Shown: positions 1-53,744, numbered from the stretch's first letter. The stretch: DNA of 53,744 bases from a virus (IMGVR_UViG_3300009507_000024:1-53744), one strand, 5' to 3'. Notes: generated from the sequence alone by a model not told the origin. Numbers and translations are program-made.

Positions 1-1
1 G

Positions 2-76
2 CTCTGATTCATTTAGTTGCTGTTTTGCTTCGTTTTCTAGATCCGTCATACGCTGGATCATATCTTTCATATTCAT
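2..76 (-). CDS. 5' end of a hypothetical phage protein, truncated by the window edge (MNMKDMIQRMTDLENEAKQQLNESE...)
   Basis: ATG at 76 preceded by a GGGAG Shine-Dalgarno; frame open to the window edge; follows the 79..636 gene directly. Confidence 0.6.
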   Translation of the reverse strand, partial: MNMKDMIQRMTDLENEAKQQLNESE

Positions 77-78
77 GA

Positions 79-636
79 TTAACTCCCTATCGGTGATTTT
101 GCATTTTCACTATCGTCAATGTCTTTTGATTCGCCTACAGGTGCGCCATCCATAGGATCGTTATCTCTTTCTTTACGAGCAGTTTCAAGCTCTTTTAAAA
201 GACTCATTACTCTTGCACCGGCAACATCTTCTTGTGCTGACTCTCCGCCCATGTCTTCTTTATCTAACATTGTTTCGTATGGGGTATCGTCTTTTGTTTC
301 TTGATATTCTTCTCTTGGATCGTTTGCGCCACGCACAATAATATGACTTTGATCAATACTGCAACATTTACCGATATATTCTTGTAGTATTTGACTAGTT
401 GTAGGATACTGTAAATCTACTTCCCAATAAGTAACTTCCATGTTTTGCAACTGTGGAAAATCTAATGGACGTTCTTGTATTGGTGTTTTCTTTCCTGATG
501 TAATATTACCGACTTCAAATTTTTTCAAGCAAGTCTTAATACTTTCTTCGCAGCCTTCTGGTAAATCACCAGCTACTCCTATTTTAAAAGGATAGACTTT
601 TTTAGATTCTGTTAGTATATCTTTAAATGATCTCAT
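79..636 (-). CDS. Hypothetical phage late protein, 185 aa
   Basis: Long ORF downstream of an ATAAATA late-promoter motif at 664-670; acidic C-terminus; no recognisable catalytic motif. Confidence 0.7.
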   Translation of the reverse strand: MRSFKDILTESKKVYPFKIGVAGDLPEGCEESIKTCLKKFEVGNITSGKKTPIQERPLDFPQLQNMEVTYWEVDLQYPTTSQILQEYIGKCCSIDQSHIIVRGANDPREEYQETKDDTPYETMLDKEDMGGESAQEDVAGARVMSLLKELETARKERDNDPMDGAPVGESKDIDDSENAKSPIGS

Positions 637-662
637 TGCGCAATGACCTTATATCTTATATA

Positions 663-1163
663 TTATTTATCTTTATCGAGACCTTTAAGGCGCTCTAGTA
701 GGCTATTCCGGTCTGTGACAACATACCCTTCGCCTTCGATCATACCATCGCCTTGGGGCTTTAAGTCTTTGTCTTGTTTTTCTTTTTTAAGTTGTAGTTC
801 AACCATTTTAAGCTTTTTATCTAGTTTAGCAACTTTAGCATCTAAACTAGTTTTAAGCATTCCGCCTGCAACTTCAAAAACTCTACCGCTATAGCGACTT
901 TCGACATTCATACCTAAGTCCATTAAATCTTCGTATGCACTCATAGCTTTGTCTGCAACTTCATTTAACTCTTTATCGGCCATTTCGCCTAGGCCTTTGA
1001 CTTGAGGTAGTGCAGCGGTTATTTTGTCAAACTCTGCCATATCTCGCAGTGTTTCTGCTTGTTCAATTTCGTATTGTTTTTGTTCTTCTTCTTGTTGTTC
1101 TGCATTATCTATTAGTTCTTTAGACTCAGGCAAATTTAACAAGTCTTCTAATTTTCTAGTCAT
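663..1163 (-). CDS. Probable terminase small subunit (T4 gp16-like)
   Basis: Helical protein with 'SRYSGRVFEVAGGMLK', resembling the R-x-F/Y-E-V-A motif of T4-type gp16; next to the gp4 homolog. Confidence 0.5.
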   Translation of the reverse strand: MTRKLEDLLNLPESKELIDNAEQQEEEQKQYEIEQAETLRDMAEFDKITAALPQVKGLGEMADKELNEVADKAMSAYEDLMDLGMNVESRYSGRVFEVAGGMLKTSLDAKVAKLDKKLKMVELQLKKEKQDKDLKPQGDGMIEGEGYVVTDRNSLLERLKGLDKDK

Positions 1164-1192
1164 TTTAACTTTCCATTATATGCTACTATTAT

Positions 1193-1633
1193 TTATCGTC
1201 TTGTACCATTATGGAAAATATCATCTTCTGTAACAATTCTAAATGTTATTTTATTTTGCTTACACCATGCCCTAGCAGCTTCCCACTTGGCTTGATTTAT
1301 AATATAATGGGCTTGATTATGTTTTGATTTGCCCAACTTTTCTTTTACAGCTTGATTTTTAGGTTTTACTTCTATAAGTTCTACACGCTGACTGCCTTTT
1401 TGATCGTTATATACAATAAAGAAATCAGGCACATATATAGTTTGTTTGCCGCTTAACGGATTACGATACGGAATACGTATTGCTTCGCTTGCCCACTGTG
1501 CTATTGCAGGATGTTCGTCGCAGAATTTCATAAAAGTAAATTCCCATCCTGACCTATATGTAGGATGTTTTTTACCTACATATTTTTCTGGATTTTTTAA
1601 AGTAAATTTACCTGATGCATATTTTCGACTCAT
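1193..1633 (-). CDS. Head completion nuclease (T4 gp4-like, TnsA-type PD-(D/E)xK)
   Basis: Motifs G-K-F..KNPEKYVG, YRSGWE..FM.FCD, WASE.I.IPY, YVPDF, IEVKP, NQAKWEAA..WC, F.IVTE, characteristic of gp4. Confidence 0.9.
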   Translation of the reverse strand: MSRKYASGKFTLKNPEKYVGKKHPTYRSGWEFTFMKFCDEHPAIAQWASEAIRIPYRNPLSGKQTIYVPDFFIVYNDQKGSQRVELIEVKPKNQAVKEKLGKSKHNQAHYIINQAKWEAARAWCKQNKITFRIVTEDDIFHNGTRR

Positions 1634-1995
1634 GACATTATATTGCGTTGCTCTAGTTGTAATCCGCTAAATTCAGTTTTGTATCCTAATTGACTTATTT
1701 TAGGTCTATTAATATTTAAAATAGTACCCACTGCGTTGTTCAACTTTACATCGGTTAAACCGTCCAATGTATCAATAAGTTTTTGTACATTAATATTATC
1801 TCTTTTAGCTTGTTCTAATAAAACACCGGCAGTATTAATTGCACTAACTTCGCTGAAGCCTCTTTTTAAGAAATACCCGATAACTGCATCTACTTCATTT
1901 GACTTATACGATAACGATGCTTGATTGTATGTATTAAAAAATTTTCTAACTCTATCTGCACTGTCTGAAGGAGTATTTTTTGGGAGATTTGACAT
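1630..1995 (-). CDS. Hypothetical protein, 121 aa
   Basis: ORF with AGGA SD; ATGA overlap with the gp4 gene. Confidence 0.7.
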   Translation of the reverse strand: MSNLPKNTPSDSADRVRKFFNTYNQASLSYKSNEVDAVIGYFLKRGFSEVSAINTAGVLLEQAKRDNINVQKLIDTLDGLTDVKLNNAVGTILNINRPKISQLGYKTEFSGLQLEQRNIMS

Positions 1996-2004
1996 AATAA
2001 ATCC

Positions 2005-3474
2005 TTATGTATAATTTTGATTATATTGTTTTCGTTGTGCTTGTATTTTAAGCACAGCGTTTCTTTTTTGTGTTGGAGACAAGTTAGAGTCTAATATATC
2101 TTGTTCAGTTGCTACACCTAGTCCGGGAACATTAGCTGTTTCAGCAGCTAAAAATGCTTTAGATTGATCAGTTGTTGTTCCCAAGTCTTGTAATCTATTT
2201 ACAAGGTCTTGTGCTTGTGCTGCACTCTGTACTCTAAGTCCGGTAAGATTAGGTTCCGAAGCAGTTTTAGTTATTTTTCTAGGTTCAGCAACTGAGTCTA
2301 ATACTAAACTAGCAAGATTTACTAGTTGTCTATTATTTCCTAGACCAATAGAATCCAATAACGAGCTTGTAATTGCGTCTTTAGCAACATCTTCTAACGA
2401 GTTATATTCTGTTATTGAATTAACTCCTAGATTTGTTGCATTTCCTGTTCCTACAATTTGTCTAACAACACTATTTGTTAAACTTTTGTTATTCAATAAT
2501 ATTCCTACTACATCACTGCCGTCACGTATCCTTGAAGATGTTTGCTGTGATGTTGCTTCTTGTCCTTGAGATAATCCCGGAAACAATAATCCAGCAAGGC
2601 CACCAGGACTAAAAATATTATTATTTTGTATTTGGCCTTGACCAGGAATACTAAATGGATTTTGTGACATAGAAACAGATGGTACAAAACCAGGAGTTGC
2701 TTGGTTTTCTAATACATAATTAGATTGCTGATTAGGATAAAGATCTTGAGTTCCTAGTGGGCTCGGTGTAACATCGTAACCTGTGCGAGATGATCCAAAT
2801 GTTTTAGGATCTCCGTTTTCTCCTAGTTCAATTTCTCCATGATCGTATATTACACCTTCGTACATTATTGTCATAGTATTTTCAGCTATGCCAGTTCCGT
2901 CAGAAGAATCCATTGTATCGTGTTGGAATCTTTCAACAATAGGATTAATAAGTGTAAAACTGTTCCATTTATTTCTACTCATTTGAAAGATTTTAATTTC
3001 TTTAAAAAATGGTATAAGTGTTCCGTTGTCTAATCCATAGCTAGGAACTGTGTCTTTATATTTGTCTCTAGGACCATATGTTTGTCCTAACGCACTGCCC
3101 GAACCATTATTATAATTACCGTCTTTAAAATAGTATGTATAATATTCTTGTAACAGGCTCATTGTAACACCAGCATTATCGTCGTGCCACTTAATAGTTA
3201 TAGGATCGTAATCTATTCTTGTTTGAATATTTTTCTTCCTATTATACTGTTGTCTAGTTTCAATACTAGCAGAATAACTAGGCAAATCTACACTTTTTAC
3301 AAGCACATTCACTAACGGTTCTTCTTGTACGGAAATTTTAGCATGTTCTCTTGCTGCTGTTGTAAGTTCAAATACACAATGGTATAACCATTTTACTTTT
3401 GGCGAAAAATTCATACGCTGTTGCGTATATAATCTATGAGCGTGTTGATAATCTCGCATTGTTGTATCTGCCAT
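2005..3474 (-). CDS. Tail-tube-fold baseplate protein (gp19/gp54/gp48-like N-terminus, low-complexity C-terminus)
   Basis: N-terminal half parallels the adjacent tube protein (VKSVDLPS / YN / YDPITIKWHDD / TMTIMYE versus TVDVTRPN / YN / WEPVTLTLRED / TLSIRYD); own late promoter and GGAGAG SD. Confidence 0.65.
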   Translation of the reverse strand: MADTTMRDYQHAHRLYTQQRMNFSPKVKWLYHCVFELTTAAREHAKISVQEEPLVNVLVKSVDLPSYSASIETRQQYNRKKNIQTRIDYDPITIKWHDDNAGVTMSLLQEYYTYYFKDGNYNNGSGSALGQTYGPRDKYKDTVPSYGLDNGTLIPFFKEIKIFQMSRNKWNSFTLINPIVERFQHDTMDSSDGTGIAENTMTIMYEGVIYDHGEIELGENGDPKTFGSSRTGYDVTPSPLGTQDLYPNQQSNYVLENQATPGFVPSVSMSQNPFSIPGQGQIQNNNIFSPGGLAGLLFPGLSQGQEATSQQTSSRIRDGSDVVGILLNNKSLTNSVVRQIVGTGNATNLGVNSITEYNSLEDVAKDAITSSLLDSIGLGNNRQLVNLASLVLDSVAEPRKITKTASEPNLTGLRVQSAAQAQDLVNRLQDLGTTTDQSKAFLAAETANVPGLGVATEQDILDSNLSPTQKRNAVLKIQAQRKQYNQNYT

Positions 3475-3514
3475 GGTACTCTCCTATATATTATTTATCA
3501 GTAAAAATCGGCCA

Positions 3515-3546
3515 CAAAAAAATAGGGGACAAACCCCTATTTTTTG
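3515..3546. terminator. Intrinsic terminator, potentially bidirectional, after the tail tube gene
   Basis: AAAAAAATAGGGG-ACAAA-CCCCTATTTTTT hairpin with A and T tracts on both sides. Confidence 0.85.
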
Positions 3547-3566
3547 TTCAAACGCCAAACTAATTA

Positions 3567-4217
3567 TTATTCAGGAGTTGGACCTTCTGAAGTATTAATT
3601 GTAGTACTTGCAGTACTTCTACCTACACTAGTACCTAGTCCGGCTGTTCTAGTTACGCCATCCTCTTCAGTTTGAATTGCGTTATCGTAACGAATTGATA
3701 ATGTAATTGTTACTGGATCATTTGTTGAATATGATAGCGAATTATAGTTTGCTGATTCAATATAGCACCCTACTAAGTTAATTCTATCTAACACATTAGT
3801 GTCAAACTGACCATTGCCGCCATCGAGTACTTCGATAGACATCTGGAACTTGTAGCTGCCGCCTGATGCTGCCGATGCTTGTTCGTAAAAATCATATTGT
3901 TTCTGCAACTGTTCGCCAACTAGACGTTGTACTCTGTTATTAACATCTTCACGTAATGTTAGTGTAACAGGTTCCCATGTGTGCTTACCAGCAAGATAAC
4001 TTCTTGAGTTGTAAGCGTCGATTGTAATTTGTTCAAATGTTAAATTTGGTCTTGTTACATCAACTGTTTGTTTTGTCAGTTCTGTTAAGTCTGTTGAATT
4101 ACCAAAGTTTGATAATACCGTTCTAAAACGATATTGTAGTTTTGGCATCAACAGCGTAGCGTTTTTCTGTCCGTCATTAACAGGAACCGAAATATTTTTT
4201 AGTGAATTAATTGGCAT
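3567..4217 (-). CDS. Tail tube protein (gp19-like)
   Basis: Directly follows the sheath gene; 216 aa; PKLQYRFR, YLAGKHTWEPVTLTLRED and VTITLSIRYD are typical of T4-like tube proteins. Confidence 0.85.
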   Translation of the reverse strand: MPINSLKNISVPVNDGQKNATLLMPKLQYRFRTVLSNFGNSTDLTELTKQTVDVTRPNLTFEQITIDAYNSRSYLAGKHTWEPVTLTLREDVNNRVQRLVGEQLQKQYDFYEQASAASGGSYKFQMSIEVLDGGNGQFDTNVLDRINLVGCYIESANYNSLSYSTNDPVTITLSIRYDNAIQTEEDGVTRTAGLGTSVGRSTASTTINTSEGPTPE

Positions 4218-4249
4218 TTGATATCCTCTCTAATAGTATTTATCATCAT

Positions 4250-4273
4250 TGGGGGGTATTTTTCTACCCCCCA
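4250..4273. other. Strong GC hairpin between sheath and tube genes (terminator or mRNA-stabilising stem)
   Basis: TGGGGGGTA-TTTTTC-TACCCCCCA, 9-bp perfect stem; no U-tract follows on the coding (minus) strand. Confidence 0.6.
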
Positions 4274-4285
4274 TATTTTTGATGA

Positions 4286-7200
4286 TTAAGCTCCTAACTC
4301 AGCTATCTCGCCTGTGTTTTTAATTCTCAATGGAATATAAATGAATTCAATAGCTTTAACTGGCTCAATAGCAATATCAATCCAAAGTTCATTTCTATCA
4401 ATTCTTGTAGGCGTATTGTTTGATTCGTCGCACACTACAACATAGTCATAAAGTGCTCTTAAACTTGCTAACTCTAACAAGAAGCCTTCTGCTGCCTGTT
4501 TGATTTGATCTCTTGTGATCTTATCATTTGGCTCAAACAAGTATGGTCTTGCAAGTTGTTCCAGCTGTGTTCTCATGTAAATTACAAGTCTTACAACATT
4601 AATTCTGTCTAGCGCACTTGCATTTCTTGCACGAGTCTTCTGTCCAAATACTGTAATACCAGATCCTGCAATAAACGATATAGGGTTAATATTATTCAAA
4701 TACATCGTGTCACGCTGTCCAGTGTTAAGCGAAATACTTCTAAATTCGCCTTCTGCTGTAACGTAACCTGTTGCTGTTGAATTAGTAACTCCGCCGCGTC
4801 TTGTACCTGCAGGTGCAAACCATGGATAGCTAACTTGATCACTTAGTATGATTGTTCTAAGTGCCATGTGACTCGGAGGAACAACAATGTTGTTGCCTAA
4901 ATTATCGCTTGTAAATCCTGATGGATAATACATTGCCATATATTCATCTCTACTTGGAGCACCATTTTCGTTATCTTCTACAGCAAGATTAGCATTTGAT
5001 GCCCATTCTTGTAATGTAGTTGCATCTGGTGTTAATCTAAATGGTGTATCTCCTACAACAAACCCTGTTAGTCTGCGTGTGTAGTTAAGATCAATCATTT
5101 CGCCAATTAGCTCAGGATATCCAGGTGTTGCCATTAAGTTAAATCTAATTAGTTCTTCGTCTCGAATATCTAAGTTACTATTAACCATAGCTTGTAGTTT
5201 TTGTACAACTGCCTTACGTTGTGCAAAACGTCCAAATGTACCTGAACCATCTTCATTGTTACCTGATTCAGTAACCCAACGATGTGGATAATAACCGTCC
5301 ATTGATTCATCGTTATTACGAATGTTGTCGTCTGTTGTATCGATCCAGTTACGCTCAAAACGCTTAACATTAAATCCGCTTCTACGTAGATTCCATAACA
5401 ACATGCCTCTCGGATATAGTGCTGGATCTGGAGCATCTGGATCCAAATAGTTACTTACTAATAGATCTTCAATGTCTGCTGCATCAATATCACTTCCTGC
5501 TGTTCCCCAACGAGCTTCGTCAAATAGAACACCGTTTTCAGAAGTTTGGTCTGTTGTATCAAGTAGTACCCATGTAGCAAGTGTAACACTATAACGATAA
5601 ATTGTTGGATAGTTGTCTAAATCTGATGTATCAATCCATAGATCGTTATCAACTAAAGCACTACCGTCTGACTGTTGTATAGGCTGTGTAGCACTAACAA
5701 TTGGGCCAGCTGGCGATGTATCTGGATATACATTTAGATAACCTTGCCAGCCATTAGTAGGTCCATCATGTACCATGATATCTACTTCGTCGATGATTGA
5801 ACTATACCATAGTTCTCCGTCAGCAGTCAATGAAGTTGGTGCATCAGGTGATGGTGTATAATCTAGTACTTTCCAATTTGACAGTAAGTATGTACCATCT
5901 ATTGCTGATACATCTCCATCTACAGCTGACACTGTAGTTACAGCATCAGCTGTAACTTGTGCTGGTGCTGCATAGAAGTTTGCAGTTGTTGTAGCATCAT
6001 CGGCATCATATACTGCATATCCTAAGTCTGCAAGTAATCCGTCGATATCATAAACAATAACATCTCCGCCTGTTGCATGTTTTAGTAAAATTCTGTTTTG
6101 TGCGTTAATTTCTGCTGTAACATTTGTTAATCCTGCACTATTAATTGCGCCTGCAACGTCATCAGCTACTCCTGATGTTGCTGGATTAGTAATTGTTACA
6201 GTAGCAACTTTTGGTGCTGCAAATTCACTACTATTAACTTTAGTTTCTGCAAACGCAATTTTAAAGCTGCCTGCACCTAATGTTGTTCCTGTGATTTTTT
6301 CGCTTGAAGCAATTGTTGCACCATTAAGGTTTCTTTTAAAGAATTTAAAGTTAGCAATGTTTGGTTCTGTAACTTCTTCAACATTTGTCTTTACATAAAG
6401 TTCGCCAATTCTTAAGTTTTCGCCGCCACCTGTTCTGTCTAACTCGTATAATGCTTCTGCACTTGTTTGATATACCGGTGTCGAAATTGTTCCCCAAAGC
6501 TGTGTATCTTCATTATACTGCTTAATTCTATAGTCCATTCCGCCGTTTGGTTCTGTAGTCTTGTACCAAATTGAACCAGTCGGTTTTGGAGCAGTATCTC
6601 CTGACTTAAATTCAGGAACATCAGTATGTGGCGATACTTGTAGTGCAGGTGAATAATATGTTCCTGCTGTAATACCAAACTCGCTCATTGCTGATCCACT
6701 GATTGTCATAGAATCATTTGTTGTATAAATTTCTAATTCGCCATCAACTACATTTGCACTTACTCCGGAAATTTCCTCTCCGTTAATTTCTTGTGCTAGT
6801 GTAAGAACGTTTGTACCTATTCTAGTAACAGTTGTTCCGTCGATAATAAATGTGTTTGTTGGATCAAAGGTTGTCGTGCTAGCAATTTCACTTCTTAGTG
6901 TCGGCCAACTACCTTTCCAATTATTAGATCCTACTTCTACCCAAGTACCAGTATTTGACTCTTTTGCTGCAATACTTGCACCGTATCCTGGCGACTTGTA
7001 ATAAAGTCTGTTTAATGTTGTAATTGCAACAACAGCATAATCGCCAACTTGTCCTACTGACTTTTTAGGAGCGCCTGGTGCAGTTAAGCTTTCGCCTGTA
7101 GTTCTTGCTACATCGCTAGGAGTTAATACAATAGGAGTTTTTGTTGTAAATGATTGTCCGCCTACAACTCTTACAGATGCACCGTTCCACTCTGTAATAC

Positions 7201-7633
7201 CAAAATCTGTTGATTCTACATCAAACCAATATGTATTATCTGCAGGTTCTCCGCCTGGAGGAGTAGCACTTGCTTCTAATTTTGCAAGGTCAATATCTGC
7301 TCTTGCAACATATACTCTATTAGTTACACCTAATAGTGAGTATGCTGTTTGTAATCCGTATTCGTTTAATTCACCGCCGTGAATCATATTGCCATTACCA
7401 TCATTCATAAACAGAGGATCACCAAATAGTTCTCCTAGTTCTCTTTGTGAAGTTAATAAGTAAGGCTTCTCTGCGTTTGCTTTTAGTGTCCCTTCGGCTA
7501 GACCTGATCCTGCGGAATTCGTTTTGTTTTCTTTCGATGCCACAAAGACCATTGGTACAGTACCAGCAGCCGCCGGAGTATAAAAACTCTCGTCGATTAC
7601 ATTGACTTCTACACCTGGTGAAAATAATGCCAT
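4286..7633 (-). CDS. Contractile tail sheath protein (gp18-like), 1115 aa with large insertions
   Basis: N-terminal SPGVEVNVIDES; C-terminal PWFAPAGTRRG, NINPI, FGQKT, ALDRINVVRL, LFEPND, VVCDESNNTP..IDRNEL.IDIAIEPVKAIEFIYI. Confidence 0.95.
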   Translation of the reverse strand: MALFSPGVEVNVIDESFYTPAAAGTVPMVFVASKENKTNSAGSGLAEGTLKANAEKPYLLTSQRELGELFGDPLFMNDGNGNMIHGGELNEYGLQTAYSLLGVTNRVYVARADIDLAKLEASATPPGGEPADNTYWFDVESTDFGITEWNGASVRVVGGQSFTTKTPIVLTPSDVARTTGESLTAPGAPKKSVGQVGDYAVVAITTLNRLYYKSPGYGASIAAKESNTGTWVEVGSNNWKGSWPTLRSEIASTTTFDPTNTFIIDGTTVTRIGTNVLTLAQEINGEEISGVSANVVDGELEIYTTNDSMTISGSAMSEFGITAGTYYSPALQVSPHTDVPEFKSGDTAPKPTGSIWYKTTEPNGGMDYRIKQYNEDTQLWGTISTPVYQTSAEALYELDRTGGGENLRIGELYVKTNVEEVTEPNIANFKFFKRNLNGATIASSEKITGTTLGAGSFKIAFAETKVNSSEFAAPKVATVTITNPATSGVADDVAGAINSAGLTNVTAEINAQNRILLKHATGGDVIVYDIDGLLADLGYAVYDADDATTTANFYAAPAQVTADAVTTVSAVDGDVSAIDGTYLLSNWKVLDYTPSPDAPTSLTADGELWYSSIIDEVDIMVHDGPTNGWQGYLNVYPDTSPAGPIVSATQPIQQSDGSALVDNDLWIDTSDLDNYPTIYRYSVTLATWVLLDTTDQTSENGVLFDEARWGTAGSDIDAADIEDLLVSNYLDPDAPDPALYPRGMLLWNLRRSGFNVKRFERNWIDTTDDNIRNNDESMDGYYPHRWVTESGNNEDGSGTFGRFAQRKAVVQKLQAMVNSNLDIRDEELIRFNLMATPGYPELIGEMIDLNYTRRLTGFVVGDTPFRLTPDATTLQEWASNANLAVEDNENGAPSRDEYMAMYYPSGFTSDNLGNNIVVPPSHMALRTIILSDQVSYPWFAPAGTRRGGVTNSTATGYVTAEGEFRSISLNTGQRDTMYLNNINPISFIAGSGITVFGQKTRARNASALDRINVVRLVIYMRTQLEQLARPYLFEPNDKITRDQIKQAAEGFLLELASLRALYDYVVVCDESNNTPTRIDRNELWIDIAIEPVKAIEFIYIPLRIKNTGEIAELGA

Positions 7634-7741
7634 TGTTTATCTCCTATGAAATTGCTTATTCATTAGTATTTATTAATAAAAAAGAAAAAGGGCTAGTTAA
7701 TACCTATAAAAAAGGGGCGAAAAAGGTATGGTAAATACAAT

Positions 7742-8080
7742 ATGAGACCATTATGCATATGCGGGCACCGTCCGGCAGCTATAAATTACAAAAAAGACAA
7801 TAAAACTTACTATAGAAAGAAGTGTGAAATATGTTTAAAGCACGGGGGCGTTGGTCACGGCATTCCTAAGTGGAAGCAAGCAGGATACGAAAAAAAAGAC
7901 TATTGTGAAAAATGTGGATATAAATCTAAGCACTCTGAACAATTTAATGTGTTTCATACGGATGGTAATTTAGAAAACTGTCGACCTAGTAACTTAAAAA
8001 CAATTTGTGCTAACTGTCAAAGAACGTTACAACGAGATGGAGTAAAGTGGAAACAAGGTGACCTACGACCTGACTTCTGA
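7742..8080 (+). CDS. Zn-finger/HNH-like protein
   Basis: CxC, CxxC, CxxC and VFHTDG..N...SNLKTICANC HNH-like core; last His replaced by Gln. Confidence 0.7.
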   Translation: MRPLCICGHRPAAINYKKDNKTYYRKKCEICLKHGGVGHGIPKWKQAGYEKKDYCEKCGYKSKHSEQFNVFHTDGNLENCRPSNLKTICANCQRTLQRDGVKWKQGDLRPDF

Positions 8081-8587
8081 TGCACTATAAGGATCAATAT
8101 ACTCAATAAGTTGAGCTAGGTTAAATTCTAATTCTTCAAGTGTGCCATTGTTGTCAATAGTATAGTCTGCCATCCATTGCTCGAGACTCATTGACTTTGC
8201 TGATTCGGGCATTAAGTATTTGCTACGATCTACCCAAATAGCTTTATCAAATACACCAGTATTCTTCATAGCATGAAATTCACGCTTGTTGCGTAGTCCG
8301 CAATAGATGTCGTGTTCTTTGAATATTTCTCTACCCAATGTACCTGCATCAGGAACATTATAATTACAGATAGCTTCGTACCATTCTTGTCTGTGATTGT
8401 GCCTATCTGCATAACACTCTTCTTCACTAGCGTAGCTGTATTTGTCTTTTAACTGATTGTAAATAAACAACTTTGAACAAAACTTACTACTACTTTCAAA
8501 AGTGTAGCCATATCTGTCTCGAAGCATTTCAGAGACAGTATCTTTACCGTGGCGGCCGTGACCTATGATCAATAACTTTAATTTCAT
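8063..8587 (-). CDS. Deoxynucleoside monophosphate kinase-like P-loop protein
   Basis: N-terminal GHGRHGKDT P-loop, GLRNKREF and D..IDNNGTLEEL resemble T4 gp1-type dNMP kinases. Confidence 0.7.
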   Translation of the reverse strand: MKLKLLIIGHGRHGKDTVSEMLRDRYGYTFESSSKFCSKLFIYNQLKDKYSYASEEECYADRHNHRQEWYEAICNYNVPDAGTLGREIFKEHDIYCGLRNKREFHAMKNTGVFDKAIWVDRSKYLMPESAKSMSLEQWMADYTIDNNGTLEELEFNLAQLIEYIDPYSASEVRS

Positions 8588-8593
8588 ATTTTA

Positions 8594-8622
8594 AATATAG
8601 CATCTAATACTATATTTGTCAA
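8594..8622 (-). promoter_or_regulatory. Host sigma70-type promoter for the dNMP kinase gene, probably leaderless
   Basis: Minus strand TTGACA-17 nt-TATATT with an extended -10 TG; ATG 6 nt after the -10 box; no SD. Confidence 0.75.
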
Positions 8623-8625
8623 GTA

Positions 8626-9384
8626 TTAACCTATAGTAAATCCATAGCCTGTGCCGCCCGGTACTGCCATACTCACTTCAGTCTCAAGTTTTTCCATTTC
8701 GGTCTGGGCTTCTGCTTTTAATGTATCGCCGTTGAGTGTTGATCCGCCTTGTGGTCCAGCAATAGTAGCAAACTTTGAACGTGCTTCGCCTAACATATAC
8801 TTACATGCTGCTAATGTATAATCTTTAATCCATTGCTTTGATAAGTAATCGCTCATTAACTCTGTATCAGGTCTGTAATTATAGCAATATAATAAAAGAG
8901 TCTCTTCAGCTCTAGGACGTTGTAATAGAGTAAGTTTCTTGCTATTTGAGTTCCACTTAAATTCAATAAAGCTGCCAAACATTCTACCTACTAGTTCTTG
9001 ATATTGAGAAAACATATCATAGGTTGCAAGTCCGCCCATATTAGAACTTGACAGCAAATAAGTATTTGTATAGGCAAGATTAAAGGGTTCAAATAGTGTT
9101 CCGCCATCGCCGCCGCCAGAACGTGAGCCAATTGATCTGCGGAAGAGCTGTCTAACTTCCATTACTTCATTAGGAAGTATGTATTCGTTCTGATCTATTA
9201 TAGTAGGCATAAACAAATATGATTCTTCAACACTATAGTCTGATCTCTGTCTATATCTAGTTAAAGCCTTTGTAAGTGCTGTTTCATAATGAACAGGATC
9301 AAGTTCTACATCTACCATTCCTCCACCAAGGAATGTATGCACATAGTCAAATATTTCTTGCTTTTGTGTTTTTAAATCTGCCAT
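8626..9384 (-). CDS. Neck protein (gp13-like head-tail adaptor)
   Basis: LGGGMVDVEL, WIKDYTLAACK..LGEARSKF..I.GP.GG.TLNG..LK.EA..E.EKLE match the gp13 family. Confidence 0.85.
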   Translation of the reverse strand: MADLKTQKQEIFDYVHTFLGGGMVDVELDPVHYETALTKALTRYRQRSDYSVEESYLFMPTIIDQNEYILPNEVMEVRQLFRRSIGSRSGGGDGGTLFEPFNLAYTNTYLLSSSNMGGLATYDMFSQYQELVGRMFGSFIEFKWNSNSKKLTLLQRPRAEETLLLYCYNYRPDTELMSDYLSKQWIKDYTLAACKYMLGEARSKFATIAGPQGGSTLNGDTLKAEAQTEMEKLETEVSMAVPGGTGYGFTIG

Positions 9385-9400
9385 ATTGGTTCTCCAATAG

Positions 9401-9422
9401 TATTTATCGGTTGCGATAAATA
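9401..9422. promoter_or_regulatory. Back-to-back late promoters for gp13 (minus) and gp14-gp15 (plus)
   Basis: TATTTATCG-GTTG-CGATAAATA perfect 9-bp inverted repeat; each arm is a GATAAATA motif. Confidence 0.75.
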
Positions 9423-9450
9423 TGTATAGCTATATTACAGGAGAAGACTT

Positions 9451-10614
9451 ATTCCTCGCTTATCATTATATAAACCAGAACGCGGCAATGACTACGAATT
9501 TCTTGACAGACAAATCGAGGAAATGTTTATTGTCGGCGGCACTGATATTAATATTCACAAGTACCTCGGTGCAGATAACCCTGCCGAGGGAGAAGGCACT
9601 GCTGATCAACCTACGTATGATGCTGTAAAAGAAACTAACATACAAGACTTGCTGTTTCTTGAAAATAGAGATAGAAAGTATGATCAAGATGTTTATACAC
9701 ATAGAGCAATATATAATGTTCAAGATATAGATTTTGATTTAAGTCAATTTGGATTGTTCTTAAGTAATGATACTCTGTTTATGACTGTGCATATTAGAAG
9801 TATTGTAAAAACAATAGGAAGAAAACCGTTGGCCGGTGATGTTATAGAACTTCCACATTTAAAAGACGAATACGCACTAAATGATTATGATATTGCATTA
9901 AAAAGATTTTATGTTATTGAAGATATTAATAGAGCAGCTGAAGGATTTAGTCAAACTTGGTATCCTCACTTATATAGATTAAAATTAAAACAAATATACG
10001 ACGGGCAGGAATATAAAGATATTCTAGACTTACCAGCAAATGAAGAAGAGCCGGGCGGAAATACACTAAGAGACTTACTATCTTCTTACGAAACCGAAAT
10101 GCAAATAAACAATGCAGTAGTGCAGCAAGCCGAAGTAGATGCAGCAAAAAGTGGATACGATGTAAGTCATTTATATACTATGGCATATAATGAAGATGGC
10201 ACAGTTGCACTTCATACAGCAGACGATACTGATATAGATGCAAGTGCTATATCTCAGTATGCTGACGAAATTGATAATGCACCTAATAGACCAGGGTATA
10301 AAGGATACCTTGTAGGAATTGCAGATACTCCGAACGGTGCTCCTTTTGGTAGCGGAATCCAATTTCCGCGAGATAATATGGAAGGTGATTATTTTTTAAG
10401 AACAGACTTCTTACCAAATAGATTATTTAGATATGACGGAACACGTTGGGTAAAAGTACAAGACGATGTAAGAGAAACACTTACAAATACAAATACAAGA
10501 AATACACAAAAAACTTCTTTTGTTAATAACACAAACTCTAGTACAATCGACGGCGAAGTTGTTGAAGAACGTCAAAGTCTTTCTAACGCACTTAGACCTA
10601 AGGCAGATAACTAA
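9451..10614 (+). CDS. Neck/head-closure protein (gp14-like) with C-terminal extension; probable ATT start at 9451 (first ATG at 9523)
   Basis: LSQFGLFL, KPLAGDVIELPHL and position before gp15; frame open upstream of 9523 (IPRLSLYKPERGNDYEFLDRQIEE) with AGGAGA 6 nt before the ATT. Confidence 0.75.
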   Translation: MPRLSLYKPERGNDYEFLDRQIEEMFIVGGTDINIHKYLGADNPAEGEGTADQPTYDAVKETNIQDLLFLENRDRKYDQDVYTHRAIYNVQDIDFDLSQFGLFLSNDTLFMTVHIRSIVKTIGRKPLAGDVIELPHLKDEYALNDYDIALKRFYVIEDINRAAEGFSQTWYPHLYRLKLKQIYDGQEYKDILDLPANEEEPGGNTLRDLLSSYETEMQINNAVVQQAEVDAAKSGYDVSHLYTMAYNEDGTVALHTADDTDIDASAISQYADEIDNAPNRPGYKGYLVGIADTPNGAPFGSGIQFPRDNMEGDYFLRTDFLPNRLFRYDGTRWVKVQDDVRETLTNTNTRNTQKTSFVNNTNSSTIDGEVVEERQSLSNALRPKADN

Positions 10615-12032
10615 TGCAACATTTTTACGATGGACAAATACGCAGATATATAACTCAGATGATTAGAATGATGAGTAACTTTCCTGTAAAAGATAGCAGT
10701 GGAAGTTTAAAACAAGTTCCTGTATTGTATGGCGATCTAACAAGGCAAGTTGCAAATATTATTAGAGAAAATTCAGAAAATAAGTTACCAAGTGCTCCTA
10801 GAATTAGTTTATATGTTACTGGACTAGAAATGGACAGAGACAGAATACAAGATCCTAGTTTTGTCCGAAAACAAAATGTTATTGAACGTGCATATGACGA
10901 AGACGGTAATGAATATTTGAATACTCAAGGTCGAAATTACACTGTAGAAAAAATGATGCCTACTCCTTATAAGCTAACAGTTAATGCTGATATATGGAGT
11001 TCTAATACAGATCAAAAGTTACAAATTTTAGAACAAATATTAATTTACTTTGATCCTAGTTTAGAAATACAAACTACTGATAACTATATCGATTGGGCAA
11101 GTTTAACTGTTGTTAATTTAGAAAATGTAAATTGGAGTAATAGAAGTGTTCCAATAGGTGTTGATTCAGAAATCGATATTGCCACGCTTACATTTAGCAC
11201 TCCAATATATCTAAGTCCTCCAGTTAAAGTTAAACGCTTGGGTGCAATAACAAATATCATTACAAGTATTTTCAATGAAGATACTGGAGATATCGATCTA
11301 GGCCTAGCAAGACCAGAATTAGAAAGATGGGACGATTATGCAGTTCCTGGACGTACAAGGAGCCCAGAAAAAGCAGCAACTACTAGCAATGATCAGCAAG
11401 CAAATGTTAATGACGGAATGTACGGTGTATATATCGAAGGCAATACAGCACAGATATACGGCAGAGGTGCGATAGGTACTGTAAATTGGAGAGATAATTT
11501 TTACAAATATCCAGGTACATATCAAGCAGGTATTAGCAGAATATATCTAACAGATCTAGATAATGATGCAACAGTTACTGGTACATTTACAATAAATGAA
11601 TTAAATGAAACTGTTATGTTAATTGACTGGGACACTGATAGTTTTCCTGATGACGATATCATATCCGGACCGAGTGGCGATAGAACAAGTATAGATTTTA
11701 TCATTGATCCTACAAAAAATAATCCTACAAATATTAAAACTGTAGGTGCTAGAATATTATTGTTAGAAGATGTAAGCAGTGACGAAGCAACACAATATCC
11801 AGAAGCGTGGAAAAACAACGACGGTAGTGGATTGATTGCTAATGCAAATGATATTGTTGAATGGGATGGTACAAAATGGGTTGTAATTTTTGACTCTCAA
11901 AATACCACATCTACAACATATATAACAAATCTTACTACCGGAAAACAATATAAGTTTAGCAATAGTGAGTGGTTACTAAGTGTTGAAGGTGAATATCCAG
12001 TTGGCACATGGAGACTCGACCTCTACGGCTAA
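10614..12032 (+). CDS. Tail sheath stabiliser / tail terminator (gp15-like) with C-terminal extension
   Basis: HFYDGQIRRY, VPVLYG, PRIS, MPTPY.L, QILEQIL.YF.P; TAATG coupling to gp14. Confidence 0.85.
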   Translation: MQHFYDGQIRRYITQMIRMMSNFPVKDSSGSLKQVPVLYGDLTRQVANIIRENSENKLPSAPRISLYVTGLEMDRDRIQDPSFVRKQNVIERAYDEDGNEYLNTQGRNYTVEKMMPTPYKLTVNADIWSSNTDQKLQILEQILIYFDPSLEIQTTDNYIDWASLTVVNLENVNWSNRSVPIGVDSEIDIATLTFSTPIYLSPPVKVKRLGAITNIITSIFNEDTGDIDLGLARPELERWDDYAVPGRTRSPEKAATTSNDQQANVNDGMYGVYIEGNTAQIYGRGAIGTVNWRDNFYKYPGTYQAGISRIYLTDLDNDATVTGTFTINELNETVMLIDWDTDSFPDDDIISGPSGDRTSIDFIIDPTKNNPTNIKTVGARILLLEDVSSDEATQYPEAWKNNDGSGLIANANDIVEWDGTKWVVIFDSQNTTSTTYITNLTTGKQYKFSNSEWLLSVEGEYPVGTWRLDLYG

Positions 12033-12040
12033 TTATTTTT

Positions 12041-12484
12041 ATGAACAAGATAATTTGCAGTGGTGCTCTCTTTTATACCCTAGATACTAATCGATTCTTA
12101 TTTTTGCATAGAGCAATTAAGAAGAAAAATCTATGGGGATTAGTCGGCGGAACAACTGAAGGTAGCGAAACGCCGTGGGAAGGATTAATACGAGAAATAA
12201 ACGAAGAAATAGGTTTTTTACCAGATATTAAAAAAACTATTCCTTTAGAAACTTTTATTTCTTACGACGAACATTTTCATTTTCATACATACCTATGTGT
12301 TATTAAAGAAGAGTTTATACCTCAACTAAACGAAGAGCATGACGGTTATGCATGGGTTAGTTTTAGTAAATGGCCAAAACCCTTGCACGAAGGCCTGAGA
12401 AACACTTTGCAAAGTAAGATCAATCTAAAAAAATTAGAAACAGTATTTCAAGTAATTAATGCAATTGGAGATATAGATGGCTGA
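12041..12484 (+). CDS. NUDIX hydrolase
   Basis: Nudix box GGTTEGSETPWEGLIREINEEIG and LNEEHDGYAW; start placed at ATG 12041, after the gp15 stop. Confidence 0.85.
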   Translation: MNKIICSGALFYTLDTNRFLFLHRAIKKKNLWGLVGGTTEGSETPWEGLIREINEEIGFLPDIKKTIPLETFISYDEHFHFHTYLCVIKEEFIPQLNEEHDGYAWVSFSKWPKPLHEGLRNTLQSKINLKKLETVFQVINAIGDIDG

Positions 12485-12839
12485 AGAAAACGTAATTCGT
12501 CATGACTGGGGTATAGAAGTTGCATGGGCAGACTTTGAAACATTCGGTGCAAAAATGCTTTTATTTACAAAAGCAGGAAATAGAACAGATATGCAATTTC
12601 AAGACAAAACTGATAAATCATTTTTTGTTAGCTGTGGTCAATTTATAATAAGATATGTTGATACCGAAACAGGGCAAACTTTTTCTAAAGATTTAGCCGA
12701 AGGCGGAGTTTATAATGTTCCAAGACTGTCGCCAGTTTCTATCGAAGCAGTTGTTGAAGGTTCTACTATATCAGAAGTAAATAATGGTATAAGAACTGAC
12801 GATGTATATATTGTTTGTCCAAAGGAAAGGCTAGATTAA
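12477..12839 (+). CDS. Cupin-fold protein lacking metal ligands (paralog of 19302..19661)
   Basis: WG.E...A......K.L.F..G....M scaffold shared with the 19302 cupin; His ligands replaced. Confidence 0.7.
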   Translation: MAEENVIRHDWGIEVAWADFETFGAKMLLFTKAGNRTDMQFQDKTDKSFFVSCGQFIIRYVDTETGQTFSKDLAEGGVYNVPRLSPVSIEAVVEGSTISEVNNGIRTDDVYIVCPKERLD

Positions 12840-13094
12840 ATGTTACCTAAGTTATCAAATTCAGAAAAACTAGTTAGTGAATTAAAATTCTTTGAAGCAA
12901 AAAGTAAATCATTATCCGAAGATGATCAAAAATACATTAAAAAAAGAATTATTAGAATAAAAGAATTATCAAATAATATAGATAATGCACACGATGTAAG
13001 ATTAAATGGATTTGTAAGCCCGAGTCTCATAGGAGATTCAAGACTTGAATTAAATCAAGCAAGGTATGAAATTTTTAAAAAATTACAGGACTGA
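12840..13094 (+). CDS. Hypothetical helical protein, 84 aa
   Basis: Abuts the previous stop; AAGG upstream; converges on 13083..13907. Confidence 0.6.
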   Translation: MLPKLSNSEKLVSELKFFEAKSKSLSEDDQKYIKKRIIRIKELSNNIDNAHDVRLNGFVSPSLIGDSRLELNQARYEIFKKLQD

Positions 13095-13907
13095 TAAACG
13101 CTTTACAGTTATTTGACCAACCATTCCTGAATGTACTTGGCATTGGTATCTATATGTGCCAGAAATACTTTCTTGAACTCTCCAGTATAATGTTCCTTGA
13201 TCTTTACCTTGAGCAAGTGCTCCTTCACTAACTGTGCCGTCTATATCTACATGTACTAATCCAACGTTATAAGCATTTCCTACTGCATTTTGGATTTCTA
13301 AAGGATGCCCAGATATTCCTGCAAGATTAAATGCAATTGTAGTTCCTGCTATTACTACTATACTTGGATTATTTCCAGCATAGTGACTAGGAATTGTATA
13401 AGCGATAGTGCCATCATTGTCAAATTGATACATTGCTATTGCCGGTTCATATATTTTATCTACAGTAAGTCCAGTTGGTATATCAGTAAGCTCAGTAAAG
13501 GCACTACTGCCTCCGGCACCTGTAGCATCTGCTGCATTTGCCCACTGGATTCCGTCCCATTTTAAAACTTGTCCTGTTTGTATTGCATCAATTGTAACAT
13601 CATCTAAGTCAGCAAGTGACCCAGCACCGCCTCCGCCTCCAGCGACTGATGTAAAGCTAAACGAACCTGCGCCGTTGGTTGTTAAAACTTGACCATCTGT
13701 CCCGTCTTCGATTCCTAGGTCTAATAAATCATTAGGAATTATACCAGTAGTATCTGTAAGATCACTTATGTCACTTGGTATTTCGCCTGCGCCTGTATCA
13801 AACGCCGCAGATATTATATTCCAAGTTGTGCCATTCCACTTCCAAGTATTGCCACTACTTGTATATACATCATCCGGTGCTGGATTTATTGGAAAATTTA
13901 GTGCCAT
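13083..13907 (-). CDS. Virion fibre-like protein with C-terminal cupredoxin (type-1 copper) motif
   Basis: Fibre-type segments (LNFP..P....YT..G.TW.W.G..W; GQVLKWDG) plus GHPLEI...YRYQCQVHSGMVGQI. Confidence 0.65.
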   Translation of the reverse strand: MALNFPINPAPDDVYTSSGNTWKWNGTTWNIISAAFDTGAGEIPSDISDLTDTTGIIPNDLLDLGIEDGTDGQVLTTNGAGSFSFTSVAGGGGGAGSLADLDDVTIDAIQTGQVLKWDGIQWANAADATGAGGSSAFTELTDIPTGLTVDKIYEPAIAMYQFDNDGTIAYTIPSHYAGNNPSIVVIAGTTIAFNLAGISGHPLEIQNAVGNAYNVGLVHVDIDGTVSEGALAQGKDQGTLYWRVQESISGTYRYQCQVHSGMVGQITVKRLSVL

Positions 13908-13933
13908 ATTTGCTTACCTCTACTCATATTTAT

Positions 13934-15967
13934 TCATTTATTAAATCTTAATGTTAAACCATTTGTAAGTGCTATAGATGCAGTAACAGCTTGTCTCGGT
14001 CCTGGTATAAATCTAGCATCAAAAGGCCCTGGATACAGTACCCTTGCTGGGCCGCCTTCTAAACTATTATAGTCTAACCAGTTTGCATCGTTAGCTGTTG
14101 TGCTTTCAACTCCGTAATAAAAATCTGTAGGATCTTGCACATCAAGAGATGCTATCCAATTTTGTACTTCTTGATAAGTCCAATCTCTATTATGTTCTAG
14201 TATTGTAGCTAAAAATCCTGCTACTATAGGACATGCTGCACTAGTGCCGCTAAATGCACAGTCGTATGCAGGAATTTCTAATGTGTCATAAGTATCTGCA
14301 CGTATTCCTTCGTTTAGATAATTTTTGTTAGCTGCTAGTGTTCCATCGGCAGCAGCATACACATCAATTCCATTTCCTCTGTCACTATAATTCACTTTAC
14401 GTTCTAAATTTCCAACTGCATAGTCATCATCTAATGCACCGATGTTTATAGTTTTGTATGTGACTTCTCCGGTCCCCCCGTCAATAGCTTTGCCACCTTG
14501 TTGTGGAAATCCACGTCTATTGGTTGTGCCGGTTACTGCAACACCAAATTCACTATAATTACTTTCTTCTAATGTATCGTCACTATTGGCACTAATATAA
14601 TTATCAAAATCTGGATGGCCCCAATTAACTTGCTTTTGATTACTATTTCCTGAAGCAACAACAAATAATACACCGCTATCAATAAGTTCGTCTAGTGCAG
14701 TTGTAAGTGAGTTAGTTTTCATTTCACTTTTCCAGCGCCCACCGTCACCTGTTACGCCCATATTAGAAATAAAATTTGGTTCATTTTCAATACCGTTGTA
14801 TGTAACTGCTAGATCGTTTCTAAAATGATACCATCCTGGGTTATCACCTTTGCTTGAACGATAACCCCAACTATTTGAACTTATTGTAGGATTTCTATTT
14901 CCAAATTGTGGATTAATAGGCTTATATAAATGAAAAGCTTTTTGTATATCGAAACCTGTTTCGATACCTGCGCCGTAAGAGCCGTATAAATCTAGCATCC
15001 ATTTATTAGCATTATACGCCCAGCCTTGTGTTCTTCCGTATGTTAAAGCACAACATGGTGTTCCGTGCTGTCCTTCACTATTTGGATTAGGCTGTAAAGT
15101 GTTATCACCTTGTGTATTATTTCTAGTATAAAGCGGCGATACAGATATAGAACCGATAGGAATAAACTGCGGACTTCTGTTTCCTGGATTTAGCCACCAT
15201 TGTCTTGCTTCTGCTTCAGTGGGCACAATAGTGCCATCAAATCGTGTAGTTAGCCGGGTGCCAGGATCTTCATTAAACCAGTCAGGGTCTATATAATACG
15301 GTCCGTCTAAATATACATCTAAAATATCACAAGTACCATTTCCTGGTAGAAGATTGCCGCCTACATAGTCTGCAGGTGATTCAATTGCAGATCCGTCTTG
15401 CTCTAGTCTTACATTATTTTGGAATTCTGGATGCCCTATCCAACAGCCTTCGTCGGCAACTATTACATCGATATTTTTTCCACTACCGTATTGAGAAATT
15501 GTAGCTTCAGGAACAGCATTATCTGCTAAACTATTATCTACCCATGGATCTAAAAACTGTTGGTGTCTATATAATTGATATCCAGATCTGTTAGCATCTG
15601 TCGAATCAGTATTAACCGGAAGTGTATTGCTAGTTTCAAACTCTCGATAATTTTTTATTGTGCCGGTATATCTTTGAACTAAGATAGGTCTAATACTTTG
15701 AAGTTCATCTTGTGGTGGCTTATATTCATCATACATAGAATAATCTATATTAATAAATTTAATTCTGCTGTCACTCTTTAGTAGATTAGCTTCAGTGTCT
15801 GTTAATAAAAAAGTTCCTCTAGTAGGACTGTGCAGTTTATCATCATAACATGTACATTCTCTATCCGGAATATAATCTTCACTAGTTTTAGCACATAACA
15901 AGTCATGTACTTCTACAAACTGTTCAGCTGTATGTGTTCCTAATTGATAGTATTTTTCTTCGGACAT
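13934..15967 (-). CDS. Subtilisin-like serine protease (S8)
   Basis: Catalytic motifs VIVADEG..GHPEF (Asp), QHGTPC (His), VASGNS (oxyanion Asn), YSDRG..IDVYAA, FSGTSAACP (Ser). Confidence 0.88.
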   Translation of the reverse strand: MSEEKYYQLGTHTAEQFVEVHDLLCAKTSEDYIPDRECTCYDDKLHSPTRGTFLLTDTEANLLKSDSRIKFINIDYSMYDEYKPPQDELQSIRPILVQRYTGTIKNYREFETSNTLPVNTDSTDANRSGYQLYRHQQFLDPWVDNSLADNAVPEATISQYGSGKNIDVIVADEGCWIGHPEFQNNVRLEQDGSAIESPADYVGGNLLPGNGTCDILDVYLDGPYYIDPDWFNEDPGTRLTTRFDGTIVPTEAEARQWWLNPGNRSPQFIPIGSISVSPLYTRNNTQGDNTLQPNPNSEGQHGTPCCALTYGRTQGWAYNANKWMLDLYGSYGAGIETGFDIQKAFHLYKPINPQFGNRNPTISSNSWGYRSSKGDNPGWYHFRNDLAVTYNGIENEPNFISNMGVTGDGGRWKSEMKTNSLTTALDELIDSGVLFVVASGNSNQKQVNWGHPDFDNYISANSDDTLEESNYSEFGVAVTGTTNRRGFPQQGGKAIDGGTGEVTYKTINIGALDDDYAVGNLERKVNYSDRGNGIDVYAAADGTLAANKNYLNEGIRADTYDTLEIPAYDCAFSGTSAACPIVAGFLATILEHNRDWTYQEVQNWIASLDVQDPTDFYYGVESTTANDANWLDYNSLEGGPARVLYPGPFDARFIPGPRQAVTASIALTNGLTLRFNK

Positions 15968-15975
15968 TTTTTACC

Positions 15976-17229
15976 TTAAACTATTGGAGTTGTGTCTATA
16001 CTTGCCCATGCGCCATTTACATATGCTTCTAATCTATTATTAGTAGTGTTATAAATCATGTCTCCATTTTCAGCAATTAATGCGTCACGACCTGTGTCAT
16101 CGAAACTTGCTAATTTAAAAGGAGTAGTTGTAATACTTACTCGAGTAGTACCTGTCAATAATATTTCATTATCAGATACAAGTTCTGGAGTTCCAGAGCC
16201 CGATGTTATAATATCACCTGTTGCAAGAGTCAAATCGCCACTTAATAAAAGATTTGGAGTTATAGTAATGTCACTAGCATCTGATGTGTTTATAATGCTG
16301 TCTGTAAATGTAACATTTCCAGTGTCGCCGCCTCCGCCGCTTTGATTTATAAATTCAAATGTTCCATCGGCATTGGTTGAAAGTACTTGCCCGGCAACCC
16401 CATCAGTAATGCCTAAGTCTAATAAACTATCTGCAATCGGAATCGAAGGTTGTACCCATTGACCGCTATCAACATCTACCAAATATACATATAATGCACC
16501 GGAACTAGCATTAAACCAAACACTTCCGTTTTCCGGTTCTTCTGGCGGTGTTGCACTTGCTGTAACACTAGCACTTCCCGACCCAGTGCCAGGTAGGGCA
16601 GTTGTAATTTCAGCTCCCATTCCTGTATGATTTGAGCAATAATAATATAATGTTTCAGAAGTTGCAATATCAATATTAATTAATACTTTTCGCACTGTTG
16701 CTCTTTGAAATCCACTTTCATATTCAACTCGCGATACTTCAATATCATCTAGTATATACCTTACACCTAAGGTGTATTCTGTGCCCGATCCAGTATCTCC
16801 GTTAGGATCATCTGCACTAAAGAATAAAGGATGTTGATTGTTTGCGCCGCCTGTTTCGTTAGGATAAAACACATTAGTAGGATCAGATTGATCAAACACA
16901 TATGTGTAGCCCTTTACAAAATTTAAATCTGGCTTATACTCAGAATTTATATAAAATTTATTACCGGTATCGTCGCCTTGTGCTGCCCCAACAGTTACAG
17001 GATATGTTATAGCAGCAATGTTAGCAGAACTTGAATTTCTTACAAAACTACTGTCTGTAACAACTTCAAATCCGCCACGATTAATTGTTCTTCCGCTAAA
17101 AAGTCTTAGTGTGTTGGTTTCTTTTGAAAAGAATACTTCGCCACTAGACCCACTAGCTCTATCTAAGAATTCTTTAGCTCTTGGAATGATCCTTATGCGA
17201 TCAACAATAGGTGCGTTTGTACCAGCCAT
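15976..17229 (-). CDS. Virion structural protein with cupredoxin-like motif
   Basis: TYVFDQSD..N...HPLFFS and LYYYCSNHTGMG; C-terminal G.MIYNTT..RLEAYVNGAW fibre adaptor motif. Confidence 0.65.
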   Translation of the reverse strand: MAGTNAPIVDRIRIIPRAKEFLDRASGSSGEVFFSKETNTLRLFSGRTINRGGFEVVTDSSFVRNSSSANIAAITYPVTVGAAQGDDTGNKFYINSEYKPDLNFVKGYTYVFDQSDPTNVFYPNETGGANNQHPLFFSADDPNGDTGSGTEYTLGVRYILDDIEVSRVEYESGFQRATVRKVLINIDIATSETLYYYCSNHTGMGAEITTALPGTGSGSASVTASATPPEEPENGSVWFNASSGALYVYLVDVDSGQWVQPSIPIADSLLDLGITDGVAGQVLSTNADGTFEFINQSGGGGDTGNVTFTDSIINTSDASDITITPNLLLSGDLTLATGDIITSGSGTPELVSDNEILLTGTTRVSITTTPFKLASFDDTGRDALIAENGDMIYNTTNNRLEAYVNGAWASIDTTPIV

Positions 17230-17260
17230 TACTTATCTCTCCATTATATACTATTTATGC

Positions 17261-17289
17261 TTGACTGTTGTGAAAAAATGTTATATAAT
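17261..17289 (+). promoter_or_regulatory. Host sigma70-type promoter for the heptose operon, probably leaderless
   Basis: TTGACT-17 nt-TATAAT; hldD ATG 5 nt after the -10 box; no SD; abuts a divergent late promoter at 17252-17258. Confidence 0.8.
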
Positions 17290-17294
17290 AAGAT

Positions 17295-18170
17295 ATGAAA
17301 TATTTGGTTACAGGCGCTGCTGGATTCATCGGCAGCAATTTAGTTAAAAAACTAAACACAGAAGGACACACAGACATTGTTTGTGTTGATGATCTTTCGC
17401 AAAATAATATTCAAAACATACAAGGGCTATCATATTCAGACTTTGTTTCAAAAGAAGACATAGAAAGAATATTTCATAAAGAATTTGATACTGTATTTCA
17501 CTTAGGCGCTGTTTCAAATACAAGAGCATCTAACTGGGATGAAATATATCAAAACAATATTGTTTTTACAAAGCAACTTTTTGATATGACACGTCATAGA
17601 AACTTTGTTTTTGCTAGTAGTGCTAGTGTATATGGAGACAGTAAGAATACACTAGAAACATCAACTAATGAAGCACCTAAAAATCTTTATGCTGCTAGTA
17701 AGTTGATCTGCGATAATTGGTTAAGACATCAAGGATGTCAGTATCAAAGTTGGAGATTTTTTAATGTGTATGGAAGTAGAGAAACAAGCAAGTTAGAATC
17801 AAACAGTAGTAGTCCATACACAACATTTAAGCAACAAGCATTAGAAAAGGGCGTAATAAAAATATTCGAAGGTAGTGATAAAATATTGCGTGACTTTATT
17901 AGTGTAGATGATGTAGTAGAAGTTATCTATCGTAAGCATTCTGACAATGATACATTTGTTAGTAATTTGGGCACAGGAAAACCTTCTAGTTTTAGTAACT
18001 GGGCAGGATTAATTGCTTCTAAATATAACGCTAAAATTGAACTCACTGAATTTCCTAATGATCTAAAGAAAGGCTATCAGTATTACACTTGTAGCAACAA
18101 TTCTACTTTAAATACCCTTATAGACTATAAGTTCAAAACACCTGAGGAATGGTTTAACAAATATGACTAA
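17295..18170 (+). CDS. hldD: ADP-L-glycero-D-manno-heptose 6-epimerase
   Basis: VTGAAGFIGSNLV..LN..G..DI..VD, FHLGA.S.T, ASSASVYG, P.NLYAASK (YxxxK), RFFNVYG.RE, RDFI.V.DV, YQYYT; adjacent to hldE. Confidence 0.88.
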   Translation: MKYLVTGAAGFIGSNLVKKLNTEGHTDIVCVDDLSQNNIQNIQGLSYSDFVSKEDIERIFHKEFDTVFHLGAVSNTRASNWDEIYQNNIVFTKQLFDMTRHRNFVFASSASVYGDSKNTLETSTNEAPKNLYAASKLICDNWLRHQGCQYQSWRFFNVYGSRETSKLESNSSSPYTTFKQQALEKGVIKIFEGSDKILRDFISVDDVVEVIYRKHSDNDTFVSNLGTGKPSSFSNWAGLIASKYNAKIELTEFPNDLKKGYQYYTCSNNSTLNTLIDYKFKTPEEWFNKYD

Positions 18171-19305
18171 AGTTCTAGTAATAGGCGATATAATCATTGA
18201 CAAATATATTTACGGTACAAGTACTCGGATAAGTCCCGAAGCTCCTGTTCCTGTAATTACATATAAGCGTGAAGTTGAAACACTTGGCGGTGCAGGACTT
18301 GTATATGAGAATCTTAAAAGTTTAGGTGTTGATGTTGAACTAGTTGATATCTTCGACAAAGTAAGTGTTAAGACTAGAGTAATTTGTGACGGACATTATA
18401 TTACACGCATTGACGAAGATTATCACGCAGACAGCAAACAATTACTTGATTATATTCTATCACGAGATTTTAGTGATTACGAGTATGTTATCCTAAGTGA
18501 CTACAACAAAGGCACATTAGACGAATCTTTAAAAATTATCGAACATCTAAACACATTTGGTTGTAAGGTAATTGTAGATCCTAAAGAACACGCAAATCAT
18601 TATAAAGGTGCTTGGCTTGTAAAACCTAACTACAAAGAGTTTGGAGACTTTGGATTTACTAACTGGGGCGGAAATATCATCACTACTAATGCTGGCGATA
18701 ATGTTGTTGCACTTATAGACAGCAAAGTGTATGACATTCCTGTAGATAATCTAGAAGTAGCAGATGTTACAGGAGCAGGCGATTGTTTCTTGGCAGCATT
18801 TGTGTATGGATTAACTAGAGGATATGACTATAAAAAATCATTAGAAGTAGCAGTCAAAGGTTCTACACAAAGTGTAAAACACAGCGGCACTTATATTCTA
18901 AACACAAATGACCTAGAAGAACGTGTAATTTTTACTAACGGTGTATTTGATATATTACACAAGGGGCATTTTAAATTGCTTAACGAAGCTCGCAGTTTAG
19001 GCGATAAACTAATTGTAGGTATTAACAGCGATGCTAGTGTAAAAAGATTAAAAGGTGAAACACGCCCTATTAATAATCAAATGAAACGTATCAGTCAGCT
19101 AGAAATTTTACCATGGGTAGATCAAGTAGTTGTATTCAACGAAGATACACCTTACGAATTAATTAAAGAATTAAAGCCGCATGTAATTGTAAAAGGCGGC
19201 GACTACACAATAGAAACAGTTGTTGGGCACGATTTAGCTGATGTACATCTAGTACAAACTGTAGAAGGTTATTCAACAACAAGCATTATAGAGGCATCAC
19301 AATGA
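18163..19305 (+). CDS. hldE: Bifunctional heptose-7-phosphate kinase / heptose-1-phosphate adenylyltransferase
   Basis: PfkB domain (IGD..D.Y..G...RISPEAPVPV, LSDYNKG, VDPK, DVTGAGD) fused to FTNGVFDILHKGH, NSDASVKRLKG..RPIN, VKGGDY, GYSTT. Confidence 0.93.
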   Translation: MTKVLVIGDIIIDKYIYGTSTRISPEAPVPVITYKREVETLGGAGLVYENLKSLGVDVELVDIFDKVSVKTRVICDGHYITRIDEDYHADSKQLLDYILSRDFSDYEYVILSDYNKGTLDESLKIIEHLNTFGCKVIVDPKEHANHYKGAWLVKPNYKEFGDFGFTNWGGNIITTNAGDNVVALIDSKVYDIPVDNLEVADVTGAGDCFLAAFVYGLTRGYDYKKSLEVAVKGSTQSVKHSGTYILNTNDLEERVIFTNGVFDILHKGHFKLLNEARSLGDKLIVGINSDASVKRLKGETRPINNQMKRISQLEILPWVDQVVVFNEDTPYELIKELKPHVIVKGGDYTIETVVGHDLADVHLVQTVEGYSTTSIIEASQ

Positions 19306-19661
19306 CAAGACTAGAAGGCGAAGTAAAAAAAGGTTGGGGCAGTGAAACTATTTTCGCTACTAATGATCTATATTGCGGTAAGCTACTAAACTTTAACAAA
19401 GGCGCAAAATTTAGTATGCACCTCCATAAAGAAAAAGATGAAACTTGGTACGCACTTAGTGGAAAGTATTTAATTACTATTATTAATACTAAAGATGCTA
19501 GTCAAAAAGAATTTACATTTAATCAAGGCGAAACGTGGCGCAACGAACCAATGCTGCCTCATCAAATTATGTGTATTGAAGCAGGTACAATTATTGAAGT
19601 AAGCACACCGGACAGTGTAGAGGACAATTACAGAGTAGGAAAAGGTGACAGTCAAAGATGA
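19302..19661 (+). CDS. Cupin-fold sugar isomerase-like protein
   Basis: YCGKLL, SMHLHKEKDETWY, PH, IEVST: D-lyxose/mannose-6-P isomerase-type cupin metal ligands; ATGA coupling to hldE. Confidence 0.75.
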   Translation: MTRLEGEVKKGWGSETIFATNDLYCGKLLNFNKGAKFSMHLHKEKDETWYALSGKYLITIINTKDASQKEFTFNQGETWRNEPMLPHQIMCIEAGTIIEVSTPDSVEDNYRVGKGDSQR

Positions 19662-20407
19662 GTAATTTATGGGTATTCGGTGACAGTTATACTGTACATA
19701 GTGATAAAAATAAAGATCTGTTATGGCCTTCTAAATTAGCAAAAAAGTTAGATGTTAAAAATTTTAATAATTGGAGTCAATATGGTGTATCAAACGAATA
19801 TATTTCATCCGGATTTAATTTACACTCCCGTAACATACAAAAAGATGACTACATTATTTTTATAGTTACCTGGAAAGGAAGAAATTGGTTCTTTGAAGAT
19901 CATCCCGAAATGTCTAACTTAAATATGGTAAATTCAGACGCTATAGTTAATAAAAAATACGGCCGAGAGGCTAAAAAAGCAGTAAAGTATTTTGAACAAT
20001 ATTTAGAAAGCGAACGGCTTGCAAATATAAAATTACAGTGGTATTACGGTTATCTTCAGTATTTAGAAACAATATTTCCAAACTTAATGATTATTCCTGC
20101 ATTTAATAACGAATTTCATTATGATAATAATTTCGAAGTAAAAGGGACTCTATTTGACATAGGATTTGACGAATACAAAACTGAAGAAATTGGAGAAGAA
20201 ATTTTTTTAAAAAAATGGAAAAGATTTGATATGAGAGCCGGACATATGTCAGTTGTAAATCATGATATTATGTGCAAAAAAATCTACGACACATTTACAA
20301 AAAATGTGCCGCTGGATTTAGATTCTGGATTTGAAAAAAACTTTATTAATTTACAAAACTATAATGAATTCGAAACAGTCGATAGAACTCATTTATTAGA
20401 TTTATAA
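19658..20407 (+). CDS. SGNH/GDSL-like hydrolase-fold protein
   Basis: N-terminal WVFGDSY, G.SN, C-terminal D.RAGHMS..NH. Confidence 0.6.
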   Translation: MSNLWVFGDSYTVHSDKNKDLLWPSKLAKKLDVKNFNNWSQYGVSNEYISSGFNLHSRNIQKDDYIIFIVTWKGRNWFFEDHPEMSNLNMVNSDAIVNKKYGREAKKAVKYFEQYLESERLANIKLQWYYGYLQYLETIFPNLMIIPAFNNEFHYDNNFEVKGTLFDIGFDEYKTEEIGEEIFLKKWKRFDMRAGHMSVVNHDIMCKKIYDTFTKNVPLDLDSGFEKNFINLQNYNEFETVDRTHLLDL

Positions 20408-21369
20408 GGATCGTAATCTGGATCATCATCCCATACTGGTTTAGATGCTAGACCGTCTCTTAAATCTTCCCAATTTGACGGCCTTCCTTTTTCCGGACGG
20501 AGATATAGATCTTCAGGTTTAAAATCAGGGTTGTCTCTAGGATCAGGCAATTCTGATTCAGCTTTTTCCCACGAAATATGATAGATTTGTTTTAACTTTA
20601 TTGTAACCCATTCTTTGTCATCATCATTCCATAATGTAATAAGTGATTCAGGATCATTTCTAGCCGACTGTGGTTCTTCTGGAGCCATATCTTGTACAGG
20701 GGGTTCTGGTACAACATCAGACTTTAATGTCATATTGACTTTGTACTTTACCTTATGATTTGCCATTTGAACACTTTCTCTAGCAGGAAATCTTTCAGGC
20801 ATGTCTTCTTCATCAACAAAATAATCTACTTCTGCATAATATTTTGAAAATTTATACAACAGCCAATGCTGATTGGCATACCATTTTTTTAAGTTCATGT
20901 TAAACATATGATGTATTCTCCGTATATTAACTGGTTCCCATTCTTCGTCATCAGCATCCCATACTGTAATTGTAGCTTCAGAACTATCAGGATCATTAGA
21001 TGGTGCGTTGCCGCCGCATGGAACTATGTCAGGACGTAAAGTCATAACATAAGACTTTACAGTGTCGGCTGGATGATTTACACGTAGATCACTAGGAACT
21101 TGTCCTCCGCCTTTTCTTTGAGGGATGTGTCCTCCAGTTTCTATGTAGCATATATTGTTTTCTAGAAGGTATAAAAAATGCGGTTTCATCATTTTTACTT
21201 CTTCATCGGTAAGATATTCTTCTGCCGATTCTGGATACTTTGCTGCCCACTCAGCATCGCTCATTACTTTTAAATCTTCGTCCATTTGTTTTGAGATAGG
21301 ATCTTGTTCTAACTCGTTTAGTCTTCTTGTGTATAGATCAACTTCTTCTTCTTCATTACTATATTTCAT
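20389..21369 (-). CDS. Acidic hypothetical protein with two WYL_2/DUF2693-like (SH3-like) repeats
   Basis: Internal duplication MTLRPDIVP...NDP....ITVWD.DDEEW...IRRIHH / MTLKSDVVP...NDP...ITLWNDDDKEW...LKQIYH. Confidence 0.5.
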   Translation of the reverse strand: MKYSNEEEEVDLYTRRLNELEQDPISKQMDEDLKVMSDAEWAAKYPESAEEYLTDEEVKMMKPHFLYLLENNICYIETGGHIPQRKGGGQVPSDLRVNHPADTVKSYVMTLRPDIVPCGGNAPSNDPDSSEATITVWDADDEEWEPVNIRRIHHMFNMNLKKWYANQHWLLYKFSKYYAEVDYFVDEEDMPERFPARESVQMANHKVKYKVNMTLKSDVVPEPPVQDMAPEEPQSARNDPESLITLWNDDDKEWVTIKLKQIYHISWEKAESELPDPRDNPDFKPEDLYLRPEKGRPSNWEDLRDGLASKPVWDDDPDYDPYKSNK

Positions 21370-21377
21370 TTGTTTTC

Positions 21378-23003
21378 CTACAATAATTTATTTTCATCTA
21401 CAAAATATAAGTGATTTAACTCACTGTTATTTAATACTTCTAATGCTTGTAATTTTGTTTGCACCAACGGCTGTCCTGCTAGATTAAAACTAGTATTAAG
21501 TAACATCGGACAGCCTGTTAATTTATAAAATTCTTGTAATAAATCATATAAAAATCCATTATTTACTGTTTGTATTCTGCATGTTGAATCTACATGTACT
21601 ATACCAGGAACCATATTTAAAGTATGAGGTTTAGCATTGAAATTTATAGTCATGTATTCTGATTTCTGATATCCCAATGTATCAAAATATTCTTCAAAAT
21701 ATTCTTCTAATATTACGCCTGCAAATGGCCTATACCATTCTCTATTTTTAATTCTATTAACTATTTCTTTAGTGTCAGCATTTCTAGGATCAAACAATAT
21801 CGATCTATGTCCTAAAGCCCTTGGACCTGCTTCTGGACTACCGTTAAAAACAGCTAAAGATTTTTTATTAATTAGTATATCACATAGCTCTTTTATATTT
21901 GTTGTACTTCCCTTATTTACTACAGTGTCATTGTAGTAATGATAAAAATTGTTATCAACACCTTCTACCCAAGTATTAGTGTTTTCATATTGTTTTAATA
22001 TAGTAGCACCTAAACTTATTCCTGTATCGTCAGCATTAGGTTCAAAATAGAAATTTACATCAGGTAAATTTTTAATATAGAAATTATTAGCTACTACATT
22101 TAACCCGTATCCTCCTACTATACATACATTTTTTACACCAGTCTCATTAACATATTTTTTTATCAACGATAACATTTCATTTTGAGTTTCTACTTGTACT
22201 TGTTTAGCTTTATCAGCATAGTACATGTAGTTATTTTCATTAACATCATCAGTGATGTAATTTATACTATCGGAAAAAGTTACTCCTAACTCATTTCCAA
22301 TATAGCCAGTAAATTTTTCACTAATAGGCATATTATCAACAAATAAGTTTTCAAAATTATCTTTTGTGCTATACGAAGATAATCCCATAGTTTTACCATT
22401 TTCTAAAGGATGTTGTCCTATTAGTGTAGTTGCAGCTTCATATACTTTAACAACCGAATACTCACTATCACAAACTACTTTGCAGTCATAATATTCCTGT
22501 ATATTATTCTTAATAATATGTTTTTGATTTGTTGGACCTGTTATAAAAAAGTTTTTTTGTAAATGATTAATACTATCTTTATTAACTCTATACACGCTTT
22601 CACATTCTCTTGCAACATCGTGACCATCTATATAAAAAGACGAGCCGTTTCTATCAACAACAAACACTAATGCTTCATCAAAGTTACTATTTGAATATGC
22701 TAAAGCCATATGACAATCATGATGTTTTAAATCAGAATAATTTTCCATTCTTTTATCAAAAATTTTATTAATATACATTGATAAAATACCTTCAACATCA
22801 TGTTGAGAATTTGAAGGAGTGCAATAAAGGACATGATCTATGTGTTTTGTGTTAAGAGACCGAAACAACTCTAAAGATTTAAAAGGTACTTGATCTCTTT
22901 TTACACCAGTAAGGCGTTCTTCCTTACAAAAGAACTCTATCTTTCCGTTGTCAATACAACATACTGACGAATCGTGTGCAACAGAAAATGCAAGTATTCT
23001 CAT
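21378..23003 (-). CDS. O-carbamoyltransferase (NodU/CmcH/TobZ family), copy 2
   Basis: HDSS, EERLT..K, HHDCH, GKTMGLSSY, GGYGLNVVAN, EAGPRALGHRSI, IKNREWYRPFA, HVDSTCRIQTV, LNTSFNLAG. Confidence 0.92.
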   Translation of the reverse strand: MRILAFSVAHDSSVCCIDNGKIEFFCKEERLTGVKRDQVPFKSLELFRSLNTKHIDHVLYCTPSNSQHDVEGILSMYINKIFDKRMENYSDLKHHDCHMALAYSNSNFDEALVFVVDRNGSSFYIDGHDVARECESVYRVNKDSINHLQKNFFITGPTNQKHIIKNNIQEYYDCKVVCDSEYSVVKVYEAATTLIGQHPLENGKTMGLSSYSTKDNFENLFVDNMPISEKFTGYIGNELGVTFSDSINYITDDVNENNYMYYADKAKQVQVETQNEMLSLIKKYVNETGVKNVCIVGGYGLNVVANNFYIKNLPDVNFYFEPNADDTGISLGATILKQYENTNTWVEGVDNNFYHYYNDTVVNKGSTTNIKELCDILINKKSLAVFNGSPEAGPRALGHRSILFDPRNADTKEIVNRIKNREWYRPFAGVILEEYFEEYFDTLGYQKSEYMTINFNAKPHTLNMVPGIVHVDSTCRIQTVNNGFLYDLLQEFYKLTGCPMLLNTSFNLAGQPLVQTKLQALEVLNNSELNHLYFVDENKLL

Positions 23004-24863
23004 TTACTTTTCCTGATTTTTTATATAAATTAGTTTTTTATATTCAGGAAGATACAAGTATTCAATATCACTCTTATCTAGTGTATGAAAGGCGTCTTCA
23101 AGTGTTTCCACTAAAGGATCTCCTCCGAGATTAAAACTAGTATTAAAAATAATAGGGCATCCTGTTTTTTCATAAAATGCCTTTATCAACTTATAATAGT
23201 TTGGATTTTCATCTTCTGTAACAGTTTGAATCCGGCAAGTTCCATCAACATGAATGATACTAGGAATTTTTTCTTGTATTCCAGGTTGGCAATTTACAGC
23301 ATACATCATATGAGGAGTCTCGTCTATACCTCTTAGATCGAACCATTCATGTACATGTTCTTTAAGAATTGATCCTGCAAAAGGCCTAAAGTATTCTCTC
23401 TTCTTAACTGTATTAACAAAATCTTTCCCATTTGGATCTGTTGGATCATACATAATACTTCTATTACCTAAAGCTCTCGGACCATTTTCACATCTTCCTT
23501 GGAATATAGTTACAATATTCTTGTCAGTTATTAAATCTACAATTTCCGAATCTGTAATGTCATTAGTAACTGTTGCGTTATATTTCGAACCTAAGATATC
23601 GAAATCAGAGTCTAAATAATTATACTCTGGTCCCAAGTATAATGTAGAATCTAGATTTTCAACATTTCCAGTACTTAAATAATACGCCCAATATGCAGCG
23701 CCTAATGCTGTGCCCGCATCATTTGATATAGGTTCGATATACAGTTCTATGCCTTCATCTTTTAGTTCTTCTAAATAATGATAGTTAGCAACACAATTTA
23801 ATCCATAGCCACCAGTAATTACAACTTTTTTATTTCCAGTCATTTCTACTGATTTTCTAATCATATCTAAAACAGCATCTTGTGATTGTGTTTGACAAGC
23901 ATATGCAATATCTTTTGATATTGAATAATCGTAGGTTTTCTTTCCTTCTGCATACTCTTCATGGTTTATATTTTTATCTATATAAAGCTCTTCGTTTAGA
24001 GATGCTCCATTTGGATATTTTGGAATAACCCAATTGTTATTAACTAACGGCCAATGGGTAAAGTCTTTATCATAAAAGCTAGGAATATCTTTGTTTTCTT
24101 TACCGTAGGGAAATAATCCCATGGTCTTTCCTGCTTCAATACTTTGCCAGCCACAATACAATGTAGAAGCTTCATATGCTTTTACAGTTCCGGCTCGATT
24201 TGTAAGTAACGAAGTAAATTTTGCATTTGGTTCAAATTCTAACATATGTCCGAGAACAGTTGCATCTACAGTATCTAATATTCCTGTAATAGATTCTCGT
24301 GTTCCAATATGCTTGAATACAGTATGTATAACACCATCTGACTTAATATCACCTCTATATACAGACTCAACTTCGTAACCCACAAATTGTTCACCGCCCA
24401 TTGTAAGAGGTATAAATGTTCCTGCACCATCTACTACTAAAATTGTAGCATCTTCCCAGCCACTCCTTAATAGTCCGCACCATGCATGTAATTTATGATG
24501 CTCCATTGCAAAATCAAATACTTGACTATGATTTTGCGGAACACGACTATTTTCTGGTTCGTGTTTAATTAGCCCTAACTTTCGCAAAATTCCCATATAT
24601 GTGTTATCACCACACCATTCGAGATTGTTTGTAGGACCGTTTCTTCCGTCTAATGTTTGTGTATGAGCAAAGGCTACATAGTCTAGTTTATCAGTATAAT
24701 CTAAAATACGTTGTATCGCAGCAAAAGGTGCGCCGTCGTACTTGTATCTAGTAAAACGTTCTTCTTCTATGCTAAAAACTATTTTGCCATTTTTTAATAA
24801 ACAGACGCCGCCGTTGTGACCTCTAGTTATTCCAGCAATCCAAATATCTTTATTTTTTTCCAT
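23004..24863 (-). CDS. O-carbamoyltransferase (NodU/CmcH/TobZ family), copy 1
   Basis: EEERFTRYK, HHKLHA, VVDGAG, AGKTMGL.PYG, GGYGLNCVAN, DAGTALGAA, GPRALGNRSI, KKREYFRPFA, HVDGTCRIQTV, NTSFN. Confidence 0.94.
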   Translation of the reverse strand: MEKNKDIWIAGITRGHNGGVCLLKNGKIVFSIEEERFTRYKYDGAPFAAIQRILDYTDKLDYVAFAHTQTLDGRNGPTNNLEWCGDNTYMGILRKLGLIKHEPENSRVPQNHSQVFDFAMEHHKLHAWCGLLRSGWEDATILVVDGAGTFIPLTMGGEQFVGYEVESVYRGDIKSDGVIHTVFKHIGTRESITGILDTVDATVLGHMLEFEPNAKFTSLLTNRAGTVKAYEASTLYCGWQSIEAGKTMGLFPYGKENKDIPSFYDKDFTHWPLVNNNWVIPKYPNGASLNEELYIDKNINHEEYAEGKKTYDYSISKDIAYACQTQSQDAVLDMIRKSVEMTGNKKVVITGGYGLNCVANYHYLEELKDEGIELYIEPISNDAGTALGAAYWAYYLSTGNVENLDSTLYLGPEYNYLDSDFDILGSKYNATVTNDITDSEIVDLITDKNIVTIFQGRCENGPRALGNRSIMYDPTDPNGKDFVNTVKKREYFRPFAGSILKEHVHEWFDLRGIDETPHMMYAVNCQPGIQEKIPSIIHVDGTCRIQTVTEDENPNYYKLIKAFYEKTGCPIIFNTSFNLGGDPLVETLEDAFHTLDKSDIEYLYLPEYKKLIYIKNQEK

Positions 24864-25863
24864 TTTTTGTTCCTAGTCCAGAAAGATTTGGTAATGATTT
24901 TACATTTGATTGTGTTTTTACTGTTGTCGGTGTTCTTTTTTCTATTGATTTATAAATTTTACTATACACATCTTTTCTATCGCCGATTTTCATACATCTA
25001 TCATTATTACGTTCAATTTCTTCATCCATTGCAATTCGTATAGGTGAATAACGTTTATTGCCTTCGTCTATGTCAATTATATCTACGTTACTACTATTAA
25101 CATACGATGTATTAATAGCAAATGTAGATCCTAAAACAACAGTAGTAGGTGTATCTAATGAATGAGCAAGATGTTGCCCTACACTATCACAACCTAAAAA
25201 ATGATCTGAATTTTTTATAATACCGGACCACTCTCTAAGTCCTATATTTTGAGGATGACTTACAGGTTCTTTGCATCCTAGATCGCTAAAGGGAACACTA
25301 AACTCGCTCATTAGCATAATAGCATAACCTTTTTCTTGTAGCTTAGAAGCTATTTCGGCAGCTTCCATAACATCAAAACTTCTGCCGCCTGAATCATAAA
25401 CAAACCCATTAACATTGTTACTACTTCTGCCAAATGGCTGAAATACAATTACTTTGTCTTTTTTAGTTTTTTCTCTAACTTCTTTAACAGCAAGAAACCC
25501 TTTTACATCTTCGTCAGTGTTTAACTCAAGTGTAGATTTTGGTAATTCTCGTATGCCTTTATTATTAATTTGTATATCAAATGCTTGAGCAAGGCTGCAC
25601 TCTTGATTATAATATTCCCATACCCTGTATGGTTCTGTTGATACACAATTTCTTTGTTTTATTTTTTCTTCGAAAAGCCCTTTGTGATTTACATCATAGC
25701 AGCGAGAATGTAACACGGAATGATTTTTGAACATATCCATTCCGCCTTCGCAAATAATGATAAAATCGTCATCTGGATTTTCTTTAGCAAAAAGTTCGAG
25801 CGCTGGAATAGAGCTTATTACTCTTCCAGCGCCTCCGTTGATAAAAAATGCTGAGCTTCTCAT
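24850..25863 (-). CDS. GT9-like glycosyltransferase (ADP-heptose heptosyltransferase fold)
   Basis: N-terminal GGAGRVISSIPAL; C-terminal LREW.GIIKNSDHFLGCDS.GQHLAHSL..P..VVLGST matches the GT9 G.DS...H.A signature. Confidence 0.75.
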   Translation of the reverse strand: MRSSAFFINGGAGRVISSIPALELFAKENPDDDFIIICEGGMDMFKNHSVLHSRCYDVNHKGLFEEKIKQRNCVSTEPYRVWEYYNQECSLAQAFDIQINNKGIRELPKSTLELNTDEDVKGFLAVKEVREKTKKDKVIVFQPFGRSSNNVNGFVYDSGGRSFDVMEAAEIASKLQEKGYAIMLMSEFSVPFSDLGCKEPVSHPQNIGLREWSGIIKNSDHFLGCDSVGQHLAHSLDTPTTVVLGSTFAINTSYVNSSNVDIIDIDEGNKRYSPIRIAMDEEIERNNDRCMKIGDRKDVYSKIYKSIEKRTPTTVKTQSNVKSLPNLSGLGTKNGKK

Positions 25864-25890
25864 GATTTTCCTTTATAACAATTATAACAA

Positions 25891-25898
25891 TACTTATA
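25891..25898 (-). promoter_or_regulatory. Late-promoter variant upstream of the GT9-carbamoyltransferase operon
   Basis: TATAAGTA on the minus strand, one mismatch from T4 TATAAATA, 28 nt before the ATG; AAGGA SD. Confidence 0.5.
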
Positions 25899-25928
25899 TT
25901 GTTGGTTTAAAAGGAAATTTAAAAGCGG

Positions 25929-26627
25929 TTAGCTTACGTCACGTTCTCTAAATGAACCACCTAATTCTATATCTACAATATTAGGAATAGTAAGCTTATG
26001 CCTCGGAACAGTTGTAAGCAAATCGTCTTTAATCCAATTACATATTTCCGAATGTCTTTTCCATAACTTAGTTTCTGCAACAGTATTTGCATTGTCGCCG
26101 TGATCCCAAGATCTTTGAGCTGCTCGTGTTAATGCATGTATTAACTCTTCGTCAGTGTTATTGTCTTGCTCTCTAAAGTTATAACTTATTACATTTTCAG
26201 GATTTATTCTAATACTATCGGCATCGATTATCTGCTGAGGGTCAATAGGATTGTCTTCTTCATGCTTTAATTCAAAAGTTGAATCGTCGCTAAATGTATA
26301 AGTTGCAATAGTTTCAGTTATAGGATTGATATTCTCTTCTACTGTTTCTCCTGCAAGGACTTGCATAATAACAATATGATCATCATTGCTTGCATTAAGT
26401 ACCATGTATCTATCAGTAGTTTCCGGATCATCGTCGATAGGACCTTCTTCAATATCCTCCCAATCATCATCTTCAAGAGGCAAATGCTCTATACTGACAC
26501 GTTCATCGTGTGATATTACAACTAATAACTTTTGCGGACCAGTATATGTACAAGTTACAGTTTCTTCTGCACTTGTTACATCTAACAGTTCCGAAGGTTT
26601 TTTATATGTATAAGTTTTTGTTATCAT
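25929..26627 (-). CDS. Hypothetical acidic protein, possible chaperone/partner of the Cys-rich fibre protein
   Basis: 232-aa ORF with AAGGA SD directly downstream of the Cys-rich gene; role inferred from position only. Confidence 0.6.
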   Translation of the reverse strand: MITKTYTYKKPSELLDVTSAEETVTCTYTGPQKLLVVISHDERVSIEHLPLEDDDWEDIEEGPIDDDPETTDRYMVLNASNDDHIVIMQVLAGETVEENINPITETIATYTFSDDSTFELKHEEDNPIDPQQIIDADSIRINPENVISYNFREQDNNTDEELIHALTRAAQRSWDHGDNANTVAETKLWKRHSEICNWIKDDLLTTVPRHKLTIPNIVDIELGGSFRERDVS

Positions 26628-26637
26628 TTTTTATCCT

Positions 26638-27570
26638 TTATGTGTCGATCGAGGTGATAATAAGACCAGCTGATCCACGTCCGCCATAGCAGCAAGGGCC
26701 GCCACAGGCACCACCGTTTGAGCCGCCTCCGCCTGGAACAAAACCAACACATCCATGTCTTGCATATGAACTTGTACCCCAGCATTTGCCATGGCCGCCG
26801 CCTGCGTAAGATGCACCGCCTACACCGTGACAACAGTTTTGTCTTGAACCGCAGCTCCAGCCGTTGGTGCCTCCACCTACACTATTTTCAACTAAGTATG
26901 CACAATGACCGATTCCATTCCATGGACCGCATGTACAAGGTGTTAGACAGAATTTATCTAATATAGCAACACCACTACCACCGCCGCTACCTCCTATTGT
27001 TCCACCTGGATCGAACTGACATACACTGTCGCTGTGATTACAGTTTTGACTAATACCACTTGAGCCACCACTGGTTTGCCCTTCTTCAATACTTGCTGTA
27101 CTAATCCAACAATCGTTACAGGTGTTATCTGTAATAACATACCAACACTCTGTGCCGCCTGGAAGGCAGCCACCGCCTTGTATTGAACAGTGTCCTAGAC
27201 CACATATGCACATTCTACTAAACTGACCGCAGTGTCCGCAGCAACCATCTGTGTCGCCGCAACAGTAACAGTAACATGCACAGAAACATAGTTGTCTGTT
27301 TGAGCTACATGCTAAGTAACTGATTCTTACACCTGAATAACCTGATGCTGCACCTCCATCTACGCCGCCTTGGCAGCAAAATGCTGGGGCACCACCGCCA
27401 CCTTGACCCCACATTTCATATGCGTAATAGTCAGTGCTGGTTGGAATACACTGGCAGCAGCTTGAACAACAACTAAATGTCCATTTTTGGTATGTTGAGC
27501 CGTGTGTAATTCTTTCAGGTTCTGCGGATGATCCAAAGGATCTCTCGAAAAAATCTTTAATTGATGCCAT
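26638..27570 (-). CDS. Cys/Gly-rich fibre-tip-like protein
   Basis: 38 Cys in 310 aa with many CC pairs, on the Gly-rich phage fibre scaffold E.WGQGGGG...PGGGG...GG.G.AGLIII. Confidence 0.75.
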   Translation of the reverse strand: MASIKDFFERSFGSSAEPERITHGSTYQKWTFSCCSSCCQCIPTSTDYYAYEMWGQGGGGAPAFCCQGGVDGGAASGYSGVRISYLACSSNRQLCFCACYCYCCGDTDGCCGHCGQFSRMCICGLGHCSIQGGGCLPGGTECWYVITDNTCNDCWISTASIEEGQTSGGSSGISQNCNHSDSVCQFDPGGTIGGSGGGSGVAILDKFCLTPCTCGPWNGIGHCAYLVENSVGGGTNGWSCGSRQNCCHGVGGASYAGGGHGKCWGTSSYARHGCVGFVPGGGGSNGGACGGPCCYGGRGSAGLIITSIDT

Positions 27571-27589
27571 GTCTGTTTCCTATTTCCTA

Positions 27590-28606
27590 TTATAGTATGT
27601 TAGTTATCCACCAGCCGGTGCCAGTTATATATACTAATTCTAAATTAATTTCATTTACATCCAGAGTTAAATTATCTGCTACACCCATGATGTTTTGACC
27701 ATTTCTAGAAACTGTACAAGCATTAGTTCCAAAGTTTCTAGCATAATCAACTATTCTAATTCTTGTTCCGGCTGCTGGGGAAGACGGTAGTGTCATTGTA
27801 ATTGCAGCAGATCCTGTATTTACAAAGTATCCATATTGCGGGGTCATTGTAGTATTAGTTGTAACTAGTGTCCAATCTAGACCGCCTACTAAATCTGCAT
27901 AATTTTTATTTGCAGCATCGGTATCACTCGATACAGTATCAACACCTTGAATTCTACCAGTTCCGCTTAATACAAGACTACCGTTTCCGATTGTTACTGT
28001 GCCGCCGGTTCTTATTTGCTTTGCTACTCCAATACCACCTGGTACAACTAAAGCACCATTTCCGGTGCCAGAAGTGTCAGTTGTTGCAGTTAGTATTACT
28101 TCACTATTAGTATTTTGTCCTAATCTGATGTTTCCGCCACCGTTTGGATAAATTCTAATATCTTGTCCAGAACCATCTAAAATAGTAATTGTACCACTGT
28201 TTGATCCGGCATTTGTGCTTAATGTTAAATCGCCCGTACCCCAAGTAGTAAGTGTAGTGTTTGCGTTTTGGTCACCTATTCTAGTTGTATCTGCGTTTAA
28301 ACGTACATCGCCTGTACCGCTAGGTGTTATAGTAATACTTTGGTTGTTACCATCTGGAATAGTAATTGTACCACTATTTGAACCTGCGTTAGTATGAATG
28401 GTAAGATCGCCTGTACCCCAAGTAGTAAGTATAGCGTTTCCGTTTTGGTCACCTATTCGTAATGTATCCGTACCTAAATTCACATTGCCTGTACCATTAG
28501 GCATGATCATTATATCTTCGTTTGGTATGATAGAGTTAAAGGTATTGTCAATAATTTGTAATCGACTAATTTCACCAATTCTACCAGGGTTAAACTTTCT
28601 TGCCAT
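27590..28606 (-). CDS. Tail-fibre-like protein with a 59-aa tandem duplication
   Basis: PNGTGNV repeats, GALVVPGGIGV, DAANKNY, and a C-terminal T.TLPSSPAAG..I.I.D domain typical of phage fibre/baseplate proteins. Confidence 0.75.
   Translation of the reverse strand: MARKFNPGRIGEISRLQIIDNTFNSIIPNEDIMIMPNGTGNVNLGTDTLRIGDQNGNAILTTWGTGDLTIHTNAGSNSGTITIPDGNNQSITITPSGTGDVRLNADTTRIGDQNANTTLTTWGTGDLTLSTNAGSNSGTITILDGSGQDIRIYPNGGGNIRLGQNTNSEVILTATTDTSGTGNGALVVPGGIGVAKQIRTGGTVTIGNGSLVLSGTGRIQGVDTVSSDTDAANKNYADLVGGLDWTLVTTNTTMTPQYGYFVNTGSAAITMTLPSSPAAGTRIRIVDYARNFGTNACTVSRNGQNIMGVADNLTLDVNEINLELVYITGTGWWITNIL
28140..28500 (-). repeat. 177-bp tandem duplication in the fibre gene
   Basis: CGTTTTGGTCACCTATTC at 28264 and 28441; RIGDQN....LTTWGTGDLT..TNAGSNSGTITI.DG occurs twice; outer limits approximate. 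Confidence 0.85.
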
Positions 28607-28618
28607 TTTTCTTCCTTT

Positions 28619-28942
28619 TTACGCCGCTGTAGATGTTTCTATACCATATACTACAGCATTTGTATCTGTACTATTAGCATAGCAAACAATCCTTTGTCCT
28701 GCTGATAATACAATACCTGTTCTTTCTAAAACACCATTTGCTAGTAATTCAACATCGTATTCAATGTATTCAGCAGTTGAAGGGCTACCTGAGGTAGCCA
28801 CTGCAACTCTAACATCTCTAGATGTAGTCGCTCTATTCACTAAATTGACTGTTACTACTGCGAATGTGTCAGCTGGGCATGTATATACAGTTGTATTTGA
28901 TGCTGCACCTAATGTGCTTGCCCCTAGTCTTCCATTTGCCAT
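28619..28942 (-). CDS. Small beta-rich virion protein (paralog family, copy 4)
   Basis: 107 aa; T.VYTCP....V.....N and L.AN..L....IVL.AG..I...A.......V.G.E pattern shared with 42242, 50888 and 51265. Confidence 0.75.
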   Translation of the reverse strand: MANGRLGASTLGAASNTTVYTCPADTFAVVTVNLVNRATTSRDVRVAVATSGSPSTAEYIEYDVELLANGVLERTGIVLSAGQRIVCYANSTDTNAVVYGIETSTAA

Positions 28943-28957
28943 TCTATATTACTCCTA

Positions 28958-31900
28958 TTATCTTAACATATAGTTAATTGCTAGTGGCAGTCCTGTAATA
29001 CCGCCGGTGAAATTTACTCTACTGTTTATATTTATCACTTGTCCTTCAACAGTAGTAATAACGTTACTACTTATGAAAACATCACCTGCTGTAATACTAT
29101 TAACGTTAAGCGATGCACCGCCGCCGCCAATTTGTGCTTCAATATAAGCTTTAATTGCACGTTGTGTAGGAACAACAGTATCTGAATTTGCAGTAAAGAA
29201 CGGGTCTGTACTAAATTCTGCAATACTTGCTGAGTTGCCGCCTAGTGTAACTTCACCTAGTGAAAGTTCTTGCAAACCTGCAATATTAAATGCTTCTGCG
29301 TTCAATGTTGCAACACCAGTTGATTGTTCCACACTAAAGACCGGACCAACTCTAAAGTTACCATCTTGGTCAGTAGCAGTAAAGAATACTCGTCCGCCGT
29401 CATTATCAACAGTTTCATTTGCTTGATTTGGTGCAATTAATGGTATTCCTGGATAGTTAGTAGTTGTAAATCCACCTGTGCCGATATCTAGGAAATCGTG
29501 TCCAGTAAGTCTTACTTGTGAGAATCTAATACGTATTGTTACATCTTCGGCATCTGCTGGACTATCTGGTATTGGCATTTCTGGAGATACTTGCAAGAAT
29601 GCTGTATATGAACCGTCATCTTCACCAATAAATGATATAGTATTAACTAGTTTGAAGATCTGATCCGGCAAGCTATCAAATATAACGTTAGAACCACTTA
29701 CTGGTCTTGTTGTAAGTCTTCTTACAGCAATAAAATCTCCTGATTGTAAGAAGTCTGCAAAGCCATTACTTCCTGCTGCATTAATAGATGCATTTGCTAG
29801 CTCAAACTGTGTTCCTCTACTATAGAAGCTAGGTTGTGCTAATGCGCCTTTACCAGTTCTTACAACAAATGTAACATCATAAATGTTACCCGGATCAACT
29901 ATACCACATCTCGGGTAGTATGCACTTGCAGGACTGCTAGGATAATTAGCACCTGGTTCAGTTAGTCTTACTTCGAACACTCTTGAACTTGCAACACCTG
30001 CTCTACCTTTTGCTCTAGCACCTACATATATCTTATGAGCGCCAGTAGTTGAGCCTGTTGGAATAGTTAAGAATGTTCCAGTTTTATTTGGATTACCAAA
30101 ACTAATTAAATCTAACGAAGGTGTTCCAGTTAAATCGGTTGCAGCATAAGTTTGCCAGTTATATCCGTCTTGTGTATAAGCAACAGTTTCAGCTGTAGTT
30201 GATGTCATTACAAATATACCATTACCAAAAGTAATATGTCTTGCAGTTAATGGCAGGGTAGTCTGTGTCCATGTAATACCATCTGACGATACTGCGCCTA
30301 CATTATTTGTACTAGCAATTGCTATAAACATATTTGCACCGTAAGTAATATCTACCCAAGTCTCATTAGATCCAGGTAGTGTAGCTGTAGTCCAGTTATT
30401 ACCGTTATCAATAGAATATGCAACATCATTAGTGCCGCTGCGTATAGCAACAAACTTTCCTGCTCCAAATGTTAGAGCATTATATCCAATTGATGGTAAA
30501 GTTCCGATACTAGACCAGTTTTGTCCGCCGTCTGAACTTCGAACTGCTTCGTTACCTGCTGCGTCAATTTTCAAGAAGTTGTTTGCACCAAATGCAATAC
30601 TTGGTGTTCCGGTTCCTCCTGGCATTGTTCCACTTGTCCAATTAATACCGTTTTGTGAATACACATAACTTGTATTTGCATCAGCAACAGCAACAATATA
30701 TTTTTGTTCTATTAGTGTAGAACCGTCGTCAATTGAGCCGCTTGCAATTTTATACCAGCCATTGCCGCCTGCTGGAGGCATTGTCATACTTGACCATGTT
30801 GTACCATCAGCACTTATGTTTGCTGCTGTTCCAGCACTTAGTGCAATCCATACACCAGTTTGTGCATCGCCTGATTGATCAAATGCAACAACTTCTCCGT
30901 TGTCGCCAACACTCGTTACTGTTAATATTAAATCGTTTGTAACATTCTGGCCACCTAGTGTTGAACCATTAATTGTAATAGTGTCAAGTCTGGCATATCC
31001 AGTGCCTTGTATAGTAGCAGGACCACCGTCATCTAGTGTTGCTGTAACAATATACTTACTACCTACTTTTTCAATATCAAACTGTGCGCCACTTCCTGAC
31101 CCAGATGTACTATCTTGTGTAACTGTAGCATAAGATGCATTTGTGATAAAGTATTCTGAATCTACCCAATCATTTGCACTATTAAACGATGCAGTAACAG
31201 CTGATCTCGGAGGAGCACTAAACAATACATTAGGTTCAATTTCATATGTTGTTGAAGCATTCGGAGCAACTGGATCTCTTCCTAGTGCAAATGTTTCCCA
31301 TCCTGCTTCAACAAGTACTGCTCTACCTGTTCCTGATCCTGCGCCTGTAGCTGTAAATAATTGTCCTACAAAGTTAGGTGTAGGGGCGCCAATAGCTGCC
31401 CAATCAGTAGTACCTACATATTCAATTAGATACTGGCTTGATCCACTAAAGCTTCCTGCATCAACAGTTTCTACTTCTCTAACAACTGTTGCTTGTTTAG
31501 TACCGGAATCATATGTATCAATAATGCCAAATTGTCCTGCTCCAGTGCCGCCTGTTAAAACAATTTTCATACCGATATATGCAGTAGAAATACTACCATC
31601 TGTGGCAGCAAGTGTAATTTGACTTGTAGTTCCCGACTGTGCTGTATTTTGTGCAACAGTATATCCTTCACCACCAGCCGTAGCAGCAGTACTATCGCCA
31701 CCTTCTTCAGTAACTCTTACTTCAAATACAGAACCATCTCTAAAATCAGTATCGTCATAAACAACTTCTTCGTTATCACCTGCACCAAATACTTCTGCTA
31801 ATGCTTCAGTGTATTCATTTCCAGCATGTGAATATTCAAATGCAAGAAGATTATTTTGGTCAGTTGAAACATTATTAATAACAGCATTATACTGTAATCT

Positions 31901-34900
31901 ATTATCAACAATTGCTTTTACTGGAATTTCAGTAGCATCAACACCTTCTGCAACTGATCCAAATGTACCATACGAGTTGTTGCCGTTCGTAGCACGAGCT
32001 CTACCGCCTGATTCACATAAGTAACCAATATGTGCATAGTAAGTAAAGACAGACACCATTTCAGCTCTACCATTATTTAATAGCCATGCACCAATTCCGT
32101 CACTGATAACTTGTGTAAAGTCATTACTAACAATTGAGTCATTGCCGCCGTCATGTAAATCACCGTCAATTTTTTGACCAACTGCTGCGTTTCCGAACGT
32201 TGTACAGTTTTGTACATAAGGCGATCTTGCTGTAATCCAAGCTCTTTTATCCTTAGGTCCCCAACCTGGATCTAGACTTGCATAGGCGCCTGCTGTAACA
32301 CGTCTTGTTCCAAATTGATTTTCCGGAGTAAGATCTCCGTTAAGACCTTCCATTGTTTGTAGTCTTAAGCCAGTACCGTTACGTAAGTAATAGAAGTCTT
32401 CTTCTTGACAACCTAATACACTGTTTGCATAGTATCTTGCAGCATATTTTGTTTTGTAGTTACTTGGCATTACAACTTTAATATTATCAGTGTATTCTCT
32501 AATAAAGTCTCTTGGATAAATTAAATCCCATTTAACTGCATCAAGATATGCTGTAACATCTCTTGCACAAATAGATTCACTATAATCATACACTGCTTGA
32601 ACATTCATTGAACTTTCGTGTGTTTCAATGTTTTGTGTCGGTCCGTTAGCTGTAAGAGATATTTGAAATTGTGTATCGCTTAAAATGTTTCTTACATAAT
32701 ATGTTGTATCATCTACAAGACCTGCGTTTTCTACTGAATTTGTAGAATCTTCTGTGTCTGTAAATTTAATTGGCATATTAATTGATAGCCAAGATGTATC
32801 ACTCATAGTAAGGATTTCTGTTGGACCATCTGTTGCTGTTACTACCCCTGAAAAGTAATCATCAATATATGCATGTACTTCTGCAATAATAAAATCTTTG
32901 TTAAGTTCTATTTGTCTATTTGCATGCCAGTTGTTTGGATCTGCAACCTGTTTGTTAGAACCTTCATTCACAGTTGCTATAAAGATCATATCGTTTGCAT
33001 ACTGATATGCAAAGTCAATTGCTGCGTCAGCTGATGCTTCTGATGCATTTGCTTTTACTTGCTCTGCTGCATATAAGTTTGCAGCAATTGTTGCTTCAGC
33101 TTGGTCGCCATATACTTTTGCTGACGAAGATCTTCTATATGCATATCCTGCAATCATACTTGCAAAGTTTGATCCAAGTGCTGCATCGTATGCTGCGGCT
33201 GTAGCAATTAATTCAATGTCTCTTTCACATTTAGCTTGTTCATATACTAAGTTCGGAAAATTATTTGTAATAAATGTAATTACATTTGATTTTACTGTTG
33301 TTAAATTTCCTGCATTAATAATTGCTGCATGATCTGCTTGTAATCCTGCACTTGCACCTGTGATATCAGGATAAACTGTTGCAGGTGCATTATCTGGACC
33401 TAGGTTAATTATTGTAATAATATCATTTACATTGTTTGTAATAAGAGATGCAGCGGCTGCTGATCCAGCTTCGCCGTTAAATTGAGTTTTTACAGTTTGT
33501 TCTACAGGAGAAACAGCAATACTTCTTGATATCGGTGCAAGTATATCTCTCAAGTAGCCATAAGCAGCAAGTGTTGCTGTCTTTTCTTCTGAATCAATTT
33601 GGAATGGACTATCTGATGCTGTTCCGGCATAATATGCTAATCCGGCATTAATACTTTGCCAATTGCCGCCATATGTTAAATCATAACCTAACGCATCGAC
33701 AATGTACCCAACGTCTTGCTTACATTTTGTTCTACTATAATTTAAGCTTGAATAGTTATTAGTAATATATGCAATAACTTCTGCTCTAATAAAGTCGATA
33801 TTTTTAAGTATTAGATCTCTCGCATAACCAAATTCTGCATCAAATCCTGAAGGATTTGGAATTGTTCTTTCATGCTTTGTACCTAATCTAAAATCAATGT
33901 CTTTTCTAATTGTGCGTACAGCTTGCTTTGTACCAGTTGCAGTTGATTCAACTGCAAACGGAAACTCTCTGCTCTGTGCAACTAAGTTGTTTGTACTCGG
34001 AGTTACTGCTATACCTTGTACAACATCGCCTATAATATCTTCGATTCTTTGAGTAGCAGCATAACTAAACTGACTATCAAAAATATCAACTAATGTATAA
34101 TTAGAATCTTTTCTAGGTTGTACATTCGTTGAACGTAGTTCGTCGCCGATAATACAACATTCTGCAGGAACTATAATTGGTAGATTTTCATAATATTTTC
34201 CAGTTGAAACTTTAATTAAAACAGTTCTAATTAGTCTAGCTGGAATATTTTCATCTGTACCTTCTGTGATTGCATCTGTAATTATGCCAACTAATGATGT
34301 AATGTCGGCTAATACATTTTCGGCTTGCAACCCATCTTCAAAATATTGTTCAACTACTGCGGTTGAATTATCACCGTTAGTAACTTGATAATTTACATCT
34401 GGTGCAGTTTGTGCAATAACATTTGCTATTACACTTAGGCCATATGTAATCGATGCAACAGTTTCTTCCTCTTGACCTAATGTGTAGAATTTAGATGCAT
34501 TATTAACATACTCCAACGCTGCTTCTCTCGATTTAACATTTCCGCCATGTGTGATATCATAAATGAGTGCATCTACAATATAACCCATATCGCGCTCGCA
34601 TTTTGCCGAATCATACTCAAAGTTAATATTAAACGGTAAAGCCCCTGTCGTAACTTGATTATCTGTCCATTCAACAATTTCTCTTTGTATAAAGTATCTA
34701 TTAAGTTCTAGTAATCTTTTTGCATTTGGATTCTTAGTACCGTTTTCTACTTGCTCACACGCATATCTAATGCTTTTCCACGGTTTGTCTAGACCTTTAC
34801 CATGCACAGGTGCAGGACCATCAGTCCCGTGTTCTGCTACATAATAAACATCTTCAGTTTGACCTCTAAATGCCCATTCAGGTATTCCTTCTGGACTTAC

Positions 34901-36259
34901 TTCTAATACTTGACCTTCAATACCTACTGGCAATCTTGCCGGACCAGCGCCTGCATAATAGACCAAATCACCAGTTGTGTTAAGAACTGATTCTTCACTA
35001 CCGATACTTAATACATTCCAGTATGTAGCATTAATATCTAAGTCAGGACGAGAATTTTCGTTGCCGCCGCCTTGGCCAAGCTCTGGTTGTACTGACGAAA
35101 AGTCGTCGCCTTCCGAAAAGTGAGTTAGAACACATACATATGAGTTATCACCGAAGCGTATAACATCACCTTCTAAGTATTCTTGATCATCTAGCCATAC
35201 ACCTCTCCAACGCAAGCCTGTATTTAATAGCTGCCATTCGTGAGCTTCTGGATCAGCTGGTGACGACTCAGGTTCTACATCAGTATTCTTAGTTTTTGCA
35301 ATGTAAGTAAAGCCGCCCCTAGTAACTAGTTCGCCAGCATTATATTCTACACTAGAATCTTCGTTCCATTCTCCTAAGAATTTAATACCTTGTATAAACA
35401 GTGTCCAATTTGTTCCGTCGTCAGTTTGCGGATCAGAACCACTATGTGTTTTAACTGCAATATACTGATTACCTCCTGAAACAACAATGTCGCCTGACTG
35501 GTATTTTTTAAACGGAGACCATTCGCCTTCAAACTCAAAACCATCAACTAGTTTTGTCCAGTAATCTTCGTCAGTAACAAAGCTGTTTGTAGATGTGTGC
35601 GGAGTGACACAAATATAAAGGCCTGCACCAAATTGTACAATATCATTTACTTTATATCTTACATCGGATGACCAACTTTGTTTGTAGTCTAACCCTTGAT
35701 TAAAAACATCCCAGTTTGCTGCATCTGCTTCTAAACCTAACGCTGTTGTAGCAGATGATGTATGTAATGATTTAGAAACATATGTGGCGGAGCCATACTT
35801 AACAAAGTCATTAATTCTATATCTTGTACTAGGTGTCCAATTACCCTTCCAATCTAAACCTTCGGCATATATATCCCATTTAGAACCTGTTGTTGGTTTT
35901 CCTGCAGAATCAAAATTAATATCGTTTTCAATTCCAAAAGTTGGTTCAACTAAATCTTCAGTTGAAAGATGTACTTCTGTACAAATGTAAAGTCTAGCAC
36001 CGTAGCTTACAATATCGTCTAAAACATATCTTACATCAGGTACCCATATACCTCTGTAGTTTTGACCATCTGAAACTAGGTTCCATTTTGGTGGTGAAAT
36101 TTGAAAATCTGTAAAGAAATCTGGGGATGATGTGTGCCCAATTACACAAATATATACTTTGCCGCCAACTGCAACAACGTCATCTTTGTAGTAAGTATCT
36201 CCTGTTGCCCAGTCGCCTTTCCAAACAAATCTAATTCTACCTAACTTAAATTCTGCCAT
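28958..36259 (-). CDS. Very large fibre/baseplate protein, 2433 aa
   Basis: N-terminal W....Y...D.V..G...Y.C...H.S repeats (CBM5/12-like), YYVA.HG.D module, four CxRD helical repeats, RSPYVQN/SNDFTQ beta-helix-like region, S.DG..W Asp-box repeats; paralog of 36304..41781. Confidence 0.8.
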   Translation of the reverse strand: MAEFKLGRIRFVWKGDWATGDTYYKDDVVAVGGKVYICVIGHTSSPDFFTDFQISPPKWNLVSDGQNYRGIWVPDVRYVLDDIVSYGARLYICTEVHLSTEDLVEPTFGIENDINFDSAGKPTTGSKWDIYAEGLDWKGNWTPSTRYRINDFVKYGSATYVSKSLHTSSATTALGLEADAANWDVFNQGLDYKQSWSSDVRYKVNDIVQFGAGLYICVTPHTSTNSFVTDEDYWTKLVDGFEFEGEWSPFKKYQSGDIVVSGGNQYIAVKTHSGSDPQTDDGTNWTLFIQGIKFLGEWNEDSSVEYNAGELVTRGGFTYIAKTKNTDVEPESSPADPEAHEWQLLNTGLRWRGVWLDDQEYLEGDVIRFGDNSYVCVLTHFSEGDDFSSVQPELGQGGGNENSRPDLDINATYWNVLSIGSEESVLNTTGDLVYYAGAGPARLPVGIEGQVLEVSPEGIPEWAFRGQTEDVYYVAEHGTDGPAPVHGKGLDKPWKSIRYACEQVENGTKNPNAKRLLELNRYFIQREIVEWTDNQVTTGALPFNINFEYDSAKCERDMGYIVDALIYDITHGGNVKSREAALEYVNNASKFYTLGQEEETVASITYGLSVIANVIAQTAPDVNYQVTNGDNSTAVVEQYFEDGLQAENVLADITSLVGIITDAITEGTDENIPARLIRTVLIKVSTGKYYENLPIIVPAECCIIGDELRSTNVQPRKDSNYTLVDIFDSQFSYAATQRIEDIIGDVVQGIAVTPSTNNLVAQSREFPFAVESTATGTKQAVRTIRKDIDFRLGTKHERTIPNPSGFDAEFGYARDLILKNIDFIRAEVIAYITNNYSSLNYSRTKCKQDVGYIVDALGYDLTYGGNWQSINAGLAYYAGTASDSPFQIDSEEKTATLAAYGYLRDILAPISRSIAVSPVEQTVKTQFNGEAGSAAAASLITNNVNDIITIINLGPDNAPATVYPDITGASAGLQADHAAIINAGNLTTVKSNVITFITNNFPNLVYEQAKCERDIELIATAAAYDAALGSNFASMIAGYAYRRSSSAKVYGDQAEATIAANLYAAEQVKANASEASADAAIDFAYQYANDMIFIATVNEGSNKQVADPNNWHANRQIELNKDFIIAEVHAYIDDYFSGVVTATDGPTEILTMSDTSWLSINMPIKFTDTEDSTNSVENAGLVDDTTYYVRNILSDTQFQISLTANGPTQNIETHESSMNVQAVYDYSESICARDVTAYLDAVKWDLIYPRDFIREYTDNIKVVMPSNYKTKYAARYYANSVLGCQEEDFYYLRNGTGLRLQTMEGLNGDLTPENQFGTRRVTAGAYASLDPGWGPKDKRAWITARSPYVQNCTTFGNAAVGQKIDGDLHDGGNDSIVSNDFTQVISDGIGAWLLNNGRAEMVSVFTYYAHIGYLCESGGRARATNGNNSYGTFGSVAEGVDATEIPVKAIVDNRLQYNAVINNVSTDQNNLLAFEYSHAGNEYTEALAEVFGAGDNEEVVYDDTDFRDGSVFEVRVTEEGGDSTAATAGGEGYTVAQNTAQSGTTSQITLAATDGSISTAYIGMKIVLTGGTGAGQFGIIDTYDSGTKQATVVREVETVDAGSFSGSSQYLIEYVGTTDWAAIGAPTPNFVGQLFTATGAGSGTGRAVLVEAGWETFALGRDPVAPNASTTYEIEPNVLFSAPPRSAVTASFNSANDWVDSEYFITNASYATVTQDSTSGSGSGAQFDIEKVGSKYIVTATLDDGGPATIQGTGYARLDTITINGSTLGGQNVTNDLILTVTSVGDNGEVVAFDQSGDAQTGVWIALSAGTAANISADGTTWSSMTMPPAGGNGWYKIASGSIDDGSTLIEQKYIVAVADANTSYVYSQNGINWTSGTMPGGTGTPSIAFGANNFLKIDAAGNEAVRSSDGGQNWSSIGTLPSIGYNALTFGAGKFVAIRSGTNDVAYSIDNGNNWTTATLPGSNETWVDITYGANMFIAIASTNNVGAVSSDGITWTQTTLPLTARHITFGNGIFVMTSTTAETVAYTQDGYNWQTYAATDLTGTPSLDLISFGNPNKTGTFLTIPTGSTTGAHKIYVGARAKGRAGVASSRVFEVRLTEPGANYPSSPASAYYPRCGIVDPGNIYDVTFVVRTGKGALAQPSFYSRGTQFELANASINAAGSNGFADFLQSGDFIAVRRLTTRPVSGSNVIFDSLPDQIFKLVNTISFIGEDDGSYTAFLQVSPEMPIPDSPADAEDVTIRIRFSQVRLTGHDFLDIGTGGFTTTNYPGIPLIAPNQANETVDNDGGRVFFTATDQDGNFRVGPVFSVEQSTGVATLNAEAFNIAGLQELSLGEVTLGGNSASIAEFSTDPFFTANSDTVVPTQRAIKAYIEAQIGGGGASLNVNSITAGDVFISSNVITTVEGQVININSRVNFTGGITGLPLAINYMLR

Positions 36260-36303
36260 TTTATTTTAACTCCGCGTTAGTATTATTTATCTTAACTAAA
36301 AAT

Positions 36304-39300
36304 TTACTCTGCATTCCTAAAGAAAAAGTCATATGCAAGCATACTTCCTGATATACCCATAGTCTCGGGTTCATTTCCTTCAAAGTTCATTCGTCTTGGT
36401 AACTCTAATACGCCGTCACCGGCAATATCAATTCTATTTGTTTCTGTACCAACTAGAACAACACCTGCTTGTAAATTATTAGTAGCAATTTCTGAACCAC
36501 CTTGGCTCAATCTATTATTAAAGAATGTTGCAATTGCACGTTGTGTAGGAACAACATTATTCGAGTCTTCAGTAAAGTTAATATCTGTACTAAATTCTCT
36601 AACAACTGTACCAGATCCGCCCAATCTAACACCACCTAGTGCAAGTTCTGAAAGACCATCTAATTCAAAAAATTCAGCACTAATGGTAACAATACCAGTT
36701 GCTTGTTCAACACTGAACAATTCTCCTGCTCTAAAGTTACCGTCTTGATCGGTACTTGCATAGAATACTCTACCACCATTTAATTCTCTAACTTCGTTTT
36801 CTGGAGAAGCAGTAAAAAAGTTTCCACTTGCATAAATCTGAGGATAATTTGTATCTTCAAAATTTCCTGTTCCAATATCTAAGAAGTCGTGTCCAGTAAT
36901 ACGACACTGTGAGTAGTTTTCACGTATTTCTACAGTAGTTCCGGTTTCCAATCCGTACTCAATTTCTAAACTAGGAGTAATTCTAAACTTAACCAATCTA
37001 GTTCCGCCGTTTGTTCCGTCATCTCCTAAATCGTCGATTGTACTTACTGTAAAGATTAACTTATCGTCAGGATCCTCTGTTTCGGGATCGCCAATTGATG
37101 CAAATCTAAACTGAGCACCGGGTCCAGGAAGAACACTCACACCTTTAAGAGTTACGAAACTTCCTTCTGGAATAATATCAGCAAATCCGTCTCCTGTAAT
37201 TTCCACTCTAGTGCTACTTGTTCTGTAACCAATACCTCTATTTAAAAAAGTAGGCTGTCCAATAACACCATTGCCTAATCTCAATTTATATAAAACAGCA
37301 CTTGTAAATGTGTTATCTATAATTTCTAAAATAGGATCGTTTATACCTGCTACATAGCCGCTGCCTGGATCCCAAATTTTCATTTCACTAATTTGAGAAC
37401 CTGTTACAACAGCTCTCAATTTTGCTCTTGCACCAGTAGTAACAACTGTGACGCCGCCTGTTTGTCTCAAGTCTGCTAAAACATACCATCTTGGTCTGTT
37501 ATTAACTGTTGCATGAGTTAGAGCAACATAGTCTTGCTCGAATTCAAACTCACGATCTTCCCAGTACCAACCGTCACTAGACGTAGCACAGTATGTAGTG
37601 AATCCAGTCGGCGGTGTTGGATCATCGCCCATATCTTTGCCGCCTGTATTGCAAACGCCAAACCATAGACCGTTTTCATATTTTACAGAATTCCATACCA
37701 TTGATGTTGAACCATCTTGACTAGGCATTTCTCTTCCTTCTGCCCAAGTTGCACCATTATCGAGACTTTGTACAGTTAAGCCGTCTTTGTCAAAACCTAT
37801 AAATCTATTTTTACCGAATGTTAAACTAATAAAATCATAATCTAAATCTGGCAATGCATTATCAATTCTTGTCCATGATGAACCATTTGCATTTGATGTT
37901 GCAACTGCTCTATCACCACTTGATATTGCAACAAACTTTCCTGCGCCGTATGTAACAGCTTGCCATTGACTTGCTGCTGAATCTCCAACTGTGTCATCAG
38001 GTACTGAACTTGAAGCCCATGTTACTCCGTCAATACTTCTTAAAACTGTGTTGCTATTTTCAGCAATCATAACAAAGTATCCATTACCAAATGTAATATC
38101 CGACCATGATTCGTTTGCTGGTAGTGATACAATTGTCCATTCTTCACCGTCACTTGAGATAGCTACCTCGTCGTGTTGATTTGCGATTACAACAAAAATA
38201 CCATTACCATTTACAACTTTAAACCAATCTGCAACACTTACTAAAAATGTTTCTTCCCAATTTTGACCGTCAGTACTATACCCAATAAAGTTTGGCTCAG
38301 CAATGCCGACAAATTTACCAGACAAGCCAACACCTTCTGTAACAAATCCAGTAACAGCGTTTGTTGAGTCATCAGTTGTAGCAGTAACAACAATAGTTAA
38401 GTTGTTAGCAGGTGCAGCGCCTCCGAGCTCTGTACCTAGAATTGTAATTCTATCATTAACTTTATATCCTGCGCCACCTGTTACTACAGTTACATTGTAT
38501 TCTGATCCTACTCTTTCAACATCAAATGTAGCAGCAGTTCTAGTAACACTCTCATCTACAGCACCAGTACCTTCAGTTCCTTCTACATCTTCATATGTAG
38601 CACTTGTATCACCGTGTGTGACATCTTTCCACGGTCTTGCATTAGGCAAATCATATACTACAGGCGTAAAACCTGGATCGCTAACAGTTATTCTTGGTTC
38701 AATTCTATAAACAGTATTAGTACTTAATGAAGCAACAATATCAGTTCCAGGAACAATATGATCCCATCCAGGACTTCCGTCTGACTCTTTAACTACAGTT
38801 ATTTCTTTACTAATTGGATTAAACGAATTAATAATACCGTACTGTCCTGTACCATCACCTGAGGTAATAATAATTCTCATATCTTTATACACAGCTTCGC
38901 TGCCTGCTGTGTCAGAATTTGCTATTCTAATAATTGTAGTGTTGCCGCTTTGAGCATTGTTTCCTACTTGTGCATAACCTGATCCACCTGAGTTTCCAGA
39001 TCCTTCATTTAATAGTCTTGACTGAAATATCGATCCATCAAAGAATTCTTCGTATGCAATTCTTGCATTTGCGCCTGATCCAATTACGCCTCCTGACGCT
39101 TGCGTATATTCTTGGCCGCAATGAGTATATTCAAATAAGAAAATTTCATCTTGGAACTCTCCAGCAAATGCACTTCTTACTAACGCTTCGTTTTGTGTGT
39201 TATCAACAATTGCAGTTCTTGGAATTTCGTCTGGATCAATACCAGTAGATATTGCTCCAAAAGAACCATATGAACAGTTACCATTTGTTGCACGTATAAC

Positions 39301-41781
39301 GCCGCCGCCTTCAGATAAGTATCCAATTTGTGCATAGTATGTAAAGACAGACACAAGTTCTGCTCTTGCTCCGTTAGTTACCCATGCACCGATTCCGTCA
39401 CTGATAACTTGTGTAAAGTCGTTTGATACAAATGATTTATTTCCGCCATTATGTAGAGCACCGTCAATTTTTTGTCCGATTGCTCTATTTCCCAAAGTAG
39501 TAACACCCTGAATATAAGGTGATCTATTTACAATCCATGTACTAGTATCAGCAGGTCCCCAACCTGGATCTAAAGCACAATATGCGCCGCCGGTTGGTCT
39601 TTGGAATAATTCAAATACACCTGGAGGATTTAAGCGACCGTTCATTCCATCAACTGTACATTGTCTTAAACCGCAAGTATCTCTGAGTAAGAACATATCT
39701 TGATCTAATTTACTTCCTACACGCTTACTATAATAAACATTAGCAATTCTTAAACTTCTTGCATTTCCTGGATATTTAATATCATAAACTAATGCACGTA
39801 ACCACTTTTTCATTTGGCGTCTAACTTTACTTTCGTTGCTGCTTATATTAATACTCAGTTGATATAAAGTTAAATCTTCTGCAAGGAAGTTAATATTAGC
39901 TTCTATAATTTTATAAGCATTAATTAATGAAGTTGTGGTTGTAGCATCGTTAGACCCTGTTATAATTGCATCGTCATCCGCTAAATCTAATCTAAAATTG
40001 ATATAGTCTTTGACATCGTCAATCGGTTTAACACAAGTTACTACTGCTTCTACACTAGATTCTGGCAACGACACATCTTGTATAAATGTATTTGCCGGAT
40101 AACTTTCTATTGGATTATTTTCGATTAGATTAGGAATTACAGCACGTAATCTACTTAAAGATTCTGAAGTAAATGCCCAATCGTTTGCATAATCCGGATC
40201 TGGGTCACTTGCTGTAATGGTAGTAGATCTTAGTTCGTCTCCCATTATAACACACCCTGCCGGAACAGTTATAGGAAGATGTTCTTCATAACGACCTGTA
40301 CTAATTTTAACTTTTAACGGAGTAAGTGGATCATAATTATAAAATGCATATTCTGTAGCAGCTTCTATTGTTCTAAACGGCTTTTCGGGATCTAATCCGT
40401 AGCCGTCTTCATCAACACCGTGCTGTGCAACATATATAACATCACTATCTTGTACAAAATTTCTATAATATAAATCGTATTCAGCACTTACTGAAAGTAG
40501 TTGTCCTTCTTCTCCGATAGGAATACTAGTTAATCCTAATGACGATCCGTCTCCGATATTAGTTCTATTTAGACCGTAAGTTAATAGATCGCCTCGTGTT
40601 TCCATACCAGCTGGAATACCTGCTTGAATAAAGACTTCCCAAAAATCATATCCACTTCCGTTATCACCTGGAAAGTTGTTAAATGCACTCGTGTGCTGCT
40701 CAACACATCTCCATGCAGTACCTGCATGATACACTATGTCATTTGGATAAAATTGTATATTAATATCCCATGTATTTTCCCATTTTACACCCGGCTTTAG
40801 TAATTCCCATTTTGAAAGATCTAAGAAATCTGTAGTACTGCCGTCGCCTTCATCAACTTCACCAACAGCAACATATAGATCACCGCCACGTTGAATAATA
40901 TCTCCTGGACGATAGTTTTGAGCTACGTCATAATTTCCTAAAAAGTTATATGCTTCTGTAAATAATTTCCAGTCACCGGTTCGTTCATCTGGTTCAGTAG
41001 CAATATTATTTGTTACAGAATAATAAACATTACCTCTGAATAGTGCAGTATCACCTACATTATAGTATGTTTCTTCATTCCAAAGACCTTCAAATTGAAA
41101 ACCTGGTATAAACAATTCAAATTTTGCAGCGTCATCGCCTGAAGGTTCGTCGCTAGACGTATGTGTTTCTTTAACTTTAAATACAGTTCCGCCGTATCTT
41201 ACTAGGTCATTTTTTCTATATATTGTTGATTGTTGCCATGCACCGCGGTACTCAACGCCTTCATGAAAGATATTCCACTTATTGCTGTCGTCTTCTAGTA
41301 TTGTTGAAGATGTATGAGGTGTTACACAAATATAAACAATACCATTATATTTTACAAGTGCGCCGGCGCCGTATCCTGTATTCTGTGCCCATGCTTTTTT
41401 ATATTCAATATGAGGACCAAAAGATGTCCAGTTAGCAATATCATCTCCAAATGTAGTACTTGAATGATCTGTTGCACATGTATAAAGACTACCATCATAA
41501 AATATAATATCGCCTAGATCATAAGCAACACCAGTTTCCCATGTTCCTCTAAATGAACGAGAACTTGTCATAACTCTCCATCTAGGCTGTGGTTGCGGGG
41601 GATTTGATTCTGGTAATATTGCATTTAGATCTGTTCTAAATATTGCATCTGCTGTGTGTCCAATTAAACATACATATGTCTTACCTTTAACTCGTACAAC
41701 ATCGTCTCGATTATAGACTCTAGCAGTAGTCCATTCACCGCGCCATGTATATTTAAAACGATCTAACTTAAATTCTGCCAT
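36304..41781 (-). CDS. Very large fibre/baseplate protein, 1825 aa
   Basis: Same architecture as 28958..36259 (MAEFKL.R...W.G.W, GDELRST, RSPYIQ, VSNDFTQVISDGIGAW, TGHDFLDIGTG, TDQDGNFR, VVPTQRAI). Confidence 0.8.
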   Translation of the reverse strand: MAEFKLDRFKYTWRGEWTTARVYNRDDVVRVKGKTYVCLIGHTADAIFRTDLNAILPESNPPQPQPRWRVMTSSRSFRGTWETGVAYDLGDIIFYDGSLYTCATDHSSTTFGDDIANWTSFGPHIEYKKAWAQNTGYGAGALVKYNGIVYICVTPHTSSTILEDDSNKWNIFHEGVEYRGAWQQSTIYRKNDLVRYGGTVFKVKETHTSSDEPSGDDAAKFELFIPGFQFEGLWNEETYYNVGDTALFRGNVYYSVTNNIATEPDERTGDWKLFTEAYNFLGNYDVAQNYRPGDIIQRGGDLYVAVGEVDEGDGSTTDFLDLSKWELLKPGVKWENTWDINIQFYPNDIVYHAGTAWRCVEQHTSAFNNFPGDNGSGYDFWEVFIQAGIPAGMETRGDLLTYGLNRTNIGDGSSLGLTSIPIGEEGQLLSVSAEYDLYYRNFVQDSDVIYVAQHGVDEDGYGLDPEKPFRTIEAATEYAFYNYDPLTPLKVKISTGRYEEHLPITVPAGCVIMGDELRSTTITASDPDPDYANDWAFTSESLSRLRAVIPNLIENNPIESYPANTFIQDVSLPESSVEAVVTCVKPIDDVKDYINFRLDLADDDAIITGSNDATTTTSLINAYKIIEANINFLAEDLTLYQLSINISSNESKVRRQMKKWLRALVYDIKYPGNARSLRIANVYYSKRVGSKLDQDMFLLRDTCGLRQCTVDGMNGRLNPPGVFELFQRPTGGAYCALDPGWGPADTSTWIVNRSPYIQGVTTLGNRAIGQKIDGALHNGGNKSFVSNDFTQVISDGIGAWVTNGARAELVSVFTYYAQIGYLSEGGGVIRATNGNCSYGSFGAISTGIDPDEIPRTAIVDNTQNEALVRSAFAGEFQDEIFLFEYTHCGQEYTQASGGVIGSGANARIAYEEFFDGSIFQSRLLNEGSGNSGGSGYAQVGNNAQSGNTTIIRIANSDTAGSEAVYKDMRIIITSGDGTGQYGIINSFNPISKEITVVKESDGSPGWDHIVPGTDIVASLSTNTVYRIEPRITVSDPGFTPVVYDLPNARPWKDVTHGDTSATYEDVEGTEGTGAVDESVTRTAATFDVERVGSEYNVTVVTGGAGYKVNDRITILGTELGGAAPANNLTIVVTATTDDSTNAVTGFVTEGVGLSGKFVGIAEPNFIGYSTDGQNWEETFLVSVADWFKVVNGNGIFVVIANQHDEVAISSDGEEWTIVSLPANESWSDITFGNGYFVMIAENSNTVLRSIDGVTWASSSVPDDTVGDSAASQWQAVTYGAGKFVAISSGDRAVATSNANGSSWTRIDNALPDLDYDFISLTFGKNRFIGFDKDGLTVQSLDNGATWAEGREMPSQDGSTSMVWNSVKYENGLWFGVCNTGGKDMGDDPTPPTGFTTYCATSSDGWYWEDREFEFEQDYVALTHATVNNRPRWYVLADLRQTGGVTVVTTGARAKLRAVVTGSQISEMKIWDPGSGYVAGINDPILEIIDNTFTSAVLYKLRLGNGVIGQPTFLNRGIGYRTSSTRVEITGDGFADIIPEGSFVTLKGVSVLPGPGAQFRFASIGDPETEDPDDKLIFTVSTIDDLGDDGTNGGTRLVKFRITPSLEIEYGLETGTTVEIRENYSQCRITGHDFLDIGTGNFEDTNYPQIYASGNFFTASPENEVRELNGGRVFYASTDQDGNFRAGELFSVEQATGIVTISAEFFELDGLSELALGGVRLGGSGTVVREFSTDINFTEDSNNVVPTQRAIATFFNNRLSQGGSEIATNNLQAGVVLVGTETNRIDIAGDGVLELPRRMNFEGNEPETMGISGSMLAYDFFFRNAE

Positions 41782-41796
41782 TATTTGCTCCTAGAC

Positions 41797-42231
41797 TTAA
41801 TAGTCACTTCCACCTTCATTTTGTTTTATAACTTGATTTTCTACCACTTCACCGTATCCTGGAGAACTAATACCTTCCGGAAAATCATAACCTTCTGACA
41901 CTCTTAATGTAAATTCACCTGATTCAGGATCAATAAAGTATGTAATACTTCTACCTTCCCATTTAATTTGAGGATATCTTAAATTGCCATAAACAATATT
42001 ATGATCTTCATCAATACCGTCTAAGAAATCAATACCTTCTTCAAAATCTGGAAAGTTATCTTCAGCTTCACCGATGTCGTTAATAACAACTGGATTATCT
42101 TGCCCTGCTGCTAATTGATCAGATCTAATAAGGTACAACTCGCCGTCAATATTTCTACGCAAGCCGACAAAATATCTTTTAATAATACCTGCTAAAACGT
42201 CTTGTGGTGTATTACCTACATAATGTGTCAT
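41797..42231 (-). CDS. Hypothetical virion protein, 144 aa
   Basis: ORF with AAGGA SD in the late structural operon. Confidence 0.7.
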   Translation of the reverse strand: MTHYVGNTPQDVLAGIIKRYFVGLRRNIDGELYLIRSDQLAAGQDNPVVINDIGEAEDNFPDFEEGIDFLDGIDEDHNIVYGNLRYPQIKWEGRSITYFIDPESGEFTLRVSEGYDFPEGISSPGYGEVVENQVIKQNEGGSDY

Positions 42232-42241
42232 TGTTTGTTCC

Positions 42242-42571
42242 TTATGTTATCTCAACGTAACTTATAATTACATCGACAGAATCAGTCAAATTTGAACTTA
42301 CAAGCAATTTATTTTCAGGCGCAATAATTAATTTTTCACCTTGCTGTACTGCTCGCAAACTTGTATTAGCAGGAAGTAGTGTATCTTTTAAATAAAATCC
42401 TGTAACACTTGTATTGTCTTCTATTAGTATATTTACATAAACAAAGTCTGTAGTGAGATTAGTAAGGCTAAGGCCAATTACTGTAAATCTATTTGTAGTG
42501 TCAGTTGATACAATTTCAACCGGAGTTCTTCCTACATTCTTAATAACTTTGTTTCTAAAAAACGTTGCCAT
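42242..42571 (-). CDS. Small beta-rich virion protein (paralog family, copy 3)
   Basis: VIGLSLTN, LPANTSL, GEKLII, C-terminal SYVEIT (compare SYLEIT of 51265..51636). Confidence 0.75.
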   Translation of the reverse strand: MATFFRNKVIKNVGRTPVEIVSTDTTNRFTVIGLSLTNLTTDFVYVNILIEDNTSVTGFYLKDTLLPANTSLRAVQQGEKLIIAPENKLLVSSNLTDSVDVIISYVEIT

Positions 42572-42581
42572 TTATCTTTCC

Positions 42582-45500
42582 TTAACCTATAATTAACGCT
42601 GTAACAATTGCAATTTCTTCTGCATCAACTCTTGTAATTGAACCAGTTGCACCTGCAACTGAACCCCATTGTGCTCCGTCATATGCTTCAACGCGACCGT
42701 CTGCTGTGTTAAATCTTAACATTCCGACTTCTGTAAATGCCGGGTCTGGTCTGTTTAAACTTGTTCCTACAGGAAGTACAAATCCGTTTGATCCAGCAAT
42801 TTTTACATAACCGTTATTAGTATTTACAAAAGTTGTAACACTGTCTGCTACAGTATTTGTAATAGTATTTTCTCTAAATCCAAAGTTTTCAAGTAATACA
42901 CTACCTGTACCTTGTGCTTCAAATATTAAATCAGTATCAGTGTTTATAGTTTGAATGACATTAGTGTCAATTTCAATATCATCAACAGTAACTCTTATTA
43001 CATCAAATTTTGTATCATCTAATGTTGCAACAGTTGTTCCGGCAACGTCAAATCTAATAACATCGTCATTTGCGCCTTGTGTTAATTCAGCTGTTATTTT
43101 AGTATCACCGTCCAAGTCTTGGACACCGTGTAACTGAATCCAGTCACTTCCGTCATAACCTTCAAATCTTGTTAAAGTTGAATTATATCTTACAATACCT
43201 GCTTCTTCAGTAGGGCGTTCTAATGTAGTACCTACCGGTAATCTAATAGCACCTGTACTATCAACTTTAAAAAACTCACTGCCCGGTGCAACAACCATAT
43301 CTGTATCAGTTGATGATATTGTGAAATTGTCAATATTAAGATTGTCAATTACAATATACCCTGCACCATTTGCTCTTAATTCTAAGTTTGCATTCGAAGT
43401 AGTTGTTTGTATGTAGTTATCAGTTATTAATATATCATCGATATATGCACTTTCAACCCATAAATTATTCCATAGTCTATTAGATAGACCTAAATTAAAT
43501 TCACTGTTTATTGATGGTTTTATATCTGATGCAATTCCTGCAACAAACTCAATACTATCTGTAATTTCATCACCGATTGTAATGTTTCCGCCGATAGTTA
43601 CATTACCTGTAACATCCAAGTTACCGTCAATATTAACATTATTATTAAGATTAATTTGGTCGCTAGCTGCGGTAAAATTAACATCGCCTGATAAACTTTC
43701 AATAGTGTTTCCGCTAATGCGTAAATTGCCTGTATCAATTCTATCTGATTCAACTACAGTTGTATTAACACCATCTGTAAATGTTAATCCTGTGTCAGTA
43801 TCAACATTAAAATTTGCTGCTGTAAATGTAACTTGTCCAGTTTCTTGATTTATATAAAATAAATCGCCAACTCTGAAGTCACCTCTGTGATCAACTGAGT
43901 TATATCTAACTCTGGCATTGTTTAATTCTACAACTTCGTTTTCTTGTATAACTGTTGTTGCATCATTAGTAACTTCTTTACCATTACCGATATATGCTAG
44001 GTTCTGTCCAATAGCATAAACAATAACACCTGGGCCATTGCCCCAAATACCATAGTTACCATATACACTAGCACTACCAATCATACGCACTTCTGCGCCA
44101 AAGTCTGTGTAGTCTGCTAGATCAATTTTAGTAGCAGTTGCTCCGCCGCTGAATCTAATATCTTGTTCATATACTACTTCGTCTTCAATAACGTTTGAAC
44201 TATCATCACCGTTCATTCTTAGTAGTAGGACAGTTTCAGGTGTAGCATAAAGTTGTGTAATAGGAACACTAAAGTTTGTTGTGTATTGTGCAGTACCTTT
44301 GATAACTCTTACATCATCAATGTTACCTTCTAGTACATTGTTACCTGCATAATCACCGCCTATTGTAAGTGGTTTTGCAAGTCCGTAGTTAGTTGAGTCT
44401 GCCCAAGTACCTACACTAGTACCGTTTAAGTATAGTGTTGTAGTTGCACCGTCTCTTGCTAGTGCAACGTGTGCCCAAGTTTCTGCTGTAATTGCAGTGC
44501 CCGATGTAATAACTGTTGAGCCATTTACATATAGTTCAGGCTGATTACTTGCATTAATTTGAAGTAGTGCTGCTGTGTCAGGTTCTGTTGCAGCTCTAAA
44601 ATCAAATATTGTTCCTACACCTGTTGAGTCAGGTCCAATATAAACCCATGCTTCTACAGTAAAGTCACCTGTACTAAATCCAAAATCATTTTGCGGTGCA
44701 ACTCTTGCATAATCACCAGTAGCATATAATGCTAAACTAGATGTACCAAACTTTTTACGTCCGTTATCTAAACTTGCATTACCAAATGCAGTTACCACTT
44801 TACCTGTTCTAGATTCAGCAGTTTCAAAACCTATTTGTTTTCCAGTTACATATATTTTTCCTGTAGCATCAATATTATCAATAGTACCGCTAGCTATTAA
44901 AGTAACTCCGTCGGTATCGTAGTAACTTATAATTTCACCGGCAACAAAAGTACCTGTGATGTCACTTACTCTAAGTGCAGTAGTACCTTGACCAGATTTA
45001 CCTGCGGTGCCGTCTATGCAATATACACCTCTATTTGCAAAATATGTGAAGCAATTTAACCATTCAATTCTAACACCGTTAGTGAATGTAACTGAATCAA
45101 CGCCTGGAGTAATAAATGTAACAGCATGAAACAAGCAAGCTGCTTCTCTTGAACTAGGATCAACTACACTACCGTCTAGATATGCACCTTTGCCTGCATC
45201 TCCTGCATTAAACCCTCTTGGGTCACTTGCATCTAACGGATCTGCTGTACTACCTTTAGTTAATACAGTTACATTTCTAATATAAGGTGACCTACTAGTA
45301 ACAGTCATTCCAGGTGCAAATTTAAATGCATAACCAGTATCGTCGTCGCTATTATAATAAAAGTTTCCTACTGACAATTCTTCAATAGTACATTGTCCGT
45401 TTAGTAAAAATGCATCTTTATCTTGTGTTGCAACTGATGGTTGTATAAACACACTTCTAATTGCATGACCTTTTATAGTAACGCCTTCTGGAACAGTCAT

Positions 45501-46325
45501 TGGAAATGCTTCTGTATAAACACCTGGATATACATGAATAGTGTCGCCGTCACTTGCTTGAGATAATGCATATTTTAAACTAGCATACGGATCTTGTGGA
45601 TGTGTTCCTGAATGAGCATCGTCGCCATTTTCTGCAATATAAAAAATATTACCCTGACGTAGATTTAAATCAATCTGATCTACTATAATTGCACTTGTAT
45701 CAATTGCATTTGCAAAAAGTGTATCTGTATAGATATCTGCCCAAGCTTTGCCGCCTGTATCAGGATCACTACCTAATGTATAAGCATTATTTGTATCAGG
45801 AATAATGTTACTTGCTAGTTCGGACTGAAATTCAATAAAATCAGTGTCTTCGTCACCAATTGTAATTGTTCCGTCAGCAGTAATATTACCAGTTACATAT
45901 ACATCACCAGTTACATTCATATCAGAGTGTATTTCTACTCTGCCTGTTCCATTTGGAGAAAGTTCGATATTAGCATTAGAATCATTACTACTAATTCTAT
46001 TACCTTCGATGTCAATTGAATCAATTCTTAATTTGTTTTGATAAACAACATTATCCATTGTTCCTAGTGCTAAAATACTAGATTCACTTCTAATAGTATT
46101 TCCACTAATTACAACATCGCCTATTTGAGCAATATTAGTTACTTCTAAATTAGGCGCTCTAGTTGTTCCGTTAATGTCTAAGTCGTACTGAGGATTTACA
46201 GTATTAATACCGATACGCTGGTTATTAACATCTAAGTACAGAAGATCCGTCTCAAAAGCTAGATCTACTCCTTCACGAAGTAGGTTTTGCTTTAAGAGCG
46301 GACCTGATATGCGACCAACAGCCAT
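42582..46325 (-). CDS. Large fibre/baseplate protein with LamG (ConA-like lectin) domain, 1247 aa
   Basis: KFGTSSL, GDFTVEAWVY, WAHVALAR.G....LYLNG, GNIDDVRV.KG.A.YT.NF; RSPYIRN region; two LPVGT...RP..G..R.N modules. Confidence 0.8.
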   Translation of the reverse strand: MAVGRISGPLLKQNLLREGVDLAFETDLLYLDVNNQRIGINTVNPQYDLDINGTTRAPNLEVTNIAQIGDVVISGNTIRSESSILALGTMDNVVYQNKLRIDSIDIEGNRISSNDSNANIELSPNGTGRVEIHSDMNVTGDVYVTGNITADGTITIGDEDTDFIEFQSELASNIIPDTNNAYTLGSDPDTGGKAWADIYTDTLFANAIDTSAIIVDQIDLNLRQGNIFYIAENGDDAHSGTHPQDPYASLKYALSQASDGDTIHVYPGVYTEAFPMTVPEGVTIKGHAIRSVFIQPSVATQDKDAFLLNGQCTIEELSVGNFYYNSDDDTGYAFKFAPGMTVTSRSPYIRNVTVLTKGSTADPLDASDPRGFNAGDAGKGAYLDGSVVDPSSREAACLFHAVTFITPGVDSVTFTNGVRIEWLNCFTYFANRGVYCIDGTAGKSGQGTTALRVSDITGTFVAGEIISYYDTDGVTLIASGTIDNIDATGKIYVTGKQIGFETAESRTGKVVTAFGNASLDNGRKKFGTSSLALYATGDYARVAPQNDFGFSTGDFTVEAWVYIGPDSTGVGTIFDFRAATEPDTAALLQINASNQPELYVNGSTVITSGTAITAETWAHVALARDGATTTLYLNGTSVGTWADSTNYGLAKPLTIGGDYAGNNVLEGNIDDVRVIKGTAQYTTNFSVPITQLYATPETVLLLRMNGDDSSNVIEDEVVYEQDIRFSGGATATKIDLADYTDFGAEVRMIGSASVYGNYGIWGNGPGVIVYAIGQNLAYIGNGKEVTNDATTVIQENEVVELNNARVRYNSVDHRGDFRVGDLFYINQETGQVTFTAANFNVDTDTGLTFTDGVNTTVVESDRIDTGNLRISGNTIESLSGDVNFTAASDQINLNNNVNIDGNLDVTGNVTIGGNITIGDEITDSIEFVAGIASDIKPSINSEFNLGLSNRLWNNLWVESAYIDDILITDNYIQTTTSNANLELRANGAGYIVIDNLNIDNFTISSTDTDMVVAPGSEFFKVDSTGAIRLPVGTTLERPTEEAGIVRYNSTLTRFEGYDGSDWIQLHGVQDLDGDTKITAELTQGANDDVIRFDVAGTTVATLDDTKFDVIRVTVDDIEIDTNVIQTINTDTDLIFEAQGTGSVLLENFGFRENTITNTVADSVTTFVNTNNGYVKIAGSNGFVLPVGTSLNRPDPAFTEVGMLRFNTADGRVEAYDGAQWGSVAGATGSITRVDAEEIAIVTALIIG

Positions 46326-46329
46326 CTCT

Positions 46330-46425
46330 TCTCCTCAACACGGGGATCCCGTCCCTCCAGCCACTTTACATTGCGGGCTGTGCCACAGTTTGTCCTGAAC
46401 AACAATCGGTCTCTGCTGCACATTA
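46330..46425 (-). ncRNA. Candidate structured 5' leader RNA of the 1247-aa gene
   Basis: GC-rich ~100-nt non-coding leader between ATAAATA (46430-46436) and a GAGGAG SD; stems GCAGCAG/UUGUUGU, CAGCC/GGCUG, ACGGG/CCCGU. Confidence 0.5.
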
Positions 46426-46448
46426 ATAGTATTTATCAATTTAAATGA

Positions 46449-49400
46449 TTATCCAAGTACAAGACTATATAATCCAACCAATTCTTGCATAAATTCTTCA
46501 GTTACTGGATCTTCTATGATTCCGGTTGCAGGTATCCAAATTGTTCCATTCCATACTTCGCATTGTGCAGTAACAGGATCAAATCTAAACGTACCTAAAG
46601 GAGCAGGCGACTCGGTATCTCTCACAATTGTAAATTGTAAATCTGCTATTGCAAATGAGTTTTCTCCTAGCCTGCCGCCGTTCGGCTGCGCAATTCTAAA
46701 TTTAAGATTATTAAAATCAACTAATGTACTATCTACAAATTCAAAATTAATTTCAAACTCTGTCCATATACCGTAGGATGCAAATTCATTTGCATCAACA
46801 ATAGTTGCTATTGTTGTCATACCTGTATCATTTGTTCCATCATCAGAGTATTGTAGTAGAATGTCTTGTCCAGAATATAATCCAGAACCATTAGTGTCAC
46901 TTCCTAATATAACTTTACCTCTTAATCTTGCTCTCGAAAAATCAGGTTCAAATTGTGTTTCAGTTACAATATATCTATCTTTGTCGGATAAGTTTGTGCT
47001 GTCTTGATCAAAAATATAATAATAATTATTTGTAGTAACATTGTATTGATCAAATTTATTATTAATAGTAATATATCTATAACTTATTTCAATTTCCCAA
47101 TTGTTTGTCATACCAGCGGGTGCTGTAGTAATACTTGTTGGTACATCTATGCTAATGTTTATGCCGTAGCTGCCGCCACTTTGTATTACTTGTGTTTCAA
47201 AACTTGTTTTTGTAGATCCTGTATGAACATATAATCTGTCAGATAGAGGTACAGCATTAAATACTAAAGAATTAGTATATGTACTTGTACTACCTGAGTC
47301 TTCAAATTCACCTATTCGAGATGTATATGTAGTTGCACCTGGTTCAGGAAAAATAATATCAACAAATTGAGCATCTGTATCAAAATCACCTCTAAATCTT
47401 ATACCTGTAATCTCTACTTCATAAATGTTTGTTATATCAGATATATCAAAATCTAAGAAATAGTTTTGGACGCCTGTTGAAGTTGATCCAAACACTTTAG
47501 TTCCTGTTGTTGTGAATTCTCCGTCACCTGTCGGAGACACAATTGCTTGATCTATTCTACTTGCATTATCTGTCAAGAATAAATTAGAGCCGCTTACATC
47601 TGTACCTATACTTAAAGAATTTATATTTTCAGTAATAACATTACCTGTTGTACCTAGAATAGCACCGTATGTGCCATCAATTTTAACATATCCGCGGCCA
47701 GTAGATTCAATCGTTAGTGCAGTTTCTTCTGCAGAATTAGTCCAAGTGTTATCTCTAAAATATTCTTGACTATTAAGAGTAACTTGTCCTGTTCCTTTTC
47801 TTCTTATCCAAAGATCGGCATTTGATTCAGAACTTGTAATAAGATTATTATTAATTAAAACACTATCACTTTGTAGTCCATGTAGTGTAAAACCTTCATT
47901 ATTAATTTCTCCGACTTTTAAGTTATCAATTGTTATATCGATCGAATCGTCAGTTTTGTTTGCAATAATACTTGTTCTTCTATCACTAGAATATACTCCG
48001 CCAAAAGAAATTCGGGCATCGCCCCAACCTTCAAACAGATTATCTTGTGTTGAGAATCGCAAAGAACCCGATGTTTCAACTCTTTCAAGATTTGTACCTC
48101 TGCTAACAATTAATCCTTGTGCGCTATTAACATATAAATTACCGTCAGTCTTAAAAACAATATCACTATCTATAGTACTAATAGTATCATTTTGCCAAAG
48201 CAGCCCTTCTGTTTCAACAAATCCTGTTTGATTACTTTTAAATTCTAGATTAGCACTTGAGACTGTAGTAGTAATGACATTATCAAATATCTTAATATCA
48301 TCAAAGTTAGCTTCATCTGTATAAACATCATTCCAAACTTTAGTGCTAGAGCCTAAGCTATGAACTCTATCTACCTCAGGATAAAAATCTTGTTCTATAT
48401 CGACATTTAGATCTACAGTATCATTTGGATTATTACCAAATGTATTTAATGTACCACCAATTGTTATATTGCCTGTGATATCAACATCTTTTTCCATTAA
48501 TACATTACTATTAAAATTAGTATCTGTAGAAACTGCATCGATATTTAAATCACTTATTAAACTAAAGACACTATTTCCTGCAAATCTAATATTTCCTGTT
48601 TGAACAAAACTATCATTAAGAATAGATTGATCTTCGCCTGTTCCGATTATAATTTGAGACAATCCGTCTAGTGCAACACCTTCAGTAGCAATGCTTGTTT
48701 CACCTGTTTCTAAATCTACAAAAAAATCATTACCAACTTTAAATTTACCTAACTGGTCTGTGTTTTGCACATAAACTCTGCCGCCGTTAATTTCAACCCA
48801 TTGATTATCTTCTATTACTAAAGTAGCATCATTAGTAGTATCGTTTCCAGTGCCAATATATGCAAAATTATGATTAATAAGATACATAACACAATTTGCA
48901 CCATCAGCTTCTGCACCTATGTTACCATAAACACTAGCAGATCCAATACTACGAATTTCAGCACCATAATTAAGTGTAGATCCGTCTGTACTTAAATGAC
49001 CTGTAGATCCTTGTTTTGCATATAACCCTCTATTTGCAAAATATGTAAATGAATTTAACCATTCTACTCTTACACCATTAGTCATTGTAATTGCATCAAC
49101 ACCGGGTGTTAAAAATGTTGCAGCATGGAAAAGCAAACTAGCATTCCTACTATTAGGATCAACAGCGGCGCCGTCAATGAGAGCACCTTTACCAGCATCG
49201 CCCGAAGCATACCCTCTAGGATCATCGTCGGTAATTGTTGTTCCTTTTGTAATTACTGTTACGTTTTGTATATACGGTGATCTTGTAGATATAATTGCAT
49301 TTGGAGCAAAACGAAATGCGTACCCTGTGTCGTTTATACTATCATAATAAAAATCGGCAATAGTAATATTTTCAATAGTTGTTTCACCATTCATTAAGAA

Positions 49401-50348
49401 TACGTCTTCCGATTGTGACGATGTATCTGGCTTAATTATAACATTTCTTAAATCTTCGCCAACAATACTAGTGTTAGTAGGAATTGTAAGAGGCAACTCT
49501 TCTTGATAATCTCCTGGAGTAACATAAACTGTAACTGGGCCTGCATCACTTCCGTCTGCAAATTCTAATGCACGTTTAATTGTTCTAAATGGGCCTTGTG
49601 GATGGTCACCTCTATTACCGTCGTCGCCATTTACTGAAACATAGATACTATTTCCTGCGCGATGATCTAACTGTACGCCGTCGAGGGTTGCTGTCTGTGC
49701 ATTTACTAGATCGCCATTCATTAAGTATGTGTGTATTTCGCTTAGTCGTTTTTCGTTATTACCAAGATTATATGTACTAGTTATGTCAGGAATAATTCCA
49801 CTAGCTAAAGGAGCATCAAATATAATTTTATCAGGATTATTTGGTCCTTCTCCGAATATTAAATTGCCGCCTAGAGAAATATTTCCAGTATTACTTAAAT
49901 TACCGTAAATGTCTATACTTTTAAGAAACTCAACTGTACCTGTTCCGTTAGGTATTAAATCTAAGTTTGCATTACTATTATATGTTGTAATTTTTTCATT
50001 GTCAATTAAAATATCATCAGTACTTAATGCACTTAGTTGTATTATGTCAGATGCTTTTAAATATATTTCGCCGTTATTTGCAACTATTTCACTATTTCGA
50101 ATAGTATATATAGGAAGTTCAACAATTTCACTAATACTATTTACAGATTGTATTTTTGTTTTTACTGTTAAATCTCTACTAGGATTTTCAAGATCTACAC
50201 CTATTCGATTATTAACTGCATCAAAGTGCAGAAGCGATGTATCTCCTGATTCGCTTCTAATCGAAAGGAACTCTTTACCTGAATTATCTTGAAAAAGTTT
50301 TAGATTGTCTTGTAAGACCCCGCCGCCAATTCTACCAACTTGTGCCAT
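46449..50348 (-). CDS. Large fibre/baseplate protein, 1299 aa (paralog of 42582..46325)
   Basis: VGRI.G..L..NL start, G.HPQ.P, TGYAF.FAP, RSPYIQNVTV.TKG, DPRG...GDAGKGA..DG, NGVR.EWLN.FTYFANRG shared with the neighbouring gene. Confidence 0.8.
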   Translation of the reverse strand: MAQVGRIGGGVLQDNLKLFQDNSGKEFLSIRSESGDTSLLHFDAVNNRIGVDLENPSRDLTVKTKIQSVNSISEIVELPIYTIRNSEIVANNGEIYLKASDIIQLSALSTDDILIDNEKITTYNSNANLDLIPNGTGTVEFLKSIDIYGNLSNTGNISLGGNLIFGEGPNNPDKIIFDAPLASGIIPDITSTYNLGNNEKRLSEIHTYLMNGDLVNAQTATLDGVQLDHRAGNSIYVSVNGDDGNRGDHPQGPFRTIKRALEFADGSDAGPVTVYVTPGDYQEELPLTIPTNTSIVGEDLRNVIIKPDTSSQSEDVFLMNGETTIENITIADFYYDSINDTGYAFRFAPNAIISTRSPYIQNVTVITKGTTITDDDPRGYASGDAGKGALIDGAAVDPNSRNASLLFHAATFLTPGVDAITMTNGVRVEWLNSFTYFANRGLYAKQGSTGHLSTDGSTLNYGAEIRSIGSASVYGNIGAEADGANCVMYLINHNFAYIGTGNDTTNDATLVIEDNQWVEINGGRVYVQNTDQLGKFKVGNDFFVDLETGETSIATEGVALDGLSQIIIGTGEDQSILNDSFVQTGNIRFAGNSVFSLISDLNIDAVSTDTNFNSNVLMEKDVDITGNITIGGTLNTFGNNPNDTVDLNVDIEQDFYPEVDRVHSLGSSTKVWNDVYTDEANFDDIKIFDNVITTTVSSANLEFKSNQTGFVETEGLLWQNDTISTIDSDIVFKTDGNLYVNSAQGLIVSRGTNLERVETSGSLRFSTQDNLFEGWGDARISFGGVYSSDRRTSIIANKTDDSIDITIDNLKVGEINNEGFTLHGLQSDSVLINNNLITSSESNADLWIRRKGTGQVTLNSQEYFRDNTWTNSAEETALTIESTGRGYVKIDGTYGAILGTTGNVITENINSLSIGTDVSGSNLFLTDNASRIDQAIVSPTGDGEFTTTGTKVFGSTSTGVQNYFLDFDISDITNIYEVEITGIRFRGDFDTDAQFVDIIFPEPGATTYTSRIGEFEDSGSTSTYTNSLVFNAVPLSDRLYVHTGSTKTSFETQVIQSGGSYGINISIDVPTSITTAPAGMTNNWEIEISYRYITINNKFDQYNVTTNNYYYIFDQDSTNLSDKDRYIVTETQFEPDFSRARLRGKVILGSDTNGSGLYSGQDILLQYSDDGTNDTGMTTIATIVDANEFASYGIWTEFEINFEFVDSTLVDFNNLKFRIAQPNGGRLGENSFAIADLQFTIVRDTESPAPLGTFRFDPVTAQCEVWNGTIWIPATGIIEDPVTEEFMQELVGLYSLVLG

Positions 50349-50378
50349 TAACTATACTCCTAGTATAGTATTTATTGC

Positions 50379-50888
50379 TTATTTGTCGAAATTATGTATG
50401 ACTGTTATAAATTTATCAAACGGCACTGCTGTTCCAAATCTAATATACCAACCAGGTGCTTTTCCGTCTGGATTTTGCACAAGTGTGTAATTTGTATTAG
50501 GTAATTGGAAAACATTTTCTACAAATACTAAAATGTTTTGTTCTGCTGCCGGAATTGGAAAGTCTGTGTCTCCACTATTTAAAATTCCAAAGTCAGTTTC
50601 AATTGCGTCTCCAGGACCAAAAGTTTGTATTACAATACCAGGATCTTGATTAGGTTCTTTGAAGCGTATTTCTCTCCAAGCACCGTTTTGATATGCTTCT
50701 AATTGTTCGTCGTCAGTATTATATCTTACATATCCATTTACGGGATAGAAAGGACGTTCTGCTTCTGCACCTCTAGGCATTTGCACACCTGTGTTTGAGT
50801 ACATTATAATCTGATCATTTACATCGTATGATACGCCTCTGCCAGTTATACTTCTTGCATTTGTTGTTTGTCTTTTAATTAATCTCAT
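50379..50888 (-). CDS. Virion structural protein, 169 aa
   Basis: Start at MRLIKR (TAATG overlap with the upstream stop); PRG...ERP...G.VRYN....LEAY..G.W and ILVFVENVFQ.P...Y modules. Confidence 0.75.
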   Translation of the reverse strand: MRLIKRQTTNARSITGRGVSYDVNDQIIMYSNTGVQMPRGAEAERPFYPVNGYVRYNTDDEQLEAYQNGAWREIRFKEPNQDPGIVIQTFGPGDAIETDFGILNSGDTDFPIPAAEQNILVFVENVFQLPNTNYTLVQNPDGKAPGWYIRFGTAVPFDKFITVIHNFDK

Positions 50889-51265
50889 TACACTACCATC
50901 CAACTTGCTGTAGCACTTAGGTTAGTAGGAGATTCTCCTAACACATCAATCTTATCTCCTGATTCTAAAACAATTTTTTCTGAATCAAAAGTAAAAGTTT
51001 CTCCTGCAGGCAATTGTACAGCATTAATAATTTGATTTTTAGGGCCGCGAGCTTCGCCTCTTTTGATTATAAACAAATCAAATCCAGTAACACCGTCTTC
51101 TTCGTGACCAGGATTAGGTGTTGAGTTGTTGCAAACCATAATCGATGTTATTGCATATCTAACAGGCGGAACATCACTACTTGGATCCCATCCTACAATC
51201 GGATCTGGTACTTCTACTAAAGACGTAGAACCTAAAATATCTACTGCTTTGCTTGCTAATGCCAT
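50888..51265 (-). CDS. Small beta-rich virion protein (paralog family, copy 2)
   Basis: AITSIMVCN, FDL, L.AGETFTFDSEKIVL..GDKI, near-identical to the adjacent gene. Confidence 0.8.
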   Translation of the reverse strand: MALASKAVDILGSTSLVEVPDPIVGWDPSSDVPPVRYAITSIMVCNNSTPNPGHEEDGVTGFDLFIIKRGEARGPKNQIINAVQLPAGETFTFDSEKIVLESGDKIDVLGESPTNLSATASWMVV

Positions 51266-51636
51266 TATGTAATCTCCAAATAACTTACTAGTACAGACAA
51301 AGATGTATTTCCTAATAATGCACCCGGAGAAGCATCTTGCGGTGTTGCTATTGCGTATATCTTCTCACCTTCAGATAAAATAATTTTTTCTGAATCGAAA
51401 GTGAAAGTTTCGCCTGCTTGCAATTCTAAACCATTTATTACTCTATTAACGTCTGTAGCAGATGCGCCGTCTTGCAATAAATGTAAATCAAAGGAAGCTT
51501 TTCCTACTTGATCATCAGTTGGATCAACAGCAAAGGTATTGCAAATAATAATTGTCGTTATAGCCCAATTTTCACTAGAAGGTACAGTAACTAAATCTGT
51601 TCCGGTTGTTTCTATAAAGCTGCTTTTGATTGCCAT
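51265..51636 (-). CDS. Small beta-rich virion protein (paralog family, copy 1)
   Basis: AITTIIICN, FDL, L.AGETFTFDSEKIIL..GEKI; TAATG coupling to the next gene. Confidence 0.8.
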   Translation of the reverse strand: MAIKSSFIETTGTDLVTVPSSENWAITTIIICNTFAVDPTDDQVGKASFDLHLLQDGASATDVNRVINGLELQAGETFTFDSEKIILSEGEKIYAIATPQDASPGALLGNTSLSVLVSYLEIT

Positions 51637-51645
51637 TCTTTATCC

Positions 51646-52668
51646 TTAAAAAATCATACTATAAACAAGTGTTCTATTATTACTTATAATTTCATCTCTA
51701 ACAGTATCGTCATGAACGAAATATATTCCAGTGCCGCCTTGGCCTCTGTCAGCTATATAAAGTCTTGCTCCGTTAGTCGGAACAGTTGGCTGCAAACTTG
51801 GATCATCTAGTGTAGGCTGTTTGCTAATTTCTAATACATCTCTTACACTAACTGTACCAGTGCCTGGTGCGCTTAGAATAAGATCTTCGTTACTTGTAGT
51901 TGTTTCAATTCTTGTATCAAAAAATCTTAAATTATTTAATTCAATTTTGTCTGACTGAAATTCTGCAACTACAACATCATCAACTCCAATTTTAACTAAA
52001 CTAGGAAGTCCTGTTTCTTCTCTGTCCTGTGCTTCAACAAATGTCTTTGTTAATGTACCTTCTTCGATTCTATCTTGGAAAACACCTGCAAAGTAACTAT
52101 CAACATAATCAATAATAGATTTTGAATTAGGTATAGTGTCATCGTCTCGTGCTCCTAATGTAACATCGATACTATTAGCAACTGGATCGTCATAAAAGAA
52201 AACTTGTTGTTCATAATTGTATGCAGGATCAACTTTAACTGTATATAATCCACTATTATAAAGATGTATATTTTGACCTTTTGAATCGATATAGTTAGTA
52301 ACTAATCCAACACTAAACCTGCCACCGCCATTTTCTTCAGTAAGCTGAAACATTCCAGGAAGTTCGAACAATCTATCGGTCATGTTTTCATTATAAACAA
52401 ATTGAGAGTTACTAAATGAACCTCTATCAATTTCAATACCAGATGTGTTTAGTGTAATTCCAGCGCCTGATTCGCCGTCATTTAATACAAGAATATTATC
52501 ATCAACGGTAACTTCTGTAGAATTTACAGTAGTCGTAGTTCCTAGAACAGTTAAGTCGCCTGTAATAACAACTTCCCCTGTTTCTGTACCGGTATCTAAT
52601 GTAATTAATCCACCGTCTTGAACTTGTATTTTATAGTTACCGTATGGAATTCTTAAATATTTTGACAT
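51646..52668 (-). CDS. Fibre-like virion protein, 340 aa
   Basis: ITGDLTVLGTTTTVNST.V.V.DNI.VLN.GE.GAG....SGIEIDRG motif common in T4-like fibre proteins. Confidence 0.75.
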   Translation of the reverse strand: MSKYLRIPYGNYKIQVQDGGLITLDTGTETGEVVITGDLTVLGTTTTVNSTEVTVDDNILVLNDGESGAGITLNTSGIEIDRGSFSNSQFVYNENMTDRLFELPGMFQLTEENGGGRFSVGLVTNYIDSKGQNIHLYNSGLYTVKVDPAYNYEQQVFFYDDPVANSIDVTLGARDDDTIPNSKSIIDYVDSYFAGVFQDRIEEGTLTKTFVEAQDREETGLPSLVKIGVDDVVVAEFQSDKIELNNLRFFDTRIETTTSNEDLILSAPGTGTVSVRDVLEISKQPTLDDPSLQPTVPTNGARLYIADRGQGGTGIYFVHDDTVRDEIISNNRTLVYSMIF

Positions 52669-52684
52669 GCTTATATCCTAATAA

Positions 52685-52702
52685 TGGGGGTCTAAGCCCC
52701 CA
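52685..52702. other. GC hairpin between two late genes (weak terminator or processing stem)
   Basis: TGGGGG-TCTAAG-CCCCCA; only a weak U-tract on the minus strand. Confidence 0.5.
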
Positions 52703-52709
52703 CTAAACT

Positions 52710-53102
52710 TTAACTAATTGGTGTTAAAACAATGTAGTCATTAGACGAATCGTTTTCTAATGCCCATGTATATCTGTTGTCATTCCAATCAGTAGCAACA
52801 CGCTTTGTAATCTTTGCTAGATTAACACGCTCACCACCGTTTGTTGGATTCCATCCAAACAAACTCATTTCACCGTTTGATGCTGGTGTTCCTGAAACTA
52901 GTGTATATGGTAAAAATTTTGTGCTGTCTGCTAAATCACCAACTCTACAAGCTTGGAAAGTTCTTGCACCACGTTGTTTTAAAATAACACCGTCTGTTCT
53001 TAACGATCCGTCGTGTAGTTCGATACGCACACCTGTTGCAGCATCTACATATGTATTAATTGCATCTACACCTAATACATCTTTTCTTAATGGTCTTCCC
53101 AT
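52710..53102 (-). CDS. Hypothetical virion protein, 130 aa (MGRPLRK...)
   Basis: Start reassigned to ATG 53102, which has an AAGGAG SD; the longer ORF crosses a promoter and a structured leader. Confidence 0.75.
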   Translation of the reverse strand: MGRPLRKDVLGVDAINTYVDAATGVRIELHDGSLRTDGVILKQRGARTFQACRVGDLADSTKFLPYTLVSGTPASNGEMSLFGWNPTNGGERVNLAKITKRVATDWNDNRYTWALENDSSNDYIVLTPIS

Positions 53103-53109
53103 TTGTTTT

Positions 53110-53192
53110 CTCCTTTTTAGAAGTCCTATCCGGGTTCTAACCGGTACGCTGTGGGTACAGCATAAGTCTGCCTTGCAGCACACTATCTGACA
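53110..53192 (-). ncRNA. Candidate structured 5' leader RNA with H-type pseudoknot
   Basis: CUGC/GCAG hairpin; UAUGCUGU/ACAGCGUA hairpin; CCGG/CCGG stem whose loop UAGAA can pair with UUCUA just before the SD. Confidence 0.55.
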
Positions 53193-53220
53193 CATGTATT
53201 TATCAAATAATAAAAAAGTC

Positions 53221-53249
53221 AAAAAAATAGGCCCCGAAGGGCCTATTTT
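53221..53249 (-). terminator. Intrinsic terminator after the major capsid gene
   Basis: Minus strand AAAATAGGCCC-TTCG-GGGCCTATTTTTTT: cUUCGg tetraloop, as in T4 terminators. Confidence 0.9.
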
Positions 53250-53269
53250 AGTTTAGTCGTTAAACTATC

Positions 53270-53743
53270 TTATGAGAAGCTTACGTTGCCGCTTTCGATG
53301 CCAACGTTAGCTAAGTAATCAGCTGCGTTACCTAGTGACGAAGCAGTATTCGATAGCTCAACATATCCATAACGTGTCATGAACGAAACTGTTGGCTCGA
53401 ATGTGCCTGGATCTAGGACAACACCTGAACTCATTAGTGGGATATATGGGCAGTAGAACGCTGGTGCGTCTGACTCTGATGTACCTTTGTATCCAACTAG
53501 TACTGATGTTGCATCTCCTGCATATGTATCAACATATACTTTCATTGCATTGTTTAGAGTACCTACAAACTTAGTGTTTGTTGGTGCTTCAAATGTACCT
53601 TCTGTTGTACGTGCAAATGCTGAAGTTGTAGCACTTTGTAGAACTGTTAGGATTGCTGGAGATACAACCGCCCAGTTACCTGCGCCACGGCGTGTACGCT
53701 GTGCAATGCGGTTAGCTGCACGGTTAACTAGTACTGCAAGTGC
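53270..53743 (-). CDS. Major capsid protein (gp23-like), 3' portion; starts outside the window
   Basis: Frame open to the window edge: NRIAQRTRRGAGNW.VVSP, VGTL....KVYVD, VGYKG.SE.DA.AFYCPYIPL, DP.TFEP.VSFMTRYG. Confidence 0.95.
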   Translation of the reverse strand, partial: ALAVLVNRAANRIAQRTRRGAGNWAVVSPAILTVLQSATTSAFARTTEGTFEAPTNTKFVGTLNNAMKVYVDTYAGDATSVLVGYKGTSESDAPAFYCPYIPLMSSGVVLDPGTFEPTVSFMTRYGYVELSNTASSLGNAADYLANVGIESGNVSFS

Positions 53744-53744
53744 A

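Follow-up and report, generated by a model that had tools for sequence, protein, structure and literature searches.

The segment at 53100-53182 on the minus strand of the window (the whole stretch of DNA analysed, a virus fragment of 53,744 bases, estimated to be 15% complete) is almost certainly a member of the freshwater-2 RNA family (RF02980), which is catalogued without an assigned function, and serves as the 5′ leader of a late message in an uncultured giant phage of the T4 type. It has the three covarying hairpins of the family, a promoter box upstream, and a link to MGRP-type genes beside the capsid gene. We propose, tentatively, that this leader also holds its own translation start partly closed, through pairing of a hairpin loop with the start codon and through an anti-Shine-Dalgarno pairing; taken whole, with the mechanism included, this proposal falls a little short of being probable.

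Identity of the leader

The RF02980 covariance model matched the leader from end to end (model positions 1-84 of 84) with 74.3 bits (E = 3.4e-11), compared with a curated gathering score of 49.9 bits, and repeat scans agreed. RF02980 was the sole Rfam family above cut-off, both in the window and in the record. Three consecutive hairpins were present and covaried, and a gene followed directly, with its Shine-Dalgarno sequence and AUG inside the model. The initial annotation had described a cis-regulatory RNA that it did not recognise. With the full-length match found in the Infernal/Rfam scan, the leader is not an unrecognised RNA, and its wider description as a structured, conserved, and probably cis-regulatory leader of a late message was borne out.

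Rfam gives the family the type Cis-reg, and its model consists of three hairpins without a pseudoknot. The leader of the window and freshwater-2 have in common the three hairpins, the UUAUGC/GCGUA stem, the UAGAAC loop, AAGGAG, and AUG. The spacer between hairpin 3 and the Shine-Dalgarno sequence is already part of the Rfam consensus, and there was no structural difference between the two. Because the element is a known Rfam family, its identity was already known and the novelty is low. The motif presumably stems from a survey of 224 motifs, and we know of no organism assigned to it. In the main text of that survey (PMC5737381) the word "freshwater" does not occur, and a full-text literature search for "freshwater-2" returned no paper that was about the RNA, as judged from titles and the beginnings of abstracts. 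The context added here to the Rfam model consists of the late-promoter box, the place after a giant-phage capsid gene, and the candidate loop-start and anti-Shine-Dalgarno pairings.

Gene order and late promoter

Every gene at the leader end of the window was carried by the minus strand (Table 1). The capsid gene, with its stop codon at 53270-53272, resembled those of phages with records mostly of 310-470 kb, and the window is therefore a piece of a giant phage.

Table 1 Features at the leader end of the window, with positions counted from its first base
Feature	Position	Strand	Basis or remark
gp23-type major capsid protein gene, 3′ part, running off the window	53273..53743	-	Pfam PF07068 Gp23, E 1.3e-46; PHROG 138 major head protein, E 4.7e-43
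Strong intrinsic terminator for the capsid transcript (11-bp stem with UUCG loop, then T run)	53224..53249	-	Terminator scan and sequence
T4-type late-promoter-like box GATAAATA	53197..53204	-	One of 13 minus-strand NATAAATA boxes
Hairpin P1, CUGC-AAG-GCAG, -3.5 kcal/mol	53168..53178	-	Weakest and most variable of the three hairpins
Hairpin P2, UAUGCUG(U)-(U)ACCC(A)-CAGCGUA, quoted initially as UAUGCUGU-ACCC-ACAGCGUA, -8.8 kcal/mol	53145..53164	-	Covariation, energy
Hairpin P3, CCGG-UUAGAAC-CCGG (CCGG-U-UAGAA-C-CCGG), -5.1 kcal/mol	53130..53144	-	Covariation, loop listings
Long-spacer insert, AUAGGAC (53129-53123) and UUCUA (53122-53118)	53118..53129	-	Present in 103 of 193 listed unique copies
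Shine-Dalgarno sequence AAGGAG, 7 nt 5′ of ATG	53110..53115	-	Sequence; conserved in the Rfam consensus
Start codon ATG (53102-53100) and GG; UGGG (53101-53098) would pair with the P2 loop	53098..53102	-	Loop-start tests
Gene for the 130-aa protein MGRPLRKD...	52710..53102	-	First gene of the leader's message

We infer that the transcript starts approximately 6 nt downstream of GATAAATA, near 53191. The minus strand held 13 NATAAATA boxes, 12 of them with a start codon downstream. The distance from box to ATG was 16-33 nt for 9 of these 12, compared with 94 nt for the leader described here, and 86 and 104 nt for two others; the leader is thus unusually long, as had been noted initially. The fold of the leader as a whole was unremarkable (z = -1.45; 19 of 200 shuffles folded as well), and the other long late leaders of the window (boxes at 46437 and 29036) folded no better than shuffles (z = 0.82 and -0.54).

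Translation starts at 53102 and not at the TTG at 53222, use of which the initial annotation had named as fatal to its reading. This choice follows from four observations: the MGRPL N-terminus is invariant in the aligned homologues, AAGGAG stands 7 nt ahead of the start codon, the promoter box has the TTG on its upstream side, and the spacer lengths of the relatives are not kept to multiples of three. The 130-aa gene had also been called the first gene of the fibre operon. By position this was roughly right, as from 50300 up to the 130-aa gene the terminator scan found no terminator-like site on the gene strand; the baseplate-wedge and tail-fibre-like genes that lie downstream, however, have separate late-promoter boxes.

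A metatranscriptome library contains the leader sequence, in one 151-nt contig of the data set X1 that covers 53022-53172 with 0 differences; the RNA data were four runs, all of them contigs, in which 5′ end, strand, and level are unreadable. The depth of X1 was 0.09 in the bin 53172-53213 and 0 in the bin 53214-53255, and these values were not counted as evidence.

Relatives and conservation of the hairpins

Ten viral contigs that encode relatives of the downstream protein all carried the motif (10 of 10), 5 of them above the cut-off and 5 at 43.7 bits. A first search pattern, in which only parts of hairpin 2 and the Shine-Dalgarno sequence were fixed, matched at least 120 viral stretches (127 instances, 115 real and 107 unique). 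The second pattern, which left the hairpin-3 loop, its proposed partner, and the Shine-Dalgarno sequence free, matched at least 120 more stretches (101 unique instances, 3 of which were not the motif), and the third, for ATGGC starts, matched 58 stretches (34 unique). The pooled and filtered set contained at least 193 unique leaders. The alignment used below (A3) has 149 rows of distinct relatives, with the window first.

Among the 107 listed unique relatives from the first search pattern, 80 had NATAAATA no more than 70 nt upstream; the remaining 27 comprised 25 with the one-letter variants NTAAATA and 2 cut off at the end of the locus. A capsid gene on the same strand was found within 1.5 kb upstream of 131 of 178 listed copies. 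The proteins encoded downstream of the listed copies ranged from 125 to over 400 aa, and all 14 that were inspected began with MGRP. Only 56 of 176 were close enough to the window protein to be found by tblastn at 1e-5. One locus (L035) carried two tandem MGRP-type genes, each with its own leader. Thus, the window and roughly 190 listed relatives place freshwater-2 at the 5′ end of late messages in uncultured giant phages of the T4 type, beside the capsid gene and ahead of a large superfamily of MGRP proteins.

The 193 listed unique copies fell into two groups, 103 (including the window) with the long-spacer insert and 90 with a short spacer. The insert has the consensus AUYGGAC-UYCU in the 103 listed long-spacer copies. 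In the 90 listed short-spacer copies the Shine-Dalgarno sequence follows within 0-8 nt or so of hairpin 3, and the UUCUA partner is missing.

Every string that the initial annotation had quoted for the fold was present in the minus-strand sequence, and the folded hairpins themselves were confirmed: all three covaried strongly in about 190 listed unique relatives. In the alignment, P2 and P3 were paired in 99.0% of cells. Their covariation was 0.490. Shuffles gave 0.093, with 0 of 500 reaching the observed value, and sliding the partners gave 0.048 at most. All 4 pairs of the P3 stem changed on both sides. In the P2 stem one pair was variable (G-C in 79 rows, U-A in 42, and A-U in 28) and never unpaired, and the other six of the seven pairs never varied, an invariance that the search patterns partly imposed. 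The P3 loop UAGAAC was nearly invariant across the family, and equally so in the short-spacer copies. At the place of P1, a hairpin of at least 4 bp was found in 178 of 189 listed unique copies, with 137 distinct sequences; P1 was missing altogether in some relatives, and that of the window is of the weakest kind (-3.5 kcal/mol).

Possible pairing of the P2 loop with the start codon

The P2 loop contains CCCA (53155-53152), the complement of UGGG at the start codon. At least 4 contiguous pairs between the P2 loop and the 4-mer at +1 were possible in 64.2% of the 193 listed unique copies, compared with at most 15.5% at every other offset from -40 to +40 and 31% for shuffled loops. In the alignment, 84.6% of cells paired, compared with 82.4% in shuffles and at most 65.6% in slid controls; the margin over shuffles is small, and related sequences can beat shuffles without any structure. 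Two-sided changes (C-G to G-C) were found in 8 cells, compared with 1.0 +/- 0.9 in shuffles. These changes come, on our reading, from about three loop types, so that the swaps represent few independent events.

Loops of the GCCA type were present in 9 of the 22 listed copies with an ATGGC start and in 0 of the 171 with an ATGGG start (Fisher p = 6e-10, uncorrected for kinship), and the other 13 of the 22 ATGGC copies were uncompensated. Two of the four pairs failed in 38-39 of 149 rows, and the start side of the pairing is also held fixed by the conserved Met-Gly. The complementarity was position-specific and accompanied by compensatory changes, despite the small margin and the few independent events. 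A pseudoknot-like contact between the P2 loop and the start codon is thus moderately supported by sequence comparison.

Possible pairings of the inserted strand

The CUUCU of the insert (53123-53119) can pair with the P3 loop or with AGGAG of the Shine-Dalgarno sequence (53114-53110), never with both at once. In the ViennaRNA minimum-energy fold it formed a hairpin with AGGAG, which is weak (-3.0 kcal/mol). All 5 pairs of CUUCU with AGGAG were intact in 29 of 33 listed unique long-spacer copies and in 88 of 103 in the larger set, and 94.6% of cells paired in the alignment. The sole variable pair alternated between U.G (37 rows) and C-G (27 rows), and this U-to-C change in the segment keeps the pair with the Shine-Dalgarno sequence while breaking an A-U pair with the P3 loop.

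No two-sided changes of the CUUCU and AGGAG strands were found in the alignment, and their pairing was not above shuffles (60 of 500 as high); the Shine-Dalgarno sequence was held fixed by the first search pattern, a caveat for these values. A control slid by +3 paired equally well (95.5%), and the CUACU variant of 11 listed copies weakens the hairpin. The anti-Shine-Dalgarno strand was confined to the long-spacer subfamily. CUUCU is explained as such a strand at least as well as by the H-type pseudoknot that had been proposed for it, which is considered below.

Pairing of the P2 loop with the start codon was found in 0 of 33 listed copies of the CUCCU clade, compared with 72 of 90 short-spacer copies and 43 of 54 CUUCU copies. 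The CUCCU clade has a perfect anti-Shine-Dalgarno strand and lacks the loop-start pairing, so that the two pairings may substitute for each other. This distribution, in one clade, hints at a possible trade-off between them.

Proposed mechanism

We propose that, throughout the family, CCCA of the P2 loop would pair with UGGG at the start codon and enclose hairpin 3 and the Shine-Dalgarno sequence in a long-range pseudoknot. In the long-spacer subfamily, including the window, the inserted CUUCU would pair with AGGAG as an anti-Shine-Dalgarno hairpin. Pairing of CUUCU with the hairpin-3 loop, if it formed at all, would not be the core structure but would represent the open state of a small switch. 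If the start-codon and anti-Shine-Dalgarno pairings are real, freshwater-2 would be a widespread, phage-specific device that sets the amount or timing of a virion-associated protein, and a compact example of translational gating.

No pairing explains the invariance of the P2 stem and the UAGAAC loop, which suggests a bound factor; these near-invariant elements are probably its recognition surface. An extended version of the mechanism is a two-layer gate in many uncultured aquatic giant phages. The P2 loop would lock the start, CUUCU would toggle between the Shine-Dalgarno sequence (closed) and the hairpin-3 loop (open), and a factor reading UAGAAC, which may be the MGRP protein acting as S15 does on rpsO, would set the state. 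We regard this version as unlikely. If it were true, the invariant Met-Gly start of a diverse protein superfamily would be held partly by RNA pairing.

The downstream protein and a possible operator

The 130-aa protein had 1027 homologues at E <= 0.001, and MGRPL was invariant in the 36 that were aligned. It matched no Pfam or PHROG family, and a tblastn search of 50,697 phage records was negative at E <= 1e-3. Its AlphaFold2 model (pLDDT 79.9) is all-beta, with an SH3/Tudor-like barrel predicted at residues 24-83. The best VIA-align match had a Z of 5.5, to Tudor/chromo/SH3 barrels, a level that the tool calls common. The ESM Atlas returned only unnamed viral clusters (scores <= 0.82).

A faint bL27-like motif was also found. 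In a comparison with PDB sequences, bL27 matched the profile of the 130-aa protein with E 1.3 over 35 residues, PF01016 (bL27) matched 1 of 36 family members (E 0.027), and one homologue was named L27 by its source. Ribosomal protein bL27 was not among the 50 structural matches listed.

The leader could be a protein operator, to which the MGRP product (autogenously) or another phage or host factor would bind via the P2 stem, with its conserved U.G pair, and UAGAAC, and so block or trap the ribosome; such binding could coexist with closing of the translation start. We consider this reading possible but doubtful. The sequence is kept beyond structural need: the six P2 pairs never vary, in part because the patterns imposed it, and the hairpin-3 loop hardly changes, in contrast to P1 and the P3 stem, which vary fully. 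Hairpin 3 stands 0-8 nt from the Shine-Dalgarno sequence in most listed short-spacer copies, the motif accompanies MGRP-type genes, including the tandem pair with separate leaders, and the MGRP protein combines an SH3/Tudor/KOW-like barrel with basic motifs. RNA binding by this protein is, however, only a candidate property. Its structural matches are weak (Z <= 5.5), and Foldseek found no PDB match for the model at E <= 0.001. The viral structures closest to the model are uncharacterised giant-phage proteins, some of them from an Agrobacterium phage. A weaker match (E 0.1), to a protein named as a possible surface protein, suggests that the modelled protein is a part of the virion. In addition, the RNA recognition elements are unchanged although the downstream proteins are very diverse.

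The proposed H-type pseudoknot

The initial annotation had read the leader as an H-type pseudoknot next to the ribosome-binding site, with the hairpin-3 stem as S1 and UAGAA paired with UUCUA as S2. This structure might function alone or as an open state that spares the Shine-Dalgarno sequence from the anti-Shine-Dalgarno strand; we think either form unlikely. The layout is indeed present in the letters and is sterically ordinary. The second stem, however, was not above chance, was not a feature of the family, and had no support from covariation.

The UUCUA partner positions were empty in 74-76 of the 149 rows of the alignment, and the loop was invariant there nonetheless. Where the partner was present, 77.4% of cells paired in the fixed register. 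Shuffles averaged 79.0%, and 479 of 500 did at least as well. Of the five pairs, two failed in 34 and 39 of about 73-75 rows, and all five held in only 10 of 33 listed long-spacer copies. Covariation in the leaders of relatives, which the initial annotation had named as the check on its stem, was 0.009 for UAGAA with UUCUA, compared with 0.013 in shuffles; across the 149 rows the stem was not found to be conserved and covarying. As stated, therefore, the H-type pseudoknot is unsupported.

The minimum-energy fold of the leader paired CUUCU with AGGAG instead of the P3 loop, and the pseudoknot helix was the weakest of three candidates (duplex energy -1.7 kcal/mol, compared with -2.4 and -4.1 kcal/mol). 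In the window alone the pairing was near chance: shuffled spacers gave at least 5 bp with the P3 loop in 11.8% of trials.

The evidence was more favourable when any register was allowed. At least 4 contiguous pairs with the P3 loop were then possible for the segment in 86 of 103 listed long-spacer copies; the segment also paired with the Shine-Dalgarno sequence in 82 of 103. GAGAA, the only common variant of the loop (27 listed copies), occurred only together with CUCCU, and the combination restores 4 pairs (GGAG:CUCC) in a shifted register. The table of loop U/G against segment U/C was 55/7/0/27 (Fisher p = 1e-16, uncorrected for kinship). Relative to the ATG, complementarity to the P3 loop peaked at -21 to -19; it was found there in 31-34% of listed copies, compared with 5-8% for shuffled loops. 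The co-change of loop and segment to GAGAA and CUCCU is, however, probably a single evolutionary event, and six listed copies with UAGAA and CUCCU, as well as 11 with CUACU, had only 3-4 pairs.

The register-shifted rescue in one clade keeps the pseudoknot idea alive only as a feature of a subfamily. The moderate support for the contact between the P2 loop and the start codon means that the underlying idea, a tertiary pairing that controls translation, may be right with the wrong helices.

Less probable readings

The hairpins could instead be a passive 5′ cap-like stabiliser, or a ribosome standby platform, on a highly expressed late message. The position of the leader at the extreme 5′ end of a late transcript, the near-ideal Shine-Dalgarno sequence and spacing, the simple hairpins without a multistem junction, and the absence of P1 from some relatives all agree with this. 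A passive element, however, has no need for an invariant loop and stem sequence, and it leaves unaccounted for both the loop-start complementarity with its compensatory changes and the inserted strand complementary to the Shine-Dalgarno sequence; we judge it quite improbable. A small-molecule riboswitch with a pseudoknot near the Shine-Dalgarno sequence (preQ1 or SAM-II like), to which only the analogy drawn by the initial annotation and the Rfam type point, is highly improbable, because no such family, nor any other riboswitch family, was among the 13 Rfam matches at E <= 10 in 52500-53744, the window had none above cut-off, the structure consists of three plain hairpins, and the downstream genes encode phage proteins beside capsid and baseplate genes rather than metabolic ones.

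Comparison with known systems

Partial closing of the start by the leader's own pairings, the reading that we prefer, has a parallel in the leader of Escherichia coli rpsO (S15), in which a hairpin loop pairs at the translation start and the start lies inside a pseudoknot that a protein could stabilise. If our explanation holds, the P2 loop of freshwater-2 would likewise pair with the start and place it inside a pseudoknot. The two differ in that there is no homology between them, the freshwater-2 gene is not a ribosomal protein gene, and a bound protein is only hypothetical here.

In the operator of T4 gene 32, a single-stranded-DNA-binding protein binds cooperatively to an unstructured tract, and this binding is nucleated by a pseudoknot at the far 5′ end. 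The likeness consists of a phage 5′ leader with a proposed H-type pseudoknot and translational control. The pseudoknot proposed in the window differs in having no comparative support, and nothing marks the 130-aa product as a binding protein of the gene 32 kind, because it matches no Pfam or PHROG family. The preQ1-II and SAM-II riboswitches resemble the leader only in the broad principle that the ribosome-binding site would be covered by a pairing; the leader differs from them in its lack of a riboswitch match in Rfam, its simple hairpins, and its context in a phage structural module.

The long-spacer leaders resemble bacterial leaders with anti-Shine-Dalgarno hairpins (RNA thermometers, for example) in that CUUCU or CUCCU, 3-6 nt upstream, would pair with AGGAG. 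The hairpin of freshwater-2 differs from the bacterial ones in being limited to the long-spacer subfamily, in its weakness, and in the competition from the hairpin-3 loop.

Other candidate pairings and motifs

Three further pairings were picked out by eye. Two involved GGAC of the insert, with the hairpin-2 loop or with GUCC in codons 2-3, and were dropped as inconsistent across relatives; the third, in which the hairpin-3 loop would pair with UCUA or GUUC at the 5′ terminus of the transcript, was likewise inconsistent. A scan of the listed relatives for partners of the hairpin-3 loop picked up the UUCU segment and, apart from it, no more than a weak rise between +26 and +28. The GGA motifs of the leader (GGAC of the insert, the Shine-Dalgarno sequence, and the GGAG loops) could be candidate sites of the CsrA type.

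Leader copies and the proteins behind them

The freshwater-2 leader and its MGRP-type gene seem to duplicate as one unit, to judge from the tandem copies in the viral stretch L035, where each of the two leaders is followed by a separate MGRP-type gene. In a second stretch, L124, the reading frame behind the leader is cut short (see the table), and this leader copy may be orphaned or decayed. The UUCU strand, part of the insert between hairpin 3 and the Shine-Dalgarno, was missing from the leader copies in L124 and in L126, another stretch carrying a relative.

The proteins encoded behind freshwater-2 leaders (window 52713-53102(-) and relatives) formed a very diverse superfamily, ranging from 125 to >400 aa, and had in common the MGRP start and a motif like (I/V)(I/V)xQ(K/R)G(A/S)xx(F/Y). 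Ribosomal protein bL27 shows a faint likeness to this motif, and one homologue is named L27 in its source. RNA pairing with the hairpin-2 loop may partially constrain the invariant Met-Gly of these proteins.

Leader subtypes and neighboring elements

One contig of the RNA library X1 departed from the window sequence at 53126, inside the leader, and past this point carried the GGAGAAC-loop form of hairpin 3. This switch indicates that the same sample also contains another phage, whose leader is of the other subtype. In four related viral contigs (L007-L010), the freshwater-2 leader was preceded, at a distance of approximately 100 nt, by a manA-RNA-like element.

Other features of the window

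Two further late-promoter boxes of the window, at 46437 and 29036, precede long leaders. Folding of these leaders was no better than that of shuffles (z = 0.82 and -0.54, respectively), and the Rfam scan of the window returned no family match at either. The two small paralogous genes come after a 340-aa structural-protein gene; no family was found in Pfam or PHROG for either of them. Another pair of adjoining genes, located within a structural-gene region of the phage, matched Nol-like carbamoyltransferases (PHROG 1601) with E-values of 2.8e-118 (541 aa) and 4.1e-159 (619 aa).

Coordinates of leader copies, RNA elements and genes
Feature	Sequence	Position	Strand	Remarks
Two freshwater-2 leaders	L035	482-543; 1664-1727	+	1.2 kb apart
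Freshwater-2 motif	L124	10857-10950	-	Frame of 7 codons (MGRPITD), then stop
manA-RNA-like element (RF01745)	L007-L010	1130-1334	+	47.8-47.9 bits, below gathering score 55.2; E ~2e-9
Late-promoter box, 104-nt leader	Window	46437	-	Precedes 1247-aa baseplate-wedge-like gene
Late-promoter box, 86-nt leader	Window	29036	-	Precedes 107-aa ORF
Two adjoining genes, 541 and 619 aa	Window	21381-24863	-	Nol-like carbamoyltransferases
Two adjoining paralogous genes, 125 and 123 aa	Window	50888-51636	-	Similar N- and C-terminal motifs
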